The notes beneath the pieces are model-generated. The model did not search any database, was not told where the DNA came from, and saw only the letters and a program-made list of their open reading frames with translations. DNA of 64,000 bases from a bacterium (lineage in GTDB: Bacteria; UBA8248): positions 1,280,001 through 1,344,000 of the forward strand of contig CBDBEV010000001.1 in assembly GCA_965204535.1 (NCBI GenBank), written 5' to 3'. A program made the position numbers and the translations under genes. Shown one piece after another: positions 1 to 64,000 of this stretch (positions within the stretch are counted from its first letter, which is position 1; every line of letters starts with the position of its first letter).

Positions 1-71
1 CTCGAAGCGGGGCGCTCTGGGCCGGGGATCAGGCGGCGGGCAGGGAAGCATTTCCGGCATTCCGTTTCCCT

Positions 72-371
72 CTAGTGGAGGTCGCCCTCGCGGCCGTAAA
101 GCTTGTGGCGCGGGCGGCCCGCCAGAATCTCCGCCTTTCCCCAGTCCGTAACGGCGCGGAAGGCATCGCTCCTGATGAAGGCCATGAAGTCTTCCTGCGC
201 CTTCCACTCCGAGAGGATGGTGTAGGAATTGGGATTTTTCACCTGTTGATACAAAAGGCTCTGAACGTGGCCGGCCTGCCCTTCGAGGGCGCCTGCCACG
301 GCCTCGAATTTCTCTTCGAATTCCTTCTCCTTGCCCGGCAGCACTTCATAGTACATCCCCACGGTGATCAT
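72..371 (-). CDS. Antibiotic biosynthesis monooxygenase (ABM) family protein
   Basis: 99 aa; pattern 'V.PGKE.EFE..F...GH....LY...NPN.Y.I.SEW....DF..F..S.AF' typical of ABM dimeric alpha/beta barrel; GGAG RBS. Confidence 0.8.
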   Translation of the reverse strand: MITVGMYYEVLPGKEKEFEEKFEAVAGALEGQAGHVQSLLYQQVKNPNSYTILSEWKAQEDFMAFIRSDAFRAVTDWGKAEILAGRPRHKLYGREGDLH

Positions 372-402
372 GTTTCACTCCTTGCGCGACGCCGCTTCGG
401 CG

Positions 403-1269
403 TCATAGATATTCACGTTCCCACGTCTGGATTTCCGAGATGCCAAGGGCGTCGTTGTATTCCTGGAAAGTGGCCATCATTTCGCGCGCCGAGCGCGTGG
501 AGCCTTCCTCTTTCAGAATCCGCAGCACGTCGTTCACCGCTTTCAAATACGTGCAGCGCACGATGCCCGGGTAGATGAGGACGCCGAAGCCGAGTTCTCC
601 GAGTTCATCCACGCTGAGGGCCGCCTCGCGCCTCGATTCATCCAGCGTGGTGACGTGGGGCGGGGGAACCTCGGCCCCGATTTTTCGGAGTTCCTCCTCC
701 GTGCCTTCCACCTCGATGAACGTAAGGTCGGCCCCCGCCTCCTTATAGGCGACGGCCCTGTGGATCGCCTCGTCCAGCCCGTGGTCGGCGGCGGCGTCCG
801 TGCGGGCGAGGATGAGGAAATCTTCGCTTTGTCGTGCATCGAGAGCCGCCTTCAGCTTGCCGAGTTGTTCTTCCAGCGAGATGACGGGAACCGAGCCGGG
901 CAGGAAGCCGCATCTTTTGGGGGTGATCTGATCCTCGATCTGGATGCAGGCGACGCCCGCCGATTCGAGTTCGCGGACGGTGCGGATCATGTTCACGGCG
1001 TTGCCGTAGCCAGTGTCGGCGTCCGCGATGAGGGGAATCGAAGTCGCCTGTACGATGTTCCGGCAAACGTCGGCCACCTCGCGCAGCGTCATGAAGCCTA
1101 CGTCGGGCTTGCCGAGGAGCGCCGCCGAGGCGCCGTTGCCCGTCAGATAGTTCACCTCGAACCCCGCCTGCTCCACCATGCGCGCGCTGAAGGCGTCGAT
1201 GCAGGCGGGAGCGAGCACGGGCCGATTTTCTTCTAATAGCGCCCGGAGGCGCGCACCACGATCGTTCAT
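403..1269 (-). CDS. Isocitrate lyase/PEP mutase family protein (PrpB/DMML-like)
   Basis: DADTGYG, IEDQ..PKRCG, ARTDA motifs; start moved to MNDRG (1269). Confidence 0.88.
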   Translation of the reverse strand: MNDRGARLRALLEENRPVLAPACIDAFSARMVEQAGFEVNYLTGNGASAALLGKPDVGFMTLREVADVCRNIVQATSIPLIADADTGYGNAVNMIRTVRELESAGVACIQIEDQITPKRCGFLPGSVPVISLEEQLGKLKAALDARQSEDFLILARTDAAADHGLDEAIHRAVAYKEAGADLTFIEVEGTEEELRKIGAEVPPPHVTTLDESRREAALSVDELGELGFGVLIYPGIVRCTYLKAVNDVLRILKEEGSTRSAREMMATFQEYNDALGISEIQTWEREYL

Positions 1270-1412
1270 GGCGTTATCCCTCGAATAAGTGGAGAGCAAG
1301 TTATTCGGAAGTTCTCCCACCACCGGCCCCGTGTCAAGCGAGCCTTGTGTTCCGCGTGATCCCGGGGTTAGAGTAGTCCTTGCCTCCACGAGAAACACAA
1401 GGTTCATATTCC

Positions 1413-2189
1413 ATGCCGATAAAACGCTCTCCTCGAACCGAGCCCGAAGAGATGGCGGCCCTCGCCCGCGCCGTCGAGCGTTCGCTGGCGGAAGGCGGAA
1501 GAGGTCTCCATCACCTCAACACGCCGCTGGGTCGCGCTAGTTACCTGCGCAAAGCGGATATCGTGAAAAACCTGAAACCCGACGGCGGCAGGTTGCTGGA
1601 CTGGGGATGCGGCTACGGGCATATGTCTTATTTGCTGAGAAACCGGGATTTCGAGGTCGTTTCCTATACCATCGAGGCGGAAGAACCCTCTCCTTCGAAC
1701 TCCTTTCTCCGTGAACAAGACCTCGATGTCGTTTACGGTGAGGACTCCGTTCGGCTTCCCTTCGGGGATGAATCGTTCGACCTCGTTTTGTCCTGCGGCG
1801 TTTTGGAACACGTCGAAGACGAGAGCGGATCGCTCGCAGAAATTCGGCGCATTTTGCGTCCCGGGGGACTGTTCGTCGTGATGATGCTTCCCAACGTGTG
1901 GAGTTATGCGGAATTCATGGCGAGAAACGTCTTCCGCGCAAGTGATCACGACCGGCGCTATACCATGGAAACGATGTGTCGACTCCTTGCCGGGTTCGGT
2001 TTCCGGGCGGTCGAGACGTGGTACTCGAATATCCTGCCGAAGAATTTCACCCCTTTGCCGGAAAGACTCAGGCAATCGCTCGGAGCGCATCCGCATATAT
2101 GGCTCAGGGTCGAGGCCGGGCTCTCCAAAATTCCTCCCGTTTCCTGGTTCGGCGGGGTCGTTGAAGGCGTTTTTGTGCGCTTATCATGA
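1413..2189 (+). CDS. Class I SAM-dependent methyltransferase
   Basis: LLDWGCGYG motif I; LPF.DESFDLV...VLEHV; RILRPGG. Confidence 0.88.
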   Translation: MPIKRSPRTEPEEMAALARAVERSLAEGGRGLHHLNTPLGRASYLRKADIVKNLKPDGGRLLDWGCGYGHMSYLLRNRDFEVVSYTIEAEEPSPSNSFLREQDLDVVYGEDSVRLPFGDESFDLVLSCGVLEHVEDESGSLAEIRRILRPGGLFVVMMLPNVWSYAEFMARNVFRASDHDRRYTMETMCRLLAGFGFRAVETWYSNILPKNFTPLPERLRQSLGAHPHIWLRVEAGLSKIPPVSWFGGVVEGVFVRLS

Positions 2190-2436
2190 GGATAGATGGA
2201 AAGGCGGGCCCGGCCCATGGAAAGCGAGCCATCGTGGGTGGAAGTCTTGATAGCCTGAAAGATGCCGCATGCGTCTTGCACTTTTCCTGAGAGGCCGCTT
2301 TACTGGAATACCTGCGCTCATGGGACCCACCAATTTTCTGGGATGAGAGTAAACGGAAATTCCAGGGTTTCCGAAATATGGCAGCCAGAAAACGGGCATG
2401 ATGCGAGGCATGCGCTATCGACATGGGCGGGTCATC

Positions 2437-3552
2437 ATGCGCGTTTTTATCATTTCCCGTTTCTGCGCGTCGCCGGTTTATCGGGCGAAGATCGCCGCGC
2501 TCGCCCGGCGGCCCGGATTGGAAGTTTCTCTGCTCGTACCTGCGGCGTGGAAAGAAGGCGCGCGGTTGCTCACCTGCCGGGAGGGTGAGGAAGAGGACTA
2601 CCGGATTTTCACCGGCCCCTTGATTTTGAGCGGCAGGGTGGGCGGTCACGTCTACCTCCGGGGACTCTGGAAAGCGCTTCGGGAAGCAAGGCCGAACATC
2701 GTCCACATGGAGGAGGAATCCTACAGCTTCGCCGCGGCACAGGTGTTGCTTTGCCTGTCTATGCTCAGGACGCTTCCGAAATTCATGGTCAACAACTCGG
2801 AGAATTTCGATATCGCTCTCCCCTGGCGCTCCCGTAAGATCGAAAAGGTCGTTTTTCGCCGCGCGGACGCGCTTTTGGTCTTTGCCCGTACCGCCCGGGA
2901 GAGGCTGTTGCGCATCGGCGCACCGCCGCAAAAAGTGCGAGCGCTGCCCCAGTTCGGGCTGGACCCGGAGCTTTTCCGCGCCCCCGAACCGGGTGAGCGC
3001 GGGGATGTGTTCAGCGTCGGGTACCTCGGGAGGCTCGTTCATGCGAAAGGAGTCGACGTTCTCCTGAGAGCGCTTGCCGGCCTTTCGGGGGAGTGGAAAG
3101 CGCAGATCGTAGGGGATGGGGATGAGCGTGAGACGCTCGATCGGCTGGCGCGCGCGCTCGGGATCGGGAAGCGGGTGGAATTCGTCGGCTGGGTCGATCC
3201 CTCCGACGTTCCCGGATATTTGCGGGGGTGGCATGCGCTGGCGCTTCCATCGAGGACGACGGCGCACTGGAGAGAGCAGTTCGGCCGGGTGCTGATCGAG
3301 GCGATGGGTTGCGGCGTGGTTCCCGTGGGAGCGGCCACGGGCGAAATCCCGCACGTCATCGGTTCGGAGGGGTTCGTATTTCCAGAAGATGATGCGGAAG
3401 CTCTCCAGGAAATTCTTCAGAAACTGCAAAACGAACCCCGAGCGCGCGAACGACTGGCGGATGCGGGCCGCAAAAGAGCGCTCGAAGAATTCACCTGGGA
3501 TGTGCTGGCCGGGAAGGCCCATCATCTCTATAAAAACATTCTGGCGGGGTGA
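2437..3552 (+). CDS. Glycosyltransferase family 4
   Basis: GYLGRLV..KGVD, EQFGRVLIEAMGCG GT-B motifs. Confidence 0.9.
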   Translation: MRVFIISRFCASPVYRAKIAALARRPGLEVSLLVPAAWKEGARLLTCREGEEEDYRIFTGPLILSGRVGGHVYLRGLWKALREARPNIVHMEEESYSFAAAQVLLCLSMLRTLPKFMVNNSENFDIALPWRSRKIEKVVFRRADALLVFARTARERLLRIGAPPQKVRALPQFGLDPELFRAPEPGERGDVFSVGYLGRLVHAKGVDVLLRALAGLSGEWKAQIVGDGDERETLDRLARALGIGKRVEFVGWVDPSDVPGYLRGWHALALPSRTTAHWREQFGRVLIEAMGCGVVPVGAATGEIPHVIGSEGFVFPEDDAEALQEILQKLQNEPRARERLADAGRKRALEEFTWDVLAGKAHHLYKNILAG

Positions 3553-3669
3553 TGCGAGCGGGGTGCATATGTCGCGGGAGTAGCGTGTAGGAGAGGAATT
3601 TCCGCCGAGGGGCGAAGCGCGCTATATTCTGTGGTATCTGTTGGATTGAAATTTTTTTGAGAGCGCACG

Positions 3670-4977
3670 ATGAACAAGTCGGAAAACGCAGGAATGCGCG
3701 AATCGCCCCATGACGTGGCGCATTTTATCGATGAGGCTCGCTTGCGCGTGCCTCCCAGAACCGCCGCGCCCTCGATGAGAGAGGCGCTCAGGCCGGAGCG
3801 GGGCCGCATACTTCCCGTTTTCGAGCGCAGCTATCACTATAAGAGATTTCCGGCGAGATGGGCGTTTCGTGCGGTCGACCTGCTGGGGGAGACTTTTTTT
3901 CGCAAGACGAGAGAACGGCCTACGGCAATTCGCCGCGTTCTTTTGGTGCGCCCCGACCATATCGGCGACGTCATCTGCACGCTGCCCGCAATCCGTGCGA
4001 TCCGCGACAGCCTGCCGGACGCGCAAATCGACCTCCTGATTCGCTCATCGGCCCGTTCTTTGTTCCGGGATGTTGACGAAGAGTTGGCGGGGGTGGATTT
4101 CCTCGTTTTCAATGCGTCCTGGCGCGACAGGCCGAAGAGGAAGAAATTCGGCTTTCACTCGCTGCGCCGTCTGAGGCGGCTGCTGAGGCTCAGAGCCGAG
4201 GAAATCGACGGGCCTTACGATCTGGCGGTGGATTTTGCGGGCGATTTTCAGTCGATCATTGCGGCCAGGCTCGCCGGCGTGCGCTATCTGGTCGGGCGGG
4301 GCATCAGGGGATTCGGCTTCGGTCTTGACGCGGAGGCCGAGGAGTTCCCCAAACGTCACCAGGTAGAGTTCAATTTAGACATGCTCGAATATGCGGGGCT
4401 GGGTCCGTTCGAGACGAAAAACCCCGCGCTGACGCTTTCTGAAGAAGAACTGGCCGAGGGACGCGCGTGCATCGCCTCGCTGACGGAGGACCCTTCGGGA
4501 TCTTTCATCGGGATTCATCCGGGAGCCGGGGGAGTGGAAAGAATCTGGAGTCCGCAACTATATGGGGAGTTGATCAGCCGGGTCGTCTCCACGCTTCCCG
4601 TCCGGGTCCTGTTGCTGGGCGGGCCGGATGATCGGCAGGTCGTCGATGAGACACTCAAATCCATGAAGGGTGTTCGCGTGCGGGGCACCATTATTGACAT
4701 GTGCGAGAAAGTTCAGCATCTCCGTTCACTCATGGGGGTGATGAAGGCCTGCCGCTTGTTCATCGGCAACGACTCGGGTCCCACCCATATCGCCGCGGCG
4801 CTCGGCCTTCCCGTGATTTGCATCTTCCAGGGCCCGGCCGAGCCGAGCGTATGGGGGCCGCGCGGCCCGAATGTGTTGGTGTTGCGAAAAAGTCCCTCTT
4901 CTACAGGCGATACCCACAAGGACAAAGAGAATCAGGAACTCGAGCGCGTCTACGAGGCGGTGAAGAGATGCGTATAG
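3670..4977 (+). CDS. Glycosyltransferase family 9 (LPS heptosyltransferase-like)
   Basis: RPDHIGDV, IHPGAG, GNDSGPTHIAAALG motifs; start uncertain. Confidence 0.88.
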   Translation: MNKSENAGMRESPHDVAHFIDEARLRVPPRTAAPSMREALRPERGRILPVFERSYHYKRFPARWAFRAVDLLGETFFRKTRERPTAIRRVLLVRPDHIGDVICTLPAIRAIRDSLPDAQIDLLIRSSARSLFRDVDEELAGVDFLVFNASWRDRPKRKKFGFHSLRRLRRLLRLRAEEIDGPYDLAVDFAGDFQSIIAARLAGVRYLVGRGIRGFGFGLDAEAEEFPKRHQVEFNLDMLEYAGLGPFETKNPALTLSEEELAEGRACIASLTEDPSGSFIGIHPGAGGVERIWSPQLYGELISRVVSTLPVRVLLLGGPDDRQVVDETLKSMKGVRVRGTIIDMCEKVQHLRSLMGVMKACRLFIGNDSGPTHIAAALGLPVICIFQGPAEPSVWGPRGPNVLVLRKSPSSTGDTHKDKENQELERVYEAVKRCV

Positions 4978-6098
4978 GCGTTGACGCCCGGATGATATCG
5001 ATGGGCGGCATCGGCACCTATTTGCGAACCTTACTCGCCGGGCTGGACAGGCGCGATGACGATGTGGAATACGTCGTGTTTCTGCAGGAAAGGGACATGG
5101 ATAGCTGCGCGGGTCTGGGTAGTAATTTTAGGCGAGTGGTTTGCGCGGCGGCGCCCTATTCGTTTGCCGAGCAGGTGAAACTACCCCGGCTATTGGGGCG
5201 TGAGCGTCTGGATTTAATACATCATCCGCATTATTTCACGCCTTTTTTCGGCAAGACGCCCATGGTGGCGACGATTCATGACTTGATCCATCAATTGTTC
5301 CCGGCGCTTTGCCCCTCACCGCTGCATTGGCGCGCTTCGAAATGGATGATTGCGAGAACGGCGCGGCGGGCGCGTCTGATCCTCGCCGTTTCCGAACACA
5401 CGAAAAGAGACATCATGGAGCACGTGGGCGTCGCAGATGAAAAGATACGCGTTACGCACAACGCCCTGCCGCCCGGCTGGGAGGATGGGCGCGCGCCCAG
5501 GCCCGAAGCCCTGGAAAAGATCGGTGATGCGCCTTATTTCCTGTATGTGGGAAACCACAAACGGCACAAGAATCTGCATCTGCTGCTTGACGCTTTCGCA
5601 GACCTGTTGCAGGAAACGAGCGGGATTCGCCTCGTCATGACGGGTGAGCGGAAGAGTCTCGAAAGTGTTTTACGCTTTTTGGGACTCGGCGAGGAGGTGG
5701 TGTTTCTGGGACAAATGCCCCAGAAGACGCTGCCGAATGTTTACCGCTCCGCGTTGGCGCTGGTGTTTCCTTCCCATTACGAGGGTTTTGGCTATCCTCC
5801 CCTGGAGGCCATGGCCTGCGGCGCGCCGCCGATCGTGTCGGATGCAGGAGCCTTGCCCGAAGTGGTCGGCGACGCAGGCCTGATCGTTCCGCGGGGGGAT
5901 AAGGACGCCCTGCGAAACGCGATGTTGCGCGTCTTGAGGGAGCCGGACCTTCGGGACAGCCTCGCCGAAAAGTCGAAGGAGCGGGCGCGCTTTTTTCACT
6001 GGGAAAAACTCGCCGCCGAAACGCAGCGCGCCTATCGAGACGCCCTTTTGCATTCGCCCGGGAGGATTCCCGCCTCGCCATCCGTTTTCAGATCGTGA
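4968..6098 (+). CDS. Glycosyltransferase family 4 (mannosyltransferase-like)
   Basis: MRIGVDAR start, TIHDLI, HKNL, FPSHYEGFGYPPLEAMACG. Confidence 0.9.
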   Translation: MRIGVDARMISMGGIGTYLRTLLAGLDRRDDDVEYVVFLQERDMDSCAGLGSNFRRVVCAAAPYSFAEQVKLPRLLGRERLDLIHHPHYFTPFFGKTPMVATIHDLIHQLFPALCPSPLHWRASKWMIARTARRARLILAVSEHTKRDIMEHVGVADEKIRVTHNALPPGWEDGRAPRPEALEKIGDAPYFLYVGNHKRHKNLHLLLDAFADLLQETSGIRLVMTGERKSLESVLRFLGLGEEVVFLGQMPQKTLPNVYRSALALVFPSHYEGFGYPPLEAMACGAPPIVSDAGALPEVVGDAGLIVPRGDKDALRNAMLRVLREPDLRDSLAEKSKERARFFHWEKLAAETQRAYRDALLHSPGRIPASPSVFRS

Positions 6099-6114
6099 GA
6101 TTTCAGGGGCAGAC

Positions 6115-7311
6115 ATGCGGGTAGCGATCGTGCACGATTGGCTCACGGGCATGAGAGGCGGGGAGAAATGCCTCGAGGTATTTTGCGAGATATACCCGGA
6201 GGCGGATATCTTCACGCTGTTTCACCAGCCGGGTTCGGTTTCTGAGGCCATCGAGCGGCACCGCATCCATACCAGCCCCTTGCAGCGGATTCCCGGCGCC
6301 AGGCGGCGCTATCGTTATATGCTTCCCCTCATGCCGACGGCCGTGCGGATGTTCTCCCTCGTTGATTACGATTTCATTCTTTCGAGTTCTCATTGCGTTG
6401 CGAAAGGAGCCAGGGGAAGCTATGAGGCCTACCATCTCAGTTATTGCCATACGCCAATGCGCTACGCCTGGAGCGGTTATGAGGCGTATTTCTCGCGCTT
6501 AGGCGGCGCGGCCAAATGGTTTTTCCCTCACCTCGTCGAGTACCTGAGAAGATGGGACAACGAAGCCAACAGGGGAGTGCATGATTTCATTGCCAACAGC
6601 CATACGGTTGCGGAGCGTATCCGCAACTATTACGGCAGGCAGGCGGAGGTGCTCTACCCGCCGGTGGATACGGAGTTCTACCGCTCCCGAAACGAGCGTA
6701 TATCGGATTACTACCTGATGGTAACGGCGTTCGCACCCTATAAGCGTGTCGATGCGGCAGTCGAGGCCTTCGGGCGGCTGGGCCGCCCGCTCAAGGTGGT
6801 GGGGGAGGGGCAGGATTTCGACCGCATTCGCGCATTGGGAAAACCGAACGTGGAGTTCTTGGGCCATCAGGATGATGAAACCATCCGCGAGCTTTACGCC
6901 GGGTGCCGCGCCTTCATCCTGCCGGGCGAGGAAGACTTCGGCATCACTCCGATCGAGGCGCAGGCGTGCGGCCGTCCGGTTATCGCCCTCGGCGCGGGCG
7001 GCGCGCTCGAGACCGTCGTGGGCGTGAATGCGCAGGAATATGAAGCGCCGCCGGGCTTCATCCCATGGAATGAGACGGGGGATGAGGAAGCTGTGCCTAC
7101 GGGAATGTTTTTCTCCGGTTCGGAGCCGACAGATATCGAAAAAGCCGTCGTGGCGTTCGAGAAAATGGAAGATCAGTTCTCGCCTGAGGCCGCGCGCAGG
7201 CAAGCGGAGCGATTCGCTCGCGAGAATTTCAAGAAAGCGGCAGCGGAGCGTTTTCGGAGGGGTTGGCTGAATCACCGCGAACGCTTGGAAAAATCGGGTG
7301 AAACATACTGA
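6115..7311 (+). CDS. Glycosyltransferase family 4 (WbaZ-like)
   Basis: MRVAIVHDWLTGMRGGEK, YCHTPMRYAW, EDFGITPIEAQACG. Confidence 0.9.
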   Translation: MRVAIVHDWLTGMRGGEKCLEVFCEIYPEADIFTLFHQPGSVSEAIERHRIHTSPLQRIPGARRRYRYMLPLMPTAVRMFSLVDYDFILSSSHCVAKGARGSYEAYHLSYCHTPMRYAWSGYEAYFSRLGGAAKWFFPHLVEYLRRWDNEANRGVHDFIANSHTVAERIRNYYGRQAEVLYPPVDTEFYRSRNERISDYYLMVTAFAPYKRVDAAVEAFGRLGRPLKVVGEGQDFDRIRALGKPNVEFLGHQDDETIRELYAGCRAFILPGEEDFGITPIEAQACGRPVIALGAGGALETVVGVNAQEYEAPPGFIPWNETGDEEAVPTGMFFSGSEPTDIEKAVVAFEKMEDQFSPEAARRQAERFARENFKKAAAERFRRGWLNHRERLEKSGETY

Positions 7312-7339
7312 GCAATAGAGTAGTAGTGATAAGATAAGG

Positions 7340-8788
7340 TTGCTTGACGGCGCCTTGCACGAGGAACTTTTGGCCAGACCCGACAAGGAACATCATGTCG
7401 TGTTGCGCAGATACGGCCAATTGAACGTACTTTTTCTGTTGGGGGGAGACGTCATCGCCCTGATTGCGGCCTGGTTCATGGCGTATTGGCTTCGTTTCGT
7501 CGCGGAGATAGTTCCCGTTCCCTTCGGGTATCCCGATTTCATTGTTTATCTCGCTTCGCTTTTCTTGATATTGCTCATCTGGCTCATCGCTTCGGGCATT
7601 ACGCGTTTGTACCGGTACCGGGCCGGTCTTCATCATACTCAAGAGATCATCCGGCTCACCGGCACGTTTGTCTGGACGGTACTGTTGTTCGCCTTCTTCA
7701 CGTTTTTCTATCGCAAACAAAGCTACAGCCGATTGTTGGTTGTTCTTTTCATTATGCTGGGGCCTGTTTTTCTTTTTTCGGTCCGGCGTCTGGTCTGGTC
7801 CTTCATTCGACACTTGAGGCGTCGGGGCGTGGACATGCGGCGCATCCTCATCGCAGGAACAACGCCTATCGCCCGGAGGGTTGCCGCTCATTTGGAGACG
7901 TATCGATATCTTGGCTTTCAGGTCGTGGGACACCTCTGTGAGGGAGATACCGCAGAAGACGCGCTCCTGCTGGGGAAGTTGGAGGAGGTGCGCGAAATCG
8001 TGGCGCAAGAGAGAATCCATGAAGTATACGTGGCGCTTCCCCCGAGTTCGCGCACCGCGCAGGAGGCGTTGCTGAACACTCTGGCGGACTCGAGCGTCGA
8101 TGTCCGCCTGGTGCCCGATATTGTCGAACACATGCGGCTGAACGCCGGGATCGAGGAACTCGACGGCTTGCCGGTGATCCTGTTGTCACAGACGCCCCTT
8201 TCGGGCTGGAATCGATGGATGAAAGTAGTGGTGGATTATTTTCTGGGGGCTTCGGTCTTGCTCGTTTTGAGTCCGCTCATGGTGGTCATTGCGCTCGTCG
8301 TGAGGTGGACGAGCCGGGGTCCCGTTCTGTATCACCAGGAGAGAATGGGCCTGGACGGCGTGCGGTTTCGCATGTACAAGTTTCGCTCCATGAGGATAGA
8401 TGCGGAAAAGGAATCAGGCGAGGTCTGGACGAGGGAAGACGATGAGCGGCGTACCCGATTCGGCGCTTTCTTGAGAAAGACGAGTCTCGATGAGTTGCCG
8501 CAATTGTTCAATGTGTTGCGCGGTGAAATGAGCCTCGTGGGTCCGAGACCCGAGCGTCCGGTTTTCGTGGAGAAATTCAGATCGTCTGTTCCCGATTACA
8601 TGCTGCGTCACAAGATGAAATCCGGAATAACAGGCTGGGCGCAGGTGAACGGATGGCGCGGAAACACGTCGATAGAAAAAAGGATCGAATTCGATTTACA
8701 CTATATTGAGAACTGGTCCTTGGGTCTTGATGCCAAGATTTTATGGCTCACCCTCTGGAAGGGGCTGATAAACAAAAATGCGTATTAG
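7340..8788 (+). CDS. Undecaprenyl-phosphate glucose phosphotransferase (WcaJ-like priming glycosyltransferase)
   Basis: N-terminal TM helices; KFRSM, SLDELPQLFNVLRGEMSLVGPRPERP, GITGWAQVNG; true start may be GTG ~7400. Confidence 0.92.
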   Translation: MLDGALHEELLARPDKEHHVVLRRYGQLNVLFLLGGDVIALIAAWFMAYWLRFVAEIVPVPFGYPDFIVYLASLFLILLIWLIASGITRLYRYRAGLHHTQEIIRLTGTFVWTVLLFAFFTFFYRKQSYSRLLVVLFIMLGPVFLFSVRRLVWSFIRHLRRRGVDMRRILIAGTTPIARRVAAHLETYRYLGFQVVGHLCEGDTAEDALLLGKLEEVREIVAQERIHEVYVALPPSSRTAQEALLNTLADSSVDVRLVPDIVEHMRLNAGIEELDGLPVILLSQTPLSGWNRWMKVVVDYFLGASVLLVLSPLMVVIALVVRWTSRGPVLYHQERMGLDGVRFRMYKFRSMRIDAEKESGEVWTREDDERRTRFGAFLRKTSLDELPQLFNVLRGEMSLVGPRPERPVFVEKFRSSVPDYMLRHKMKSGITGWAQVNGWRGNTSIEKRIEFDLHYIENWSLGLDAKILWLTLWKGLINKNAY

Positions 8789-8800
8789 ACGGCATGATGG

Positions 8801-11232
<2,432 letters not shown>

Positions 11233-11282
11233 TGCGTCCTTTCGTGCCGTTCATGCGGCATCAGGTCTGGAAAAGATAAAGA

Positions 11283-12116
11283 ATGTCGGAAAAGAAGATA
11301 GTAAAAATCGGGGATGTGGCCTTCGGCGAGCCGGGAGCGATATGCGTCATCGCAGGGCCTTGTGTGATCGAAAGTGAGGAATTAACCAGGCAATGCGCTG
11401 AAAAAGTCAAAGAAGCGACAGAAAAATGCGGTATCGGTGGAGTTTTCAAGGCTTCTTATGACAAAGCGAATCGCAGTTCAGGAAAATCACCACGCGGACC
11501 CGGCATCGAGAAGGGTTTGAAAATACTCGACATGGTGAAACGCGAGACAGGGCTTCCGGTGATGTCGGACGTTCATAGTCCCGAAGAAGCCGAGAGCGCA
11601 GCACATGTGCTGGACGCGCTTCAAATTCCCGCTTTCTTATGTCGCCAGACGGACCTCCTGCATGCCGCGGGAAGAACCGGGAAGCCCGTGAATGTCAAAA
11701 AAGGGCAGTTCATGGCTCCCGAGGACATGAAAAACGTCGTGGGAAAGCTCGAGGAAGTGGGTTGCCGGCAAATACTTCTTACCGAAAGGGGAACCAGCTT
11801 CGGCTACCACAACCTGGTTTCGGACATGCGTTCGCTCGTGAAGATGCGCGAATCGGGATATCCCGTCGTTTTCGATGCGACGCACAGCGTTCAGTCGCCG
11901 GGGGGACTCGGGGAAAGTTCGGGAGGGGACAGGAGCATGGTTCCTCATCTCTCTCGCGCCGCCGCCGCCGTGGGCGTCGACGCATTTTTCATCGAATGTC
12001 ACCCGAGGCCGGATGAGGCATTATCCGATGGCCCCAATATGATGGATATCGAGGCTCTCCATCCTCTTCTCATCTCTTTGCACGCAATAGATTCTGCGCG
12101 TCTCGGCGCGCAATAA
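11283..12116 (+). CDS. kdsA: KDO-8-phosphate synthase
   Basis: IAGPCVIES, KASYDKANRSS, FDATHSVQ. Confidence 0.97.
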   Translation: MSEKKIVKIGDVAFGEPGAICVIAGPCVIESEELTRQCAEKVKEATEKCGIGGVFKASYDKANRSSGKSPRGPGIEKGLKILDMVKRETGLPVMSDVHSPEEAESAAHVLDALQIPAFLCRQTDLLHAAGRTGKPVNVKKGQFMAPEDMKNVVGKLEEVGCRQILLTERGTSFGYHNLVSDMRSLVKMRESGYPVVFDATHSVQSPGGLGESSGGDRSMVPHLSRAAAAVGVDAFFIECHPRPDEALSDGPNMMDIEALHPLLISLHAIDSARLGAQ

Positions 12117-12381
12117 TATTTCAAGAAGTTTGTTCACCATTGCATCATCGGTTTCACTCCTCTTCTTTTCGTTCTGGACTCTGGATCATTCTGGCCGCAG
12201 TGCACTCGGGTCACTGAATTATCAATGGTGGCTGAGGTCGGGAAATTTCAAGTTTTCTTGTGATGGCGGGCCCGGAATTTGGCGTAAAATATGGATTGGT
12301 GCAACTTTTGAACATTTTGGTAAGATATGAGTCATATGGGTTGATTGAAACTTTTCGATCGCGATTTCATGAGAAGAACCC

Positions 12382-14124
12382 GTGCAACATCAACGACTCT
12401 ATGTCAGGCCCCGGTCGAATCTCTCTTTCATAGGCACGAATGTGCGCTTGGAAGGCTCACTGCTCTTTGCAGGTAAAGTTTTCATGGAGGGCGAGTTCAA
12501 GGGAAAACTCCATGGCGACGGGCATCTCGAGATTGCGGAGGCGGGAAAAGCCGAGGGCGAGATCCATACGGATGAACTAGTGAATCACGGCCGTACCAAA
12601 GGTTCTATATTTGTGGCGGATCGTGTTGAACTCAAGGCAGGATGTTCTCACGAAGGGAATGTGACGGCTCCCAAAATACATATAGATCCGGAAGCTAAGT
12701 TCGATGGCAGAATGATCATGCCTGATGTTGTTCCGACGCCGGCGCCCAAGCCGATAGTTTCGAAAAGGCGCCTGCAAATTGCGGCGGGTTTGGTGCTGTT
12801 TCTGGCCGCTGGTGTTGCCACCACGGCGATTTCCCGTGAGTCTCCGGATTACTTGCGCAATATCTGGAAACGCCTCGACGCGATTTGGGAGGCGAGAGTA
12901 GGTGAATGGCTGGAGTCCGGCGAGTCGAAAAACCCGAAAATTAAGCTCGAAGAACAACAGAGAAGATACATTGCGGAAGCGGCTCGGCACGAAAGTAAAG
13001 GAGAATTCGATAAAGCTGTAGCCAGTCTGAGAAAAGCTTTGAAGTTCAAGGGAAGCCGCCAGAATGTCACCAGGTACCGCTTGGCGAAAATTCTGGCGCA
13101 GCAAAATCATACCGCGGAGGCCATACGTGAAATTCAATCTTTGCTCCAACGCACTCCGAGGCATATCGAGGGAATGATCTTGCTTGGCGATCTGTATGTT
13201 CGCAGTGGGCAACTCTCAAAGGCGCTGGAAATATACAGAGAAGCTTATCTGCGTGAACCCGAGGACATTGTTCTGAAAAGAAGGCTTCAGATTGTTGAGT
13301 CGCGTGTCAGATCGGTACGGCCCGAACCGGCTGAACCTGCGCAAGAGGCTTTGGACCCGACCCAGGTTTTAATCAATGCAGAGCGCTTCATCTCCGGAAA
13401 AGAGCCGGCGAGGGCTGTAGACCTGCTCAGAGGCGCCATCGAAAAAACACCGGATAATGCGAGGTTCCATTTCTTGCTGGGCGCCGCCCTGGTTCAAATG
13501 AACCGTAGGGACGAAGCAATACGCGTTTATGAGAAAGTTGTTTCTTTATCGCCCGATTGGCTGGATGGATATATACGTCTGGGCGCTCTTTTGGCATCCA
13601 AGGGTCGAGACAAGGATGCGATCGCGCTTTATGAAAAAGCGGGCCAACTGGACTTGAACAACATCGAGATGAAAATCCGCATCGCCAATCTTCACAAATC
13701 GAGGAAGCGGAAAAAAATCGCCCATAAAATACTTCTGGATTTGTTGGAGAAAAATCCCCGTTCGTCTCGCGTTTTGGTGGAACTTGGTATTTTCCTTTGG
13801 GAAACCGGGAAGCCTGAAGAATCGAAGAAGGTGTTCATGCAAGTGCTTGAAATAGATAAGAATTCAGCGCCGGCGTTGAATCGGTTGGCGTGGTTTCACA
13901 GGAAGGATAAGGAAAGTTTGGTTCACGCGATCAAGCTTTCGAAACGCTCGCTGGAACTCCAGCCCGATACGCCGGCGTATCTCGATACACTGGCAGAGCT
14001 GTTTTATCGCAACGGAGAATCGGTGAAAGCGCTTCCGCTCATTCAAAGAGCGATTGAATTAGACCCCGGAAGTCGCTATTTTCGTCTGCAATTGGAAAAA
14101 TTCAAAAGAGCGAGCCGCAAATGA
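12382..14124 (+). CDS. Bactofilin domain - TM - TPR repeat fusion protein
   Basis: N-terminal beta-helix pattern (SFIG..V.LEGSL...G.V...G.F.G...L.I...G..EG.I); TM at ~aa 133-150; many TPR-like repeats. Confidence 0.75.
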   Translation: MQHQRLYVRPRSNLSFIGTNVRLEGSLLFAGKVFMEGEFKGKLHGDGHLEIAEAGKAEGEIHTDELVNHGRTKGSIFVADRVELKAGCSHEGNVTAPKIHIDPEAKFDGRMIMPDVVPTPAPKPIVSKRRLQIAAGLVLFLAAGVATTAISRESPDYLRNIWKRLDAIWEARVGEWLESGESKNPKIKLEEQQRRYIAEAARHESKGEFDKAVASLRKALKFKGSRQNVTRYRLAKILAQQNHTAEAIREIQSLLQRTPRHIEGMILLGDLYVRSGQLSKALEIYREAYLREPEDIVLKRRLQIVESRVRSVRPEPAEPAQEALDPTQVLINAERFISGKEPARAVDLLRGAIEKTPDNARFHFLLGAALVQMNRRDEAIRVYEKVVSLSPDWLDGYIRLGALLASKGRDKDAIALYEKAGQLDLNNIEMKIRIANLHKSRKRKKIAHKILLDLLEKNPRSSRVLVELGIFLWETGKPEESKKVFMQVLEIDKNSAPALNRLAWFHRKDKESLVHAIKLSKRSLELQPDTPAYLDTLAELFYRNGESVKALPLIQRAIELDPGSRYFRLQLEKFKRASRK

Positions 14125-14317
14125 TGCCCGAAAACGATCGGATGAATGTATATACTCGCCGCACCTTCATGGGGTTGAGCAACCGAGCACTTGTTTGACC
14201 ATGAGTAAACTTGTTGTATGAGATGGTTGGAAATAAATGATATGAAAGGGTTGTAAAGAGTGATTCGCCCCGTCTGGTTGGTCAGTAGTCGCCACTCTTA
14301 ATTTGGAGGGCTGGGAA

Positions 14318-15151
14318 ATGGGTATCCTGACAATTTCGAGAGAGCTTGGAAGCGGTGGTGACGCTATTGGGAAGAAAGTGGCTCAAGAGTTGGGGTGGGC
14401 CCTTTTGGACAACGACGGATTTGCGGATGCGGCGCAGTCATATGGTTATGTTCGAGCCGAACTCGAACAAGTGGATGAGAGGAAGCCCGGTCTGATAGAC
14501 CGCTTTTTCCGGGACAGGCAACTGGTGTATCTCGATATCATGCGCGCCATCGTTTATGAATCGGCCTTGAAAAATAATTTCGTCATACTGGGCCGCGGCT
14601 CCCATATCCTCCTTGAAGGAATCGAGGGCGTTTTCCGGGTGCGCATCGTGGCGCCTAGAGATTATCGCCAACGGACACTGGTGAAGAACGAGGGGATTAC
14701 CCCATCCATGGCGGAGCAGTTCATACGCCACAACGATGATGAAAGAATGGCCTATACGCGACATTTTTTCGATGTCAGGTGGGGAGAGCCGAGCCACTTC
14801 GATATGATATTGAACACCGGGTTGTTCAGTGAAGATATGTCAGTGCGTTTGCTGGTGAACATATTGAAAAGTGAAAAGTTTTCCCAATTCGAACCATCGG
14901 AATCTCAAAAGCTCCAGAATCTGGCTTTTGCGCAAAAGATCAAGGCAACAATCATGACGGATGAGCGAATCGATGCGAGCGGCATTGTCGTTGAGTGTCT
15001 CGGACCCGGAGAACTATTCTTGCACGGGCGCGTCAACAGCGATGAAGAAAAAGAATTGGCCGAATCAATTGCCAAAGAATACAGTGGAGTCGTCGAGTTG
15101 AGCAGCGAGTTGGTCGTGATGCCGCCTATCGAAGGATGGTATCCGGTATGA
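14318..15151 (+). CDS. Cytidylate kinase-like family protein with C-terminal BON-like domain
   Basis: ILTISRELGSGG, VILGRG, FDMILNT; C-terminal L.G.V.S..EK..AE.IA....GV. Confidence 0.8.
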   Translation: MGILTISRELGSGGDAIGKKVAQELGWALLDNDGFADAAQSYGYVRAELEQVDERKPGLIDRFFRDRQLVYLDIMRAIVYESALKNNFVILGRGSHILLEGIEGVFRVRIVAPRDYRQRTLVKNEGITPSMAEQFIRHNDDERMAYTRHFFDVRWGEPSHFDMILNTGLFSEDMSVRLLVNILKSEKFSQFEPSESQKLQNLAFAQKIKATIMTDERIDASGIVVECLGPGELFLHGRVNSDEEKELAESIAKEYSGVVELSSELVVMPPIEGWYPV

Positions 15152-15780
15152 ACGAGATGCGTGAGCGGAAAATCAAATCGCCGGGTGCAAGGCGCCTTGC
15201 GTTACGCATGGTGTTTATCGGCGGTTTGATGACGGTGCTTTCCGGTTGCAGCCTGGTGGTGTTGCAAGCCGATTACCAGGAGGATAAAGCGCAAAACAAA
15301 AAGGAAGTCGAGTCGATCCGCGGCCAACTTCTCGCTCACACGCAAATTTTGGCGAATCATGGGAAGTCATTGAACGAGTTCAAATTGCAGCTTCGAGATA
15401 CGGTGTCGAATGTTGAGAAAGCGGTGAAGGAATTGAAGGCGAAGCCCAAGATGTCGGTGGTTTCTCCAAAGCCGGAGCGCAAAAAAGAATCCGCTGTGAA
15501 ACCTGCCAGTCAGAGCGGAACCTATGTGGGCACCAGATACATCCGCCGTACATATCGGGGGTTCTCGTTGAGTTATGCAGGAGGCTATGATGAGCCGCGC
15601 GGCTCCCGTTATCGCTACAGACTCAAACCGGGAACACGCGTAGCTGTTATTTCCGGGGACCGGCGTGGTTTCACGCGAGTGGAGGTCAGTTCGGGCCGCT
15701 GGTCTGGAAAAAAAATGTGGGTACGCACCCGCTGGCTCACGAAGCAGGCCCCGAAGCGCGCAAAGGGCGGTAAAAGTTAA
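15148..15780 (+). CDS. Hypothetical lipoprotein, coiled coil plus SH3-like C-terminus
   Basis: Lipobox LSGC; LKPGTRVAV...V.V..G...WV pattern. Confidence 0.55.
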   Translation: MNEMRERKIKSPGARRLALRMVFIGGLMTVLSGCSLVVLQADYQEDKAQNKKEVESIRGQLLAHTQILANHGKSLNEFKLQLRDTVSNVEKAVKELKAKPKMSVVSPKPERKKESAVKPASQSGTYVGTRYIRRTYRGFSLSYAGGYDEPRGSRYRYRLKPGTRVAVISGDRRGFTRVEVSSGRWSGKKMWVRTRWLTKQAPKRAKGGKS

Positions 15781-15782
15781 CG

Positions 15783-16958
15783 CTATAGTTTTTTGAGTCC
15801 CTCGCCGAGGTCGTCTCTCAACACCTCGAAATCTTCGAGTCCCACCGAATATCGAACCAGTCCGGCTGGAACGCCCCGATTCTCCGCGCCTTGTATCCCG
15901 ATGTCCGCATACGCCATCTTTACGTGATGCTCCACCTGGCTCTCCGTGCCGCCGAATCCGGGCGCGAGCACGGGAATTTGAAGAGCGTTCACCAACTCGT
16001 CGGCTTTTTCGTGATTGCCATCAAGCTCAAAGCTGATTATTCCACCGAACGCCGACATATATTTTTGGGCTCTGCGATGATCCGGGTGGGACTCCAGACC
16101 GGGGTAATGAACACGGGAAACCCCGGGGTGGCCCGCGATAAATTCGGCCAGCTTGAGAGCCGTGTCGCTGATGCGCCGAACGCGCAATTCGAGCGTTTTG
16201 AGTCCCCGCTCCACGAGGAACGCCTCCTGTGGCCCGAGAATGGAGCCCAGCAATGCTTGTTGTTCGCGCAGCGCGGCGATGATGTCCAGACTCCCCGAAA
16301 CTGCGCCTGCTACGACATCGTTGTGGCCGCCGATATACTTCGTCGCGCTTTGAACCGCCAAATCGGCTCCGTGCTCCAACGGGCGAAACAAGGCGGGAGA
16401 TGCGATGGTCGAGTCCACGACGAACCTGGCTCCTCTGTTTTGAGCCCATTCAGCCATTTTCTCGATATCCGGTATGCGGAGCATGGGGTTGGAGGGAATC
16501 TCCGCGAACAACACGCGCACCGGCCCCTCCGGGAGGGCTTCGAGGGATTCCGCTGTATTCTCCACCGGAATATCGACGCGTACCCCGTAGCGGGTGAGGA
16601 GGCCCTCTGCGATGTCCCTCGTATGTCTGTAGCTCTCCTGGGGGATGACGATTCGCGCATTCGGCGCCAGGAGCGAGAGGAATACCGAAGAGACGGCCGC
16701 CATGCCGCTGGCGTAAAGTAGGGAGGCTTCCGCGCCTTCTTGGAGCGCGAGCCTGCGCTCGGCGGCCTCGTTCGTCGGATTGCCGTATCGCGTATAGAAA
16801 AACGCGTCCGTCTCGCTGTTGTGGAAAGCTTCCAGATCGTCAGAGCTGTCGAAGGTGAACGTCGCAGTCTGGAAGATAGGCGGTGCAAGCGACTTCTTCG
16901 TCTGTTTTCGCTCGTCTCTTCTCATGTTTTTCGACAATGAACTCAACTCCTGTTTCAT
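15783..16958 (-). CDS. Cys/Met metabolism PLP enzyme (cystathionine gamma-synthase/lyase family)
   Basis: PPIFQTATF, YTRYGNPT, SGMAA, SATKYIGGHND, RYSVGLED. Confidence 0.92.
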   Translation of the reverse strand: MKQELSSLSKNMRRDERKQTKKSLAPPIFQTATFTFDSSDDLEAFHNSETDAFFYTRYGNPTNEAAERRLALQEGAEASLLYASGMAAVSSVFLSLLAPNARIVIPQESYRHTRDIAEGLLTRYGVRVDIPVENTAESLEALPEGPVRVLFAEIPSNPMLRIPDIEKMAEWAQNRGARFVVDSTIASPALFRPLEHGADLAVQSATKYIGGHNDVVAGAVSGSLDIIAALREQQALLGSILGPQEAFLVERGLKTLELRVRRISDTALKLAEFIAGHPGVSRVHYPGLESHPDHRRAQKYMSAFGGIISFELDGNHEKADELVNALQIPVLAPGFGGTESQVEHHVKMAYADIGIQGAENRGVPAGLVRYSVGLEDFEVLRDDLGEGLKKL

Positions 16959-16991
16959 CGGCAGAGCGAAACAATGAACATCGAACGAACG

Positions 16992-18335
16992 CTAGCTTAC
17001 GGACAATGCGCCGAGTCTCTTTTCGATGGCGTCTCGAACCATGTCGATGTCTTCAGGAAGCTCGATGGGAGTATTGGCGAAACGGCTGTCGACGCCCGGA
17101 ATCGCTTTTTGATGATAATTGACTTTGAATTCGGTGAATTTCAGCCCATGAGCCGTAGAGATGACGACCACCCGGTCTTGAGGGTTGATTTCTCCGCGCG
17201 CGATTATTTTTTCAAGAGCGGCCAGGGCCACGCCGGTCTGGGGACAGTTGTACATTCCGGTCCTGTCCGCGCGCGCGGCGGCGTTCGCCAATTCCTCCTC
17301 GCTCGCCTGCTCCACGGAGCCTTCGAATGCTTTCAGGGTCCTTATGGCTCTCTCGATGCTCACCGGATTTCCGATTTGGATGGCCGTCGCCAACGTCGGT
17401 TCGGCCTCGATGGGGTGGAATTCCTGGAAGCCCGTCATGAAACTTCGGTACAGAGGGTTGGCCTTTTCCGTCTGGGCGCAAACGATACGGGGCAGTTTGT
17501 CGATGAGTCCCAAATCGCGCATCTGCATGAAACCCTTGCCCAGTGCGCTCACGTTTCCCAGGTTGCCGCCGGGAATGATGATTAAGTCGGGAACCTCCCA
17601 ATCGAACTGCTGAACGAGTTCTATGCTGATGGTTTTTTGTCCCTCTATCCGAAGCGAATTCATGCTGTTGGCGAGGTATATCCCCTGTTCTTCGCACACC
17701 TGTCTTACGATCCGCATGCAGCCGTCGAAATCCGTGTCGATGGCGAGCACCATGGCGCCGTTCGTGATGGGTTGAATGAGTTGCGCAATGGATACTTTCT
17801 CTCGAGGCAGAAAGACGATAGCCGGGATATCGGCCGCAGCAGCGTACGCAGCCAACGCGGCGGAAGTATCACCCGTCGATGCGCAGGCGACGGCACGGAG
17901 TTTTTTCCCGTCGGCTATCATCTGCTGGGCGGCGGACACAAGAACCGTCATGCCGAGGTCCTTGAAGGAACCGGTGTGACTGTTTCCGCATTGCTTGATC
18001 CACAACTCGGCGATTCCGAGTTCGCGCCCCAGGCGATTCGCCCAGAAAAGGTTCGTCCCCCCTTCATAGAACGAGATGATGTTTTCATCGTCTATCAGGG
18101 GGCAAACCCACTCTTTCTTGCCCCACACACCGCTGCCGTACGGCCATATGTTGCGCTGGTAGCGGTCGTCGAACAGATGGCGCCACTCCGACGCGCTTCG
18201 CATGCGCAGGGTTTCCAGGTCGTGCGTGACGTCGAGGAGGCTCTCACATTCGCGGCACTGATAAACGGAGTCGAAAATGGAGTACGTTGCCCCGCATTCG
18301 GGATTTATACATTGGAACCAGCAGTTGCAGTCCAT
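16992..18335 (-). CDS. thrC: Threonine synthase
   Basis: N-terminal CxxxxC/Cxx[13 protein letters not shown] lysine, [15 protein letters not shown]. Confidence 0.93.
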
Positions 18336-18466
18336 CTCTTCACCAAAAGTAAAAGGCGAAGCCCGGCCTCGCCCGAAAGAAAAGGATTATTGCAGAGGCT
18401 TCTCCTGGTGGCAAATTCGCACGTTCATTTCACGGTATGGGGTTTTCGGATTCCGTTCATTCCGTG

Positions 18467-19720
18467 CTACGTCGTGGCCACTTGCGGGACGCGGACCTCT
18501 TTTTCGTTGATGAAAGAGACGAGCACGGCCGCCTGGAGACAAAGGTAGGCCGCCAGAGCGAACGCGAGGTTATAGCTGCCGGTGACGTCATAGATGTATC
18601 CGCTCAGCCAGGCGCTCAGGCCCGAGCCGAGCTGGTGGCTGAACGTGATGAGTCCGAAGAGAATCGCCACGTTTCTGGAGCCGAAGAAATCCCCCGTCAA
18701 CGCCGAAGTGAGCGGGACGGTCGCAATCCAGGAGAGGCCGATCATCATGGGCGTGGCCCAGACGGTGAAATCGTTCTTGAAGAAAATGAACAGGATGAAC
18801 CCGAGCCCCCGGAAGGCGTAGATCAGGCTCAAGGGGATTTTCCGTCCGATTTTGTCCGAAAGCGGGCCGACCGCCAGAACGCCCACGGTGTTCAGCCCGC
18901 CGCCCAGGGCGAAGGACGTGGCCGCGACGGCTGCGGAGAATCCGACGTCCGTCGCAAACGGCACCCAGTGGACGGAGACGACCGTTACGGTGAAACCGCA
19001 GGTGAAAAAGCTCGTGAGCAGGAGGACGAACGGCATCTTGGGAAGGCACTGCACCCAGTGCACATCGTAGGGGACGACCATCTTGACGCCGTTGCCGGAC
19101 GTGGATGCGCTCGGGGGGACGTCTTTGGACGAGGGAGCGTTTTTGACGAGTAAGATCGATATGGGCATCAGGGTGAACACGAAAATGACGCCGATGACGA
19201 ACGAGGTCATCCTCCAGTCCAGATAGCCGATCATATACGCGAAGACGGGAAGCAATATGAGCTGGCCCATGCTCGAGCCTGCGCTGATGATGGACATGCC
19301 CAGCCCCCGCCTGTCCGGGAACCAGTTCGACACCAGGGGGGTGAAGGCGGTCACGCTGTTGCCGATGCCTCCCATCCCCAGCAGGATGCCGAAGAACAGG
19401 TAGACGCCCCACAGGGAGTCGACATAGTAGATTCCCAGCATGGCCATAGTCGTTAATGCCGACCCCCAGATGATGACCGTCTTGGGGTCCCAGCGGCGCA
19501 TCATGAGCCCGCCCAACGGTTGGGACGCGCCGTAGAGAATCAGGCAAAGAGAAAAGGGGAGCGACAACGAGGCGCGGCTGATGTTGAAATCCGCGATCAT
19601 CGGCTTCAGGAAGAGACCGAATGAATTTCTGGTCGCCAGACCCAGGAACATCATGAAGAAACAGCCGGCGAGAATGTACCAGCCGTAATATATTTTCTTT
19701 GGGGAAGCGTTTGCGCTCAC
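18467..19720 (-). CDS. MFS transporter (OFA/monocarboxylate-like)
   Basis: IYYGW, WFPDRRGL, GPLSDKIGRK, ~12 TM; start set at GTG 19720 with GAGG RBS. Confidence 0.9.
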   Translation of the reverse strand: MSANASPKKIYYGWYILAGCFFMMFLGLATRNSFGLFLKPMIADFNISRASLSLPFSLCLILYGASQPLGGLMMRRWDPKTVIIWGSALTTMAMLGIYYVDSLWGVYLFFGILLGMGGIGNSVTAFTPLVSNWFPDRRGLGMSIISAGSSMGQLILLPVFAYMIGYLDWRMTSFVIGVIFVFTLMPISILLVKNAPSSKDVPPSASTSGNGVKMVVPYDVHWVQCLPKMPFVLLLTSFFTCGFTVTVVSVHWVPFATDVGFSAAVAATSFALGGGLNTVGVLAVGPLSDKIGRKIPLSLIYAFRGLGFILFIFFKNDFTVWATPMMIGLSWIATVPLTSALTGDFFGSRNVAILFGLITFSHQLGSGLSAWLSGYIYDVTGSYNLAFALAAYLCLQAAVLVSFINEKEVRVPQVATT

Positions 19721-19889
19721 AGGTACCTCGATATCCGTAGGGTGTGGGTGGTTTGCATTTGCGCTAGAGTTTATAACATTCATGGATGAAAGACACGCTC
19801 CGGTGCGCATATACACGAAATGCGCCGCGGGGTCTTCATGCTTTTCGCTGCATGGCGGAGATATGGCCGAATAACGAGGAGGGTTTCCC

Positions 19890-21227
19890 TTGGAAGCGCC
19901 GAAATTCGTGGTTCCCCACCCCGGTCCCAAAACTCAGGCTGAGCTTGAACGCTTAAGGAAGGTGGAGAGCCGCGCCGCCCTCAGTTTCGGGATGAGTCCG
20001 GAGACCGTCGTGGTCGAGCGCGCGCAAGGGGCGGTGATCGAGGACGTCGACGGCAATTTTTTCCTGGATTTCGTCGCCGGCTTCGGTTCCCTGAACGCGG
20101 GTCATTGCCATCCCAAAGTCGTCTCGGCGTTGCGGCAACAGGCCGGAGAGGTCCACCAGGCCATGTCGCTGGGCTCAAAAGTGCGGAACGAACTTTTCGA
20201 CAAAGTTCTCTCTCTGCATTCCGGCGCGGCGCCCAAGAGCATGATTCTCGGCTCCTCGGGCAGCGAAGCCGCCGAGATCGCTCTCAAGATGGCCCGCCGG
20301 GCGACGGGTCGCGATGAGATTGTCGCCTTCACGGGCGCGTTCCACGGGAGGACTTTGGGGGCCGTGGCCCTGATGGGCAGAAAAAACCAAAGAGAGGGGC
20401 TGGGGACGCTGGTTCCGGGGGTTCATCACGTTCCCTATCCATACCCCTATCGAAACCCCTTCGGTGATGGCCCGGAGAAATGCGCCGAGGGGACGCTCCG
20501 CTACATCAACGAGTTTCTCGATAATCCCGTGAGCGGCTGGGGTGAGGTGGCGGCCGTCATCATCGAGCCGGTTCAGGGAAACGGCGGCATGATTCCGGCC
20601 CCCATCGGTTTTTTAAGCGGGCTTCGCGAGGCTTGCGACCGCCACGGAGTATTGCTCATCATCGACGAGGTGATGAGCGGGTTTTGCCGCACGGGAAAAA
20701 TGTTCGCCTACCAGTATGAAGAGGTCGAACCGGATCTGATCGTGATGGGAAAATCGATTTCGGGCGGGTTGCCCCTCGCCGCCTGCGTTGCGAAAAAAGA
20801 AATAGCCGACGCCTCGAATCCCGGGACCGAGAGCAGCACCTATGCGGGAAACGTCATGGCGTGCGCCGCCGGCCTGGCTTCCATCGAGGTATATGAGGAG
20901 GAGAACCTCGCCGAGCGCTCCCTGGAGACGGGCGCGTATTTCATGAGGAGGCTGGAAGAACTCTCCGAGCGCCATTCCATCGTCGGCGAGGTTCGCGGGC
21001 GCGGGCTGATGGTAGCGGCCGAGTTGGTTTCCGACCGGACGACGCGCGAGCCTTTGAGCGTCGCCAAGAAGGCGAGCGCCATGGCCCTGAAAAAGGGTCT
21101 TCTCATCTATCCGGGAGGACACCACGGGAACGTCCTGGCGTTTTTGCCTCCTCTGATTATCGACGAGCGCCAAGTCGATACGGCTGTCGGCATCGTGGAT
21201 GAGGTGTTGCTCGAACTGGATGAATAA
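19890..21227 (+). CDS. Class III PLP aminotransferase (GabT-like)
   Basis: SGSEA, FHGRT, EPVQGNGG, DEVMSGF.RTG, GKSISGG. Confidence 0.92.
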   Translation: MEAPKFVVPHPGPKTQAELERLRKVESRAALSFGMSPETVVVERAQGAVIEDVDGNFFLDFVAGFGSLNAGHCHPKVVSALRQQAGEVHQAMSLGSKVRNELFDKVLSLHSGAAPKSMILGSSGSEAAEIALKMARRATGRDEIVAFTGAFHGRTLGAVALMGRKNQREGLGTLVPGVHHVPYPYPYRNPFGDGPEKCAEGTLRYINEFLDNPVSGWGEVAAVIIEPVQGNGGMIPAPIGFLSGLREACDRHGVLLIIDEVMSGFCRTGKMFAYQYEEVEPDLIVMGKSISGGLPLAACVAKKEIADASNPGTESSTYAGNVMACAAGLASIEVYEEENLAERSLETGAYFMRRLEELSERHSIVGEVRGRGLMVAAELVSDRTTREPLSVAKKASAMALKKGLLIYPGGHHGNVLAFLPPLIIDERQVDTAVGIVDEVLLELDE

Positions 21228-21272
21228 CGGCCTGGTACAGGGGGCGATACCAACGTACTACTTTGTGTTAAG

Positions 21273-22637
21273 ATGCGCCCAGTGCTCCCGCCGCTTTTGA
21301 GGTATGGCATGCGGAGGAAATTTCAGAAAAAAGTCCACCTGGCGTTTTTGAGCTCCCTGGTGGCGATTGGGGCGATGCTGACCCTCTACCACGCCACCGC
21401 TGCGCAAAAGACGCCTCCCGTCTTGGTGCTGGACGTGGCCGACGCCATATCGCCGGGCACTTCCGAGTACATCGCATTCGGCATCGAGGAGGCCGCCAGG
21501 AGGGGGGCGCAACTCCTCGTCATCCGCCTCGATACCCCCGGCGGTCTGGTCACCAGCACGCGCGATATCGTGAAGGCGATATTCGGCGCGAGCGTTCCCG
21601 TGGCGGTATACGTCGCTCCGGGAGGGGCGCGGGCCGCCTCCGCCGGCACGTTCATCACCATGTCGGCCCACATCGCCGCCATGGCGCCGGGAACGAACAT
21701 CGGCGCCGCCTCTCCCGTTTCGGGCGGGGGGAAGCAGATTCAGGGCGATATGCGCAAAAAGGCGATGAACGACGTGGCCGCTTTCGCGCGGGCGGTGGCC
21801 TCGCGCACCGGGCGCAATACCGAGTGGGCGGAGAGCGCGGTCCGCGAGGCGATATCCGTGGATGAGGCCGAAGCCCTGAAGCAAAAGGTCATCGATCTGG
21901 TGGCCGCGGACGTGCGGTCGCTTCTGCTTGCGGTGCACGGCAAAGAGATAAAGCTCGCCGGCGGCGACACCGTCACCCTCTCGACCAGGGGGGCGGAGCA
22001 AATCGTGCTCGAGCGAAGCTGGCGCCAGAAAGTGCTCACCCTTTTGAGCGACCCCAACATCGCCTATATCCTGATGCTCCTGGGGATGTACGGGTTGTTC
22101 TTTGAACTCTCGAATCCCGGCTCCATACTGCCCGGCGTGGTGGGGGCCATCAGCCTGCTGCTGGCGCTCTACGCCCTCAAGGTCTTGCCGGTGAACTATG
22201 TGGGGCTTCTCTTGATGGGACTTGCCGTCATCATGTTTCTCCTGGAGATCCAGGTGGTCAGCTACGGGGGTCTGACCATCGGCGGAATCATCGCCATGAC
22301 GCTCGGTTCGGTCATGCTCATCGACTCGCCGGACCCCTACCTGCAAATCAGCCTGAAGGTGATTCTGCCGGCTGTCGCCGGAACGGCCTTTTTCTTTGTC
22401 TGGCTCGTGGGGATGGGCTTTCGCGCCCAGCGGACGCGGCCGGTCTCGGGTTCTGAGGGGATGCTCGACCAGTCCGGCGTCGTGAGCGCATTATCCGGAG
22501 AAGGGTCGCCGGCCCAGGTTCGGGTGCACGGCGAGATATGGCTGGCGGATTCTCAGGAACCGCTGGAAATCGGGGACAAAGTCCGCGTGGTCTCGGTGGA
22601 GGGCCTCAGGCTCCGCGTCGAGAAGGAGGGTGCATAA
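21273..22637 (+). CDS. nfeD: NfeD family membrane-bound serine protease
   Basis: LDTPGG, AASAG, PGTNIGAA, TM bundle, C-terminal OB (VHGEIW). Confidence 0.92.
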   Translation: MRPVLPPLLRYGMRRKFQKKVHLAFLSSLVAIGAMLTLYHATAAQKTPPVLVLDVADAISPGTSEYIAFGIEEAARRGAQLLVIRLDTPGGLVTSTRDIVKAIFGASVPVAVYVAPGGARAASAGTFITMSAHIAAMAPGTNIGAASPVSGGGKQIQGDMRKKAMNDVAAFARAVASRTGRNTEWAESAVREAISVDEAEALKQKVIDLVAADVRSLLLAVHGKEIKLAGGDTVTLSTRGAEQIVLERSWRQKVLTLLSDPNIAYILMLLGMYGLFFELSNPGSILPGVVGAISLLLALYALKVLPVNYVGLLLMGLAVIMFLLEIQVVSYGGLTIGGIIAMTLGSVMLIDSPDPYLQISLKVILPAVAGTAFFFVWLVGMGFRAQRTRPVSGSEGMLDQSGVVSALSGEGSPAQVRVHGEIWLADSQEPLEIGDKVRVVSVEGLRLRVEKEGA

Positions 22638-23429
22638 ATGAATTGGAGTTTGATCATCGCCGCTATCATCATCTTGTTGTTCTTCGCGAGCGCCATCCGC
22701 GTGCTGAACGAATACGAGCGCGGGGTCATCTTCCGGCTGGGGCGCTTCCATTCCACCAAGGGGCCCGGCCTCATCATCGTGCTTCCGGTGATCGACCGCA
22801 TGACCCGCGTGGGCCTGCGGCTGGTGACGATGGACGTGCCGCCGCAGGATATCGTCACGAAGGACAACGTGTCGGTGAAGGTGAACGCCGTGGTCTACTT
22901 CCGCGTGCTGACGCCCGAGCGCGCCGTCATCGAGGTGGAGGATTTCCTCTACGCCACGGGCCAGTTGAGCCAGACGACGCTCAGGAGCGTGCTCGGCCAG
23001 ATGGAGCTCGACGATCTGCTCTCGGAGCGCGAGAAGATCAACACCCAGCTCCAGGAACTCCTCGATCACGCCACCGATCCCTGGGGCATCAAGGTCACCA
23101 ACGTGGAGCTCAAGCACGTGGACCTTCCCGGCGAGATGCAGCGCGCCATCGCCCGCCAGGCCGAGGCCGAGCGCGAGCGCCGCGCCAAGGTCATCCACGC
23201 CGAGGGCGAATACCAGGCGAGCGAGCGGCTGTCCGAGGCCGCCGCCACCATCGCCACGGCCCCGGGCGCGCTCCAGCTTCGCTTCCTGCAGACGCTTTCG
23301 GAAGTCGCCACCGAGAACAACTCGACCATCGTCTTCCCCTTGCCGCTCGACCTGCTCAAGCCCTTCGTGGACAGGCAGACGGGCGGGGACGACGCGCCCA
23401 AAGGAGAGATAGAGGCCGGCGGCGCATAG
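22638..23429 (+). CDS. SPFH/stomatin-like (slipin) protein
   Basis: [28 protein letters not shown]; canonical partner of NfeD. Confidence 0.95.
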
Positions 23430-23961
23430 CGCGCAAACCCGGGCAGTTGTGGGCAAATGCGCGGGTTCCCAAAAAACTTTTTTTGCCGCTATATCTGAGT
23501 GTGATACGCTCAGATTTATGTGATAACCCCTTTTATTACAACCCTTTATCTGACCATCATTTTTCAGGAATTTATCGAAAAACCCCGTGAATTTATCGAA
23601 TTTTACGGGAAATATGATTATTTGCATTTCAACGTCCCCCTTGCATCCACGAACATGATTTCTCTCCTCAAAACGATTCGCGCCCCTTCCTGATGAGCGC
23701 GCGTGGGCGGCGATTGCCCCTTTTCTTCGCCGCGCGCACGATACCGGAATCCGCCATGTCAGAGAGTACGGCAATTGCGGGGAAATGCGGGGTGAGGGCT
23801 TGGTTGGAGAAAAGTCCATAACCCGACTTTTAGAATGCTTTTGAGAGAAATTGACGTTGTTGAGTTGGAAAGAGTGAAGGGTAAATCAAAAAACGGAGAA
23901 AATGATTTCCCGCCCGCCTCCGGTGGTTCACTTTTCGTGGTAAACGCATAGGGGTGTTGCG

Positions 23962-24633
23962 TCATCCACCCGCGAGCTTCGCGGCTTCACGAATCGCGTG
24001 GGTCAGGCGGCCTACGGTAGTCGAAGGGTTTCCGTATGGATTACCCCCCTGTTCTCGGTTTTCAAGCTGTCTTTTACTGCGCTCTTCGGCATCTTCGACT
24101 CGGGCGAGCATCTCGTCGCAGTCGGGCGTTTTTGCACCACTCATGTCATATTCCGGTCGCAGGGATTCAAGAATTTTTTGCATCTCATGGCGATCTTCGG
24201 CCCGGTCGTGATCAGTCTCGTGCAGAACCAGCCAAAGCTCGAAACATGGGTTGGAGCGGCCGACGTGGACGCCGCCTCGTTCGCAGAGCGCCACCGCTTC
24301 GTCGAAACGAGGATGCTCGTCTCTGTCGAATACCGCCCAGACCTGATCGTTTTCCTCGAACGAATCCTTTTTCCTGCGACTGCGTGGGTCGAGTCCCAGA
24401 GATCGTGCGAGTTTGACGGCATTTTCTGCGATGGTGTAGGGAACGCCTATAGCAGGGTTAGTTTCTACTTCTACTAGGGTGTCTCTATAGGCGCGTTTGA
24501 TCGCGCCGAAATAGGCTGGTTCCGTCTTCTTTCCCTCAAAAAACAGGATGAAGCGGCGTTTCGGTTCCTGTATATAGCGGCGACGCCTAAGGTTCGGGAC
24601 GTCGCGCCAAGCGGCCCTAGTTCGCCGCGCCAA
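23962..24633 (-). CDS. RloB family protein (AbiLii-like)
   Basis: EGKKTEPAYF, VWAVFDRD, SNPCFELWLVLH, NPSTTV; TTG start overlapping the upstream ATPase. Confidence 0.88.
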   Translation of the reverse strand: MARRTRAAWRDVPNLRRRRYIQEPKRRFILFFEGKKTEPAYFGAIKRAYRDTLVEVETNPAIGVPYTIAENAVKLARSLGLDPRSRRKKDSFEENDQVWAVFDRDEHPRFDEAVALCERGGVHVGRSNPCFELWLVLHETDHDRAEDRHEMQKILESLRPEYDMSGAKTPDCDEMLARVEDAEERSKRQLENREQGGNPYGNPSTTVGRLTHAIREAAKLAGG

Positions 24634-25897
24634 GAGTTGAACCAGTAGCCGTGATGGAATCGATGAAGGGAACTCCACCGTAGCGGCCCTGCAGATATCC
24701 CTTTTCGATATTATCGCCCTTGCGGGTTCGGATGTCGGTCAAGGGATAGAGTCGGGTAGCGCCTTCGTTGTCTTTTTCAATGAACCAGACCTCATCACGC
24801 CGGAGTAAGGATGATTTCAGCAAGTTGGTGTCGTGGGTCGTCGCAATGAGTTGCGCGCCTTTGGGATTGGTCTCCCGCGAGCAGAATAGTTTCAGCACAG
24901 CTTCAGCAGCTTGGGTGTGCAGGCTGGCGTCCAGTTCATCAATGAACAAGGGCGTGCCCTCGTCGAGCGCGCGAAATGCGAGAGCAAGCACGATCAATAA
25001 CCGCCGCGTTCCAGCGCTCTCACTGTCCAACTCGAGATAGAACGGCTCACTACCCTGCCCACGATGGGCGAGTTCGATGGTAACATGCTTATCTTTAACC
25101 TCCGGTGGTTCGGAGCCGCCTATCTTCTTGAACAACGTGAATAGTTCCCTTTGAATTCCTTGCATTTCTTCTGAAAGTTCGGATTCTCTTTGTCTGTAGC
25201 CGATGACCCCGGTATCAATCTTTCCAAGGAAGTCGATTACCCGGTCATCCTGTTTTTCCTCGGCCAATCGTGATGAAATCGCCTCCTCGGGGACGCCGAT
25301 GCTCCAGTCGGCGCGGAGGGATCTAAAGTACCCGAATACTTCTGAAAGCTGTTCGTGGCCGTTTTGGGCCGCCGCGGAAACGAACAGGCTATTGGGTCTC
25401 GTCAAGCCCGCGATGACTTTGTTTTGTCCCTTCAATCCGCGTCCGAAACGAAATTCATCCCCGGTGCGCTCGAACAACGTCTGGCGATGGGACTTGGGAA
25501 AGGCGTACAGCCATTCGGACTCGAACGCCGTATCTGAGACCTCGAAGCCGTAGTGGTGCCGCACGCCGTCGATGAGAAAATCGATATCGAAACGAGTCGG
25601 TAGCCGGGGGCCGTCGTCATCGAGCCTGAAAGGATGGCGCGGAACATCGCCATCTGCTTCCCAGTGGGTTTGTGAGTGCAACACCATGCCTCGCATGGTG
25701 CTTATCGCGTCAATGAGGTTGCTCTTGCCCGACGCATTTGCGCCGTAGATGACGACCGCCGGTAAAACCGAGCCACTCGGAGCCGCCGCGCAGTCGATGA
25801 GTTCTTCTTGCCGCTCTTTCAGCGAAGACGCTGCAAGCGACAATTCCTGGTAATCGCGGATGGAGAGATGGTTGGAGACGCCGAAGTGAAGCAACAT
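24617..25897 (-). CDS. AAA_21/ABC-type ATPase (RloA/AbiLi-like)
   Basis: YGANASGKSN Walker A, ESAGT signature, IDELDASLH, ATTHD, YLQGRYGGVP. Confidence 0.9.
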   Translation of the reverse strand: MLLHFGVSNHLSIRDYQELSLAASSLKERQEELIDCAAAPSGSVLPAVVIYGANASGKSNLIDAISTMRGMVLHSQTHWEADGDVPRHPFRLDDDGPRLPTRFDIDFLIDGVRHHYGFEVSDTAFESEWLYAFPKSHRQTLFERTGDEFRFGRGLKGQNKVIAGLTRPNSLFVSAAAQNGHEQLSEVFGYFRSLRADWSIGVPEEAISSRLAEEKQDDRVIDFLGKIDTGVIGYRQRESELSEEMQGIQRELFTLFKKIGGSEPPEVKDKHVTIELAHRGQGSEPFYLELDSESAGTRRLLIVLALAFRALDEGTPLFIDELDASLHTQAAEAVLKLFCSRETNPKGAQLIATTHDTNLLKSSLLRRDEVWFIEKDNEGATRLYPLTDIRTRKGDNIEKGYLQGRYGGVPFIDSITATGSTLGAAN

Positions 25898-26086
25898 GAC
25901 AATTATCTCCTTTTTTTGACGTTTAATATGCCAAGAAAAAGGTTAATTTGAGAAAATATAACATTTTGTCAAGTAAAATTGCAATATCTTTGCATCGAAC
26001 CTGCCCCTGCGCGCCTTCCTCGCGTTTTGGGTTCGACCCTCAAAGGGGAGTATTTTCGCCGACGACCGGAGAGGGATTTTGCTCTT

Positions 26087-26114
26087 GCAGGGACAGCTCG
26101 CGAGCCGCCCCTAC
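26087..26114. repeat. GYAG-type REP-like palindrome
   Basis: gcagggacagctcgcgagccgcccctac; degenerate version of 29047 copy. Confidence 0.55.
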
Positions 26115-26492
26115 GGGTTCAGAAATATCCGCGAGCCGACCGGGCGGACACTTCCGAGCTTCTTTTCCTCAGGAAGCTCGACGCCCCTGCAAAACCCTAC
26201 ACCCCCGTCACCCCTCAATATCCCGAATCCACCGGGGTCCGACGCTGTCGCCATACCCCCACCCGTTCGAAGCCGATCGAACATCTCAAGACCCGGGATC
26301 GGTGAGGAATGGCGGTTGCAGGGACAGGCCCTCCTCGGGGTTGTCCTGCCCTCCGTGGTTGTCCTTTGCAGGATGGTTGCCACCAGGACAGGCACGGCTA
26401 CGGGATCATCACGCCGCCGCCCGGACGCATGGTTTGCTTCTTCAACAACCCCGTCCGGGGGAAAGTGGAATGAAAACTTCTGAATCGGGAGG

Positions 26493-27287
26493 CTAGATCG
26501 AGAGCCAGCCGCCGTCGATCGCCAGCGTGTGGCCGGTCACCATCGAGGAGGCGGGGCTCGCGAGGTAGAGGATGCCGCCGGCGATTTCCTCGGGCTCGCC
26601 GAGCCGGCCGAGCGGCGTGCGCGCCTCGATCTCGTCCACGAGCTCGGGCCGCCGCCGGCGCAGGTCGGCGCCGAGTTCGGTGTAGAAGAAGGTCGGCGCG
26701 ATGGCGTTCACCCGGACCCCCCGGCCCGCCCATTCGGCGGCGAGCGAGCGGGTCATGTTGACGATCGCCCCCTTGGTCGCCTGGTAGGGGACGTGGGGAA
26801 TCATCGGGTTCGCCCGGAACCCCATGATCGAGGCGATCGAGACGATCCGCCCCTCCCCCTGGGCCAGCATGTGCTTCGCCGCCCGGCGCGCGCAGACGAA
26901 CGGGGCGGTCATGTTGATCTCGACCACCTCGTCCCAGTCCTCGTCGGGAAACGACTCGGCCGGTCCGGGCCGGATGATGCCGGCATTGTTGATCAGGATG
27001 TGAAGCCCGCCGAACTGCTCGGCCGCTTGGTCGATCACGGTGTCGATGCGCTTGCGGTCGGCAACGTCGAGCCGCCAGGACTCTGCAACTCCGCCGGCGT
27101 TGCGGATCTCCGCCGTGACCCGCTCGGCCGCGGCCGCATCGATATCTGTGACCGCGACATGCGCCCCCGCGCCGGCGAGCGCGAGCGCGGCGATTCGTCC
27201 CAGCCCGCCGCCCGCCCCGGTGACCAGCGCGCTGTCGCCGTCGATGCGGAACAGCTTGTCTATCGAAACCTCCCCGAAGCCCGCCAT
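26493..27287 (-). CDS. Short-chain dehydrogenase/reductase
   Basis: TGAGGGLG, NNAG, YQATK, IDGG. Confidence 0.93.
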   Translation of the reverse strand: MAGFGEVSIDKLFRIDGDSALVTGAGGGLGRIAALALAGAGAHVAVTDIDAAAAERVTAEIRNAGGVAESWRLDVADRKRIDTVIDQAAEQFGGLHILINNAGIIRPGPAESFPDEDWDEVVEINMTAPFVCARRAAKHMLAQGEGRIVSIASIMGFRANPMIPHVPYQATKGAIVNMTRSLAAEWAGRGVRVNAIAPTFFYTELGADLRRRRPELVDEIEARTPLGRLGEPEEIAGGILYLASPASSMVTGHTLAIDGGWLSI

Positions 27288-27668
27288 GGCCGCCTCCTTG
27301 AAGACCCCTCCGGTCCCGCATCCCCCCGCCGCTCGCCCGCGCGGTCGGGCACAGCGGGATTTGCGCCCACATACGCCCCCGCAGAAGCCGGTGTTGTTCG
27401 GGCTGATCCCGTCCTGCGCTGAACTCCGGGGCCGTATCGCCTCTCACCCTGACACTTCGGGATCGATTGAGCAAGGAGCAGTCTGGTGAGAGAGGAGCGT
27501 GACCCATTCGGGGAGTGGGGGTTTACGGGTTTTGAACGTCAGTCTGACGTCAATCACGACCGAAGGGGGGTGTTGAAAAACCTTCTCGGTTGGAATTGAC
27601 GATGCGTTTCGTGGGTGCTCCGATTCGGGCGTCGTTGCGGAGACGGCTGATGCGGTTCACAACGAAGC

Positions 27669-27800
27669 CGTCATTCCGGCGAAAGCCGGAATCCAGAGCA
27701 GACGGGGATACCGAATCGCAGCAAGGCCAAGAAAAACGATAAACCGAAAAGACAAATACAAAAACAAAGTCTCTGGATTCCGGCATGTGCCGGAATGACG
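27669..27800. repeat. MITE/REPIN-like element, copy 1
   Basis: Ends cgtcattccggcgaaagccggaatccag ... ctggattccggcatgtgccggaatgacg. Confidence 0.8.
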
Positions 27801-27879
27801 ATCAAAACCGCATTCACCAGTAGAGGCGGCCACCCGTGGCCGCTCGTATCGAATATGTCCATCCCCGTGGTTGCGCTTC

Positions 27880-27909
27880 GCAGGGACAGGCCCCCATGCC
27901 TGTCCCTGC
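27880..27909. repeat. GYAG-type REP-like palindrome
   Basis: gcagggacaggc-cccat-gcctgtccctgc. Confidence 0.65.
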
Positions 27910-28172
27910 GCACCCTTGCAACCCTTTTACTCTCTCCCCGTGATCGTTGAAAAAACCCCTTTTCAGGGGGGAGAGGGGGGTCATGCAGAGGCTATTTTCC
28001 GGCGTCCCTCGATACGCCCCTTGCGGGCCTACTCGGGATGAGGAGCGTTGTGAGATTCTCCAGAAGGGTGTCGTAGGGGCGCTTCGTGAAGCGCCCGTTT
28101 CTCCGGCAAGGGCCCGTTCGCGAACCGCTCCTGCGGATTCGATTGCTCAACCGCCTCCGCCCCCTGAGAAAC

Positions 28173-28664
28173 CTACCTGTCTATCGGGTCGCGCGGGTCG
28201 AACTCGCTTCCCCACACGCCGCGCCGGTATCGCTTGGCGAGGTTTTCGGCCTCTATCAGCTCCTTTCGGTAGCGCACGTTGGGGTGTTTCACGAGAGCGC
28301 GGCCCAGACCCCGCAGCACCACGAGCGCGTTCACGTGGCCGCCTTCTTCGAGGAAGACGTAGTAGAGGGTCTGTCCTGAGGCGTCCACGGGTTTTTCGTC
28401 GATTTCGAGGCTCACCGTCCGGTTCTCGATGAGGCGCTTCAAGTACGCATGGGCCTGGCTCGCGCCCGGCGCGCCGGGAGCGGGGGCGGACACGCCGATG
28501 AGGGCGGAGCGCAGCCCGCCGCCGAGTTGAAAGCTCGCCCCGTCGTAGACCTTGGTGACGCGCGCCTTGAGGCGTCTTCGGGCCTCGGCCCCCTGGGCCG
28601 GCGCGGGTGAACTCATCATAGCGGCGAGCGCGAGCGCGCACAGAAAGAGAGTCGGTTTTTTCAT
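28173..28664 (-). CDS. Secreted thermonuclease (SNase-like) family protein
   Basis: Signal peptide; V.KVYDG..F, LIGV.AP, VNA.VV..GLG, AE..AK...RGVWG. Confidence 0.8.
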   Translation of the reverse strand: MKKPTLFLCALALAAMMSSPAPAQGAEARRRLKARVTKVYDGASFQLGGGLRSALIGVSAPAPGAPGASQAHAYLKRLIENRTVSLEIDEKPVDASGQTLYYVFLEEGGHVNALVVLRGLGRALVKHPNVRYRKELIEAENLAKRYRRGVWGSEFDPRDPIDR

Positions 28665-28863
28665 CCTCGCCTCGTTCGTGTTTTATCGGGGACAGCCCCG
28701 GAATCCTTCGCGTTCCAGTGGAAATATCCGCGTCATGGGAGCTTGTTTATACCACAGGGCGAGGCGGTGCGCTGAACCCCGGCTAAGGAAGGAAGAATAG
28801 CGCGCCGAGGTTTTCCTCGTCCGCGGCAAACCCTCCCTCATCGGTCGAGACGAACCACCCCGC

Positions 28864-29011
28864 CGTCATTCCGGCGAAAGCCGGAATCCAGAACCGAGGA
28901 GAGGGAAGATGCGGTGGCGTTTGATTCCATTTCTCCATCGGTCGGATTCGGCAGCAAAAAATGAAAAGCGAAAAACAAAATCCCTGGATTCCGGCTTTCG
29001 CCGGAATGACG
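28864..29011. repeat. MITE/REPIN-like element, copy 2
   Basis: Perfect inverted ends cgtcattccggcgaaagccggaatccag / ctggattccggctttcgccggaatgacg; interior partly shared with copy 1 (aaaaacaaa). Confidence 0.85.
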
Positions 29012-29046
29012 ATGCGGTTAATTCCGGGAGGAAGGGAGGTCCCCTT

Positions 29047-29074
29047 GTAGGGGCGGTTCGCGAACCGCCCCTAC
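29047..29074. repeat. GTAG REP-like perfect palindrome
   Basis: gtaggggcggttcgcgaaccgcccctac. Confidence 0.8.
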
Positions 29075-29293
29075 TCCTTCCTGCAACTGCCGACGCCCGA
29101 GATGGCGGTCGCGCGCGTCGCGCAGCGCGTTCTTGAAGGAGGCCACGACGTGCCCGGTGAGGTGATCCGAAGACGGTTCGACGCCAGCCGGCGCAACTTC
29201 GAGCAAATCTATCGAGGCTTGGTCGACGGGTGGATTCTGTACGATAATTCGGGCGATGAACCGAAGCGACTGGCGGAGGAGTCGAGGGTATGA
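29072..29293 (+). pseudogene. C-terminal remnant of zeta-toxin-like/predicted ABC-type ATPase
   Basis: FLQLPTPEMAVARVAQRV.EGGHDVP.EVIRRRF...LVD.W.LYDNSG; no P-loop half upstream. Confidence 0.72.
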
Positions 29294-29508
29294 ATTCAAA
29301 AGGCGAAAGCCCGGCGCAAAAGCCTCGCGATCCTGACTTCGTCGGCGCCGATGCGGCGATGCGCCGTGCGGCCAAACGCGCGCAGTTGCGAGCGAAAGAA
29401 ACTGCTAAAATGGCCGCGGCGAACAAAGGAAGCGCCGGATCGGGCGAAATTCATAGAACGAACACTGGGCGCGACCCGCGCGAGCGAAGCCCCCGAAAGC
29501 CGGAGTGA
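29290..29508 (+). CDS. Small protein, putative antitoxin partner
   Basis: ATGA overlap with the remnant; DPDFVGADAAMRRAAKRA. Confidence 0.5.
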   Translation: MNSKGESPAQKPRDPDFVGADAAMRRAAKRAQLRAKETAKMAAANKGSAGSGEIHRTNTGRDPRERSPRKPE

Positions 29509-29555
29509 GACGGGTTGGCTCGGGCGATGGCGGCGGCGTCACCCGAATGCAACCA

Positions 29556-29582
29556 CAGGGACAGGTCGCGGCCTGTCCCTGC
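29556..29582. repeat. REP-like palindrome
   Basis: cagggacaggtcgcggcctgtccctgc, near-identical to 32240 copy. Confidence 0.65.
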
Positions 29583-29692
29583 AAGTTCCAGGGGCACGCC
29601 ACCATTCACGAACTTTGAGGCGAACCTGTGCGCCCCTTCGATGTATCCGGTTTTTCTCCCGCCTCCGCCCTCGTGCGCGGCCACGCTTTTGA

Positions 29693-29720
29693 TTGCGCAA
29701 GAGCGGTTATCGGCTATAAT
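29693..29720 (+). promoter_or_regulatory. Putative sigma70 promoter of the 29770 ORF
   Basis: TTGCGC-N16-TATAAT. Confidence 0.55.
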
Positions 29721-29769
29721 GGATGAAGTGGAAGCCGCCGAATGACGACGGACGAAACGGGGAAAGACG

Positions 29770-30057
29770 ATGACCACCTATGAATACCTCAACCTCATCG
29801 TCTCCTTTGGCGGTTTGGGGCTACTCTTTTACGGCATCCGCGTCATGGCGAAGAACGCCGATATGCGCGCGGCGGACTCCGAGCGCAAGCACAATGAGGC
29901 GATGACCGAATCCCGGCGCAGAGAGGAAGAGTCGTTGCGCAGGCACAACGAGACCATGACGTCACTTTCGCAAAGTAACGACGCGCTTCGCGAACTCATC
30001 GACGGACAGGCGGAAAGCCGCATGGCCCTGCGCGAACTCATCGAGCGAAACGGATAG
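29770..30057 (+). CDS. Small TM plus coiled-coil protein, distant relative of the 35.7-37.9 kb array ORFs
   Basis: MTT start, one TM, G[IL]R.M, RKHNEAM/RRHNETM, ends ALRELIERNG. Confidence 0.7.
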   Translation: MTTYEYLNLIVSFGGLGLLFYGIRVMAKNADMRAADSERKHNEAMTESRRREEESLRRHNETMTSLSQSNDALRELIDGQAESRMALRELIERNG

Positions 30058-30150
30058 TCAATCCCTCTTTCATCCGGCGAATATGACCCGGAGGGGCCAT
30101 ATGCATCCTTACTTGGATTGGCCGCCGACCTGTAACATTGGAGACGAATC

Positions 30151-30762
30151 ATGAAATGGACCATACTGATGCTTGCCGCGCCGCTTTTACTCTTCGCACA
30201 CGCCGCGAGCGCGCAGAATCTCGAAAAGGCGATCTTCGCCGGCGGCTGCTTCTGGTGCGTGGAGTCTGATTTCGACAAGGTGCCGGGCGTGGTCTCGACG
30301 ACTTCGGGCTATACCGGCGGCAGGACCAAGAACCCGACCTACAAGGAAGTCACCTACGGCGACACGGGGCACTACGAGGCGGTGGAGATCACCTACGACC
30401 CGGCGAAGGTCAGCTATGAGGCGCTGCTCACCGCCTTCTGGCACTCGGTCGACCCGACGGATGACGGCGGCCAGTTCTGCGACCGGGGCGATTCCTACAA
30501 AACAGCCATTTTCGCCCTGAACGAGAAGCAGCGCAAGGCGGCAGAGGCCTCCAAGAAGGCGGCGCAAGAGGCTCTGGGCAAACCGATCGTCACCCCGATA
30601 CTCACCGCCGCCACGTTCTATCCCGCCGAGTATTATCACCAGAACTATTATCAGAATAATTCGTACCGCTACCGCTACTACCGCTTCTCGTGCGGCCGCG
30701 ACAGAAAGCTCAGGAACCTCTGGGGCGAGCACGCCTTCAAGGGCATCCCGAAACTCAACTGA
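30151..30762 (+). CDS. msrA: Peptide methionine sulfoxide reductase A (exported)
   Basis: Signal peptide; AGGCFWCVE, GYTGG, GQFCDRG, AEYYHQNYY. Confidence 0.95.
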   Translation: MKWTILMLAAPLLLFAHAASAQNLEKAIFAGGCFWCVESDFDKVPGVVSTTSGYTGGRTKNPTYKEVTYGDTGHYEAVEITYDPAKVSYEALLTAFWHSVDPTDDGGQFCDRGDSYKTAIFALNEKQRKAAEASKKAAQEALGKPIVTPILTAATFYPAEYYHQNYYQNNSYRYRYYRFSCGRDRKLRNLWGEHAFKGIPKLN

Positions 30763-30801
30763 AGCCGCGCCGTTCTCGGTCGCGGCAAACGCCCGCTCAC
30801 C

Positions 30802-31090
30802 GGGGTTGTAGAAAAAGATATCTTTTCAGGGGCAGAGGGGACGCCCCTCGATTGGAAAACCAACCCCCCCTACCCCCCCTTGACAGGGGGGTATAAAAAG
30901 GCGATGCGCTCCCCCAGGTCGAGGGGTTTTTGCTTTTTCTTGCCCCCTGTCAAGGGGGGGTAGGGGGGGTTGACGTTATGGGATTTCCCTTTCAAGGGGG
31001 TTGCCATTACCCTCTCAGGGGGTTTTTCAGCAACCCTCACGAAGGGGGTTGGGGGGTTATTCCCTTGACAATGACTTTTTCAACAACCCC
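30802..31090. mobile_element. MITE-like element with internal G/C-tract palindrome
   Basis: Ends ggggttgtagaaaaag ... ctttttcaacaacccc; internal inverted repeat ~30862-30971. Confidence 0.6.
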
Positions 31091-31776
31091 TACGAGGCCT
31101 GGTTGCGCTCCAGCATGTCCAGCACGTCGTCCGTTTGCGTTATCCAGCCGAATTTCGATTCGAAGTTGTAGAGCGTCGCCTCGCGGGTGAAGTCAGGTCC
31201 CGTGTGATCCATTGCGTCCTCGACGAGAATGGGCCAGAACTCGCGGAAATAGGCTTCGCGCGCCGTGCTCTCCACGCAGACGTTCGTGGCCACGCCGGTG
31301 AAGAGGATGTGCCGGATGTCGAGGCCGTTCAACTGGTTTTCCAGCGTCGTTCCCGCGAAGCCGCTGTAGCGGGCCTTCTTCACCACCAGGTCGTCCGGCT
31401 CGGGCTTGAGCTCGTCGATGATCTCCCACCCCCACGTCCCCTCGATGATGAGCTTGTCGCGGTCCTCTGGGCGTTCCTCGATCATCTTGAACGCCATGTG
31501 CTTGCGGACGTTGGGCGACTGCGGCCCGCCGGCGTCGCTCAAGTCGGGCTTGTAGCCGAACTGGAGATAGATGACCTTCACGCCCGCCGCGCGCGCCGCA
31601 GCGAGCAGGCGCTGATGGGCCGCGATGACGGGGTTCGTGCGGGCCTCATCGATGCCCGTTCCCAAATCGAGCATTCCGCCCTTCTTGGCATAAGCGTTCT
31701 GCATGTCGACCACGATGAAAGCGGTTCGCCCTAAGTCGATCTCCACCTCCCGGGGCCGCGCCTTGAGGATGGCCAT
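31090..31776 (-). CDS. Isochorismatase/cysteine hydrolase family (RutB-like)
   Basis: VVDMQNAY, KARYSGF, GVATNVCVESTAR. Confidence 0.9.
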   Translation of the reverse strand: MAILKARPREVEIDLGRTAFIVVDMQNAYAKKGGMLDLGTGIDEARTNPVIAAHQRLLAAARAAGVKVIYLQFGYKPDLSDAGGPQSPNVRKHMAFKMIEERPEDRDKLIIEGTWGWEIIDELKPEPDDLVVKKARYSGFAGTTLENQLNGLDIRHILFTGVATNVCVESTAREAYFREFWPILVEDAMDHTGPDFTREATLYNFESKFGWITQTDDVLDMLERNQAS

Positions 31777-31983
31777 GCGTCTTCTCCATGAGTATCAGGG
31801 CAAAAATTTCTCCGATGCTTCTTTATAGCACACGGGGCGAAGCGATGCGCCTTTGGGGACAAATTCCGACCGAAGAGGAAGGAATTCTTTCGACGGGGGA
31901 GGGGCTGATGAAACACCTGGCATGTGACCCCTGCGAAGATCGCTTCCAACCGAGGAGAATCCCAAATCCACTCCCCTCTTGAG

Positions 31984-32159
31984 GGGGTTGTTGAAAAAGT
32001 CTTCATCGGGCGGATCTCTTGTGTAGGGGTCGCATATATGCGACCCGGCCTTTTTGCCTTCCAACGACGGGCCGCATATATGCGGCCCCTACACTCCCTT
32101 CGCCAAGGCGTAATCCCATTGCCGTCATTCCGGCATTGCAAGATTTTTTCAACAGCCCC
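31984..32159. mobile_element. MITE-like element enclosing a GTAG REP doublet
   Basis: ggggttgttgaaaaa ... ttttttcaacagcccc; REP pair 32023-32092. Confidence 0.6.
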
Positions 32160-32205
32160 ATATTCGTGTCCCTTTTTTCTGATTCTTGGATTCGCCGGAA
32201 TGACG
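32123..32205. repeat. Degenerate third copy of the cgtcattccggc element
   Basis: cgtcattccggc ... gccggaatgacg. Confidence 0.6.
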
Positions 32206-32239
32206 ATGTGATGAATTCCAAGGTGGGAGAGAACCCACG

Positions 32240-32267
32240 GTAGGGACAGGTCGCGACCTGTCCCTAC
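32240..32267. repeat. GTAG REP-like perfect palindrome
   Basis: gtagggacaggtcgcgacctgtccctac. Confidence 0.8.
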
Positions 32268-32514
32268 AGGTCAGAGACCCACACCACAGTTCGCGAACCG
32301 TGGAACGAAAACGCAGGTACACCCACGCTACCTGATTTGACCCATGAAAAGGCTACGAGAAACCAGTTGGCTCGACCTTACCCGCCCTTATGAAAGCCCT
32401 CTTCATTGCGGCTCACCTTCCTTGCCCCTACAATGTCAAACCCGACTGAGAAAGGAGGGTTTGCGTGATTCATATTGCCGGACAGGTTCGTAATTCGTTT
32501 GGGAGCGCAGGTTC

Positions 32515-33495
32515 GTGGCCGACGTAGCGACGCTGAAAGAGGGTGAGCGGTTCGACGCTTTCTTCAAGATCCGCGAATACGAGGCGCGCCAGAGCCGCGC
32601 GGGCCGGGCGTATCTCGATTTGACCCTCGAAGACGCCACGGGCGATATCCCCGCCAAGGTCTGGGAGCCCGCGACGCAGGTGCAGGGCGAAATCGGGGCG
32701 GGCGATTTCATCAAGGTGCGCGCCATGGCGGAGAACTACCAGGGCCGCCTGCAGCTCCGGGTGGAGCGCGTCCGCCGGGTGAACGAGCAGGACTACGAGA
32801 GCGGCTTCAAGCCCGAGGACTGCGTGCAGCGAACGCCCTATGACATCGACGTCATGTGGGAGGAGGCGAAGCGCATCGCGGGCGGCTGCCACCCGCTCGT
32901 GGCCGCCTACCTCACCGCCATCCTGGACGCATATGAAGAAAAATTCCGCGAGTGGCCCGCCGCGCAGCGCATCCACCATCCCTACCTGGGCGGCCTGCTG
33001 GAGCACACTCTTTCTGTTACGAAAACGTGCCTGTATCTGGCGGATAAATACGACGTCTCGAAAGACCTGCTCGTCGCGGGCGCGCTCTTGCACGACATCG
33101 GAAAGCTGGAGGAACTCTCCACCGAGGGCGCGACGCACTACACTCCTGCAGGCCGCCTCCTCGGTCACATCGTGCTGGGGCGCGACATCGCCCGCGAGTG
33201 GGCGGGGCGCGAGGGCGTGTTCCAGGATGGAGACGCGCTGCCCGGGGATTTTCTGCTGCATCTGGAGCACCTCATCCTCTCGCACCAGGGCCAGCCCGAC
33301 TGGGGAACCGTGAAGGTGCCCATGTCGGCGGAGGCGCTCCTGCTCCACTACGCGGACGACATGGACGCGAAGTTCAACATCGTCAAGCGCGCGGTGGCTG
33401 AAGACAAAGGAGATGAGGAATTCACGGCCAGAAACCACGTGATGGCGCGCGTCTTCTACAAGGGCGGCCCGCCGCTCCCGCCGGAGAATGGATAG
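32515..33495 (+). CDS. OB-fold/HD-domain 3'-5' exoribonuclease (YhaM-like)
   Basis: YL.LTL.D.TG.I.AKVW, HHPYLGGLLEHT, LLHDIGK, LSHQG, HYADDMDAK. Confidence 0.9.
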   Translation: MADVATLKEGERFDAFFKIREYEARQSRAGRAYLDLTLEDATGDIPAKVWEPATQVQGEIGAGDFIKVRAMAENYQGRLQLRVERVRRVNEQDYESGFKPEDCVQRTPYDIDVMWEEAKRIAGGCHPLVAAYLTAILDAYEEKFREWPAAQRIHHPYLGGLLEHTLSVTKTCLYLADKYDVSKDLLVAGALLHDIGKLEELSTEGATHYTPAGRLLGHIVLGRDIAREWAGREGVFQDGDALPGDFLLHLEHLILSHQGQPDWGTVKVPMSAEALLLHYADDMDAKFNIVKRAVAEDKGDEEFTARNHVMARVFYKGGPPLPPENG

Positions 33496-33578
33496 AATGT
33501 TTGCTCGTGCGGCCATTCTCGTCTCCTGCGTACTCCCTAACGCGGCCCGCCCCGGGCCACTGCCGGAGAGACCAGAAA

Positions 33579-34466
33579 ATGTCTAGCCATATGAAAATCA
33601 TGAACGAGAAGACGGGGCGCATCGTCATGCTGGCGGTGGACCACGGCTATTTCCAGGGACCTACTTCGGGGTTGGAAGAGCCCGCGAAGACCATAAAACC
33701 CCTTTTGTCCTGGTGCGACGCGGTGAGTCCCACGAAGGGTGTTTTCCTGCGCTGCATGCCGCCTGAGAGCAAGACGCCGGTTATCCTGAGGGCATCGGGC
33801 GGAAACGCCATCGTCTATTCGGATCCGCTGGAGCTAGAGCGTGAGCTCAGCATCCGGGGGGCGGGGATAGAGGATGAGGCGTCGCGCGAAGCGCTGCGTG
33901 AGCGAATCGCCGATGATATCGTGAACCGCGAACTCTCGAACGAGTCCATCACCGTCTCGGCGGCGGAGGCCGCGCGCCTGGGCGTGGCGGGCGTTTCGGT
34001 TTCGATCTACGTGGGCGCGCGCTACCAGAAAGAGTCCATCCTGAACCTGGCGAGGATGAGCGATGAGGGCCGCCGGGAGGGTTTGATCGTTTTGGGCATC
34101 ACGGCGGTGGGCAAGGAGATGACCAGGGATGCGCGCTATCTGGGTCTTGCGACGCGCATCGCCGCCGAACACGGGGCGGACGTCGTGAAGACCTATTACT
34201 GCGAGGGCTTCGAGCGTGTGGTGCGGGGCTGTTTCGCGCCCATCGTCATCGCGGGGGGCAAGAAGGTGCCCGAGCGCGAGGCGCTCGCGTTCTGCAGGCG
34301 CGCGATTGACGAGGGCGCCGCGGGCGTGGACATGGGCCGGAACATCTTCCAGAGCGCGGATCCGGCCGCCATGGTCCGGGCGGTGCGCGCCGTCGTGCAT
34401 GAGGATTCAAGCCCGGAAGCGGCCTATGAGATGTTCGAGGATTTGAGCGCGGAAGCCCGCGTATGA
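33579..34466 (+). CDS. lsrF: LsrF-like class I aldolase/thiolase
   Basis: MLAVDHGYFQGPTSGLE, ELSNE, RDARYLGLATRI, VKTYY, GVDMGRNIFQS. Confidence 0.85.
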   Translation: MSSHMKIMNEKTGRIVMLAVDHGYFQGPTSGLEEPAKTIKPLLSWCDAVSPTKGVFLRCMPPESKTPVILRASGGNAIVYSDPLELERELSIRGAGIEDEASREALRERIADDIVNRELSNESITVSAAEAARLGVAGVSVSIYVGARYQKESILNLARMSDEGRREGLIVLGITAVGKEMTRDARYLGLATRIAAEHGADVVKTYYCEGFERVVRGCFAPIVIAGGKKVPEREALAFCRRAIDEGAAGVDMGRNIFQSADPAAMVRAVRAVVHEDSSPEAAYEMFEDLSAEARV

Positions 34467-34494
34467 TGGAGTTTCGGCTCGCGACGCAGGAAGT

Positions 34495-35529
34495 ATGAAC
34501 ATGGCGGAAACCATGCGGGCGGCGGTGTATTACCGAAACGACGACGTGCGGATCGAGGAGATGGCGAAGCCCCGCGCCGGGGCGGGCGAGCTTTTGGTCG
34601 AGACGCGCGCGAGCGGCATCTGCGGCAGCGACGTAATGGAATGGTACCGGGTGAAGAGCGCGCCGCGCGTCTTGGGCCACGAGGTGACGGGCGTCGTCGC
34701 GCAAGCGGGCGAGGGTGTGGCGGGTTTTCGCGCAGGCGATCGCGTCTGCGTCACCCATCACGTGCCCTGTAATGCCTGCGCGCATTGCCTGCGCGGCGAC
34801 CACACGGCTTGTGAGATGCTGAAAGCTACGAATTTCGACCCGGGCGGTTTCGCCGAGTTCATCCGCTTGCCCGCCGTCAACGTGGATCGGGGGACGTTCC
34901 GCCTGCCCGATGAGGTTTCGGACGATGCGGGCGTGTTCGTCGAGCCGCTGGGCTGCGTCCTGCGCGGCTGGCGGCGCTTCCGGATGACGCCGGGCCTCTC
35001 CGTCCTCGTGGTGGGAAGCGGGATGTCGGGCCTGTTGCATGTGCAGGCGGCGCGCATCCTGGGAGCGGGAGCCATATTCGCGGCGGACGTCCATCCCTGG
35101 CGTCTCGAAGCCGCCGAGCGGTTCGGCGCGCATGCGCTGCCCCCGTGCGAAGATATGGCGGAGGCCTTACGGGAGGCGAACGAGGGCCGCCTGGCGGATC
35201 GCGTCATCCTGTGCGCTGGCGTGCCCGAGGCTCTTAAGACGGCCCTCGCGTGCGTCGCGACCTGCGGCGTCTTGCAGCTTTTCGCCCCCACACCGCCGGG
35301 ATACCGTCCTGAAATCGACCTCAACCGAATCTGGAGCGAGCAGATCGCCATCACCACCACCTATGGCGCGGCGCCGCTCGATCTCGAAGAAGCGCTCGCG
35401 CTCATACGCGCCGGCCGCATCGAGGTCGGGGAGATGGTCACCCACAGGCTCCCGCTCGCGCAGGCGCAGGAGGGCTTCCGCCTCGTCGCCGAGGCGGGCG
35501 AATCACTGAAAGTTGTGCTCAAACCCTGA
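34495..35529 (+). CDS. Zn-dependent alcohol/polyol dehydrogenase
   Basis: GICGSD, GHE, C..C..C...C, EPLGC, VVGSG.SG. Confidence 0.92.
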   Translation: MNMAETMRAAVYYRNDDVRIEEMAKPRAGAGELLVETRASGICGSDVMEWYRVKSAPRVLGHEVTGVVAQAGEGVAGFRAGDRVCVTHHVPCNACAHCLRGDHTACEMLKATNFDPGGFAEFIRLPAVNVDRGTFRLPDEVSDDAGVFVEPLGCVLRGWRRFRMTPGLSVLVVGSGMSGLLHVQAARILGAGAIFAADVHPWRLEAAERFGAHALPPCEDMAEALREANEGRLADRVILCAGVPEALKTALACVATCGVLQLFAPTPPGYRPEIDLNRIWSEQIAITTTYGAAPLDLEEALALIRAGRIEVGEMVTHRLPLAQAQEGFRLVAEAGESLKVVLKP

Positions 35530-35544
35530 TCGCAAGCCCGAATC

Positions 35545-35573
35545 TTGCGGGGGAGCGCGAAAGAGATTAGTAT
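35545..35573 (+). promoter_or_regulatory. Putative sigma70 promoter, unit 1 (repeated at 36012, 36563, 37082, 37568)
   Basis: TTGCGG-N17-TAGTAT (units 1,3,4) or TAGTGT (units 2,5); hexamers and 17-bp spacing kept while spacer bases vary. Confidence 0.7.
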
Positions 35574-35664
35574 TTTTCCGAGAAAGCGAGCAACGCAGGG
35601 CAGGGCGCTCTGGGTCCACGAGGTTGTTCGGTTTTTTGTTGGTGGACTCGCAAGGAGGAAGGAA

Positions 35665-35871
35665 GTGACGACTTTTCAAATCGCGACGCTGGTTGCATTG
35701 GGCATTCAGAGCGCAATAGCTCTTGGTGTGGGAAGCGTTCAGTGTATCCTGATATGGAAGGGCTTGCGACAGATGGAGCGCGCCTCGGAGTTCAGGGAAA
35801 GAGAGAGCGCAAGACGGCACGAGGAATCCATGACCGCGCTCAAGGCGCTCATCGAGCGGACGGCGAAGTAA
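35665..35871 (+). CDS. Array ORF 1, small TM/coiled-coil protein (68 aa)
   Basis: GTG start after AAGGAGG; same N-terminus as ORFs 2-4. Confidence 0.8.
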   Translation: MTTFQIATLVALGIQSAIALGVGSVQCILIWKGLRQMERASEFRERESARRHEESMTALKALIERTAK

Positions 35872-35895
35872 CTTCTACTTCCCGCCGGCCAACCC

Positions 35896-35925
35896 GCCCC
35901 CGTCTTTCGGGAAGGGGGCTTTTCT
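35896..35925 (+). terminator. Intrinsic terminator, unit 1
   Basis: gccccc...gggggc hairpin then ttttct. Confidence 0.65.
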
Positions 35926-36120
35926 GTTGCTCGATTGTTCTCTGCCCATCATCTGTTTTGGGAATCTCTCCAGGTGGCGTTTAGACCTTGGGTCGCGCGA
36001 AGAACCGGATATTGCGGGGGAGTGCGAAAGGGGATAGTGTTATATCCAGGATTGCGGGCCATGGGACGCGAGGCTGTGGCGTTTCGCATTTGAGAGTCAA
36101 GGACCCGGGAGGAGAAGGAA

Positions 36121-36423
36121 GTGACGACTTTTCAAATCGCGACGCTGGTGGCATTGGGCATTCAGAGCGCAATAGCTCTTGGTGTAGGAAGCGTTCAGTG
36201 TATCCTGATATGGAAAGGCTTGCGACAGATGGAGCGCGCCTCGGAGTTCAGGGAAAGAGAGAGCGCTAGACGGCACGAGGAAGTCATGATGGAGGGTGCG
36301 AGGCGGCACGAGGAGGTTATGAAGAATCACGCCGAGAACATGAAAAATCATGAGGAAAACATGAAAAAACATGAGGAGTCGATGACCGCGCTCAAAACGC
36401 TCATCGAGCGGACAGGGAAGTAA
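36121..36423 (+). CDS. Array ORF 2 (100 aa)
   Basis: Core plus one 11-aa and three 7-aa modules. Confidence 0.82.
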   Translation: MTTFQIATLVALGIQSAIALGVGSVQCILIWKGLRQMERASEFRERESARRHEEVMMEGARRHEEVMKNHAENMKNHEENMKKHEESMTALKTLIERTGK

Positions 36424-36448
36424 CCTCTACTTCCCGCCGGCCAACCCG

Positions 36449-36476
36449 CCCCCGTCCTCCGGGACGGGGGTTTTCT
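36449..36476 (+). terminator. Intrinsic terminator, unit 2
   Basis: cccccgtcc-tccg-ggacggggg-ttttct. Confidence 0.75.
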
Positions 36477-36681
36477 GTTGATCGATGGTTCTCTGCCCAC
36501 CATCTGTTTTGGGAATCTCTCAAGGTGGCGGTTAGGCCTTGGGTCGCGCGAAGAACCGGATATTGCGGTCGGTTGCGAAAGAGATTAGTATTTTTCTGAG
36601 AAAGCGAGCAACGCAGGGCAGGACGCTCTGGGTCCACGAGGTTGTTCGATTTATTGATGGTGGACTCGTAAGGAGAAAGAA

Positions 36682-36942
36682 GTGACGACTTTTCAAATCG
36701 CGACGCTGGTGGCATTGGGCATCCAGAGCGCAATAGCTCTTGGTGTAGGAAGTGTTCAGTGTATCCTGATATGGAAGGGCTTGAGGCAGATGGAGCGCGC
36801 CTCGGAGTTCAGGGAAAGAGAGAGCGCAAGACGGCACGAGGAAGTCATGAGGGAGGGCGCGAGACGGCACGAAGAGAACATGAAAAAACATGAGCAGTCC
36901 ATGACCGCGCTCAAGACGCTCATCGAGCGGACAGGGAAGTAA
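36682..36942 (+). CDS. Array ORF 3 (86 aa)
   Basis: Core plus one 11-aa and one 7-aa module. Confidence 0.82.
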   Translation: MTTFQIATLVALGIQSAIALGVGSVQCILIWKGLRQMERASEFRERESARRHEEVMREGARRHEENMKKHEQSMTALKTLIERTGK

Positions 36943-36967
36943 CCTCTACTTCCCGCCGGCTACTCCG

Positions 36968-36998
36968 CCCCCGTCCTCCGGGACGGGGGTTTTCTTTT
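36968..36998 (+). terminator. Intrinsic terminator, unit 3
   Basis: Same hairpin then ttttctttt. Confidence 0.75.
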
Positions 36999-37200
36999 GT
37001 TCGATGGTTCTCTGCCCACCATCTGTTTTGGGAATCTCTCAAGGTGGCGGTTAGGCCTTGGGTCGCGAGAAGCACCGAATCTTGCGGTCGAGCGCGAAAG
37101 AGATTAGTATTTTTCCGAGAAAGCGAGCAACGCAGGGCAGGGCGCTCTGGGTCCACGAGGTTGTTCGGTTTTTGTTGGTGGACTCGCAAGGAGGAAGGAA

Positions 37201-37428
37201 GTGACGACTTTTCAAATCGCGACGCTGGTGGCATTGGGCATTCAGAGCGCAATAGCTCTTGGTGTGGGAAGCGTTCAGTGTATCCTGATATGGAAGGGCT
37301 TGCGACAGATGGAGCGCGCCTCGGAGTTCAGGGAAAGAGAAAGTGCGAGACGGCATGAGGAAAACATGAAAAAACATGAGGAATCGATGACCGCACTCAA
37401 GACGCTCATCGAGCGGACAGGGAAGTAA
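37201..37428 (+). CDS. Array ORF 4 (75 aa)
   Basis: Core plus one 7-aa module. Confidence 0.82.
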   Translation: MTTFQIATLVALGIQSAIALGVGSVQCILIWKGLRQMERASEFRERESARRHEENMKKHEESMTALKTLIERTGK

Positions 37429-37453
37429 CCTCTACTTCCCGCCGGCTACTCCG

Positions 37454-37481
37454 CCCCCGTCCTCCGGGCCGGGGGTTTTCT
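37454..37481 (+). terminator. Intrinsic terminator, unit 4
   Basis: Same hairpin with one mismatch then ttttct. Confidence 0.7.
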
Positions 37482-37676
37482 GTTGCTCGATTGTTCTCTG
37501 CCCACCATCTGTTTTGGGAATCTTTCAAGGTGACTTTTAGGCCTTGAGTCGCGCGCAGAGCCGGATATTGCGGGAGTACGCGAAAGGGGATAGTGTTATA
37601 CTCAGGATTGCGGGCCATGGAACGCGAGGCCGTGGAGTTCGCAGGGTGAATACGAAAGACCCGAGAGGAAAAAGAG

Positions 37677-37871
37677 ATGACGACTTTCCAAATCGCAACG
37701 CTCGGGTTCTACGCCGTGCAGTCCCTCATCGGCCTCGCGCAGTGCGCCCTCATCCTGATGGGCTTGAGGCAGATGAGCCGCGCCTCGGAGTTCAGGGAAA
37801 GAGAGAGCGCTAGACGGCACGAGGAATCCATGACCGCGCTCAAGACGCTCATCGAGCGGACGGCGAAGTAA
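37677..37871 (+). CDS. Array ORF 5 (64 aa), divergent TM segment
   Basis: ATG start; TM variant GFYAVQSLIGLAQCALIL; C-terminus as ORF 1. Confidence 0.8.
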   Translation: MTTFQIATLGFYAVQSLIGLAQCALILMGLRQMSRASEFRERESARRHEESMTALKTLIERTAK

Positions 37872-37896
37872 TCTCTACTTCCCGCCGGACAACCCG

Positions 37897-37927
37897 CCCC
37901 CGGCCTCCGGGATGGGGGTTTTTCTTT
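37897..37927 (+). terminator. Intrinsic terminator, unit 5 (U-tract is the IS target)
   Basis: ccccc...ggggg then tttttcttt. Confidence 0.65.
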
Positions 37928-37961
37928 GGGAATTATATACTAAGTTACCCAAGCGGCATGT

Positions 37962-38111
37962 TTAGGCGTGCTTTTTCTTGAGGTAGCGCCAGTTCTTTTT
38001 GGGCGGTCGCTGCATGATCGCGCGCGCTACATTCTCCGGTGTGTCATGTATCGGTTTAGGCATTGGGTTGGATGGTCGACCTACTGGTTTCTTGTTAGTT
38101 TCTTCTCTCAT
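37962..38111 (-). CDS. Small basic Pro-rich protein at the IS end
   Basis: MREETNKKPVGRP...DTPENVARAIMQRPPKKNWRYLK; GAAGGGG RBS. Confidence 0.55.
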   Translation of the reverse strand: MREETNKKPVGRPSNPMPKPIHDTPENVARAIMQRPPKKNWRYLKKKHA

Positions 38112-38167
38112 ATGAAGCCCCCTTCTAGGCATACTAGCGAACGCACACTCATCCTTCAAATTAAAAT

Positions 38168-38196
38168 TTGACACAACTTACCCAACATTGCATTAT
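38168..38196 (+). promoter_or_regulatory. Putative sigma70 promoter for passenger genes
   Basis: TTGACA-N17-CATTAT. Confidence 0.6.
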
Positions 38197-38203
38197 CGTA
38201 TGA

Positions 38204-38334
38204 GCCAAACATCTGCATGTGGTCCTGAAAGTCGGGCCGCCTGCTGAATACAAAACCGCTCCCAGCGGAAATAAGCAGGGTCTCACCCAAAACGTGCAGA
38301 TGTTTGGCGACCGACCCGGCCTCGCGGTGAGGCC
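38204..38334 (+). ncRNA. Candidate structured leader RNA
   Basis: 17-bp closing stem 38204-38220/38292-38308 enclosing sub-hairpins, then hairpin 38318-38334. Confidence 0.45.
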
Positions 38335-38358
38335 AGGAAACTCCAAGGAGAAGTCGTC

Positions 38359-39750
38359 ATGTTTACCAAACACATCGCAGTGGTTCTTTTCCTGTTGGTT
38401 TTCACGTTCGGTTGTGGTGGTGGGTCAATGCAGAGTGAACTGCCGGTTCAGAATTACTCAAGGCCAGCTTACCAAAACCCGAATTACCATCCCTATTTAA
38501 CGCCATCCAATGCTTACAGGTGGGAAAACACAATACATGTAGGTGGCGACGTTGAACCCCGCGATAAATTACGCCGGGTCGGAACTTTTGGCAGTATCAA
38601 GGTTTTCCAAGGAGCATCGCGTGATGGCGTCGGAAAGAAACGTCTGGAAAACTACGAACATGACCTGCTGACTCAAGACGATTCGACATCATCTTCGCGT
38701 GATGGATTCTATCCATTCAGAGTGGCTCCAAAGATTTGGCTTGAAGATGATTTTTACAGACTTCTCAGGGCAAATGATGAAAAAGCGGAAGGTCTTATAC
38801 AAGCATTGTTCGGAAGCGTTCGGATTCTCAACGATGCCCTTCCGCCTGAATTTCAAATCGACTTCACTACCGAAGATTCACCCCAAGTCGAGGGAACAAT
38901 CGCTATCGCATTTCGTTCCCCTGGTAGGATTGCGGAAATTTGCGGTAGTGCTGGGACTGTCGCATGCGCATCATCGGATGTTTTAAATTTGCACAACAAG
39001 ACGAATTCAGCCGTTATTTATTTTCCCGACAACCTGGACACATCAAAGAGGCAAACGACCCAAACGATAATACTCCATGAACTTTTGCATGCTCTTGGCA
39101 TTCAGGGACATGTGGACAGTATTGAATTTCCCGACTCGCTTATGGGCGCATACGGCGATTTTTTCCCGAACCCAGGGTTCGTATTGCACCGCATTGATCG
39201 AGAGATTTTACAAATTATGTACATGTCTCAACGGACGGATGACTACAATGATTGGGGTGAATGGAGTGATACGACCCTGCACATAACCGGAGAGTCTGTC
39301 GATGGGCACGTCAATTTCGGGGTGGCGCTGTTCAATGGTCTGCCACAACCTTGGGCGCGTGGCGTGGCACCTCGAAGTATGTTGAGCTTCGAGTCAAAAC
39401 CATCTTACTTGTTCGGGTCCGTTTCATGGAAAGGCTCTCTGTTAGGGTTCTCGGGGATATCTCCGGTTTACGGGGAAACCACACTCACTGTTGACATGGA
39501 CAACCTTGATGACGAACAAGACCTGAATTTCAGGAACCTGTTCTTCCTCAGTCGGTTCGAAGAAAGCGGAGCCGAAAGGTGGTTCCCTACTAGGAACATA
39601 GCCTACAAGGTGAAAATGTCACAACAAGGATTTTATCGTTCCGAAGATGACGGCCAAATTAGAGGCGTTTTCATCGGTCCAAGGCACGAGGGTATGGCAG
39701 GAACGCTCAAGCGCACAGACCTGGTCGGAGCATTCGGGGGGAAACGATAA
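38359..39750 (+). CDS. Lipoprotein with HExxH zinc-metalloprotease motif and probable TbpB-like C-terminal barrel
   Basis: Lipobox FTFG-C, HELLHALGIQGH, SLMG Met-turn-like, ends LVGAFGGKR; AAGGAG RBS. Confidence 0.7.
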   Translation: MFTKHIAVVLFLLVFTFGCGGGSMQSELPVQNYSRPAYQNPNYHPYLTPSNAYRWENTIHVGGDVEPRDKLRRVGTFGSIKVFQGASRDGVGKKRLENYEHDLLTQDDSTSSSRDGFYPFRVAPKIWLEDDFYRLLRANDEKAEGLIQALFGSVRILNDALPPEFQIDFTTEDSPQVEGTIAIAFRSPGRIAEICGSAGTVACASSDVLNLHNKTNSAVIYFPDNLDTSKRQTTQTIILHELLHALGIQGHVDSIEFPDSLMGAYGDFFPNPGFVLHRIDREILQIMYMSQRTDDYNDWGEWSDTTLHITGESVDGHVNFGVALFNGLPQPWARGVAPRSMLSFESKPSYLFGSVSWKGSLLGFSGISPVYGETTLTVDMDNLDDEQDLNFRNLFFLSRFEESGAERWFPTRNIAYKVKMSQQGFYRSEDDGQIRGVFIGPRHEGMAGTLKRTDLVGAFGGKR

Positions 39751-39751
39751 A

Positions 39752-40225
39752 ATGCTTAAACGAATTTTCGCAACTATAAGTATTTTTGTTCTGGGCATTT
39801 CAGGATGCGTTTCCGTTGAGGAATTGGCGCGGCAGGACTTGGGAACCATCGTCGAGCACAAGAGAATTTTCGTTGAATGCAAGGGAAAGCGATTTGCATT
39901 TAAGGAGTGGCTCGAAAAGGAAAAGAAGCATCTCCTGACAAAACATGAAATATCCACCAAATCAACCCAGACATACGCGAAATGCCTTGAAGAAAAGCTG
40001 GGTGTAATGTTCTGGGATCAGGTTCCTACGACCAGTCTTGATATTTTCTCCAAGACAACCTTGAGGTTCTACACCGGTGGAGACCATACCCTGGAAAGGT
40101 ATTTCGAGCGAGTCCGAAAGTGGCAACGAGTAATTCATGAAGGCGGCGAGCCGTGGAAGGGCTTCTGGCATGAACACAACGAAGTGATAGACAAGTGGCG
40201 AGCGATTTACAAGGACGCGAACTAG
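39752..40225 (+). CDS. Hypothetical lipoprotein
   Basis: MLKRIFATISIFVLGISG-C lipobox; starts 1 nt after the previous stop. Confidence 0.7.
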   Translation: MLKRIFATISIFVLGISGCVSVEELARQDLGTIVEHKRIFVECKGKRFAFKEWLEKEKKHLLTKHEISTKSTQTYAKCLEEKLGVMFWDQVPTTSLDIFSKTTLRFYTGGDHTLERYFERVRKWQRVIHEGGEPWKGFWHEHNEVIDKWRAIYKDAN

Positions 40226-40235
40226 GAAGTTCATA

Positions 40236-40475
40236 TTAGACGGGAAGTGGAACGCCCCTTGAAAGCGCATCAGCTTCAATTCTTTTTATGCGGGTTTTCG
40301 TTTCTTTTATATCCACATCAAGGTTTTCTATTTCTACTATGGTTGGCCATCCACTTATGATGCGCTCTGGAAGAGGCACCTTGACCTCAAAACTATCGGT
40401 ATCATACTCCCATGAAAGAAATTCTATTGCTTCCTTTAGAATTTCGACTGTTGTTTCCTTCTTTTTTTCAAGCAT
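40236..40475 (-). CDS. Hypothetical protein (79 aa)
   Basis: Open frame with globular composition downstream of the transposase. Confidence 0.45.
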   Translation of the reverse strand: MLEKKKETTVEILKEAIEFLSWEYDTDSFEVKVPLPERIISGWPTIVEIENLDVDIKETKTRIKRIEADALSRGVPLPV

Positions 40476-40560
40476 GCAAGGTGTTGTCTGACCTTTGCAT
40501 ATTCAATTATCGTTTGATCGGCTTGTTCTTCTTTTTCTTTCTCATTCACGCCATCAATCC

Positions 40561-41587
40561 TTAAAGTGGATACAGCCCCTTTCTCGGGAGCCTTTTCGTC
40601 AATTCTCGATACGTCAACCGCTTGTGGTCAAATCCTTGTGCCATTCTCTGCATTTGATCGGCAGTGTCAAGGGGCCGCTGGTTGTGGCGCCCCTCGAACT
40701 CGTTCACATAACGCTGTAGGTACTTGAACTCATCTTGTGGTAGGTGCCCATGTAACCGCGCTTGAGGAGCGCCCAGAACGATTCGACCCCGTTGGTGTGC
40801 GCTTGTTCCCTCACGTATTCTCCCGCGCTGTGTTTCACGGATTCATGTTCGAAATCGACCATACCCCGATAGGACGGATTATCGTCTATGTAGAGCGTCG
40901 CGCCCATGGCGGCGTTCTCTCGCACAAAGCCTTGCAAGGTGGGCTTGTCTGGTGAACCACCCCATTCCTCGCCAAGCTTCACTACTTCGGCGGAAATCCT
41001 GTTTGTTCCCGATCCTTCATCCCGATAACGGCGGTCTTGCCCACCGGTTCGCGTCCCGCTCGCAGCTTCTTGTTCGCGTGCTTGTTTCTCTCCTTGCCGC
41101 CGATGTAGGTCTCATCAACTTCTACTGGCCCTGTCATGGCATCGCCATCATCGAACAGAAACATACCTCCGTCCCATGTATCTTCTTCATCCTCCCACGC
41201 TTCCCTGATTCTGTGGCCTAGATGCCATGCGCTCTTTTGCGTGATGCCGAGGTCGCGGTGTAGCTTCATGCTGGAATGACCCTTGAAGTTGGTCGTCATG
41301 ATGTATATGGCAAATAACCACGTCTGGTAGCCAAGGGGGGAGGCGTGCATGAGAGTATCGGTTTTCACCGAGAAATCCTTGCGGCAATCACGGCAACGAT
41401 AGGGCTGAGGCTTGCGGGTCTTTCGTTCCTGCACATTCAGGCTCCTGCACTTCGGGCAACACACGCCATCCGGCCAGCGCGTCTTGATGAACCATTGCTC
41501 CGCCGCGTCATCATTGGGAAACATGCGGGTCAATTCGATGAGGGAAATGCCTTTGCGGTAATGTTTACCTGGGGCTTTCTGTGTCAT
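40561..41587 (-). pseudogene. IS1595-family DDE transposase, two frameshifts
   Basis: Zn ribbon RWPDGVCCPKC..YRCRDCRK, VEVDETYIGG, HTNGVESFWALLKRG, then YLQRYVNEFEGRHN in a third frame; shifts near 41008 and 40728. Confidence 0.92.
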
Positions 41588-41613
41588 GTAATTACCTCCT
41601 TTATTTTGGAAGC

Positions 41614-41642
41614 AATTTACCCTAACGGTATGAATTTGTCAA
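41614..41642 (-). promoter_or_regulatory. Putative transposase promoter
   Basis: TTGACA-N17-TAAATT inside the TIR, AAGGAGGT RBS downstream. Confidence 0.6.
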
Positions 41643-41693
41643 GTGGGTAACTTAGTATATAATTCCCTTTTCTTTTACACCGCTGATTGTCCG

Positions 41694-44174
41694 CTATTCA
41701 TCTACGGGGTGGTAGTTCAGTTCGCTCCCGGGCGGGGAATCGCCCTCGGTCGCTTCGTCCTCATAAAGAGCATCCGGCGGGGCGTCTTCCGTGAACTGCG
41801 TGTCATCCGCGTCCGCATCCTGCGGGGCGGGGGCGGGCTCCTTGAGAAGCGGGGCGAGTTTCGCCTCGCGGCGGATTCTTTCCGGCAGGCCGCTCCAGCG
41901 CCTCCTCACGCGCGCGTTTCCTATCGCCATGCCGAGCGCCTTTTTCGCCCCGACGAACACCGCCAGACGCTTCGCCCGCGTGAGGGCGGTGTAGACGAGG
42001 TTTCTCTGCAGCATCGGGAAGTGCTGGGTGTGGAGCGGGATGACGACGGCGGGGTATTCGCTCCCCTGGCTCTTGTGGACGGTGATGGCGTAGGCGTGCA
42101 TCACCTCATCGAGCGCGCCGCGCGTGTATTCGACGACGTTCGAATCGAAAGCGGCGCGAATGCTTCCCTCCTCCGGGGACACGCTCTTGACGACGCCGAT
42201 GTCGCCGTTGAACACGTCCTTGTCGTAGTTGTTGCGCACCTGGATGAGCTTGTCCCCGGTGCGGAACGTCCGGCCTCCGCTCTGGAGCGCGGGCGCGCTT
42301 CCGGCGGGGTTGAGCGCTTCCTGCAGGCGCGCGTTCAGGCTCTGCACGCCGAGCACGCCGCGCTGCATGGGGGAGATGACCTGGAGGTCGGCGATGGCGT
42401 CGATCTGGAACCGATCGGGAATGCGCTCGCGGCACAGTTCGATGATGAGGTCGGCGCAGCGCTCCGCCTCGCTCTCCTCGATGAAGTAATAGTCGAGCGG
42501 GGCGTCTTCTTTTTCCCCCTTGCCGTTTCGGGGCATCTCGCCGCGGTTCACGCGGTGGGCGTTCTCGACGATCAGGCTCTCCTGCGCCTGTCGGAAGACC
42601 TCCGTGAGCCGCGCCACGGGCAGGGTTTCCGACGTGATGACGTCGCTTAAGACGTTGCCGGGCCCCACGGAGGGGAGCTGGTCCACGTCGCCCACCAGGA
42701 CAAGCGTCGCCGGGTCGGGTACCGCGCGCAGCAGGTGGGCCGTCAGGTGTACGTCGAGCATCGAGGCCTCATCAATAATTACGATGTCGCCGGTGAGCGG
42801 GTTTTCCGCATCGCGGGTGAAGCCGCCCGAGTGCCAGCTGTATTCGAGCAGTCTGTGGATGGTGGCCGCCTCGTGGCCTGTGACTTCAGAAAGACGCTTG
42901 GCCGCCCGGCCCGTAGGGGCGCCGAGGATGACCTGGAGGCCGAGTTTCGTGTAGAGGTTCGTGACGGCGCTCACGATGGTCGTCTTGCCGGTGCCGGGGC
43001 CGCCCGTGACGATGAGCACTTTCTGCGTGAGCGCGCCCTCTATCGCCGCCCCCTGATCCTTCGTCGCCTTGCCGCCCTCGAGCGCGCGCCGGGCGAGATG
43101 GCCGAGACGCTCTTTCGTCGTGCTCCCGGGCGCTCCCTGTCCCCGCATGGCGGCTTCGAGACGCGCCTCGTCGCGCGGCGTGCGGATGAGCGCGGCGAGA
43201 CGGCGGGCGACCTCGCATTCCGCGGCGTAGAGCGGACGCGCGTAGACGCGCTTGCCCTCGGCCGAAGCGAGGTTCTCGACCATGTTCGCCGATTCGATCA
43301 CCACCGAGCCGCCCTGGCCCAGGTTCTCGAGAACGGGAGCGAGGGCGTCGGCTTCGGTCTCGAGCATCTCGGCGGCCGTCTCCATCAGGTCGCCGTAGGG
43401 CAGAAAGCAGTGGCCCTCGCGCTCGGCGAGCTGGTTTAGGACGTAGACGGCTCCCGCCGCCAGGCGTTTGGGAGAGTCAACGGGAATTCCCAGCTTCTGC
43501 GCGATGCGGTCCGCGCTCTTGAAGCCCACGCCGTGAATCTCTGACGCCAGGCGATAGGGGTCTTCGCGCAGAATCCGTATGGACGCCTCGCCGTAGGTTC
43601 TCAGGATTTTCTCGGATAGATGGAGCGGGACGTCGTATTGACGGAGAAAAAGCATGATCTCCTTGACCTCGCTCTGGCTCTTCCAGCTCTCGACGATGGC
43701 TTCGAGCTTCTTCGCGCCCAGACCGGCGACTTCCGTGAGGCGCTCGGGGTGGTTGTCGAGGATTTCGAGGGATTTCTCCCCGAAGCGCGTAACGATTCTC
43801 CTGGCGAGAGCGGGGCCGATGTTCTTCACGATGCCGGACGCCAGGTACTTTTCGATTCCCTCGATTGTCGTGGGTGTCAGCGGGCGGGCGAGCTCGGCGT
43901 GGAACTGGCGGCCGAACCTGGGGTGATCCTTCCAGCCGCCCTCGAAGCGCGCGCGCTCGCCCTCGCGGATGGAGGAGAGATAGCCCACAACGGCCACGCG
44001 GGGGAAATCCTCGTTGTCCGGCTGGACGAGCAGGACGCTGTAGCCGGTGTCCTCCGCGCGGAAGCGGATGCGCTCGACCGCGCCGGTCAGTTCGGTCCCG
44101 TCTTGCGGGAAGAGGCCCGCCTGGGGAGGAGGGGTCCTTCTTCCGGGGCGTGGTGTTCTCGGTTTGCGCGTCAT
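41694..44174 (-). CDS. recD2: ATP-dependent RecD2 helicase
   Basis: HhH repeats, TGGPGTGKTT, APTGRAAKRL, DEASM, YAITVHKSQGSE. Confidence 0.93.
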   Translation of the reverse strand: MTRKPRTPRPGRRTPPPQAGLFPQDGTELTGAVERIRFRAEDTGYSVLLVQPDNEDFPRVAVVGYLSSIREGERARFEGGWKDHPRFGRQFHAELARPLTPTTIEGIEKYLASGIVKNIGPALARRIVTRFGEKSLEILDNHPERLTEVAGLGAKKLEAIVESWKSQSEVKEIMLFLRQYDVPLHLSEKILRTYGEASIRILREDPYRLASEIHGVGFKSADRIAQKLGIPVDSPKRLAAGAVYVLNQLAEREGHCFLPYGDLMETAAEMLETEADALAPVLENLGQGGSVVIESANMVENLASAEGKRVYARPLYAAECEVARRLAALIRTPRDEARLEAAMRGQGAPGSTTKERLGHLARRALEGGKATKDQGAAIEGALTQKVLIVTGGPGTGKTTIVSAVTNLYTKLGLQVILGAPTGRAAKRLSEVTGHEAATIHRLLEYSWHSGGFTRDAENPLTGDIVIIDEASMLDVHLTAHLLRAVPDPATLVLVGDVDQLPSVGPGNVLSDVITSETLPVARLTEVFRQAQESLIVENAHRVNRGEMPRNGKGEKEDAPLDYYFIEESEAERCADLIIELCRERIPDRFQIDAIADLQVISPMQRGVLGVQSLNARLQEALNPAGSAPALQSGGRTFRTGDKLIQVRNNYDKDVFNGDIGVVKSVSPEEGSIRAAFDSNVVEYTRGALDEVMHAYAITVHKSQGSEYPAVVIPLHTQHFPMLQRNLVYTALTRAKRLAVFVGAKKALGMAIGNARVRRRWSGLPERIRREAKLAPLLKEPAPAPQDADADDTQFTEDAPPDALYEDEATEGDSPPGSELNYHPVDE

Positions 44175-44254
44175 GGGCCGTTCCTGATCGCATCCGGCCG
44201 GGCGGAGCGGTGCGTCACCGGTTGCGCGTGGCCGGGGTCAGAGCGAGCGTCAGT

Positions 44255-45058
44255 TCAGCCCCCGCTCCTTCCGGTTTTTTTCGCTTCATTCCAGAGCGTT
44301 TCCAGCTCTTCGAGCGTCACGTCCTCGGGCGAGAGTCCCCGGGCGCGCAGCGCTTGTTCCATATGGTGAAAACGCGCGGTAAAGCGCGCGATGCAGGCGC
44401 GGGCCGCTCCCTCGGCGCTCACCCCGAGCTTCCGGGAGAGGTTCACGGCGGCGAAGAGAAGATCGCCCATCTCTTGTTCGATCGCTTCGCGGTCTTCTTT
44501 CCGCATCGCCGCCTTGAGTTCCGCCCATTCTTCTTCCACCTTGTCCGCCGCTCCGGCCGGGTCCGGCCAGTCGAAGCCCACGCGCGAAGCCTTTCCCTGA
44601 AGTCTCTGGGCGCGCTGGAGCGCGGGCATGGCGGCGGGCACGCCGTCGAGAATGGAGGCCGCGCCGTTCTCATCCCCCGCGCGGGACTTTCGCTTGCTGA
44701 TCTCCCAGTTCCGGAGCACCTCGCCACTGGTCTCGGCCAGAGCGTCCTCGAACACGTGGGGGTGGCGGTCGATCATCTTCTGCGCGAGGGCGCGGGCGGT
44801 TTCCTCGGCGTCGAAGAGGCCCTTCTCCTCGGCGAGTCGGCAGTGGAAGAGTACCTGAAGCAGGAGGTCGCCCAACTCTTCTTTGAGCATGGCGGGGTCG
44901 CCCGCCTCGATGGCCTCCATCACCTCGTAGGCTTCCTCAATGAGGTAGGGCTTGAGGCTCTGGTGGTCCTGCTCCTTGTCCCAGGGGCAGCCGTCCGGCG
45001 CTCTGAGGCGGGCCATAACCTCCACCGCGCGCTCGAAACCGCTTTTGTTCTCGCTCAA
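44255..45058 (-). CDS. mazG: Nucleoside triphosphate pyrophosphohydrolase
   Basis: GCPWDKEQ, EEAYE, EELGDLL, RHPHVF. Confidence 0.95.
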   Translation of the reverse strand: MSENKSGFERAVEVMARLRAPDGCPWDKEQDHQSLKPYLIEEAYEVMEAIEAGDPAMLKEELGDLLLQVLFHCRLAEEKGLFDAEETARALAQKMIDRHPHVFEDALAETSGEVLRNWEISKRKSRAGDENGAASILDGVPAAMPALQRAQRLQGKASRVGFDWPDPAGAADKVEEEWAELKAAMRKEDREAIEQEMGDLLFAAVNLSRKLGVSAEGAARACIARFTARFHHMEQALRARGLSPEDVTLEELETLWNEAKKTGRSGG

Positions 45059-45246
45059 TGCCTGGCCTCACGATTGGGAATCCCGACGCCCGCAGTATAC
45101 GCGCAACGTCCCCGGAGGGGCAACGATCCTCCGGGGGGCCGCCGCATGATATGGGCGGATCGGATACGGGCGAGCGCGGTATGTCTTGACGGGAGACGAC
45201 GCCGAGGGGGGAGATCGTCGTCTGCACCAGTTTCGTCGAGCGTTTC

Positions 45247-46305
45247 TCAGGAAACAGTCGTTTGCGTCCCGATATTTTCCCGTTTCTCCAATGGAAAATG
45301 GCAGGCGGCCTCGGTTCCGCCGGGATAAGACGTCAGCATCGGCATTTCGACTCGGCACCTCTCTTCTCTTTGGGGACAACGGCTGTAAAAACGGCAAAGG
45401 TGCGGGGAAGGATCGATGGGGCTCATCGGCTCGCCGGTCAATCGCACCCGTTCGGTGCGCTCGTTCGTGTTGATGGCGGGTATGGCGGAGAGGAGCGCCC
45501 GGGTGTAGGGATGGCGGGGGTGACGCAGAATTTCCCGGGTGGGACCGGCCTCCACGATTTTGCCGAGATACATCACCAGAACCCGTTGGCAGAGCAGCCG
45601 GACGACGTTCAGATCATGGGAGACGAACAGATAGCTCATCCCGAGGCGGTTCTTCAAATCTTCGAGAAGATGCAGGATGACCGCCTGAACCGAAACGTCC
45701 AGGGCGGAGGTGGGCTCGTCCAGAATGAGGAGCGAGGGTTCGAGCGCTATCGCGCGGGCGATTCCGACCCGCGCCTTCTGACCGCCGGAGAGCTGGTGCG
45801 GATAACGGGTCAGGAATTCGGGGGCGAGACCCACCAGAGCGCAGAGTTCCTCCACGCGCTTCGCCAGTTCGGGGCCGCTCCGCATCCCGCCCAGACGCAA
45901 GAGCGGATCGGCGACCGCCCGAAAAGTCGTGAACCCGGGATTCAGGCTTTCCGTGGGGTCCTGGAAAACCATCTGGATTTTCCGGCGCTTCTCGCCCTGG
46001 ATGAAGCGGCTCGCCGGAATCCCCCCGATGTTCCTGCCCTCGAAGGCGATGGCGCCCGATGTCGGGTCCTGCAGGCGGGCGATCAAGCGGGCGAGGGTGG
46101 ATTTCCCGCAGCCGGACTCGCCGACGAGGCCGACGCTCTCTCCCGCTTGTATCGAGAAGGTCACGCCGTCCACGGCGTGGAGATGGCCCGCTTCGCCTCG
46201 TTCTTCGGCCCCCATGCCCCGCAGCGAATTCCAGATCCTTGCCATCGCTCCGCTTCTGCGGATCGGGAACTTCTTCAGGAGGTCGACGGTTTGGAGCAAT
46301 GCCAT
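45247..46305 (-). CDS. Peptide/nickel ABC transporter ATP-binding subunit
   Basis: GESGCGKST, LSGGQ, DEPTSALD, HPYT. Confidence 0.93.
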   Translation of the reverse strand: MALLQTVDLLKKFPIRRSGAMARIWNSLRGMGAEERGEAGHLHAVDGVTFSIQAGESVGLVGESGCGKSTLARLIARLQDPTSGAIAFEGRNIGGIPASRFIQGEKRRKIQMVFQDPTESLNPGFTTFRAVADPLLRLGGMRSGPELAKRVEELCALVGLAPEFLTRYPHQLSGGQKARVGIARAIALEPSLLILDEPTSALDVSVQAVILHLLEDLKNRLGMSYLFVSHDLNVVRLLCQRVLVMYLGKIVEAGPTREILRHPRHPYTRALLSAIPAINTNERTERVRLTGEPMSPIDPSPHLCRFYSRCPQREERCRVEMPMLTSYPGGTEAACHFPLEKRENIGTQTTVS

Positions 46306-47276
46306 CAGAGCGGATACCGGCAGGCGACGAGATGGCCCGCTTCGGTCTCCAGGCGGGGAAGCGGCGGCTCGAGGCAATCCTCTTTGAGGTGTTCGCACCG
46401 CTCGCTATAGCGGCAAGCCGGGAGTTCCGCGCGCAGATCCGGCAGGTTGCCGGGAATCGAAGAAAGCTCGGCGAGGTCTCTGCTCGCATTCGGCGTGGCC
46501 CCGATGAGTTTCGCCGTGTAGGGATGCCGCGGACGCATGAACAGGTATTCGGTATCGGCCACTTCGACCACGTGTCCCGAGTGCATGACGATTATCCTGT
46601 CGCAGTATTCCGCGGCGAGTCCGAGGTCGTGGGTGATGAGGATCGTTCCCATGTTTCTCTCACGCGCCGCGTCCTTGACGAGGTCCATGATCGCCGCCTG
46701 GGTCGTTACGTCCAGACCCGTTACGGGTTCGTCCGCTATCAGGAGCCAGGGGTTGGAGGAGATGGCGATTGCAATCATCACGCGCTGGCACATGCCGCCG
46801 GAGAGTTCGAACGGATAGGCGCGATAGCGTTTTTCCGGGTCGGGGATGTGGACCTGGTTGAGCAGATCGAGTGCGCGCTCCCGAATCTGCCGGCCGCGGA
46901 AACTGCTGTGGCGATAGATGACGTCCTCCAGCTGGCTGCCGATGGTCCGAATGGGGTTCAGCGCCGTTCTCGGGCTTTGGAAGATCATGGATATCTCGCG
47001 CCCGCGCATCTCCTGTAGTTCCTGCCCGGATTTTTCGAACAAAGAGATGCCCCCGAAAACAATCCGGCCCGAGGTGATTCTCGCCGCCGGATCGGAAATC
47101 CCCATGATGGCGTATGACATCACGGATTTTCCCGAACCGCTCTCGCCGACGACGCCGACCGTCTCCCCCTTTTCAATCTCGAAGCTGACGTTCTCGAGCG
47201 CCTTGACGACGCCTGTGCGCGTGCGGAATTCGAGCGAGAGATTATCGACGGCGAGAAGAGGGTTCCGGGATTCCAT
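46305..47276 (-). CDS. Peptide/nickel ABC transporter ATP-binding subunit
   Basis: GESGSGKS, LSGGMCQR, HPYT. Confidence 0.93.
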   Translation of the reverse strand: MESRNPLLAVDNLSLEFRTRTGVVKALENVSFEIEKGETVGVVGESGSGKSVMSYAIMGISDPAARITSGRIVFGGISLFEKSGQELQEMRGREISMIFQSPRTALNPIRTIGSQLEDVIYRHSSFRGRQIRERALDLLNQVHIPDPEKRYRAYPFELSGGMCQRVMIAIAISSNPWLLIADEPVTGLDVTTQAAIMDLVKDAARERNMGTILITHDLGLAAEYCDRIIVMHSGHVVEVADTEYLFMRPRHPYTAKLIGATPNASRDLAELSSIPGNLPDLRAELPACRYSERCEHLKEDCLEPPLPRLETEAGHLVACRYPL

Positions 47277-48121
47277 CACGTCCTCATTCTCGGGTCGATC
47301 AGATCGCGGAGGCCGTCGCCCAAGAGGTTGAAGCACAGCACGGCGAGCATCAGGGCGGCTCCGGGAAAGATGGCCAGCCACCACTCGCCGGAGACGATGA
47401 ACTTGGCGCCCTCGGCCACCATGATGCCCCACTCGGGAGTCGGGGGCCGGACGCCGAGGCCGATGAAGGAGAGTCCCGCCGCGTTCAGTATGGCGTAACC
47501 CATGTTCAGCGATATCTGAACCATCATGGGCGGCATGATGTTGGGTCCCATGTGAAATAACAGGATCCGGCCGTGTCCATTCCCCGAAAGGCGCGCCGCC
47601 TCCACGAACCCCGCTTCACGGCGCGAATTCGCCTCGGCCCGCGCCACGCGCGCATAGAAGGGGAAGTTGATGACCGCCGTCGTGTAGACGATGTTCTCAA
47701 TCGTGTTCCCCAGAGCCGAAACGATGCCCATGGCCAGCACGAAGAGGGGAAACGCCATGATGGTGTCGGTGAGACGACTGATGAGCTTGTCCGTCATCCC
47801 TCCGAAGTAGCCTGCGCATACGCCGGCGACGCTTCCCGCGACGAAGGAGAGCGAAACGGCCGCCACGGATATCGCGAGGTCGAGCCGCGTGGCCGTGATG
47901 ACGCGGCTGAAAACGTCTCGCCCCAGATTGTCGGTGCCGAACGGGTGCGCCCAAGAAGGCGGCTTGAGAGCGTTGGCCGTGTCGCTGGCGAGGGGATCGT
48001 AGGGCGCGAGCCAGGGGCCGAACAAACCGAGGGCCAACAGCAAAAAGAAAAGGACGAACGAGAAAAGCGTGACGGGATTCTCCCCCATCACGTAGCGCAG
48101 GTGACGGAAATAGGCCTTCAT
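47276..48121 (-). CDS. Peptide/nickel ABC transporter permease (DppC-like)
   Basis: HPFGTDNLGRD, FVEAARLSG, PPTPEWG. Confidence 0.93.
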   Translation of the reverse strand: MKAYFRHLRYVMGENPVTLFSFVLFFLLLALGLFGPWLAPYDPLASDTANALKPPSWAHPFGTDNLGRDVFSRVITATRLDLAISVAAVSLSFVAGSVAGVCAGYFGGMTDKLISRLTDTIMAFPLFVLAMGIVSALGNTIENIVYTTAVINFPFYARVARAEANSRREAGFVEAARLSGNGHGRILLFHMGPNIMPPMMVQISLNMGYAILNAAGLSFIGLGVRPPTPEWGIMVAEGAKFIVSGEWWLAIFPGAALMLAVLCFNLLGDGLRDLIDPRMRT

Positions 48122-48125
48122 TCAC

Positions 48126-49154
48126 TTAGCCTTCCAGCCCGATACGCGGGTCGACCACCGTATAGAGAATGTCGATCGCCAGGTTCAGGAGCACGTACAT
48201 CAACGCCATGGCCAGAACGAAACCCTGCACGGCGGCATAGTCCGAGGCGATGAGGGCCTCGATGGCGAACGAGCCGATGCCCGGCCAGGCGAAGACTTTC
48301 TCGACCAGAACGTTCGCCCCCAGCAGGAACGAGAACACCATCCCAAGCGTGGTGAGGACGGGGAGAATGGCGTTTTGAAAGGCATAGACCCACAGCACCG
48401 TCCGGCGCGACAAACCGCTCGCCCGCGCCGTGCGAACGAAGTCGCTCGAGAGAACCCCCAGCATCGCGGCCCTTGTCATCCGCGCGAGCGGGGCCAGGGC
48501 GAAAATCGCCAGTGTCGAGGCGGGGAGAATCATCTGGGAAAATGATGCGCGAAAGATATCCAAATCACCCGCGATGAGGCTGTCGATCAGGTAGAAACCC
48601 GTGACGTGTTCGGGGGCGATGTGGATGATGCTCAGGCGTCCGAGGGGAGCGGGCGAGAGTCCCAGCAGAAAATAGAAGATATAGACGAGGAACAACCCGG
48701 TGAAGAAGGTAGGCAACGAAACTCCGATGGTCACGACCAGCCGGCAGAGGTGATCGACGAGTGAGTTGGGCCGCGTGGCCGCCAGTATTCCCAGAGGGAT
48801 GGCGATGGCGACGGCGAGAAACAGGCCCATGAGCGTGAGTTCGAGCGAAGCCGGAAGGCGCGTGGCGAGTTCTTCCATGACGGGCTGGCCCGTGCTGATG
48901 GATTTGCCCAGGTCTCCGCGTGAGAGATTCTGGAGGTAGACCCAGAATTGCTCGGGCCAGCTCTTGTCGAGGCCCAGAGAGGCGCGTATCTCGGCGATGG
49001 ATTTCTCATCCGCCGCAGGCCCGGCGAAGAACACCGCCGGGTCGCCCGGCAAGGCTCGCGTCAGGATGAACGTCACCACGATGATGCCCATCACGACCGG
49101 CGCCGCCTGCAGGAGACGCCGGCCGATCAGGAGCAGGGAATCGCCTTTCATCAC
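48126..49154 (-). CDS. Peptide/nickel ABC transporter permease (DppB-like)
   Basis: LPGDPA, GDLGKS, FVRTARASG, EKVFAWPGIG. Confidence 0.93.
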   Translation of the reverse strand: MMKGDSLLLIGRRLLQAAPVVMGIIVVTFILTRALPGDPAVFFAGPAADEKSIAEIRASLGLDKSWPEQFWVYLQNLSRGDLGKSISTGQPVMEELATRLPASLELTLMGLFLAVAIAIPLGILAATRPNSLVDHLCRLVVTIGVSLPTFFTGLFLVYIFYFLLGLSPAPLGRLSIIHIAPEHVTGFYLIDSLIAGDLDIFRASFSQMILPASTLAIFALAPLARMTRAAMLGVLSSDFVRTARASGLSRRTVLWVYAFQNAILPVLTTLGMVFSFLLGANVLVEKVFAWPGIGSFAIEALIASDYAAVQGFVLAMALMYVLLNLAIDILYTVVDPRIGLEG

Positions 49155-49200
49155 ATCGTCCCCCCCTTCAAAGGACGCACTGCATTGCTGCGAACCGGCT

Positions 49201-50862
49201 TCAGGCCTGTTTCGGCAGTTTCTTGAACGGCCTCACGTCGAGTTGACGGTGGAACCAGTACTCGTAACCTTCGATGTGCTTTTGCATGGCGACATCGAGA
49301 TAGGGCTGCCAGAGCGGGATGAGGGGAACGTCCTCAAAGGCGATTTTGATGAACGCCTTGACGCGCTCCGCGTAGCCGGGGCTGCCCACCGGCATGTGCA
49401 GGGTTTCGTCGACCAGCTTGTTCAGCTTCGGGTTGTCGTAGTTCATCGAGTTGAACAGGCGCTTGGGCTGGTAGGCCCAGAAGAAATAATACTCAGGGTA
49501 ATTCAGCCAGCCCCCGAAGTTCTTGAGGTGCATCGGGAGCTTTTTCTCGACGAGCGCCTTCGTCCGCCAGCCCGAGCCGGGGATCTTGTCGAGCTTCGCT
49601 TCAATCCCCACCTTGCCGAGCCCCTCCTGGATGAGGAGCGCCGTCGGCTCCGTCCAGTAGGCGAGCCCGAGGTTGAACGACAGCGTGACCTTGAAGCCCT
49701 CCGCGTAGCCGGCCTCCTTGAGCAGCGCCTTCGCCTTCTCCGGGTCGGTGTCGTAGGGGAAGGGCTGGGGCCACAGCGTGCCGGCGGGATCGGCGGATTT
49801 CGCTCCCCAAAGCGGCAGGCCGCGCTCATAGGCCGCCGCCTTGAATATCTTCTCATAGGGCATGGCGTAGGCCATCGCCTGGCGGACCCGCACGTCGGCG
49901 AAGGGCTTGAAGTTCAGGTTGAGACCTACGGCGTGGATGCAGTTCTCGATGGGGACTCCTGCGATCTTGAGCTTCTTGTTGCTCGTGAGCTCCTTGGTGT
50001 CTTTCGGCGGGAGATCGAGAGAGACGTCGGCGTCGCCCCGAAGCAGGAGGGCGCGGCGCGTGGAGGCGGACGCCACCTCGCGGACGATCACCCGCTTCAC
50101 GCCGGGCAGGGGACCCGACTTCCACTCGTCGTTGCGAATGTAAACGGTCTGCTGGCCGGGCTTCCAACGCCCCAGCTTGAAGGCCCCGCCCCCTTGCGGG
50201 TTCTTGTGCAGATACTCCGTCGCCCACGGGTCGGCCTTCGTGGCTTTGGCCTTTGCGGCGGCCGAATTGATGATGAGGGGTACGGGAACGCCCAGGTCGG
50301 GCAGCGTGAGCTTGCTCTTGCGGATGAAATTGATCTTGAAGGTGTACTTATCCACGGCGATGAACTGTTCGGGCTTGATGAGCGAGCCCGCCTTCATCTG
50401 CACGGCCGGAAAACCGCCGAGCGAGACCGCGCGGTCGAAAGACCATTTCACGTCATGGGCGGTGACCGGTTTTCCGTCGTGGAACTTGGCGTCTTTGCGG
50501 ATATTGAAGGTGACGGACATGCCGTCGGGCGCAAAGCTCCAGGACTCGGCCAGTTCCGGTTCGATCTTCTGATAGTCGTACATGACGTTGCCGTCGGGCA
50601 GCTTCTTGCGCCCATAGGTGACGAGGCGGTCGTAGATGTTCACGGCGACCTGATAGCTCGGACGGTTGGTTCCCTTCCTGTGGATGTCCATGCTGTTGGG
50701 GCCGTTACCGATCACGACCACGAGCGTGTCGCGGCCGGCGGCAGCCTCGGCGGGCAGGTATTTCAGGAGCGGCAACAACCCCGCCCCGGCGGCGGCACCT
50801 GCCCCGATTTTCAGAAAATCACGGCGCTTGAACTGCTTGTTATCCGGTACGTCCCTGTTCAT
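49201..50862 (-). CDS. ABC substrate-binding protein family 5, Tat-exported
   Basis: KRRDFLK Tat motif; PELAESW, FHDGKPVTAHDV. Confidence 0.93.
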   Translation of the reverse strand: MNRDVPDNKQFKRRDFLKIGAGAAAGAGLLPLLKYLPAEAAAGRDTLVVVIGNGPNSMDIHRKGTNRPSYQVAVNIYDRLVTYGRKKLPDGNVMYDYQKIEPELAESWSFAPDGMSVTFNIRKDAKFHDGKPVTAHDVKWSFDRAVSLGGFPAVQMKAGSLIKPEQFIAVDKYTFKINFIRKSKLTLPDLGVPVPLIINSAAAKAKATKADPWATEYLHKNPQGGGAFKLGRWKPGQQTVYIRNDEWKSGPLPGVKRVIVREVASASTRRALLLRGDADVSLDLPPKDTKELTSNKKLKIAGVPIENCIHAVGLNLNFKPFADVRVRQAMAYAMPYEKIFKAAAYERGLPLWGAKSADPAGTLWPQPFPYDTDPEKAKALLKEAGYAEGFKVTLSFNLGLAYWTEPTALLIQEGLGKVGIEAKLDKIPGSGWRTKALVEKKLPMHLKNFGGWLNYPEYYFFWAYQPKRLFNSMNYDNPKLNKLVDETLHMPVGSPGYAERVKAFIKIAFEDVPLIPLWQPYLDVAMQKHIEGYEYWFHRQLDVRPFKKLPKQA

Positions 50863-51177
50863 GCTCGTCTCCTTCGTTGTGCCCGGCGGTGCGGGCTCTG
50901 GGAAAATAGTGACCTGTACGGATGAAGATTCGAGCCGATTGAACGCTGCCGCCCCATTGCTGCATACATCAGGCTACGGGCAAGACGTGTCTTGCAGGTT
51001 TCGTGATAGTTAATTGCGGGTTTCCGATTTGTTTCCTGAATGTTTCCTGGATGTCGTGGATATCCCATGATATGGCGTAATTATGCGATTATAGGCACAA
51101 AATGTTGTGGTTATCACTTGACAACTCCCCCTGAATGCGGGACATTGGACGGCGACGGGCAACAACACGAGGACCCC

Positions 51178-53055
51178 ATGAGAAAAGAATCCCGAATACG
51201 CATACTTCCCGAATCGCTCGCGAACCAGATCGCCGCGGGCGAGGTGGTGCAGCGCCCCGCCTCCGTCCTCAAGGAGTTGGTGGAGAACAGCATCGACGCG
51301 GGCGCCGAGCGGGTGGAAATCGACCTGGAATCGGGCGGCGCGGCGCGCGTTCAGGTGGTCGACGACGGGCACGGCATGAGCGAGGACGACGCGCTCTTGT
51401 GCCTGGAGCGCCACGCGACGAGCAAGATAGCCACGGATTGGGACCTGGGCCGCATCGCCACGCTGGGTTTCCGGGGCGAGGCGCTGCCGAGTATCGCCGC
51501 GGTCTCGAAGATGGCCATCACCACCAGAAGGCCGGAGGACGCTCTGGGAACGGAAGTACGCATGGAGGGCGGCAAGCTCCAGCGCGTCACCGAGATGGGC
51601 GCCGCGCCCGGCGCGAGGGTCGAGGTGCGCTCGTTGTTTTTCAACGTGCCGGCGAGGCGCAAGTTCCTGAAACGTAAAGAGACCGAGCTCGCCCGCTGCC
51701 TGGAAGTGGCGAATCAGGCGGCCATGGCGAACCCGAACGTCTCGTTCGTCCTGCGCCACGGGAAGAGGACGCTGCTCGACCTCGACGCCTCGGGAGGGCT
51801 CATGGCGCGCGCGGCGCAACTCGTGGGCGAGGCGGCGGCCTCCCATCTGCTCAAGATTCCCCGCGCCGCGTCTGGGAACATGACGTTCAGCGGCTGGGCG
51901 GGCGCGCCCGGGCTGAACCGCTCCACGCGCGACGCGCAGTATCTGTTCGTGAACGGACGCCCCATCCGGGACCGTCTTTTCGTCCACGCGGCGTATGCGG
52001 CCTACCGCAGCTTCCTGCCGGTGAAGCGCCACCCCGTCTTCATCCTCTTTCTGGACATGCCGCCCGAGGACGTGGACGTGAACGTCCACCCCGCCAAGCA
52101 GGAGGTGCGCTTCCGCTTCGCGTCGAGCGTCTACGATCTCGTGCGCGACAGCGTCGCCGCCGTGCTGGGCGCGCGGCCCGAAAGAGTGCGGCGCGATTTC
52201 GCCCATCAGGGAGTGAGCCAGGCGGCTCCGGGTGCTGCCGCAGAGGAAGGCGCCGCGCCGGCCCTGCTGGGCGGCGGGGGATATTTTGGCGATCGCGCCG
52301 CCGCCGGGGATTACGGCGCCACCCCGGATGAGTCCGCATCCGGCGCGCAGCGCCCCGAATCGGACCCCGAGGCGATGGACCCCGCTCCGCCTGCGCCCAT
52401 GACCCCGCCCGAATCGACGGCGCCCTCGCCGATCGAGCGCATGCTCGAGCCGCCCCACCCGGCGGACCCGGTGGTTCTTTCCCAATGCCGCTACCTCGGG
52501 CAGTGGGAGGAGTGCTTCTTGTTGTTCGCCTCCTCGCAGGGTCTGGTGCTCGTCGATCAGCACGCCGCGCACGAGCGGGTGCTCTACAACCGCTTCCGCG
52601 ACCAGTTCCGGGAGGGCCGCGTGGACACTCAGGCGTGTCTCGTGCCCGAGGAGATTCGCCTCCGGCCCGAGGAGGCGCTGAGCATCGAGGCGCATCACGA
52701 CGATCTGCTGCGCTCGGGCTTCGAACTAGAGTGCGCGGGCCCCGGCGAATACCGGATTCAGGCCGTGCCCGCGCTTATTGCGGACCGCGATCCCGCAGGC
52801 GCAGTGCGCCAGATCGTGGAGGGTCTGGCGGATATGGAGCAGCCCGTGAGCTTCGCGGATCTTATCGACGGCATCATCGCGAGGATGAGTTGCAAGGGCG
52901 CGGTGAAGGCGGCGCAGGCCATGCGGCCCGAGCAAGTGGCCGCCCTCGTCGAGGAACTCGAGAAAACGCCGGGCAGATGGACCTGTCCGCATGGGCGGCC
53001 CGTCATGCTCGTGATGGGCGCAGACCCCGTGAGAAGGCGCTTTTTGCGAAGCTAA
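51178..53055 (+). CDS. mutL: DNA mismatch repair protein MutL
   Basis: NQIAAGEVV, GFRGEAL, DVNVHPAK, DQHAAHER, CPHGRP. Confidence 0.97.
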   Translation: MRKESRIRILPESLANQIAAGEVVQRPASVLKELVENSIDAGAERVEIDLESGGAARVQVVDDGHGMSEDDALLCLERHATSKIATDWDLGRIATLGFRGEALPSIAAVSKMAITTRRPEDALGTEVRMEGGKLQRVTEMGAAPGARVEVRSLFFNVPARRKFLKRKETELARCLEVANQAAMANPNVSFVLRHGKRTLLDLDASGGLMARAAQLVGEAAASHLLKIPRAASGNMTFSGWAGAPGLNRSTRDAQYLFVNGRPIRDRLFVHAAYAAYRSFLPVKRHPVFILFLDMPPEDVDVNVHPAKQEVRFRFASSVYDLVRDSVAAVLGARPERVRRDFAHQGVSQAAPGAAAEEGAAPALLGGGGYFGDRAAAGDYGATPDESASGAQRPESDPEAMDPAPPAPMTPPESTAPSPIERMLEPPHPADPVVLSQCRYLGQWEECFLLFASSQGLVLVDQHAAHERVLYNRFRDQFREGRVDTQACLVPEEIRLRPEEALSIEAHHDDLLRSGFELECAGPGEYRIQAVPALIADRDPAGAVRQIVEGLADMEQPVSFADLIDGIIARMSCKGAVKAAQAMRPEQVAALVEELEKTPGRWTCPHGRPVMLVMGADPVRRRFLRS

Positions 53056-53228
53056 AAGTCGATTTTTCACGCGAAGCCGGTAACGCTCTTGACACCCGCG
53101 CCCGCGCGCAACACAATGGCGAGGCAAGAAAAAGGAGGGCCATCGAGGGAGGCCTCTGATGCCGCATCCTTTTGAAGCAGCCTTTCGGTCCCGATTTCTT
53201 GCAAAAGCCATCGCCCGTCGGTGGCTGA

Positions 53229-54854
<1,626 letters not shown>

Positions 54855-55091
54855 CAGATAGAGCGTCATCCGGTGCGGCGCCCGTCGGCGCCGCGGCGGG
54901 TGGGGATAGGCGCCCGCTCCGCGTGGGCGCTTCGTCCGGCGCCCGCAAGGACGGCCGCGCCGGTTTTCGAGGGATGCGGGGTCCAGGTTCATTCATCCGG
55001 CGCGTGAAATGCCGGCCGACGGCCCGGCCGGGAGCGGGCCCGAGAGGGGAGGGGGGTGAGGCGGTTCGTTTCGCCTCGGCCTGAACAGAAG

Positions 55092-56621
55092 ATGCGCGAT
55101 CAGATACTCATCCTCGATTTCGGCTCGCAGTACACGCAACTCATCGCCCGGCGCGTGCGGGAGTTGAACGTGTATTGCGAGATACAGCCCTGCACACGCG
55201 ACTGGCGCGAGATTACGGGTCCGCACACCAAGGGCGTCATCCTCTCGGGCGGGCCGAGCAGCGTGTACGATAACGGCTCTCCCTCGGTCGACCCCTCGCT
55301 GTTCGAGAGCGATTTCCCCATCCTGGGGATTTGCTACGGCATGCAGCTCATGACCCACCTTCTCGGCGGAAAAGTCGGTCCTTACGCCAAGAGGGAATTC
55401 GGACGCGCCGAAGTGGTGATTGAGGATCCCGTCGGCATCTTTCTCGGTTCTCAGGGCAACGAGACCGTCTGGATGAGCCACGGGGACACGATAGAAGCGC
55501 CGCCGCCCGGCTACAGGTCGCTCGCGCGCTCGGAGGGTTCCCCCGTGGCGGCGATGATGTCCGAAGACGGGCGGCGCTACGGCATCCAGTTTCACCCCGA
55601 AGTGGCGCATACCCCGCGCGGCAAGGAGATTCTCCATAACTTCGTGCACCGGATTTGCGGGTGCGCGGGCGATTGGACGATGCACTCCTTCATCGAGGAG
55701 GCGGTCGGGCGCATCAGGAGCCAAGTCGGGGACAGGCGCGTGGTGTGCGGCCTCTCGGGCGGCGTCGATTCCTCCGTCACGGCGATGCTCGTCAAGGAGG
55801 CGATAGGCGAGCGGCTCACCTGCATCTTCGTGGACAACGGCCTGCTCCGAAAGGACGAGGCCGAGCAAGTGGTCGCGACCTTCGGCGAAAGGCTCAAACT
55901 CGTGCACGTGGACGCGAGCGGGGAGTTTCTGAGCGCGCTGCGCGGCGTGACGCACCCCGAAGCCAAGAGAAAGAGAATCGGCGAGATATTCATCCGCGTG
56001 TTCGAGCGCGAGGCGGGGCGGCTGGGCGACGTGAAGTTCCTCGCCCAGGGGACGCTCTACCCCGACGTCATCGAGAGCGTCTCGTTCAAGGGTCCCTCGG
56101 CGACCATCAAGAGCCACCACAACGTGGGCGGGCTGCCCAAATGGATGCGGCTCGCGCTCATCGAGCCCCTGCGCGAGTTGTTCAAGGACGAGGTGCGCGA
56201 GGCGGGCCAGGAGTTGGGACTGCCCCGCGAGATGCTCTGGCGGCACCCCTTCCCGGGGCCGGGGCTGGCCGTGCGCGTCCTGGGCGAGGTGACGGAAAAA
56301 CGCGTGAAGACCTTACAGGATGCGGACGCCATTTTCATCGATACGCTCCGCAAGCACGATCACTACTACAAGGTATGGCAGGCGTTCGCCGTATTGCTGC
56401 CCGTCAACACCGTGGGCGTGATGGGCGATGCGAGAACGTATGAGAACGCCCTCGCGCTGCGGGCCGTCACCAGCCAGGACGGGATGACGGCGGACTGGGC
56501 GAGGCTTCCTCCCGATTTGCTCGCCGAGGCCTCCTCGCGCATCATCAACGAGGTGCGCGGCGTGAACCGCGTGGTCTACGACGTCTCCTCCAAGCCGCCG
56601 GGCACGATCGAGTGGGAGTAG
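55092..56621 (+). CDS. guaA: GMP synthase
   Basis: [29 protein letters not shown]. Confidence 0.98.
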
Positions 56622-56657
56622 AATAAGACAAGAAAAGTCAATGGATTAAGCAGAAAT

Positions 56658-57407
56658 TCACTTTTTCTTCCTCTCCACCAGCCATATCTTGTCGACATCC
56701 AGGATGGAGATTCTTTCGCCGGCGGCCTCTTCGTCGCCGGGCCGGTATATTCCGAACTTGAAATGCGGCTCTCCGCATGACTCAACAGCAAAATCTCCCT
56801 CGTCTACGATCTTTTCTGCATTGAAATACAGGCTGTAATACGATTCCGTTAAATAAACCTCAAGCTTCACGTCTATCCATTTCCCCAGAACCTCATCGAT
56901 GTGGACCTTTCTCGTAAAACGCTCGTTCGAGATTTTGCTTATCAGGCGGCCGGTCGAAAATTTGAACATCAAGGGAGGGCCGACTCTGCAACCTTTGACG
57001 CTTTGGTGCATTTGAAAAAAGTCTTCTCTTTCGTAGGTAAATCCCTTCACGAACCGGACCCTGAAGGTGAGCGTATAGTCCGTATCTTTTTTCAAGGTGG
57101 TCGTCTGTTTTATTTCCGCCCGCTCCCAGTATGGCGCGCCGTGCCTGGCCCCGGCATCGGTGCCGCATCCTCCCACCTGTTTGTTTTTCAGTGTAAAGCG
57201 CAGGAAGGTCTCTTTTCCCTCCGTTACCCATCTTGCGGAAGAGGATTCCGGGAGACCGCAGTTGTCGTAAAACTCGACGTTCCAGTCCTTGTCCTGGTAA
57301 GTCGTTCTTCCGCCCGTGTCGAAATACCCGGCGGATGAAATCCCGTCTGATGAAGTTTTACATCCCGCCAAAAAGACGATAATAATCAGGAGCAGGAATT
57401 TGCGCAT
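56658..57407 (-). CDS. Lipoprotein, polysaccharide lyase-like (heparin lyase I/beta-jelly-roll type)
   Basis: LAGC lipobox; ERAEI, FFQMH, FKFGIYR motifs. Confidence 0.7.
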   Translation of the reverse strand: MRKFLLLIIIVFLAGCKTSSDGISSAGYFDTGGRTTYQDKDWNVEFYDNCGLPESSSARWVTEGKETFLRFTLKNKQVGGCGTDAGARHGAPYWERAEIKQTTTLKKDTDYTLTFRVRFVKGFTYEREDFFQMHQSVKGCRVGPPLMFKFSTGRLISKISNERFTRKVHIDEVLGKWIDVKLEVYLTESYYSLYFNAEKIVDEGDFAVESCGEPHFKFGIYRPGDEEAAGERISILDVDKIWLVERKKK

Positions 57408-57604
57408 TTTTCTCTCTTTTCATCGAGTATCCAGGGTGGGAATACAATCCTGAATTTTACATGTCTTGGATGAAAATGCAAGAAAACGATGGAGTGGTTA
57501 TAGATGTAATGCTTTTATATTCAATTAGTTACAATAAACGTCCCGTTCTTTCCTTTGTGTGACTTGTCGCCGTGTCTAAAGTGTTCCAGAGGAGTCGGCA
57601 GAAT

Positions 57605-57883
57605 ATGTATCGCAAATTCAAGACCTCGCACGCCGTGGTTCCGCTCATTTTCTTGGGTTCGCTTCTCCTGGGAGCGAGCGCCCATGCCCATGAGGCGGAT
57701 TATCCCCACCTGCACATCGCCCAAAGCGGCCACGGGGAGAAAGGCCATGGGCATCGGATGAGCAGGCCCGACGGGCATGAGATGAAACGAACCGACGGGA
57801 CGAAGAAGGTCAGTGGCGCGATGAAGCGCTCCGAGGAGGCGCTTCCCGAGAACTACAAGAACCCGCTGGACGCGGGGAACTGA
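57605..57883 (+). CDS. Small secreted His-rich protein, possibly truncated
   Basis: Signal peptide ending AHA; His/Gly/Met-rich mature part. Confidence 0.5.
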   Translation: MYRKFKTSHAVVPLIFLGSLLLGASAHAHEADYPHLHIAQSGHGEKGHGHRMSRPDGHEMKRTDGTKKVSGAMKRSEEALPENYKNPLDAGN

Positions 57884-57887
57884 AGCC

Positions 57888-58253
57888 TTGCTCATCTGGA
57901 CGCATTTCATTCTGGCCGTTTCGGCGATAGGGCTCGGCGCCGTCAATCTCGCGTCCGCGAAGGGAACGCCCAGGCACCGGGTCATCGGCTGGTGCTGGAT
58001 GGTCGTGATGACCTACGTCACGGTCTCGTCTTTCTGGATACGCGAGCTCAACGACGGCGCGTTCAGCTGGATACACCTGCTGACGGTCTGGACGATGATT
58101 TCCATGGTGGCCGCCATCGTCTCGATACGCCGCGGCAGGGTGAGAACGCACGCGGCGTTCATGACGGGCACGATGATAGGCGCCCTCATTGCGGGCGGGT
58201 TTGCCATGATGCCCGGCCGGTTCATCAGCCACCTGTTCGGGTACGGCGGGTGA
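57888..58253 (+). CDS. DUF2306-like membrane protein
   Basis: KGT..HR..G..W, FSWIHLL, H...M, PGR. Confidence 0.75.
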   Translation: MLIWTHFILAVSAIGLGAVNLASAKGTPRHRVIGWCWMVVMTYVTVSSFWIRELNDGAFSWIHLLTVWTMISMVAAIVSIRRGRVRTHAAFMTGTMIGALIAGGFAMMPGRFISHLFGYGG

Positions 58254-58430
58254 AGTCGCGGGCGGGAATGCGTCTTCCCTCGGTAAGCAGCGGGGGATAT
58301 GGCGGCGGCGGGCTTCAAGCGAGAGGCAGAAAGAAGTAAACTGAAAGGGCTTCACCGTAAGCAGTAAGCCGATAAGAGCAGGCCAGTATTAAAGTACGCC
58401 CCTATTAAAATCCGCCCCCGGGGAATCGAC

Positions 58431-61854
<3,424 letters not shown>

Positions 61855-61862
<8 letters not shown>

Positions 61863-62556
61863 ACCCTCCATCGGAGCCGCCTTCCTGGGGCGGGTGGGGT
61901 TCCACGAGGCCTGGGACTTGCAGAAACGCCTGTGGACCGAGCGTGCCGAGGGCCGCCTCGGGGAGGACGTTTTTCTCTTTCTGGAGCACGACCCGGTGAT
62001 GACGCTGGGCAAGGGGGGCAGCGAGGCGAACGTGCTTCTCAGGCGCTCGCCCGTCGACGGCGCGGAGGTTCCCCTCGTGCGGATCAACCGGGGCGGCGAG
62101 GTGACCTTTCACGGTCCGGGCCAGTTGATGCTCTACGCCATTTGCGACCTGCGCGAGTGGGAGCGCGACGTGCACCTCCACTGCAGGAGGCTCGAGGAAG
62201 TATTTCGGCGCTATCTGGAGAAGAAGGGGTTTCATGCCGAGAGAAGACCGGGGAATCCGGGCCTTTGGGTGAATGACGAGAAAATTCTCGCTTTGGGCGT
62301 CGGCGCGAGACGCTGGGTGACGATGCACGGGGTTTCGTTCAACGCATCGCCGGATCTCAGATATTTCGAGATGATGTACCCATGCGGCGAGGTGGGCGGA
62401 CGCACGACTTCCCTCGAAAAACTCCAGGGAGGTTCGCCGCCGTTGCCCGAACTCGCGGGGGATTTGATCCCCGTTTGCGCGGAAGTGTTCGATGCGCACA
62501 TCACGATGGAAACCGACCCGGCGCGGGTCACAGGAGTTCTCCCCGGTGTTTCATGA
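61855..62556 (+). CDS. lipB: Lipoyl(octanoyl) transferase
   Basis: LEHDPV.TLG, RGGEVTFHGPGQL, K...G, HG.S.N, PCG; TTG start inferred. Confidence 0.92.
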
Positions 62557-63370
62557 ATCCAGAAATTCGAGTCGCGGAAAGTGGGCTTTCGCTGCGAGCC
62601 TGACGGGTGTTTTCCTGTTGCTCGCCGCAGCGCAGGCGTTCGCGGCCACGAGCTTCGCCGAATGGGGCTTTACGACCAAGGCCTGGGATCTCCTGAAGAA
62701 AGGGGGCTATACGATGATCCCCCTGGGGCTGTGCTCGGTCGTCGCGCTCATGGTGACGCTCGAGCGGCTCGTTTCTCTCAGGCGAAAGAAAGTCCTGCCC
62801 GATGCCCTGGTGAGCGCTTCGGAGAGATACTGGCGGGGTGGTGATTTCGAGGGAGCCGCCGGCGTCTGCGAGCGGTTCGACTCACCGCTCGCGCGCGTGC
62901 TCAAGGCGGGGCTGGCGCGGAGGAGGCTGGGGATCGGCGAGATGGAGCGCGCCATGGTCGGCGCGGGCCAGCACGAATCGACCGTCTTGTCGCGCAACCT
63001 CCGCGGTCTGGGCGTCATCGCGAACCTGGCGCCGATGCTGGGCCTTTTCGGCACCGTCGTCGGCATGATTCGCGCCTTTGACGTCATCAGCCGCGCTGGG
63101 ACGGGAAACCCGAATCTCGTGGCGGAGGGGATATCCGAAGCGCTCTTGACGACGGCGGCGGGCCTTATGATCGGCATTCCGGCTCTAGCGGCGTATCACT
63201 TTTTCCGCTCGCGCAGCGGCCGCCTCCTGTTCGAGATGGAATCGGTCGCTCTGGCGCTTTTGCAGAGCCTGGCGGCGCAATCCGGCGAACCCGGCGGGAA
63301 CACGAATGATGCGCTCCAGGACGAGGCGCAAGGACTGGAGAGCGTGAGACCGCAGGGCGAGGATATGTGA
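62546..63370 (+). CDS. MotA/TolQ/ExbB proton channel protein
   Basis: APMLGLFGTVVGMI.AF, GISEALLTTAAGL..GIPA. Confidence 0.92.
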   Translation: MFHESRNSSRGKWAFAASLTGVFLLLAAAQAFAATSFAEWGFTTKAWDLLKKGGYTMIPLGLCSVVALMVTLERLVSLRRKKVLPDALVSASERYWRGGDFEGAAGVCERFDSPLARVLKAGLARRRLGIGEMERAMVGAGQHESTVLSRNLRGLGVIANLAPMLGLFGTVVGMIRAFDVISRAGTGNPNLVAEGISEALLTTAAGLMIGIPALAAYHFFRSRSGRLLFEMESVALALLQSLAAQSGEPGGNTNDALQDEAQGLESVRPQGEDM

Positions 63371-63771
63371 TGCGCTTTCAGGGCGATTCGGAAGAAGACT
63401 ACAGCCTCCAGCTCACCTCGCTCATAGACGTCGTTTTCTTGCTCCTCATCTTTTTCATGGTTTCGACCTCTTTCGTGGATTTCACCCGCAGGCTCGACAT
63501 CGAATTGCCCGAAGCCAAATCGAGCGCCGAGGTGGTGGAGAAAAAATCGTTTCTCATCGAGGTCGGCGTGGAGAAGCGAATCACCCTGAACGGAAAAACG
63601 GTGCTGCTCGATGACCTCGAAAGCCGGTTGAAGGCGGGCGTCGAGAGCGGGAAGTTCAAGCCCTCCCTCACGATCAAGGCGGACAAGCGCCTCGATTACG
63701 GCTATGTGATCAAGGTAATGGGCCTCATCTCCGTGGCGGGCGTTCGGGACATCTCGCTGGCCACGAAATAG
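63370..63771 (+). CDS. ExbD/TolR family protein
   Basis: LTSLIDVVFLLLIFFMV, I.LP.A, IKAD....YG. Confidence 0.92.
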   Translation: MRFQGDSEEDYSLQLTSLIDVVFLLLIFFMVSTSFVDFTRRLDIELPEAKSSAEVVEKKSFLIEVGVEKRITLNGKTVLLDDLESRLKAGVESGKFKPSLTIKADKRLDYGYVIKVMGLISVAGVRDISLATK

Positions 63772-64000
63772 CGCTGAAGCGGGTTTCAAGCGGTCAAGCG
63801 GGGTGTGAAACATCCGGCATGTTTTCATGTGGGAGAAAAGAGTGAACCAAAGGCGGGCCGATTCCACCGTTTCGATGCCGCGTGGGGCCGAAGCCACCAC
63901 GCGCGTTCTACTGCTCAGGCACGGCGCGGCGGAAGGCTCGAAAGAGGGGTTTTTCTACGGCAGCACCGACGCGCCGCTCCTCCCTGAGGGCGAGGAGCAG

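Follow-up and report, generated by a model that had tools for sequence, protein, structure and literature searches.

Tandem long repeats in which every unit carries a promoter, a leader, the gene for a small membrane protein and a terminator are the layout of the ldr/rdl loci. Small cassettes with a promoter and a terminator of their own are also familiar as phage morons, and PspB, a protein of about 75 residues, joins an N-terminal membrane helix to a cytoplasmic coiled coil, a size and plan shared by the proteins described below. The mostly hydrophobic toxins of type I toxin–antitoxin systems are given as 20–60 residues long in the extract of PMC8594479 used here. The BhlA/UviB/TpeE proteins (PF10960, TCDB 1.E.27) again resemble those described below, having, in the sections of PMC9527704 consulted, about 65–80 residues and an 'RE' followed by a helix that tolerates inserts (7 and 11 residues). 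SilE, as portrayed in part of PMC5008109, is a secreted, periplasmic protein of a silver/copper resistance cluster that binds silver through MxxH and HxxM motifs on one face of a helix.

Organization of the array

The locus studied here occupies positions 35530–37927 of the window, by which we mean the whole 64,000-nucleotide stretch of bacterial DNA analysed. It consists of five direct repeats with start-to-start distances of 456, 561, 519 and 476 bp, as the original prediction had stated; the units are 72.8–93.8% identical in pairwise comparison (aligned positions only) and run to 335–443 nt from promoter through leader and ORF to terminator. Other elements of that description were also confirmed: all five frames are intact (68, 100, 86, 75 and 64 residues, with GTG as the start codon in four and ATG in one), the motif TTGCGG-N17-TAGT(A/G)T lies upstream of each ORF, and each is followed by a GC-rich, terminator-like hairpin (−13.9 to −21.0 kcal/mol) and a U-tract. 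The features of the region are as follows.

29770–30057, + strand: sixth family member in the window, 95 residues, single copy, of a different subfamily
34495–35529, + strand: zinc-binding dehydrogenase, the left flank, from which the spacer relic derives
35545–35573, + strand: unit 1, predicted sigma-70-type promoter TTGCGG-N17-TAGTAT, from sequence; boxes conserved in 36 units
35574–35664, + strand: unit 1 leader, type A; CACGAGG at 35617; a mini-hairpin, YC-GNRA-GG, covering the Shine–Dalgarno (SD) sequence at 35648–35655
35665–35871, + strand: ORF 1, 68 residues; shortest tail; coding clade alpha
35896–35927, + strand: unit 1 terminator-like hairpin and U-tract
35930–36008, + strand: spacer 1, duplication scar; decayed dehydrogenase 3' end at 35962–35991
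36012–36040, + strand: unit 2, predicted promoter TTGCGG-N17-TAGTGT
36041–36120, + strand: unit 2 leader, type B; CGCGAGG at 36067; GNRA hairpin at 36105–36112
36121–36423, + strand: ORF 2, 100 residues; tail +32 residues (11+7+7+7)
36448–36478, + strand: unit 2 terminator-like hairpin and U-tract
36482–36559, + strand: spacer 2; dehydrogenase-end relic at 36513–36542
36563–36591, + strand: unit 3, predicted promoter TTGCGG-N17-TAGTAT
36592–36681, + strand: unit 3 leader, type A; CACGAGG at 36635; GNRA hairpin at 36666–36673
36682–36942, + strand: ORF 3, 86 residues; tail +18 (11+7)
36967–36997, + strand: unit 3 terminator-like hairpin and U-tract
37001–37078, + strand: spacer 3; dehydrogenase-end relic at 37032–37061
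37082–37110, + strand: unit 4, predicted promoter TTGCGG-N17-TAGTAT
37111–37200, + strand: unit 4 leader, type A; CACGAGG at 37154; GNRA hairpin at 37184–37191
37201–37428, + strand: ORF 4, 75 residues; tail +7; the model is a single unbroken helix
37453–37483, + strand: unit 4 terminator-like hairpin and U-tract
37487–37564, + strand: spacer 4; dehydrogenase-end relic at 37518–37547, reading ESFKVTFRP*
37568–37596, + strand: unit 5, predicted promoter TTGCGG-N17-TAGTGT
37597–37676, + strand: unit 5 leader, type B; CGCGAGG at 37623; GNRA hairpin at 37661–37668
37677–37871, + strand: ORF 5, 64 residues; coding clade beta (older paralog)
37896–37926, + strand: unit 5 terminator-like hairpin and U-tract, the latter the target of an IS insertion
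37928–41667, no strand assigned: IS1595-family element with passenger genes, outside the array; transposase in two pieces
41694–44174, − strand: RecD2 helicase, original right flank; spacers in other lineages derive from its 3' end

The IS1595-family element has 24-bp terminal inverted repeats (37928–37951 and 41644–41667) with the 8-bp sequence TTTTCTTT on each side, and is missing from the array site in 13 other genomes. A conserved spacer had been ascribed to every unit; it is present after units 1–4 and absent in unit 5, because the element occupies the U-tract of that unit. What was taken for a conserved part of the repeat is moreover a relic of the end of the upstream gene: spacer 1 reads ESLQVAFRPW, against ESLKVVLKP* in the dehydrogenase itself, and the scars have two origins, the dehydrogenase end here and the recD2 3' end in other lineages. 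Judged by its sequence, the spacer is a duplication scar, the decayed end of a neighbouring gene, and not an antitoxin.

Variation and origin of the array

The same site in 14 related genomes holds 5, 4, 4, 4, 3, 3, 2, 2, 2, 2, 2, 1, 1 and 1 copies, confirming that homologues occur in arrays. The ORFs are evidently under purifying selection (dN/dS of 0.145 over 591 between-genome pairs), and in codons 2–50 units 1–4 differ from one another by 4–8 synonymous and 0 non-synonymous changes. Tail lengths differ by 0, 7, 14, 18, 21, 25, 32 or 33 residues. The trees of the leaders and of the coding parts conflict, from which it follows that the two recombine; unit 2 is one such recombinant, with a type B leader before an alpha coding sequence. 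The sequence comparison thus shows the array to be a tandem amplification of one self-contained gene, present in one to five copies between related genomes, whose units have been gained, lost and reshuffled by recombination, leaving scars of the flanking genes as spacers. We consider this account of its anatomy and evolution very probably correct.

That the array is instead an assembly artefact, or neutral repeated DNA, is scarcely credible. None of the short-read pieces listed for runs X1 and X3 bridges the array, and its exact number of copies is taken from the assembly; the contigs of these runs, which may be the window's own source, do contain unit-specific pieces with zero differences. 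Because such pieces exist and 13 other genomes hold 1–5 copies at the same site, an artefact is rejected. The units also differ by 6–27%, and the selection on the ORFs speaks against neutral repeats.

A dispersed family of predicted helical membrane proteins

The genome from which the window comes (G000) contains 29 members of the family, of 64–216 residues, at 24 loci. As 22 of the 29 are single copies, the array is not the unit of function, and the view of it as a self-standing system does not hold: it is one locus of a large, mostly single-copy family. The genus carries the family in 23/23 genomes and its sister genera in 0/19, while many copies are found in metagenome-assembled genomes (MAGs) of Binatia and Alphaproteobacteria. 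The family falls into 558 clusters at 50% identity, with up to about 30 copies per genome, and phyla are mixed within the clades of its tree; it has multiplied in several bacterial phyla, in many cases in probable sponge symbionts.

Elsewhere the gene is a plug-in cassette, which the short intervals within ordinary operons either contain or lack. One such site is filled in 9 of 23 genomes, empty in 11, occupied by another gene in one and unresolved in two; the corresponding figures at a second site, in 22 genomes, are 10, 9, 1 and 2. Neither terminal repeats nor a transposase was seen at these two single-copy sites, and the same slots in genome G006 carry unrelated accessory genes. Members lie inside coxS–coxL, hsdM–hsdS and hydantoinase operons, where some overlap the start of the gene that follows, and the neighbours (87 genes at 43 loci) are mostly metabolic. 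DNA-repair genes (recA, uvrD, recJ, radC and recD2) also occur among them.

Searches with 23 members against Pfam, PHROGs and NCBIfam, and with 81 members against Pfam, PHROGs and PADLOC, gave only scattered matches to generic helices, the most widely shared being found in 5/23 and 6/81, respectively. PDB sequences and the viral contigs searched contained no family match, nor did phage and plasmid collections queried with one protein. A BFVD fold search also returned nothing, which is uninformative because a single helix carries little signal, and recognition was low in the ESM atlas, whose best scores, 0.85 and 0.82, serve as leads only. A search of the open-access literature turned up no account of the family. 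The ORFs therefore match no characterised family in Pfam, PHROGs, NCBIfam, PADLOC or the PDB, and the family is undescribed; the prediction of an uncharacterised, amplifiable gene for a small membrane protein is supported, its copy number being variable.

We took 171 family sequences, 138 of which could be parsed for anchor and tail statistics. In 126 of the 138, the stretch that follows the membrane helix contains more Lys and Arg than the entire N-terminal tail does, and the proteins are predicted to have one N-out/C-in membrane helix, of moderate hydropathy (mean 1.62), running straight into a cytoplasmic helix; the ORF 4 protein was modelled as a single helix (mean pLDDT 85). The tails are nearly free of Pro, Cys and aromatic residues. 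In the parsed set, His–His spacings are 11, 7 or 18 in 256/375 cases, and Met stands at His+4 398 times. The heptad of the array itself is MxxHxxxMxxH; in G000 as a whole HxxxM occurs in 25/29 members and MxxH in 12/29, and the four members devoid of any HxxxM retain the anchor. Some members have heptad repeats in the N-terminal tail as well. The tail is predicted to be a coiled coil that lengthens in 7- and 11-residue HxxxM steps, from about 25 to more than 150 residues with the register kept throughout, and ends in a conserved ALxxLIxRT tip. Across 81 diverse members the columns conserved at 90% include G, M, R and the tip but no His. A C-terminal Lys tether of the Lpp type was considered and rejected: Lys ends the protein in 34/36 array units but in 8/29 members in this genome, and the tail is predicted to lie inside.

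Promoters and leaders

The promoters are predicted to be of the sigma-70 type. In 36 orthologous units the −35 TTG and the A2 and T6 of the −10 box are kept in every case, and the 17-nt spacing is fixed while the bases in between vary; a sigma-70 scanner, at its cut-off, did not report the array sites. With several DNA-repair genes among the neighbours, a palindrome at the −35 box, CCGMA-N3-TKCGG, was considered as a sign of SOS control and discarded; the genome has about 42 such sites, and none was noticed in front of the recA and lexA candidates. Two leader types are found in the array, A in units 1, 3 and 4 and B in units 2 and 5. A riboswitch in the leader is conceivable; Rfam gave no match to it, the folding z-score falls below −2 in 1/36 units, type B stems show no two-sided change, and type A shows one, at a low-probability pair. 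A possible upstream ORF starting at a conserved CCATGG was rejected on visual inspection, as indels of 1 nt disrupt its frame.

Possible functions

In common with ldr/rdl and ibs/sib, the array has long tandem repeats composed of promoter, leader, small membrane protein gene and terminator, and a hairpin over the SD sequence; each unit could on this basis produce a membrane toxin, with an antisense RNA and the folding of the leader restraining it. Leader conservation is consistent with this, since CGAGG is present in all 36 orthologous leaders, leader stems are 89.6% paired, and the YC-GNRA-GG hairpin, weak at 2–3 bp, covers the SD sequence in 34/36 units against 66/3137 background genes. The SD sequence is nevertheless no more buried than in controls (computed accessibility 0.40 against 0.39 in 60 genes), 15 named leader pairs contain no two-sided compensatory change, Rfam gave no match, and the hairpin is found in 0/24 paralogs. 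Nor did an antisense gene come to light: a minus-strand TTG-N16-18-TANNNT promoter match occurs in 1/36 units, inside an unrelated insertion, and a sequence test found no intergenic complement of at least 14 nt to leaders 1 and 2. With spacers that are flanking-gene scars, proteins that reach 216 residues with charged coiled-coil tails, well beyond the toxin lengths quoted in our extract of PMC8594479, and other members that have very short leaders or lie inside operons, most of the family being single or operon-borne genes, the type I interpretation is highly improbable, and promoter–peptide–terminator repeats need not be type I clusters. A membrane-weakening protein for non-lytic export, like BhlA or TpeE, is very unlikely, even though the predicted layout (acidic N-terminal tail, short N-out helix, basic flank, following helix) is that of BhlA/TpeE in the sections of PMC9527704 consulted, BhlA homologues have 7-, 11- and 14-residue inserts after the helix, and BhlA-carrying clusters appear low in both ESM atlas searches (0.84 and 0.79, as leads only). 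HHalign gave a probability of 2.5–7% over 13–16 columns, PF10960 found nothing in this genome while a B. subtilis control matched, and the helix consensus PFAxLFxW/YLLF/IYV and the TQG motif given in those sections are absent from the family alignments, the tail having no bulky aromatic face. No endolysin, toxin or bacteriocin gene was found among the 87 neighbours. The family also differs in being multi-copy and self-promoted, in occurring in Gram-negative phyla and not in phages, and in its His/Met stalk of up to 150 residues or more with the conserved tip; the toxin/holin-like suggestion of the original prediction accordingly failed in its BhlA form.

A role without metal is conceivable, in which an abundant membrane-anchored rod docks a common cytoplasmic partner at its tip or shapes the inner membrane, the stalk acting as a length-tolerant spacer. 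The conserved columns, which mark the membrane exit and the tip, the existence of His-free stalks, the surviving register and the N-terminal heptads of some members would all suit such a role, but it is made rather unlikely by the family's absence from sister genera with the same core cell machinery, by its dispensability at individual sites and by a stalk too variable in length for a good fixed ruler. We also judge unlikely a phage-exclusion cassette that, with its own promoter and terminator, sits in operon gaps and blocks DNA entry or depolarises the infected cell. The plug-in layout, with gains and losses scattered among genomes, the accessory genes in the same slots of G006, the 4/43 loci (a raw count) in or beside restriction–modification genes, the cross-phylum spread with mixed clades and the enrichment of defence genes in sponge MAGs noted in the part of PMC8163846 consulted all favour it; against it, PADLOC gave only weak, scattered matches (at best 5/81, at E 0.002), most neighbours are metabolic, viral contigs, phages and plasmids yielded no member, and the tandem copies are identical in protein rather than diversifying.

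Tentatively, we prefer the possibility that the proteins are non-toxic, dosage-amplified, membrane-tethered metal-binding rods. Each would be an inner-membrane-anchored helical rod, likely assembling into a coiled coil as a homo-oligomer held together by the ALxxLIxRT tip and, in the membrane, by the conserved GxxQ..G(L/I)xxM segment, and His and Met at core positions would form stacked sites for Cu, Ag, Ni or Zn. Capacity would then rise both with the number of gene copies and with the number of repeats, and such scaling would explain amplification without amino-acid diversification; members inside ordinary operons argue for non-toxicity. The metal-binding step itself may be correct, but is far from assured. 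The absence of His from the 90%-conserved columns, together with the HxxxM-free members, means that the core job may not need His, and slipping repeats could copy whatever residues were present. Metal efflux or resistance genes number 0 among the 87 neighbours, which include one cupredoxin.

The resemblance to SilE/PcoE lies in His and Met alternating at i+3/i+4 on one helix face, repeatedly, and in a promoter of its own (to the extent that PMC5008109 was consulted). Those proteins are periplasmic, whereas the motif here is mainly HxxxM, in what is predicted to be a cytoplasmic coiled coil tethered to the membrane, away from any resistance genes; the acidic N-terminal tail and C-in charge bias gave no sign of a cleaved signal peptide, no sil/pco/cus cluster was found, and Pfam and NCBIfam gave no SilE/PcoE match. 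PF06667 (PspB) likewise found nothing in this genome, though an E. coli control matched, and there are no psp neighbours.

Genus-wide presence, absence from sister genera and re-amplification in Binatia and Alphaproteobacteria would point to a shared, unnamed selective pressure. It is doubtful, though worth stating, that this is a horizontally shared, habitat-defining family of sponge symbionts, amplified to dozens of copies in unrelated phyla for a common sponge stress, with His/Met-layer capacity tuned by copy and repeat number and, at this locus, the leader (invariant CGAGG, GNRA hairpin over the ribosome site) acting as an undescribed cis-regulatory RNA that sets the level of translation. 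Searches for gene families enriched in sponge symbionts tend to concentrate on large proteins with annotations, and this one is small and unannotated. Its members being short single helices, toxicity, metal binding, oligomeric state and phage protection are all cheap to assay.

Structure and evolution of the array

The five direct repeats lie where the original prediction placed them, with start-to-start distances of 456, 561, 519 and 476 bp, and all five frames are intact, encoding 68, 100, 86, 75 and 64 aa in units 1-5, respectively. Every unit opens with a predicted promoter (TTGCGG-N17-TAGT(A/G)T), followed by a leader that measures 80 or 90-91 nt from the -10 box and includes a purine-rich ribosome site, and closes with a GC hairpin and U-tract. 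Pairwise identity among the units is 72.8-93.8%. Runs X1 and X3, which may be the window's own source, have short-read contigs that contain unit-specific pieces without differences, none of which spans the array. An IS1595-family element sits within the unit 5 U-tract and now lies between the array and recD2, originally its right neighbour.

The IS1595-family element (window positions)
37928-41667: whole element, 3.7 kb, GC approximately 0.48, 24-bp inverted repeats, 8-bp direct target repeat
40982-41587 and 40704-40982: transposase, in two pieces
38359-39750: lipoprotein-like ORF, 463 aa, no Pfam match
39647-40225: second passenger ORF, 192 aa, no Pfam match

The genus has 22 other genomes, and retrieval of the array site from 13 of them gave, together with the window, 36 units and a copy number of 1-5 per genome. 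The dN/dS ratio was 0.145 over 591 between-genome unit pairs, codons 2-50 of window units 1-4 carry 4-8 synonymous and no non-synonymous differences, and the TTG, A2 and T6 of the promoter boxes are kept at constant spacing in all 36 units; on this sequence evidence, the array genes are real. Two coding clades (alpha and beta) and two leader types (A and B) are older than the split of the compared genomes and have been reassorted since, as in window unit 2, where a type B leader precedes an alpha gene, and unit 3 of L017, a stretch from a comparison genome, where type A precedes a beta gene. Tail lengths differ by 0, 7, 14, 18, 21, 25, 32 or 33 residues, the 7/11-type lengths expected if the coiled-coil register is under selection.

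The spacer, originally described as conserved, is not a conserved element. It resembles different flanking-gene ends in different genomes. Spacers of the window, L016, L018 and L022 resemble the 3' end of the upstream dehydrogenase gene (z 1.9-8.9, 10 spacers), those of the window reading ESLQVAFRPW, ESLKVAVRPW and ESFKVTFRP* against ESLKVVLKP* in the dehydrogenase; those of L017, L019, L025 and L026, and one of L020, match the recD2 side (z 5.6-27.8, 8 spacers). Three of the remaining spacers match neither flank and one carries a 909-bp insertion. Two spacer origins imply two or more duplication events that differed in their breakpoints; copy-number change is probably driven by unequal recombination, and as a tandem arrangement the array is an ordinary accordion.

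Distribution of the family

An iterated profile search of the window's genome (G000) found 29 members of 64-216 aa at 24 loci, of which 22 are single copies and the others make up the array and one pair. One of the single copies also lies in the window.

29770-30057: single-copy family member, found by the iterated profile

A profile matched all 22 other genomes of the genus; beyond the genus, it matched 0 of 19 genomes from other genera of the taxonomic family, 0 of 2 from elsewhere in the order and 1 of 7 from a different family. One close homologue is titled 'hypothetical protein [Nitrospinae bacterium]', and a 50%-cluster library gave 558 matches (E up to 0.001). In a scan of GTDB, 103 of 118 stretches were confirmed; the 76 loci obtained all come from MAGs, and their titles read Nitrospinota, Binatia, Alphaproteobacteria, Acidobacteriota, Deltaproteobacteria/Thermodesulfobacteriota or plain 'bacterium'. 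Viral contigs and phage and plasmid collections gave no matches. Occurrence is patchy in the class of one Binatia MAG (54 of 301 genomes) and in an alphaproteobacterial order (5 of 20), three such genomes holding 24-28 matches each, with tandem runs. A tree of 83 cores over 48 columns (15 sequences lacking a parsable core dropped, redundant orthologues excluded) gave lineage-level clusters with phyla intermixed, weak deep support and no direction of transfer.

By our count, 21 of the 76 locus titles carry the bin prefixes RHO, COS, SB0662, CO36, jk18x or p16x, the other titles giving no habitat. The accessible text of PMC9531527 identifies jk18x bins as Ircinia sponge MAGs, and RHO and COS fit host names in that of PMC8163846, if the prefixes do denote hosts; judged by prefixes and titles, the family is likely to be linked to sponges.

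The family belongs to none of Pfam, PHROG, NCBIfam, PADLOC and PDB, and no description of it appeared in the titles and abstract openings searched; the accessible part of PMC13580157 likewise contains nothing relevant. The family is real and undescribed; it is shared widely, has expanded strongly and is notable for its sharp genus boundary, its parallel expansion in several phyla and its ease of testing.

Genomic context

The 87 neighbours of 43 loci are of mixed function (metabolic enzymes, DNA repair, transposases, one cupredoxin) and include no lysis or metal efflux genes. Family members are embedded in coxS-coxL, hsdM-hsdS and hydantoinase operons, and several of them run into the start codon of the following gene; many are preceded by a short leader and, before it, strong sigma-70-like boxes. 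Across the genus, single-copy site 1 is filled in 9 of 23 cases, with 11 empty, one holding another gene and two unresolved; site 2 is filled in 10 of 22, with nine empty and the others numbering one and two. At neither site does presence or absence track flank similarity, neither site showed terminal repeats or a transposase, and one genome (G006) has unrelated genes in both slots. By its placement, the family gene is a plug-in cassette.

Leader RNA

CGAGG is present in all 36 array leaders. In 34 of the 36 units the SD overlaps a YC-GNRA-GG hairpin, of which six GNRA loop variants occur; such a hairpin is found in 66 of 3137 background genes and in none of 24 paralogs.

YC-GNRA-GG mini-hairpins at the ribosome site (window positions)
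35648-35655
36105-36112
36666-36673
37184-37191
37661-37668

This mini-hairpin is a candidate cis-regulatory RNA. With regard to the SD-sequestration criterion in the accessible text of PMC8594479, the hairpin overlaps the SD, yet its computed accessibility is that of an ordinary SD. Type B stems are 89.6% paired (20 of 27 type B leaders aligned), with one-sided changes only and without beating a column shuffle. C[AG]CGAG occurs in 11 of 18 G000 leader groups versus 102 of 1666 background upstream regions (p 1.7e-9, for a motif picked post hoc and leader groups that are partly related), but is seldom found in more distant members of the genus or outside the phylum. Together, these leader features suggest local translational or transcriptional control rather than an antitoxin.

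CACGAG, which is enriched in family leaders, occurs in sense orientation in 71 and in antisense orientation in 43 of the 2221 intergenic upstream regions of G000, often just 3' of apparent promoters. It could be a regulator or methylation site, and is a known restriction site.

Protein features and possible function

The consensus of 81 diverse members is MTxxE...VGxxQxxLIxxGxRxMxxxxxxR...RHxExM...HxExMxALxxLIERT, in which G, M, R and the tip residues A, L, L, I, R and T are conserved at 90%. An AlphaFold2 model predicts a single helix over residues 3-74 (pLDDT 85, pTM 0.39), and of the 138 sequences that could be parsed, out of 171, charge bias predicts an N-out/C-in topology for 126. In 256 of 375 cases, His residues are spaced 11, 7 or 18 apart, with Met at His +4.

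SilE binds silver through His and Met on one helix face (PMC5008109, in its accessible part), and because the family presents the same ligands on one face, we tentatively rank first a membrane-tethered metal-binding rod, which we infer to be oligomeric. Copies of an identical protein, together with repeat growth within the gene, would raise dosage or capacity, a benefit that fits these features better than an arms race does; phage exclusion, with restriction-modification genes at 4 of 43 loci, is on balance improbable. Against the metal-binding rod, His-free members exist (HxxxM is absent from 4 of 29 G000 members), metal-related neighbours are lacking and the tail lies on the predicted cytoplasmic side. 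A scaffold of the same kind that binds no metal is a slightly better prospect than phage exclusion, though still doubtful.

The original prediction was right that the family is undescribed, but a discrete toxin system, one of the roles that it suggested, was not borne out. Membrane weakening of the BhlA type is quite unlikely: BhlA/TpeE shares the layout (PMC9527704, as far as accessible), but profile comparison gave a probability of 2.5-7% and the BhlA family HMM had no matches here. The proposed likeness to type I toxin-antitoxin clusters is the least probable of these readings, since the array departs from the size and antisense gene expected in the accessible text of PMC8594479; placement inside operons also argues against an unchecked toxin.

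Additional observations

Large multi-copy surface lipoprotein genes, starting M..F...INKLYAFALAA..LAGCGGGGG, adjoin several family members by eye.

Members adjoining such lipoprotein genes
G000: C1:984749; C2:1228669; C2:2206437; C2:2826548-2832604
Comparison stretch: L033

Accessory genes without a Pfam match, unrelated to the family, occupy the intergenic slots of the single-copy sites or lie inside the array in G006 and G004 (L174:713-1375; L199:638-1480, protease-like by eye; L024:5524-6201). Two further stretches of the window drew attention.

24617-25897 (-): AAA_21 (AbiEii-type) ATPase, in a lower-GC stretch
29102-29508: 63-aa piece without a Pfam match, similar by eye to the C-terminus of a P-loop kinase, then a 72-aa basic ORF

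The latter pieces lie just 5' of the member at 29770, and L024 and L025 have an intact-looking 176-aa version at the same site. An alphaproteobacterial MAG has a six-copy operon-like run of the family (L055:3790-6335) with short gaps, in which separate promoters were not seen, and C1 of G058 has further runs of 3-4 copies at several sites. In an alphaproteobacterial MAG (L111:3983-4386) the gene is frameshifted into two overlapping frames, its L060 orthologue being intact. A second conserved family site, behind a cytochrome c and beta-propeller cluster, holds 1-3 copies across the genus (L029-L031; G002, G011, G008).
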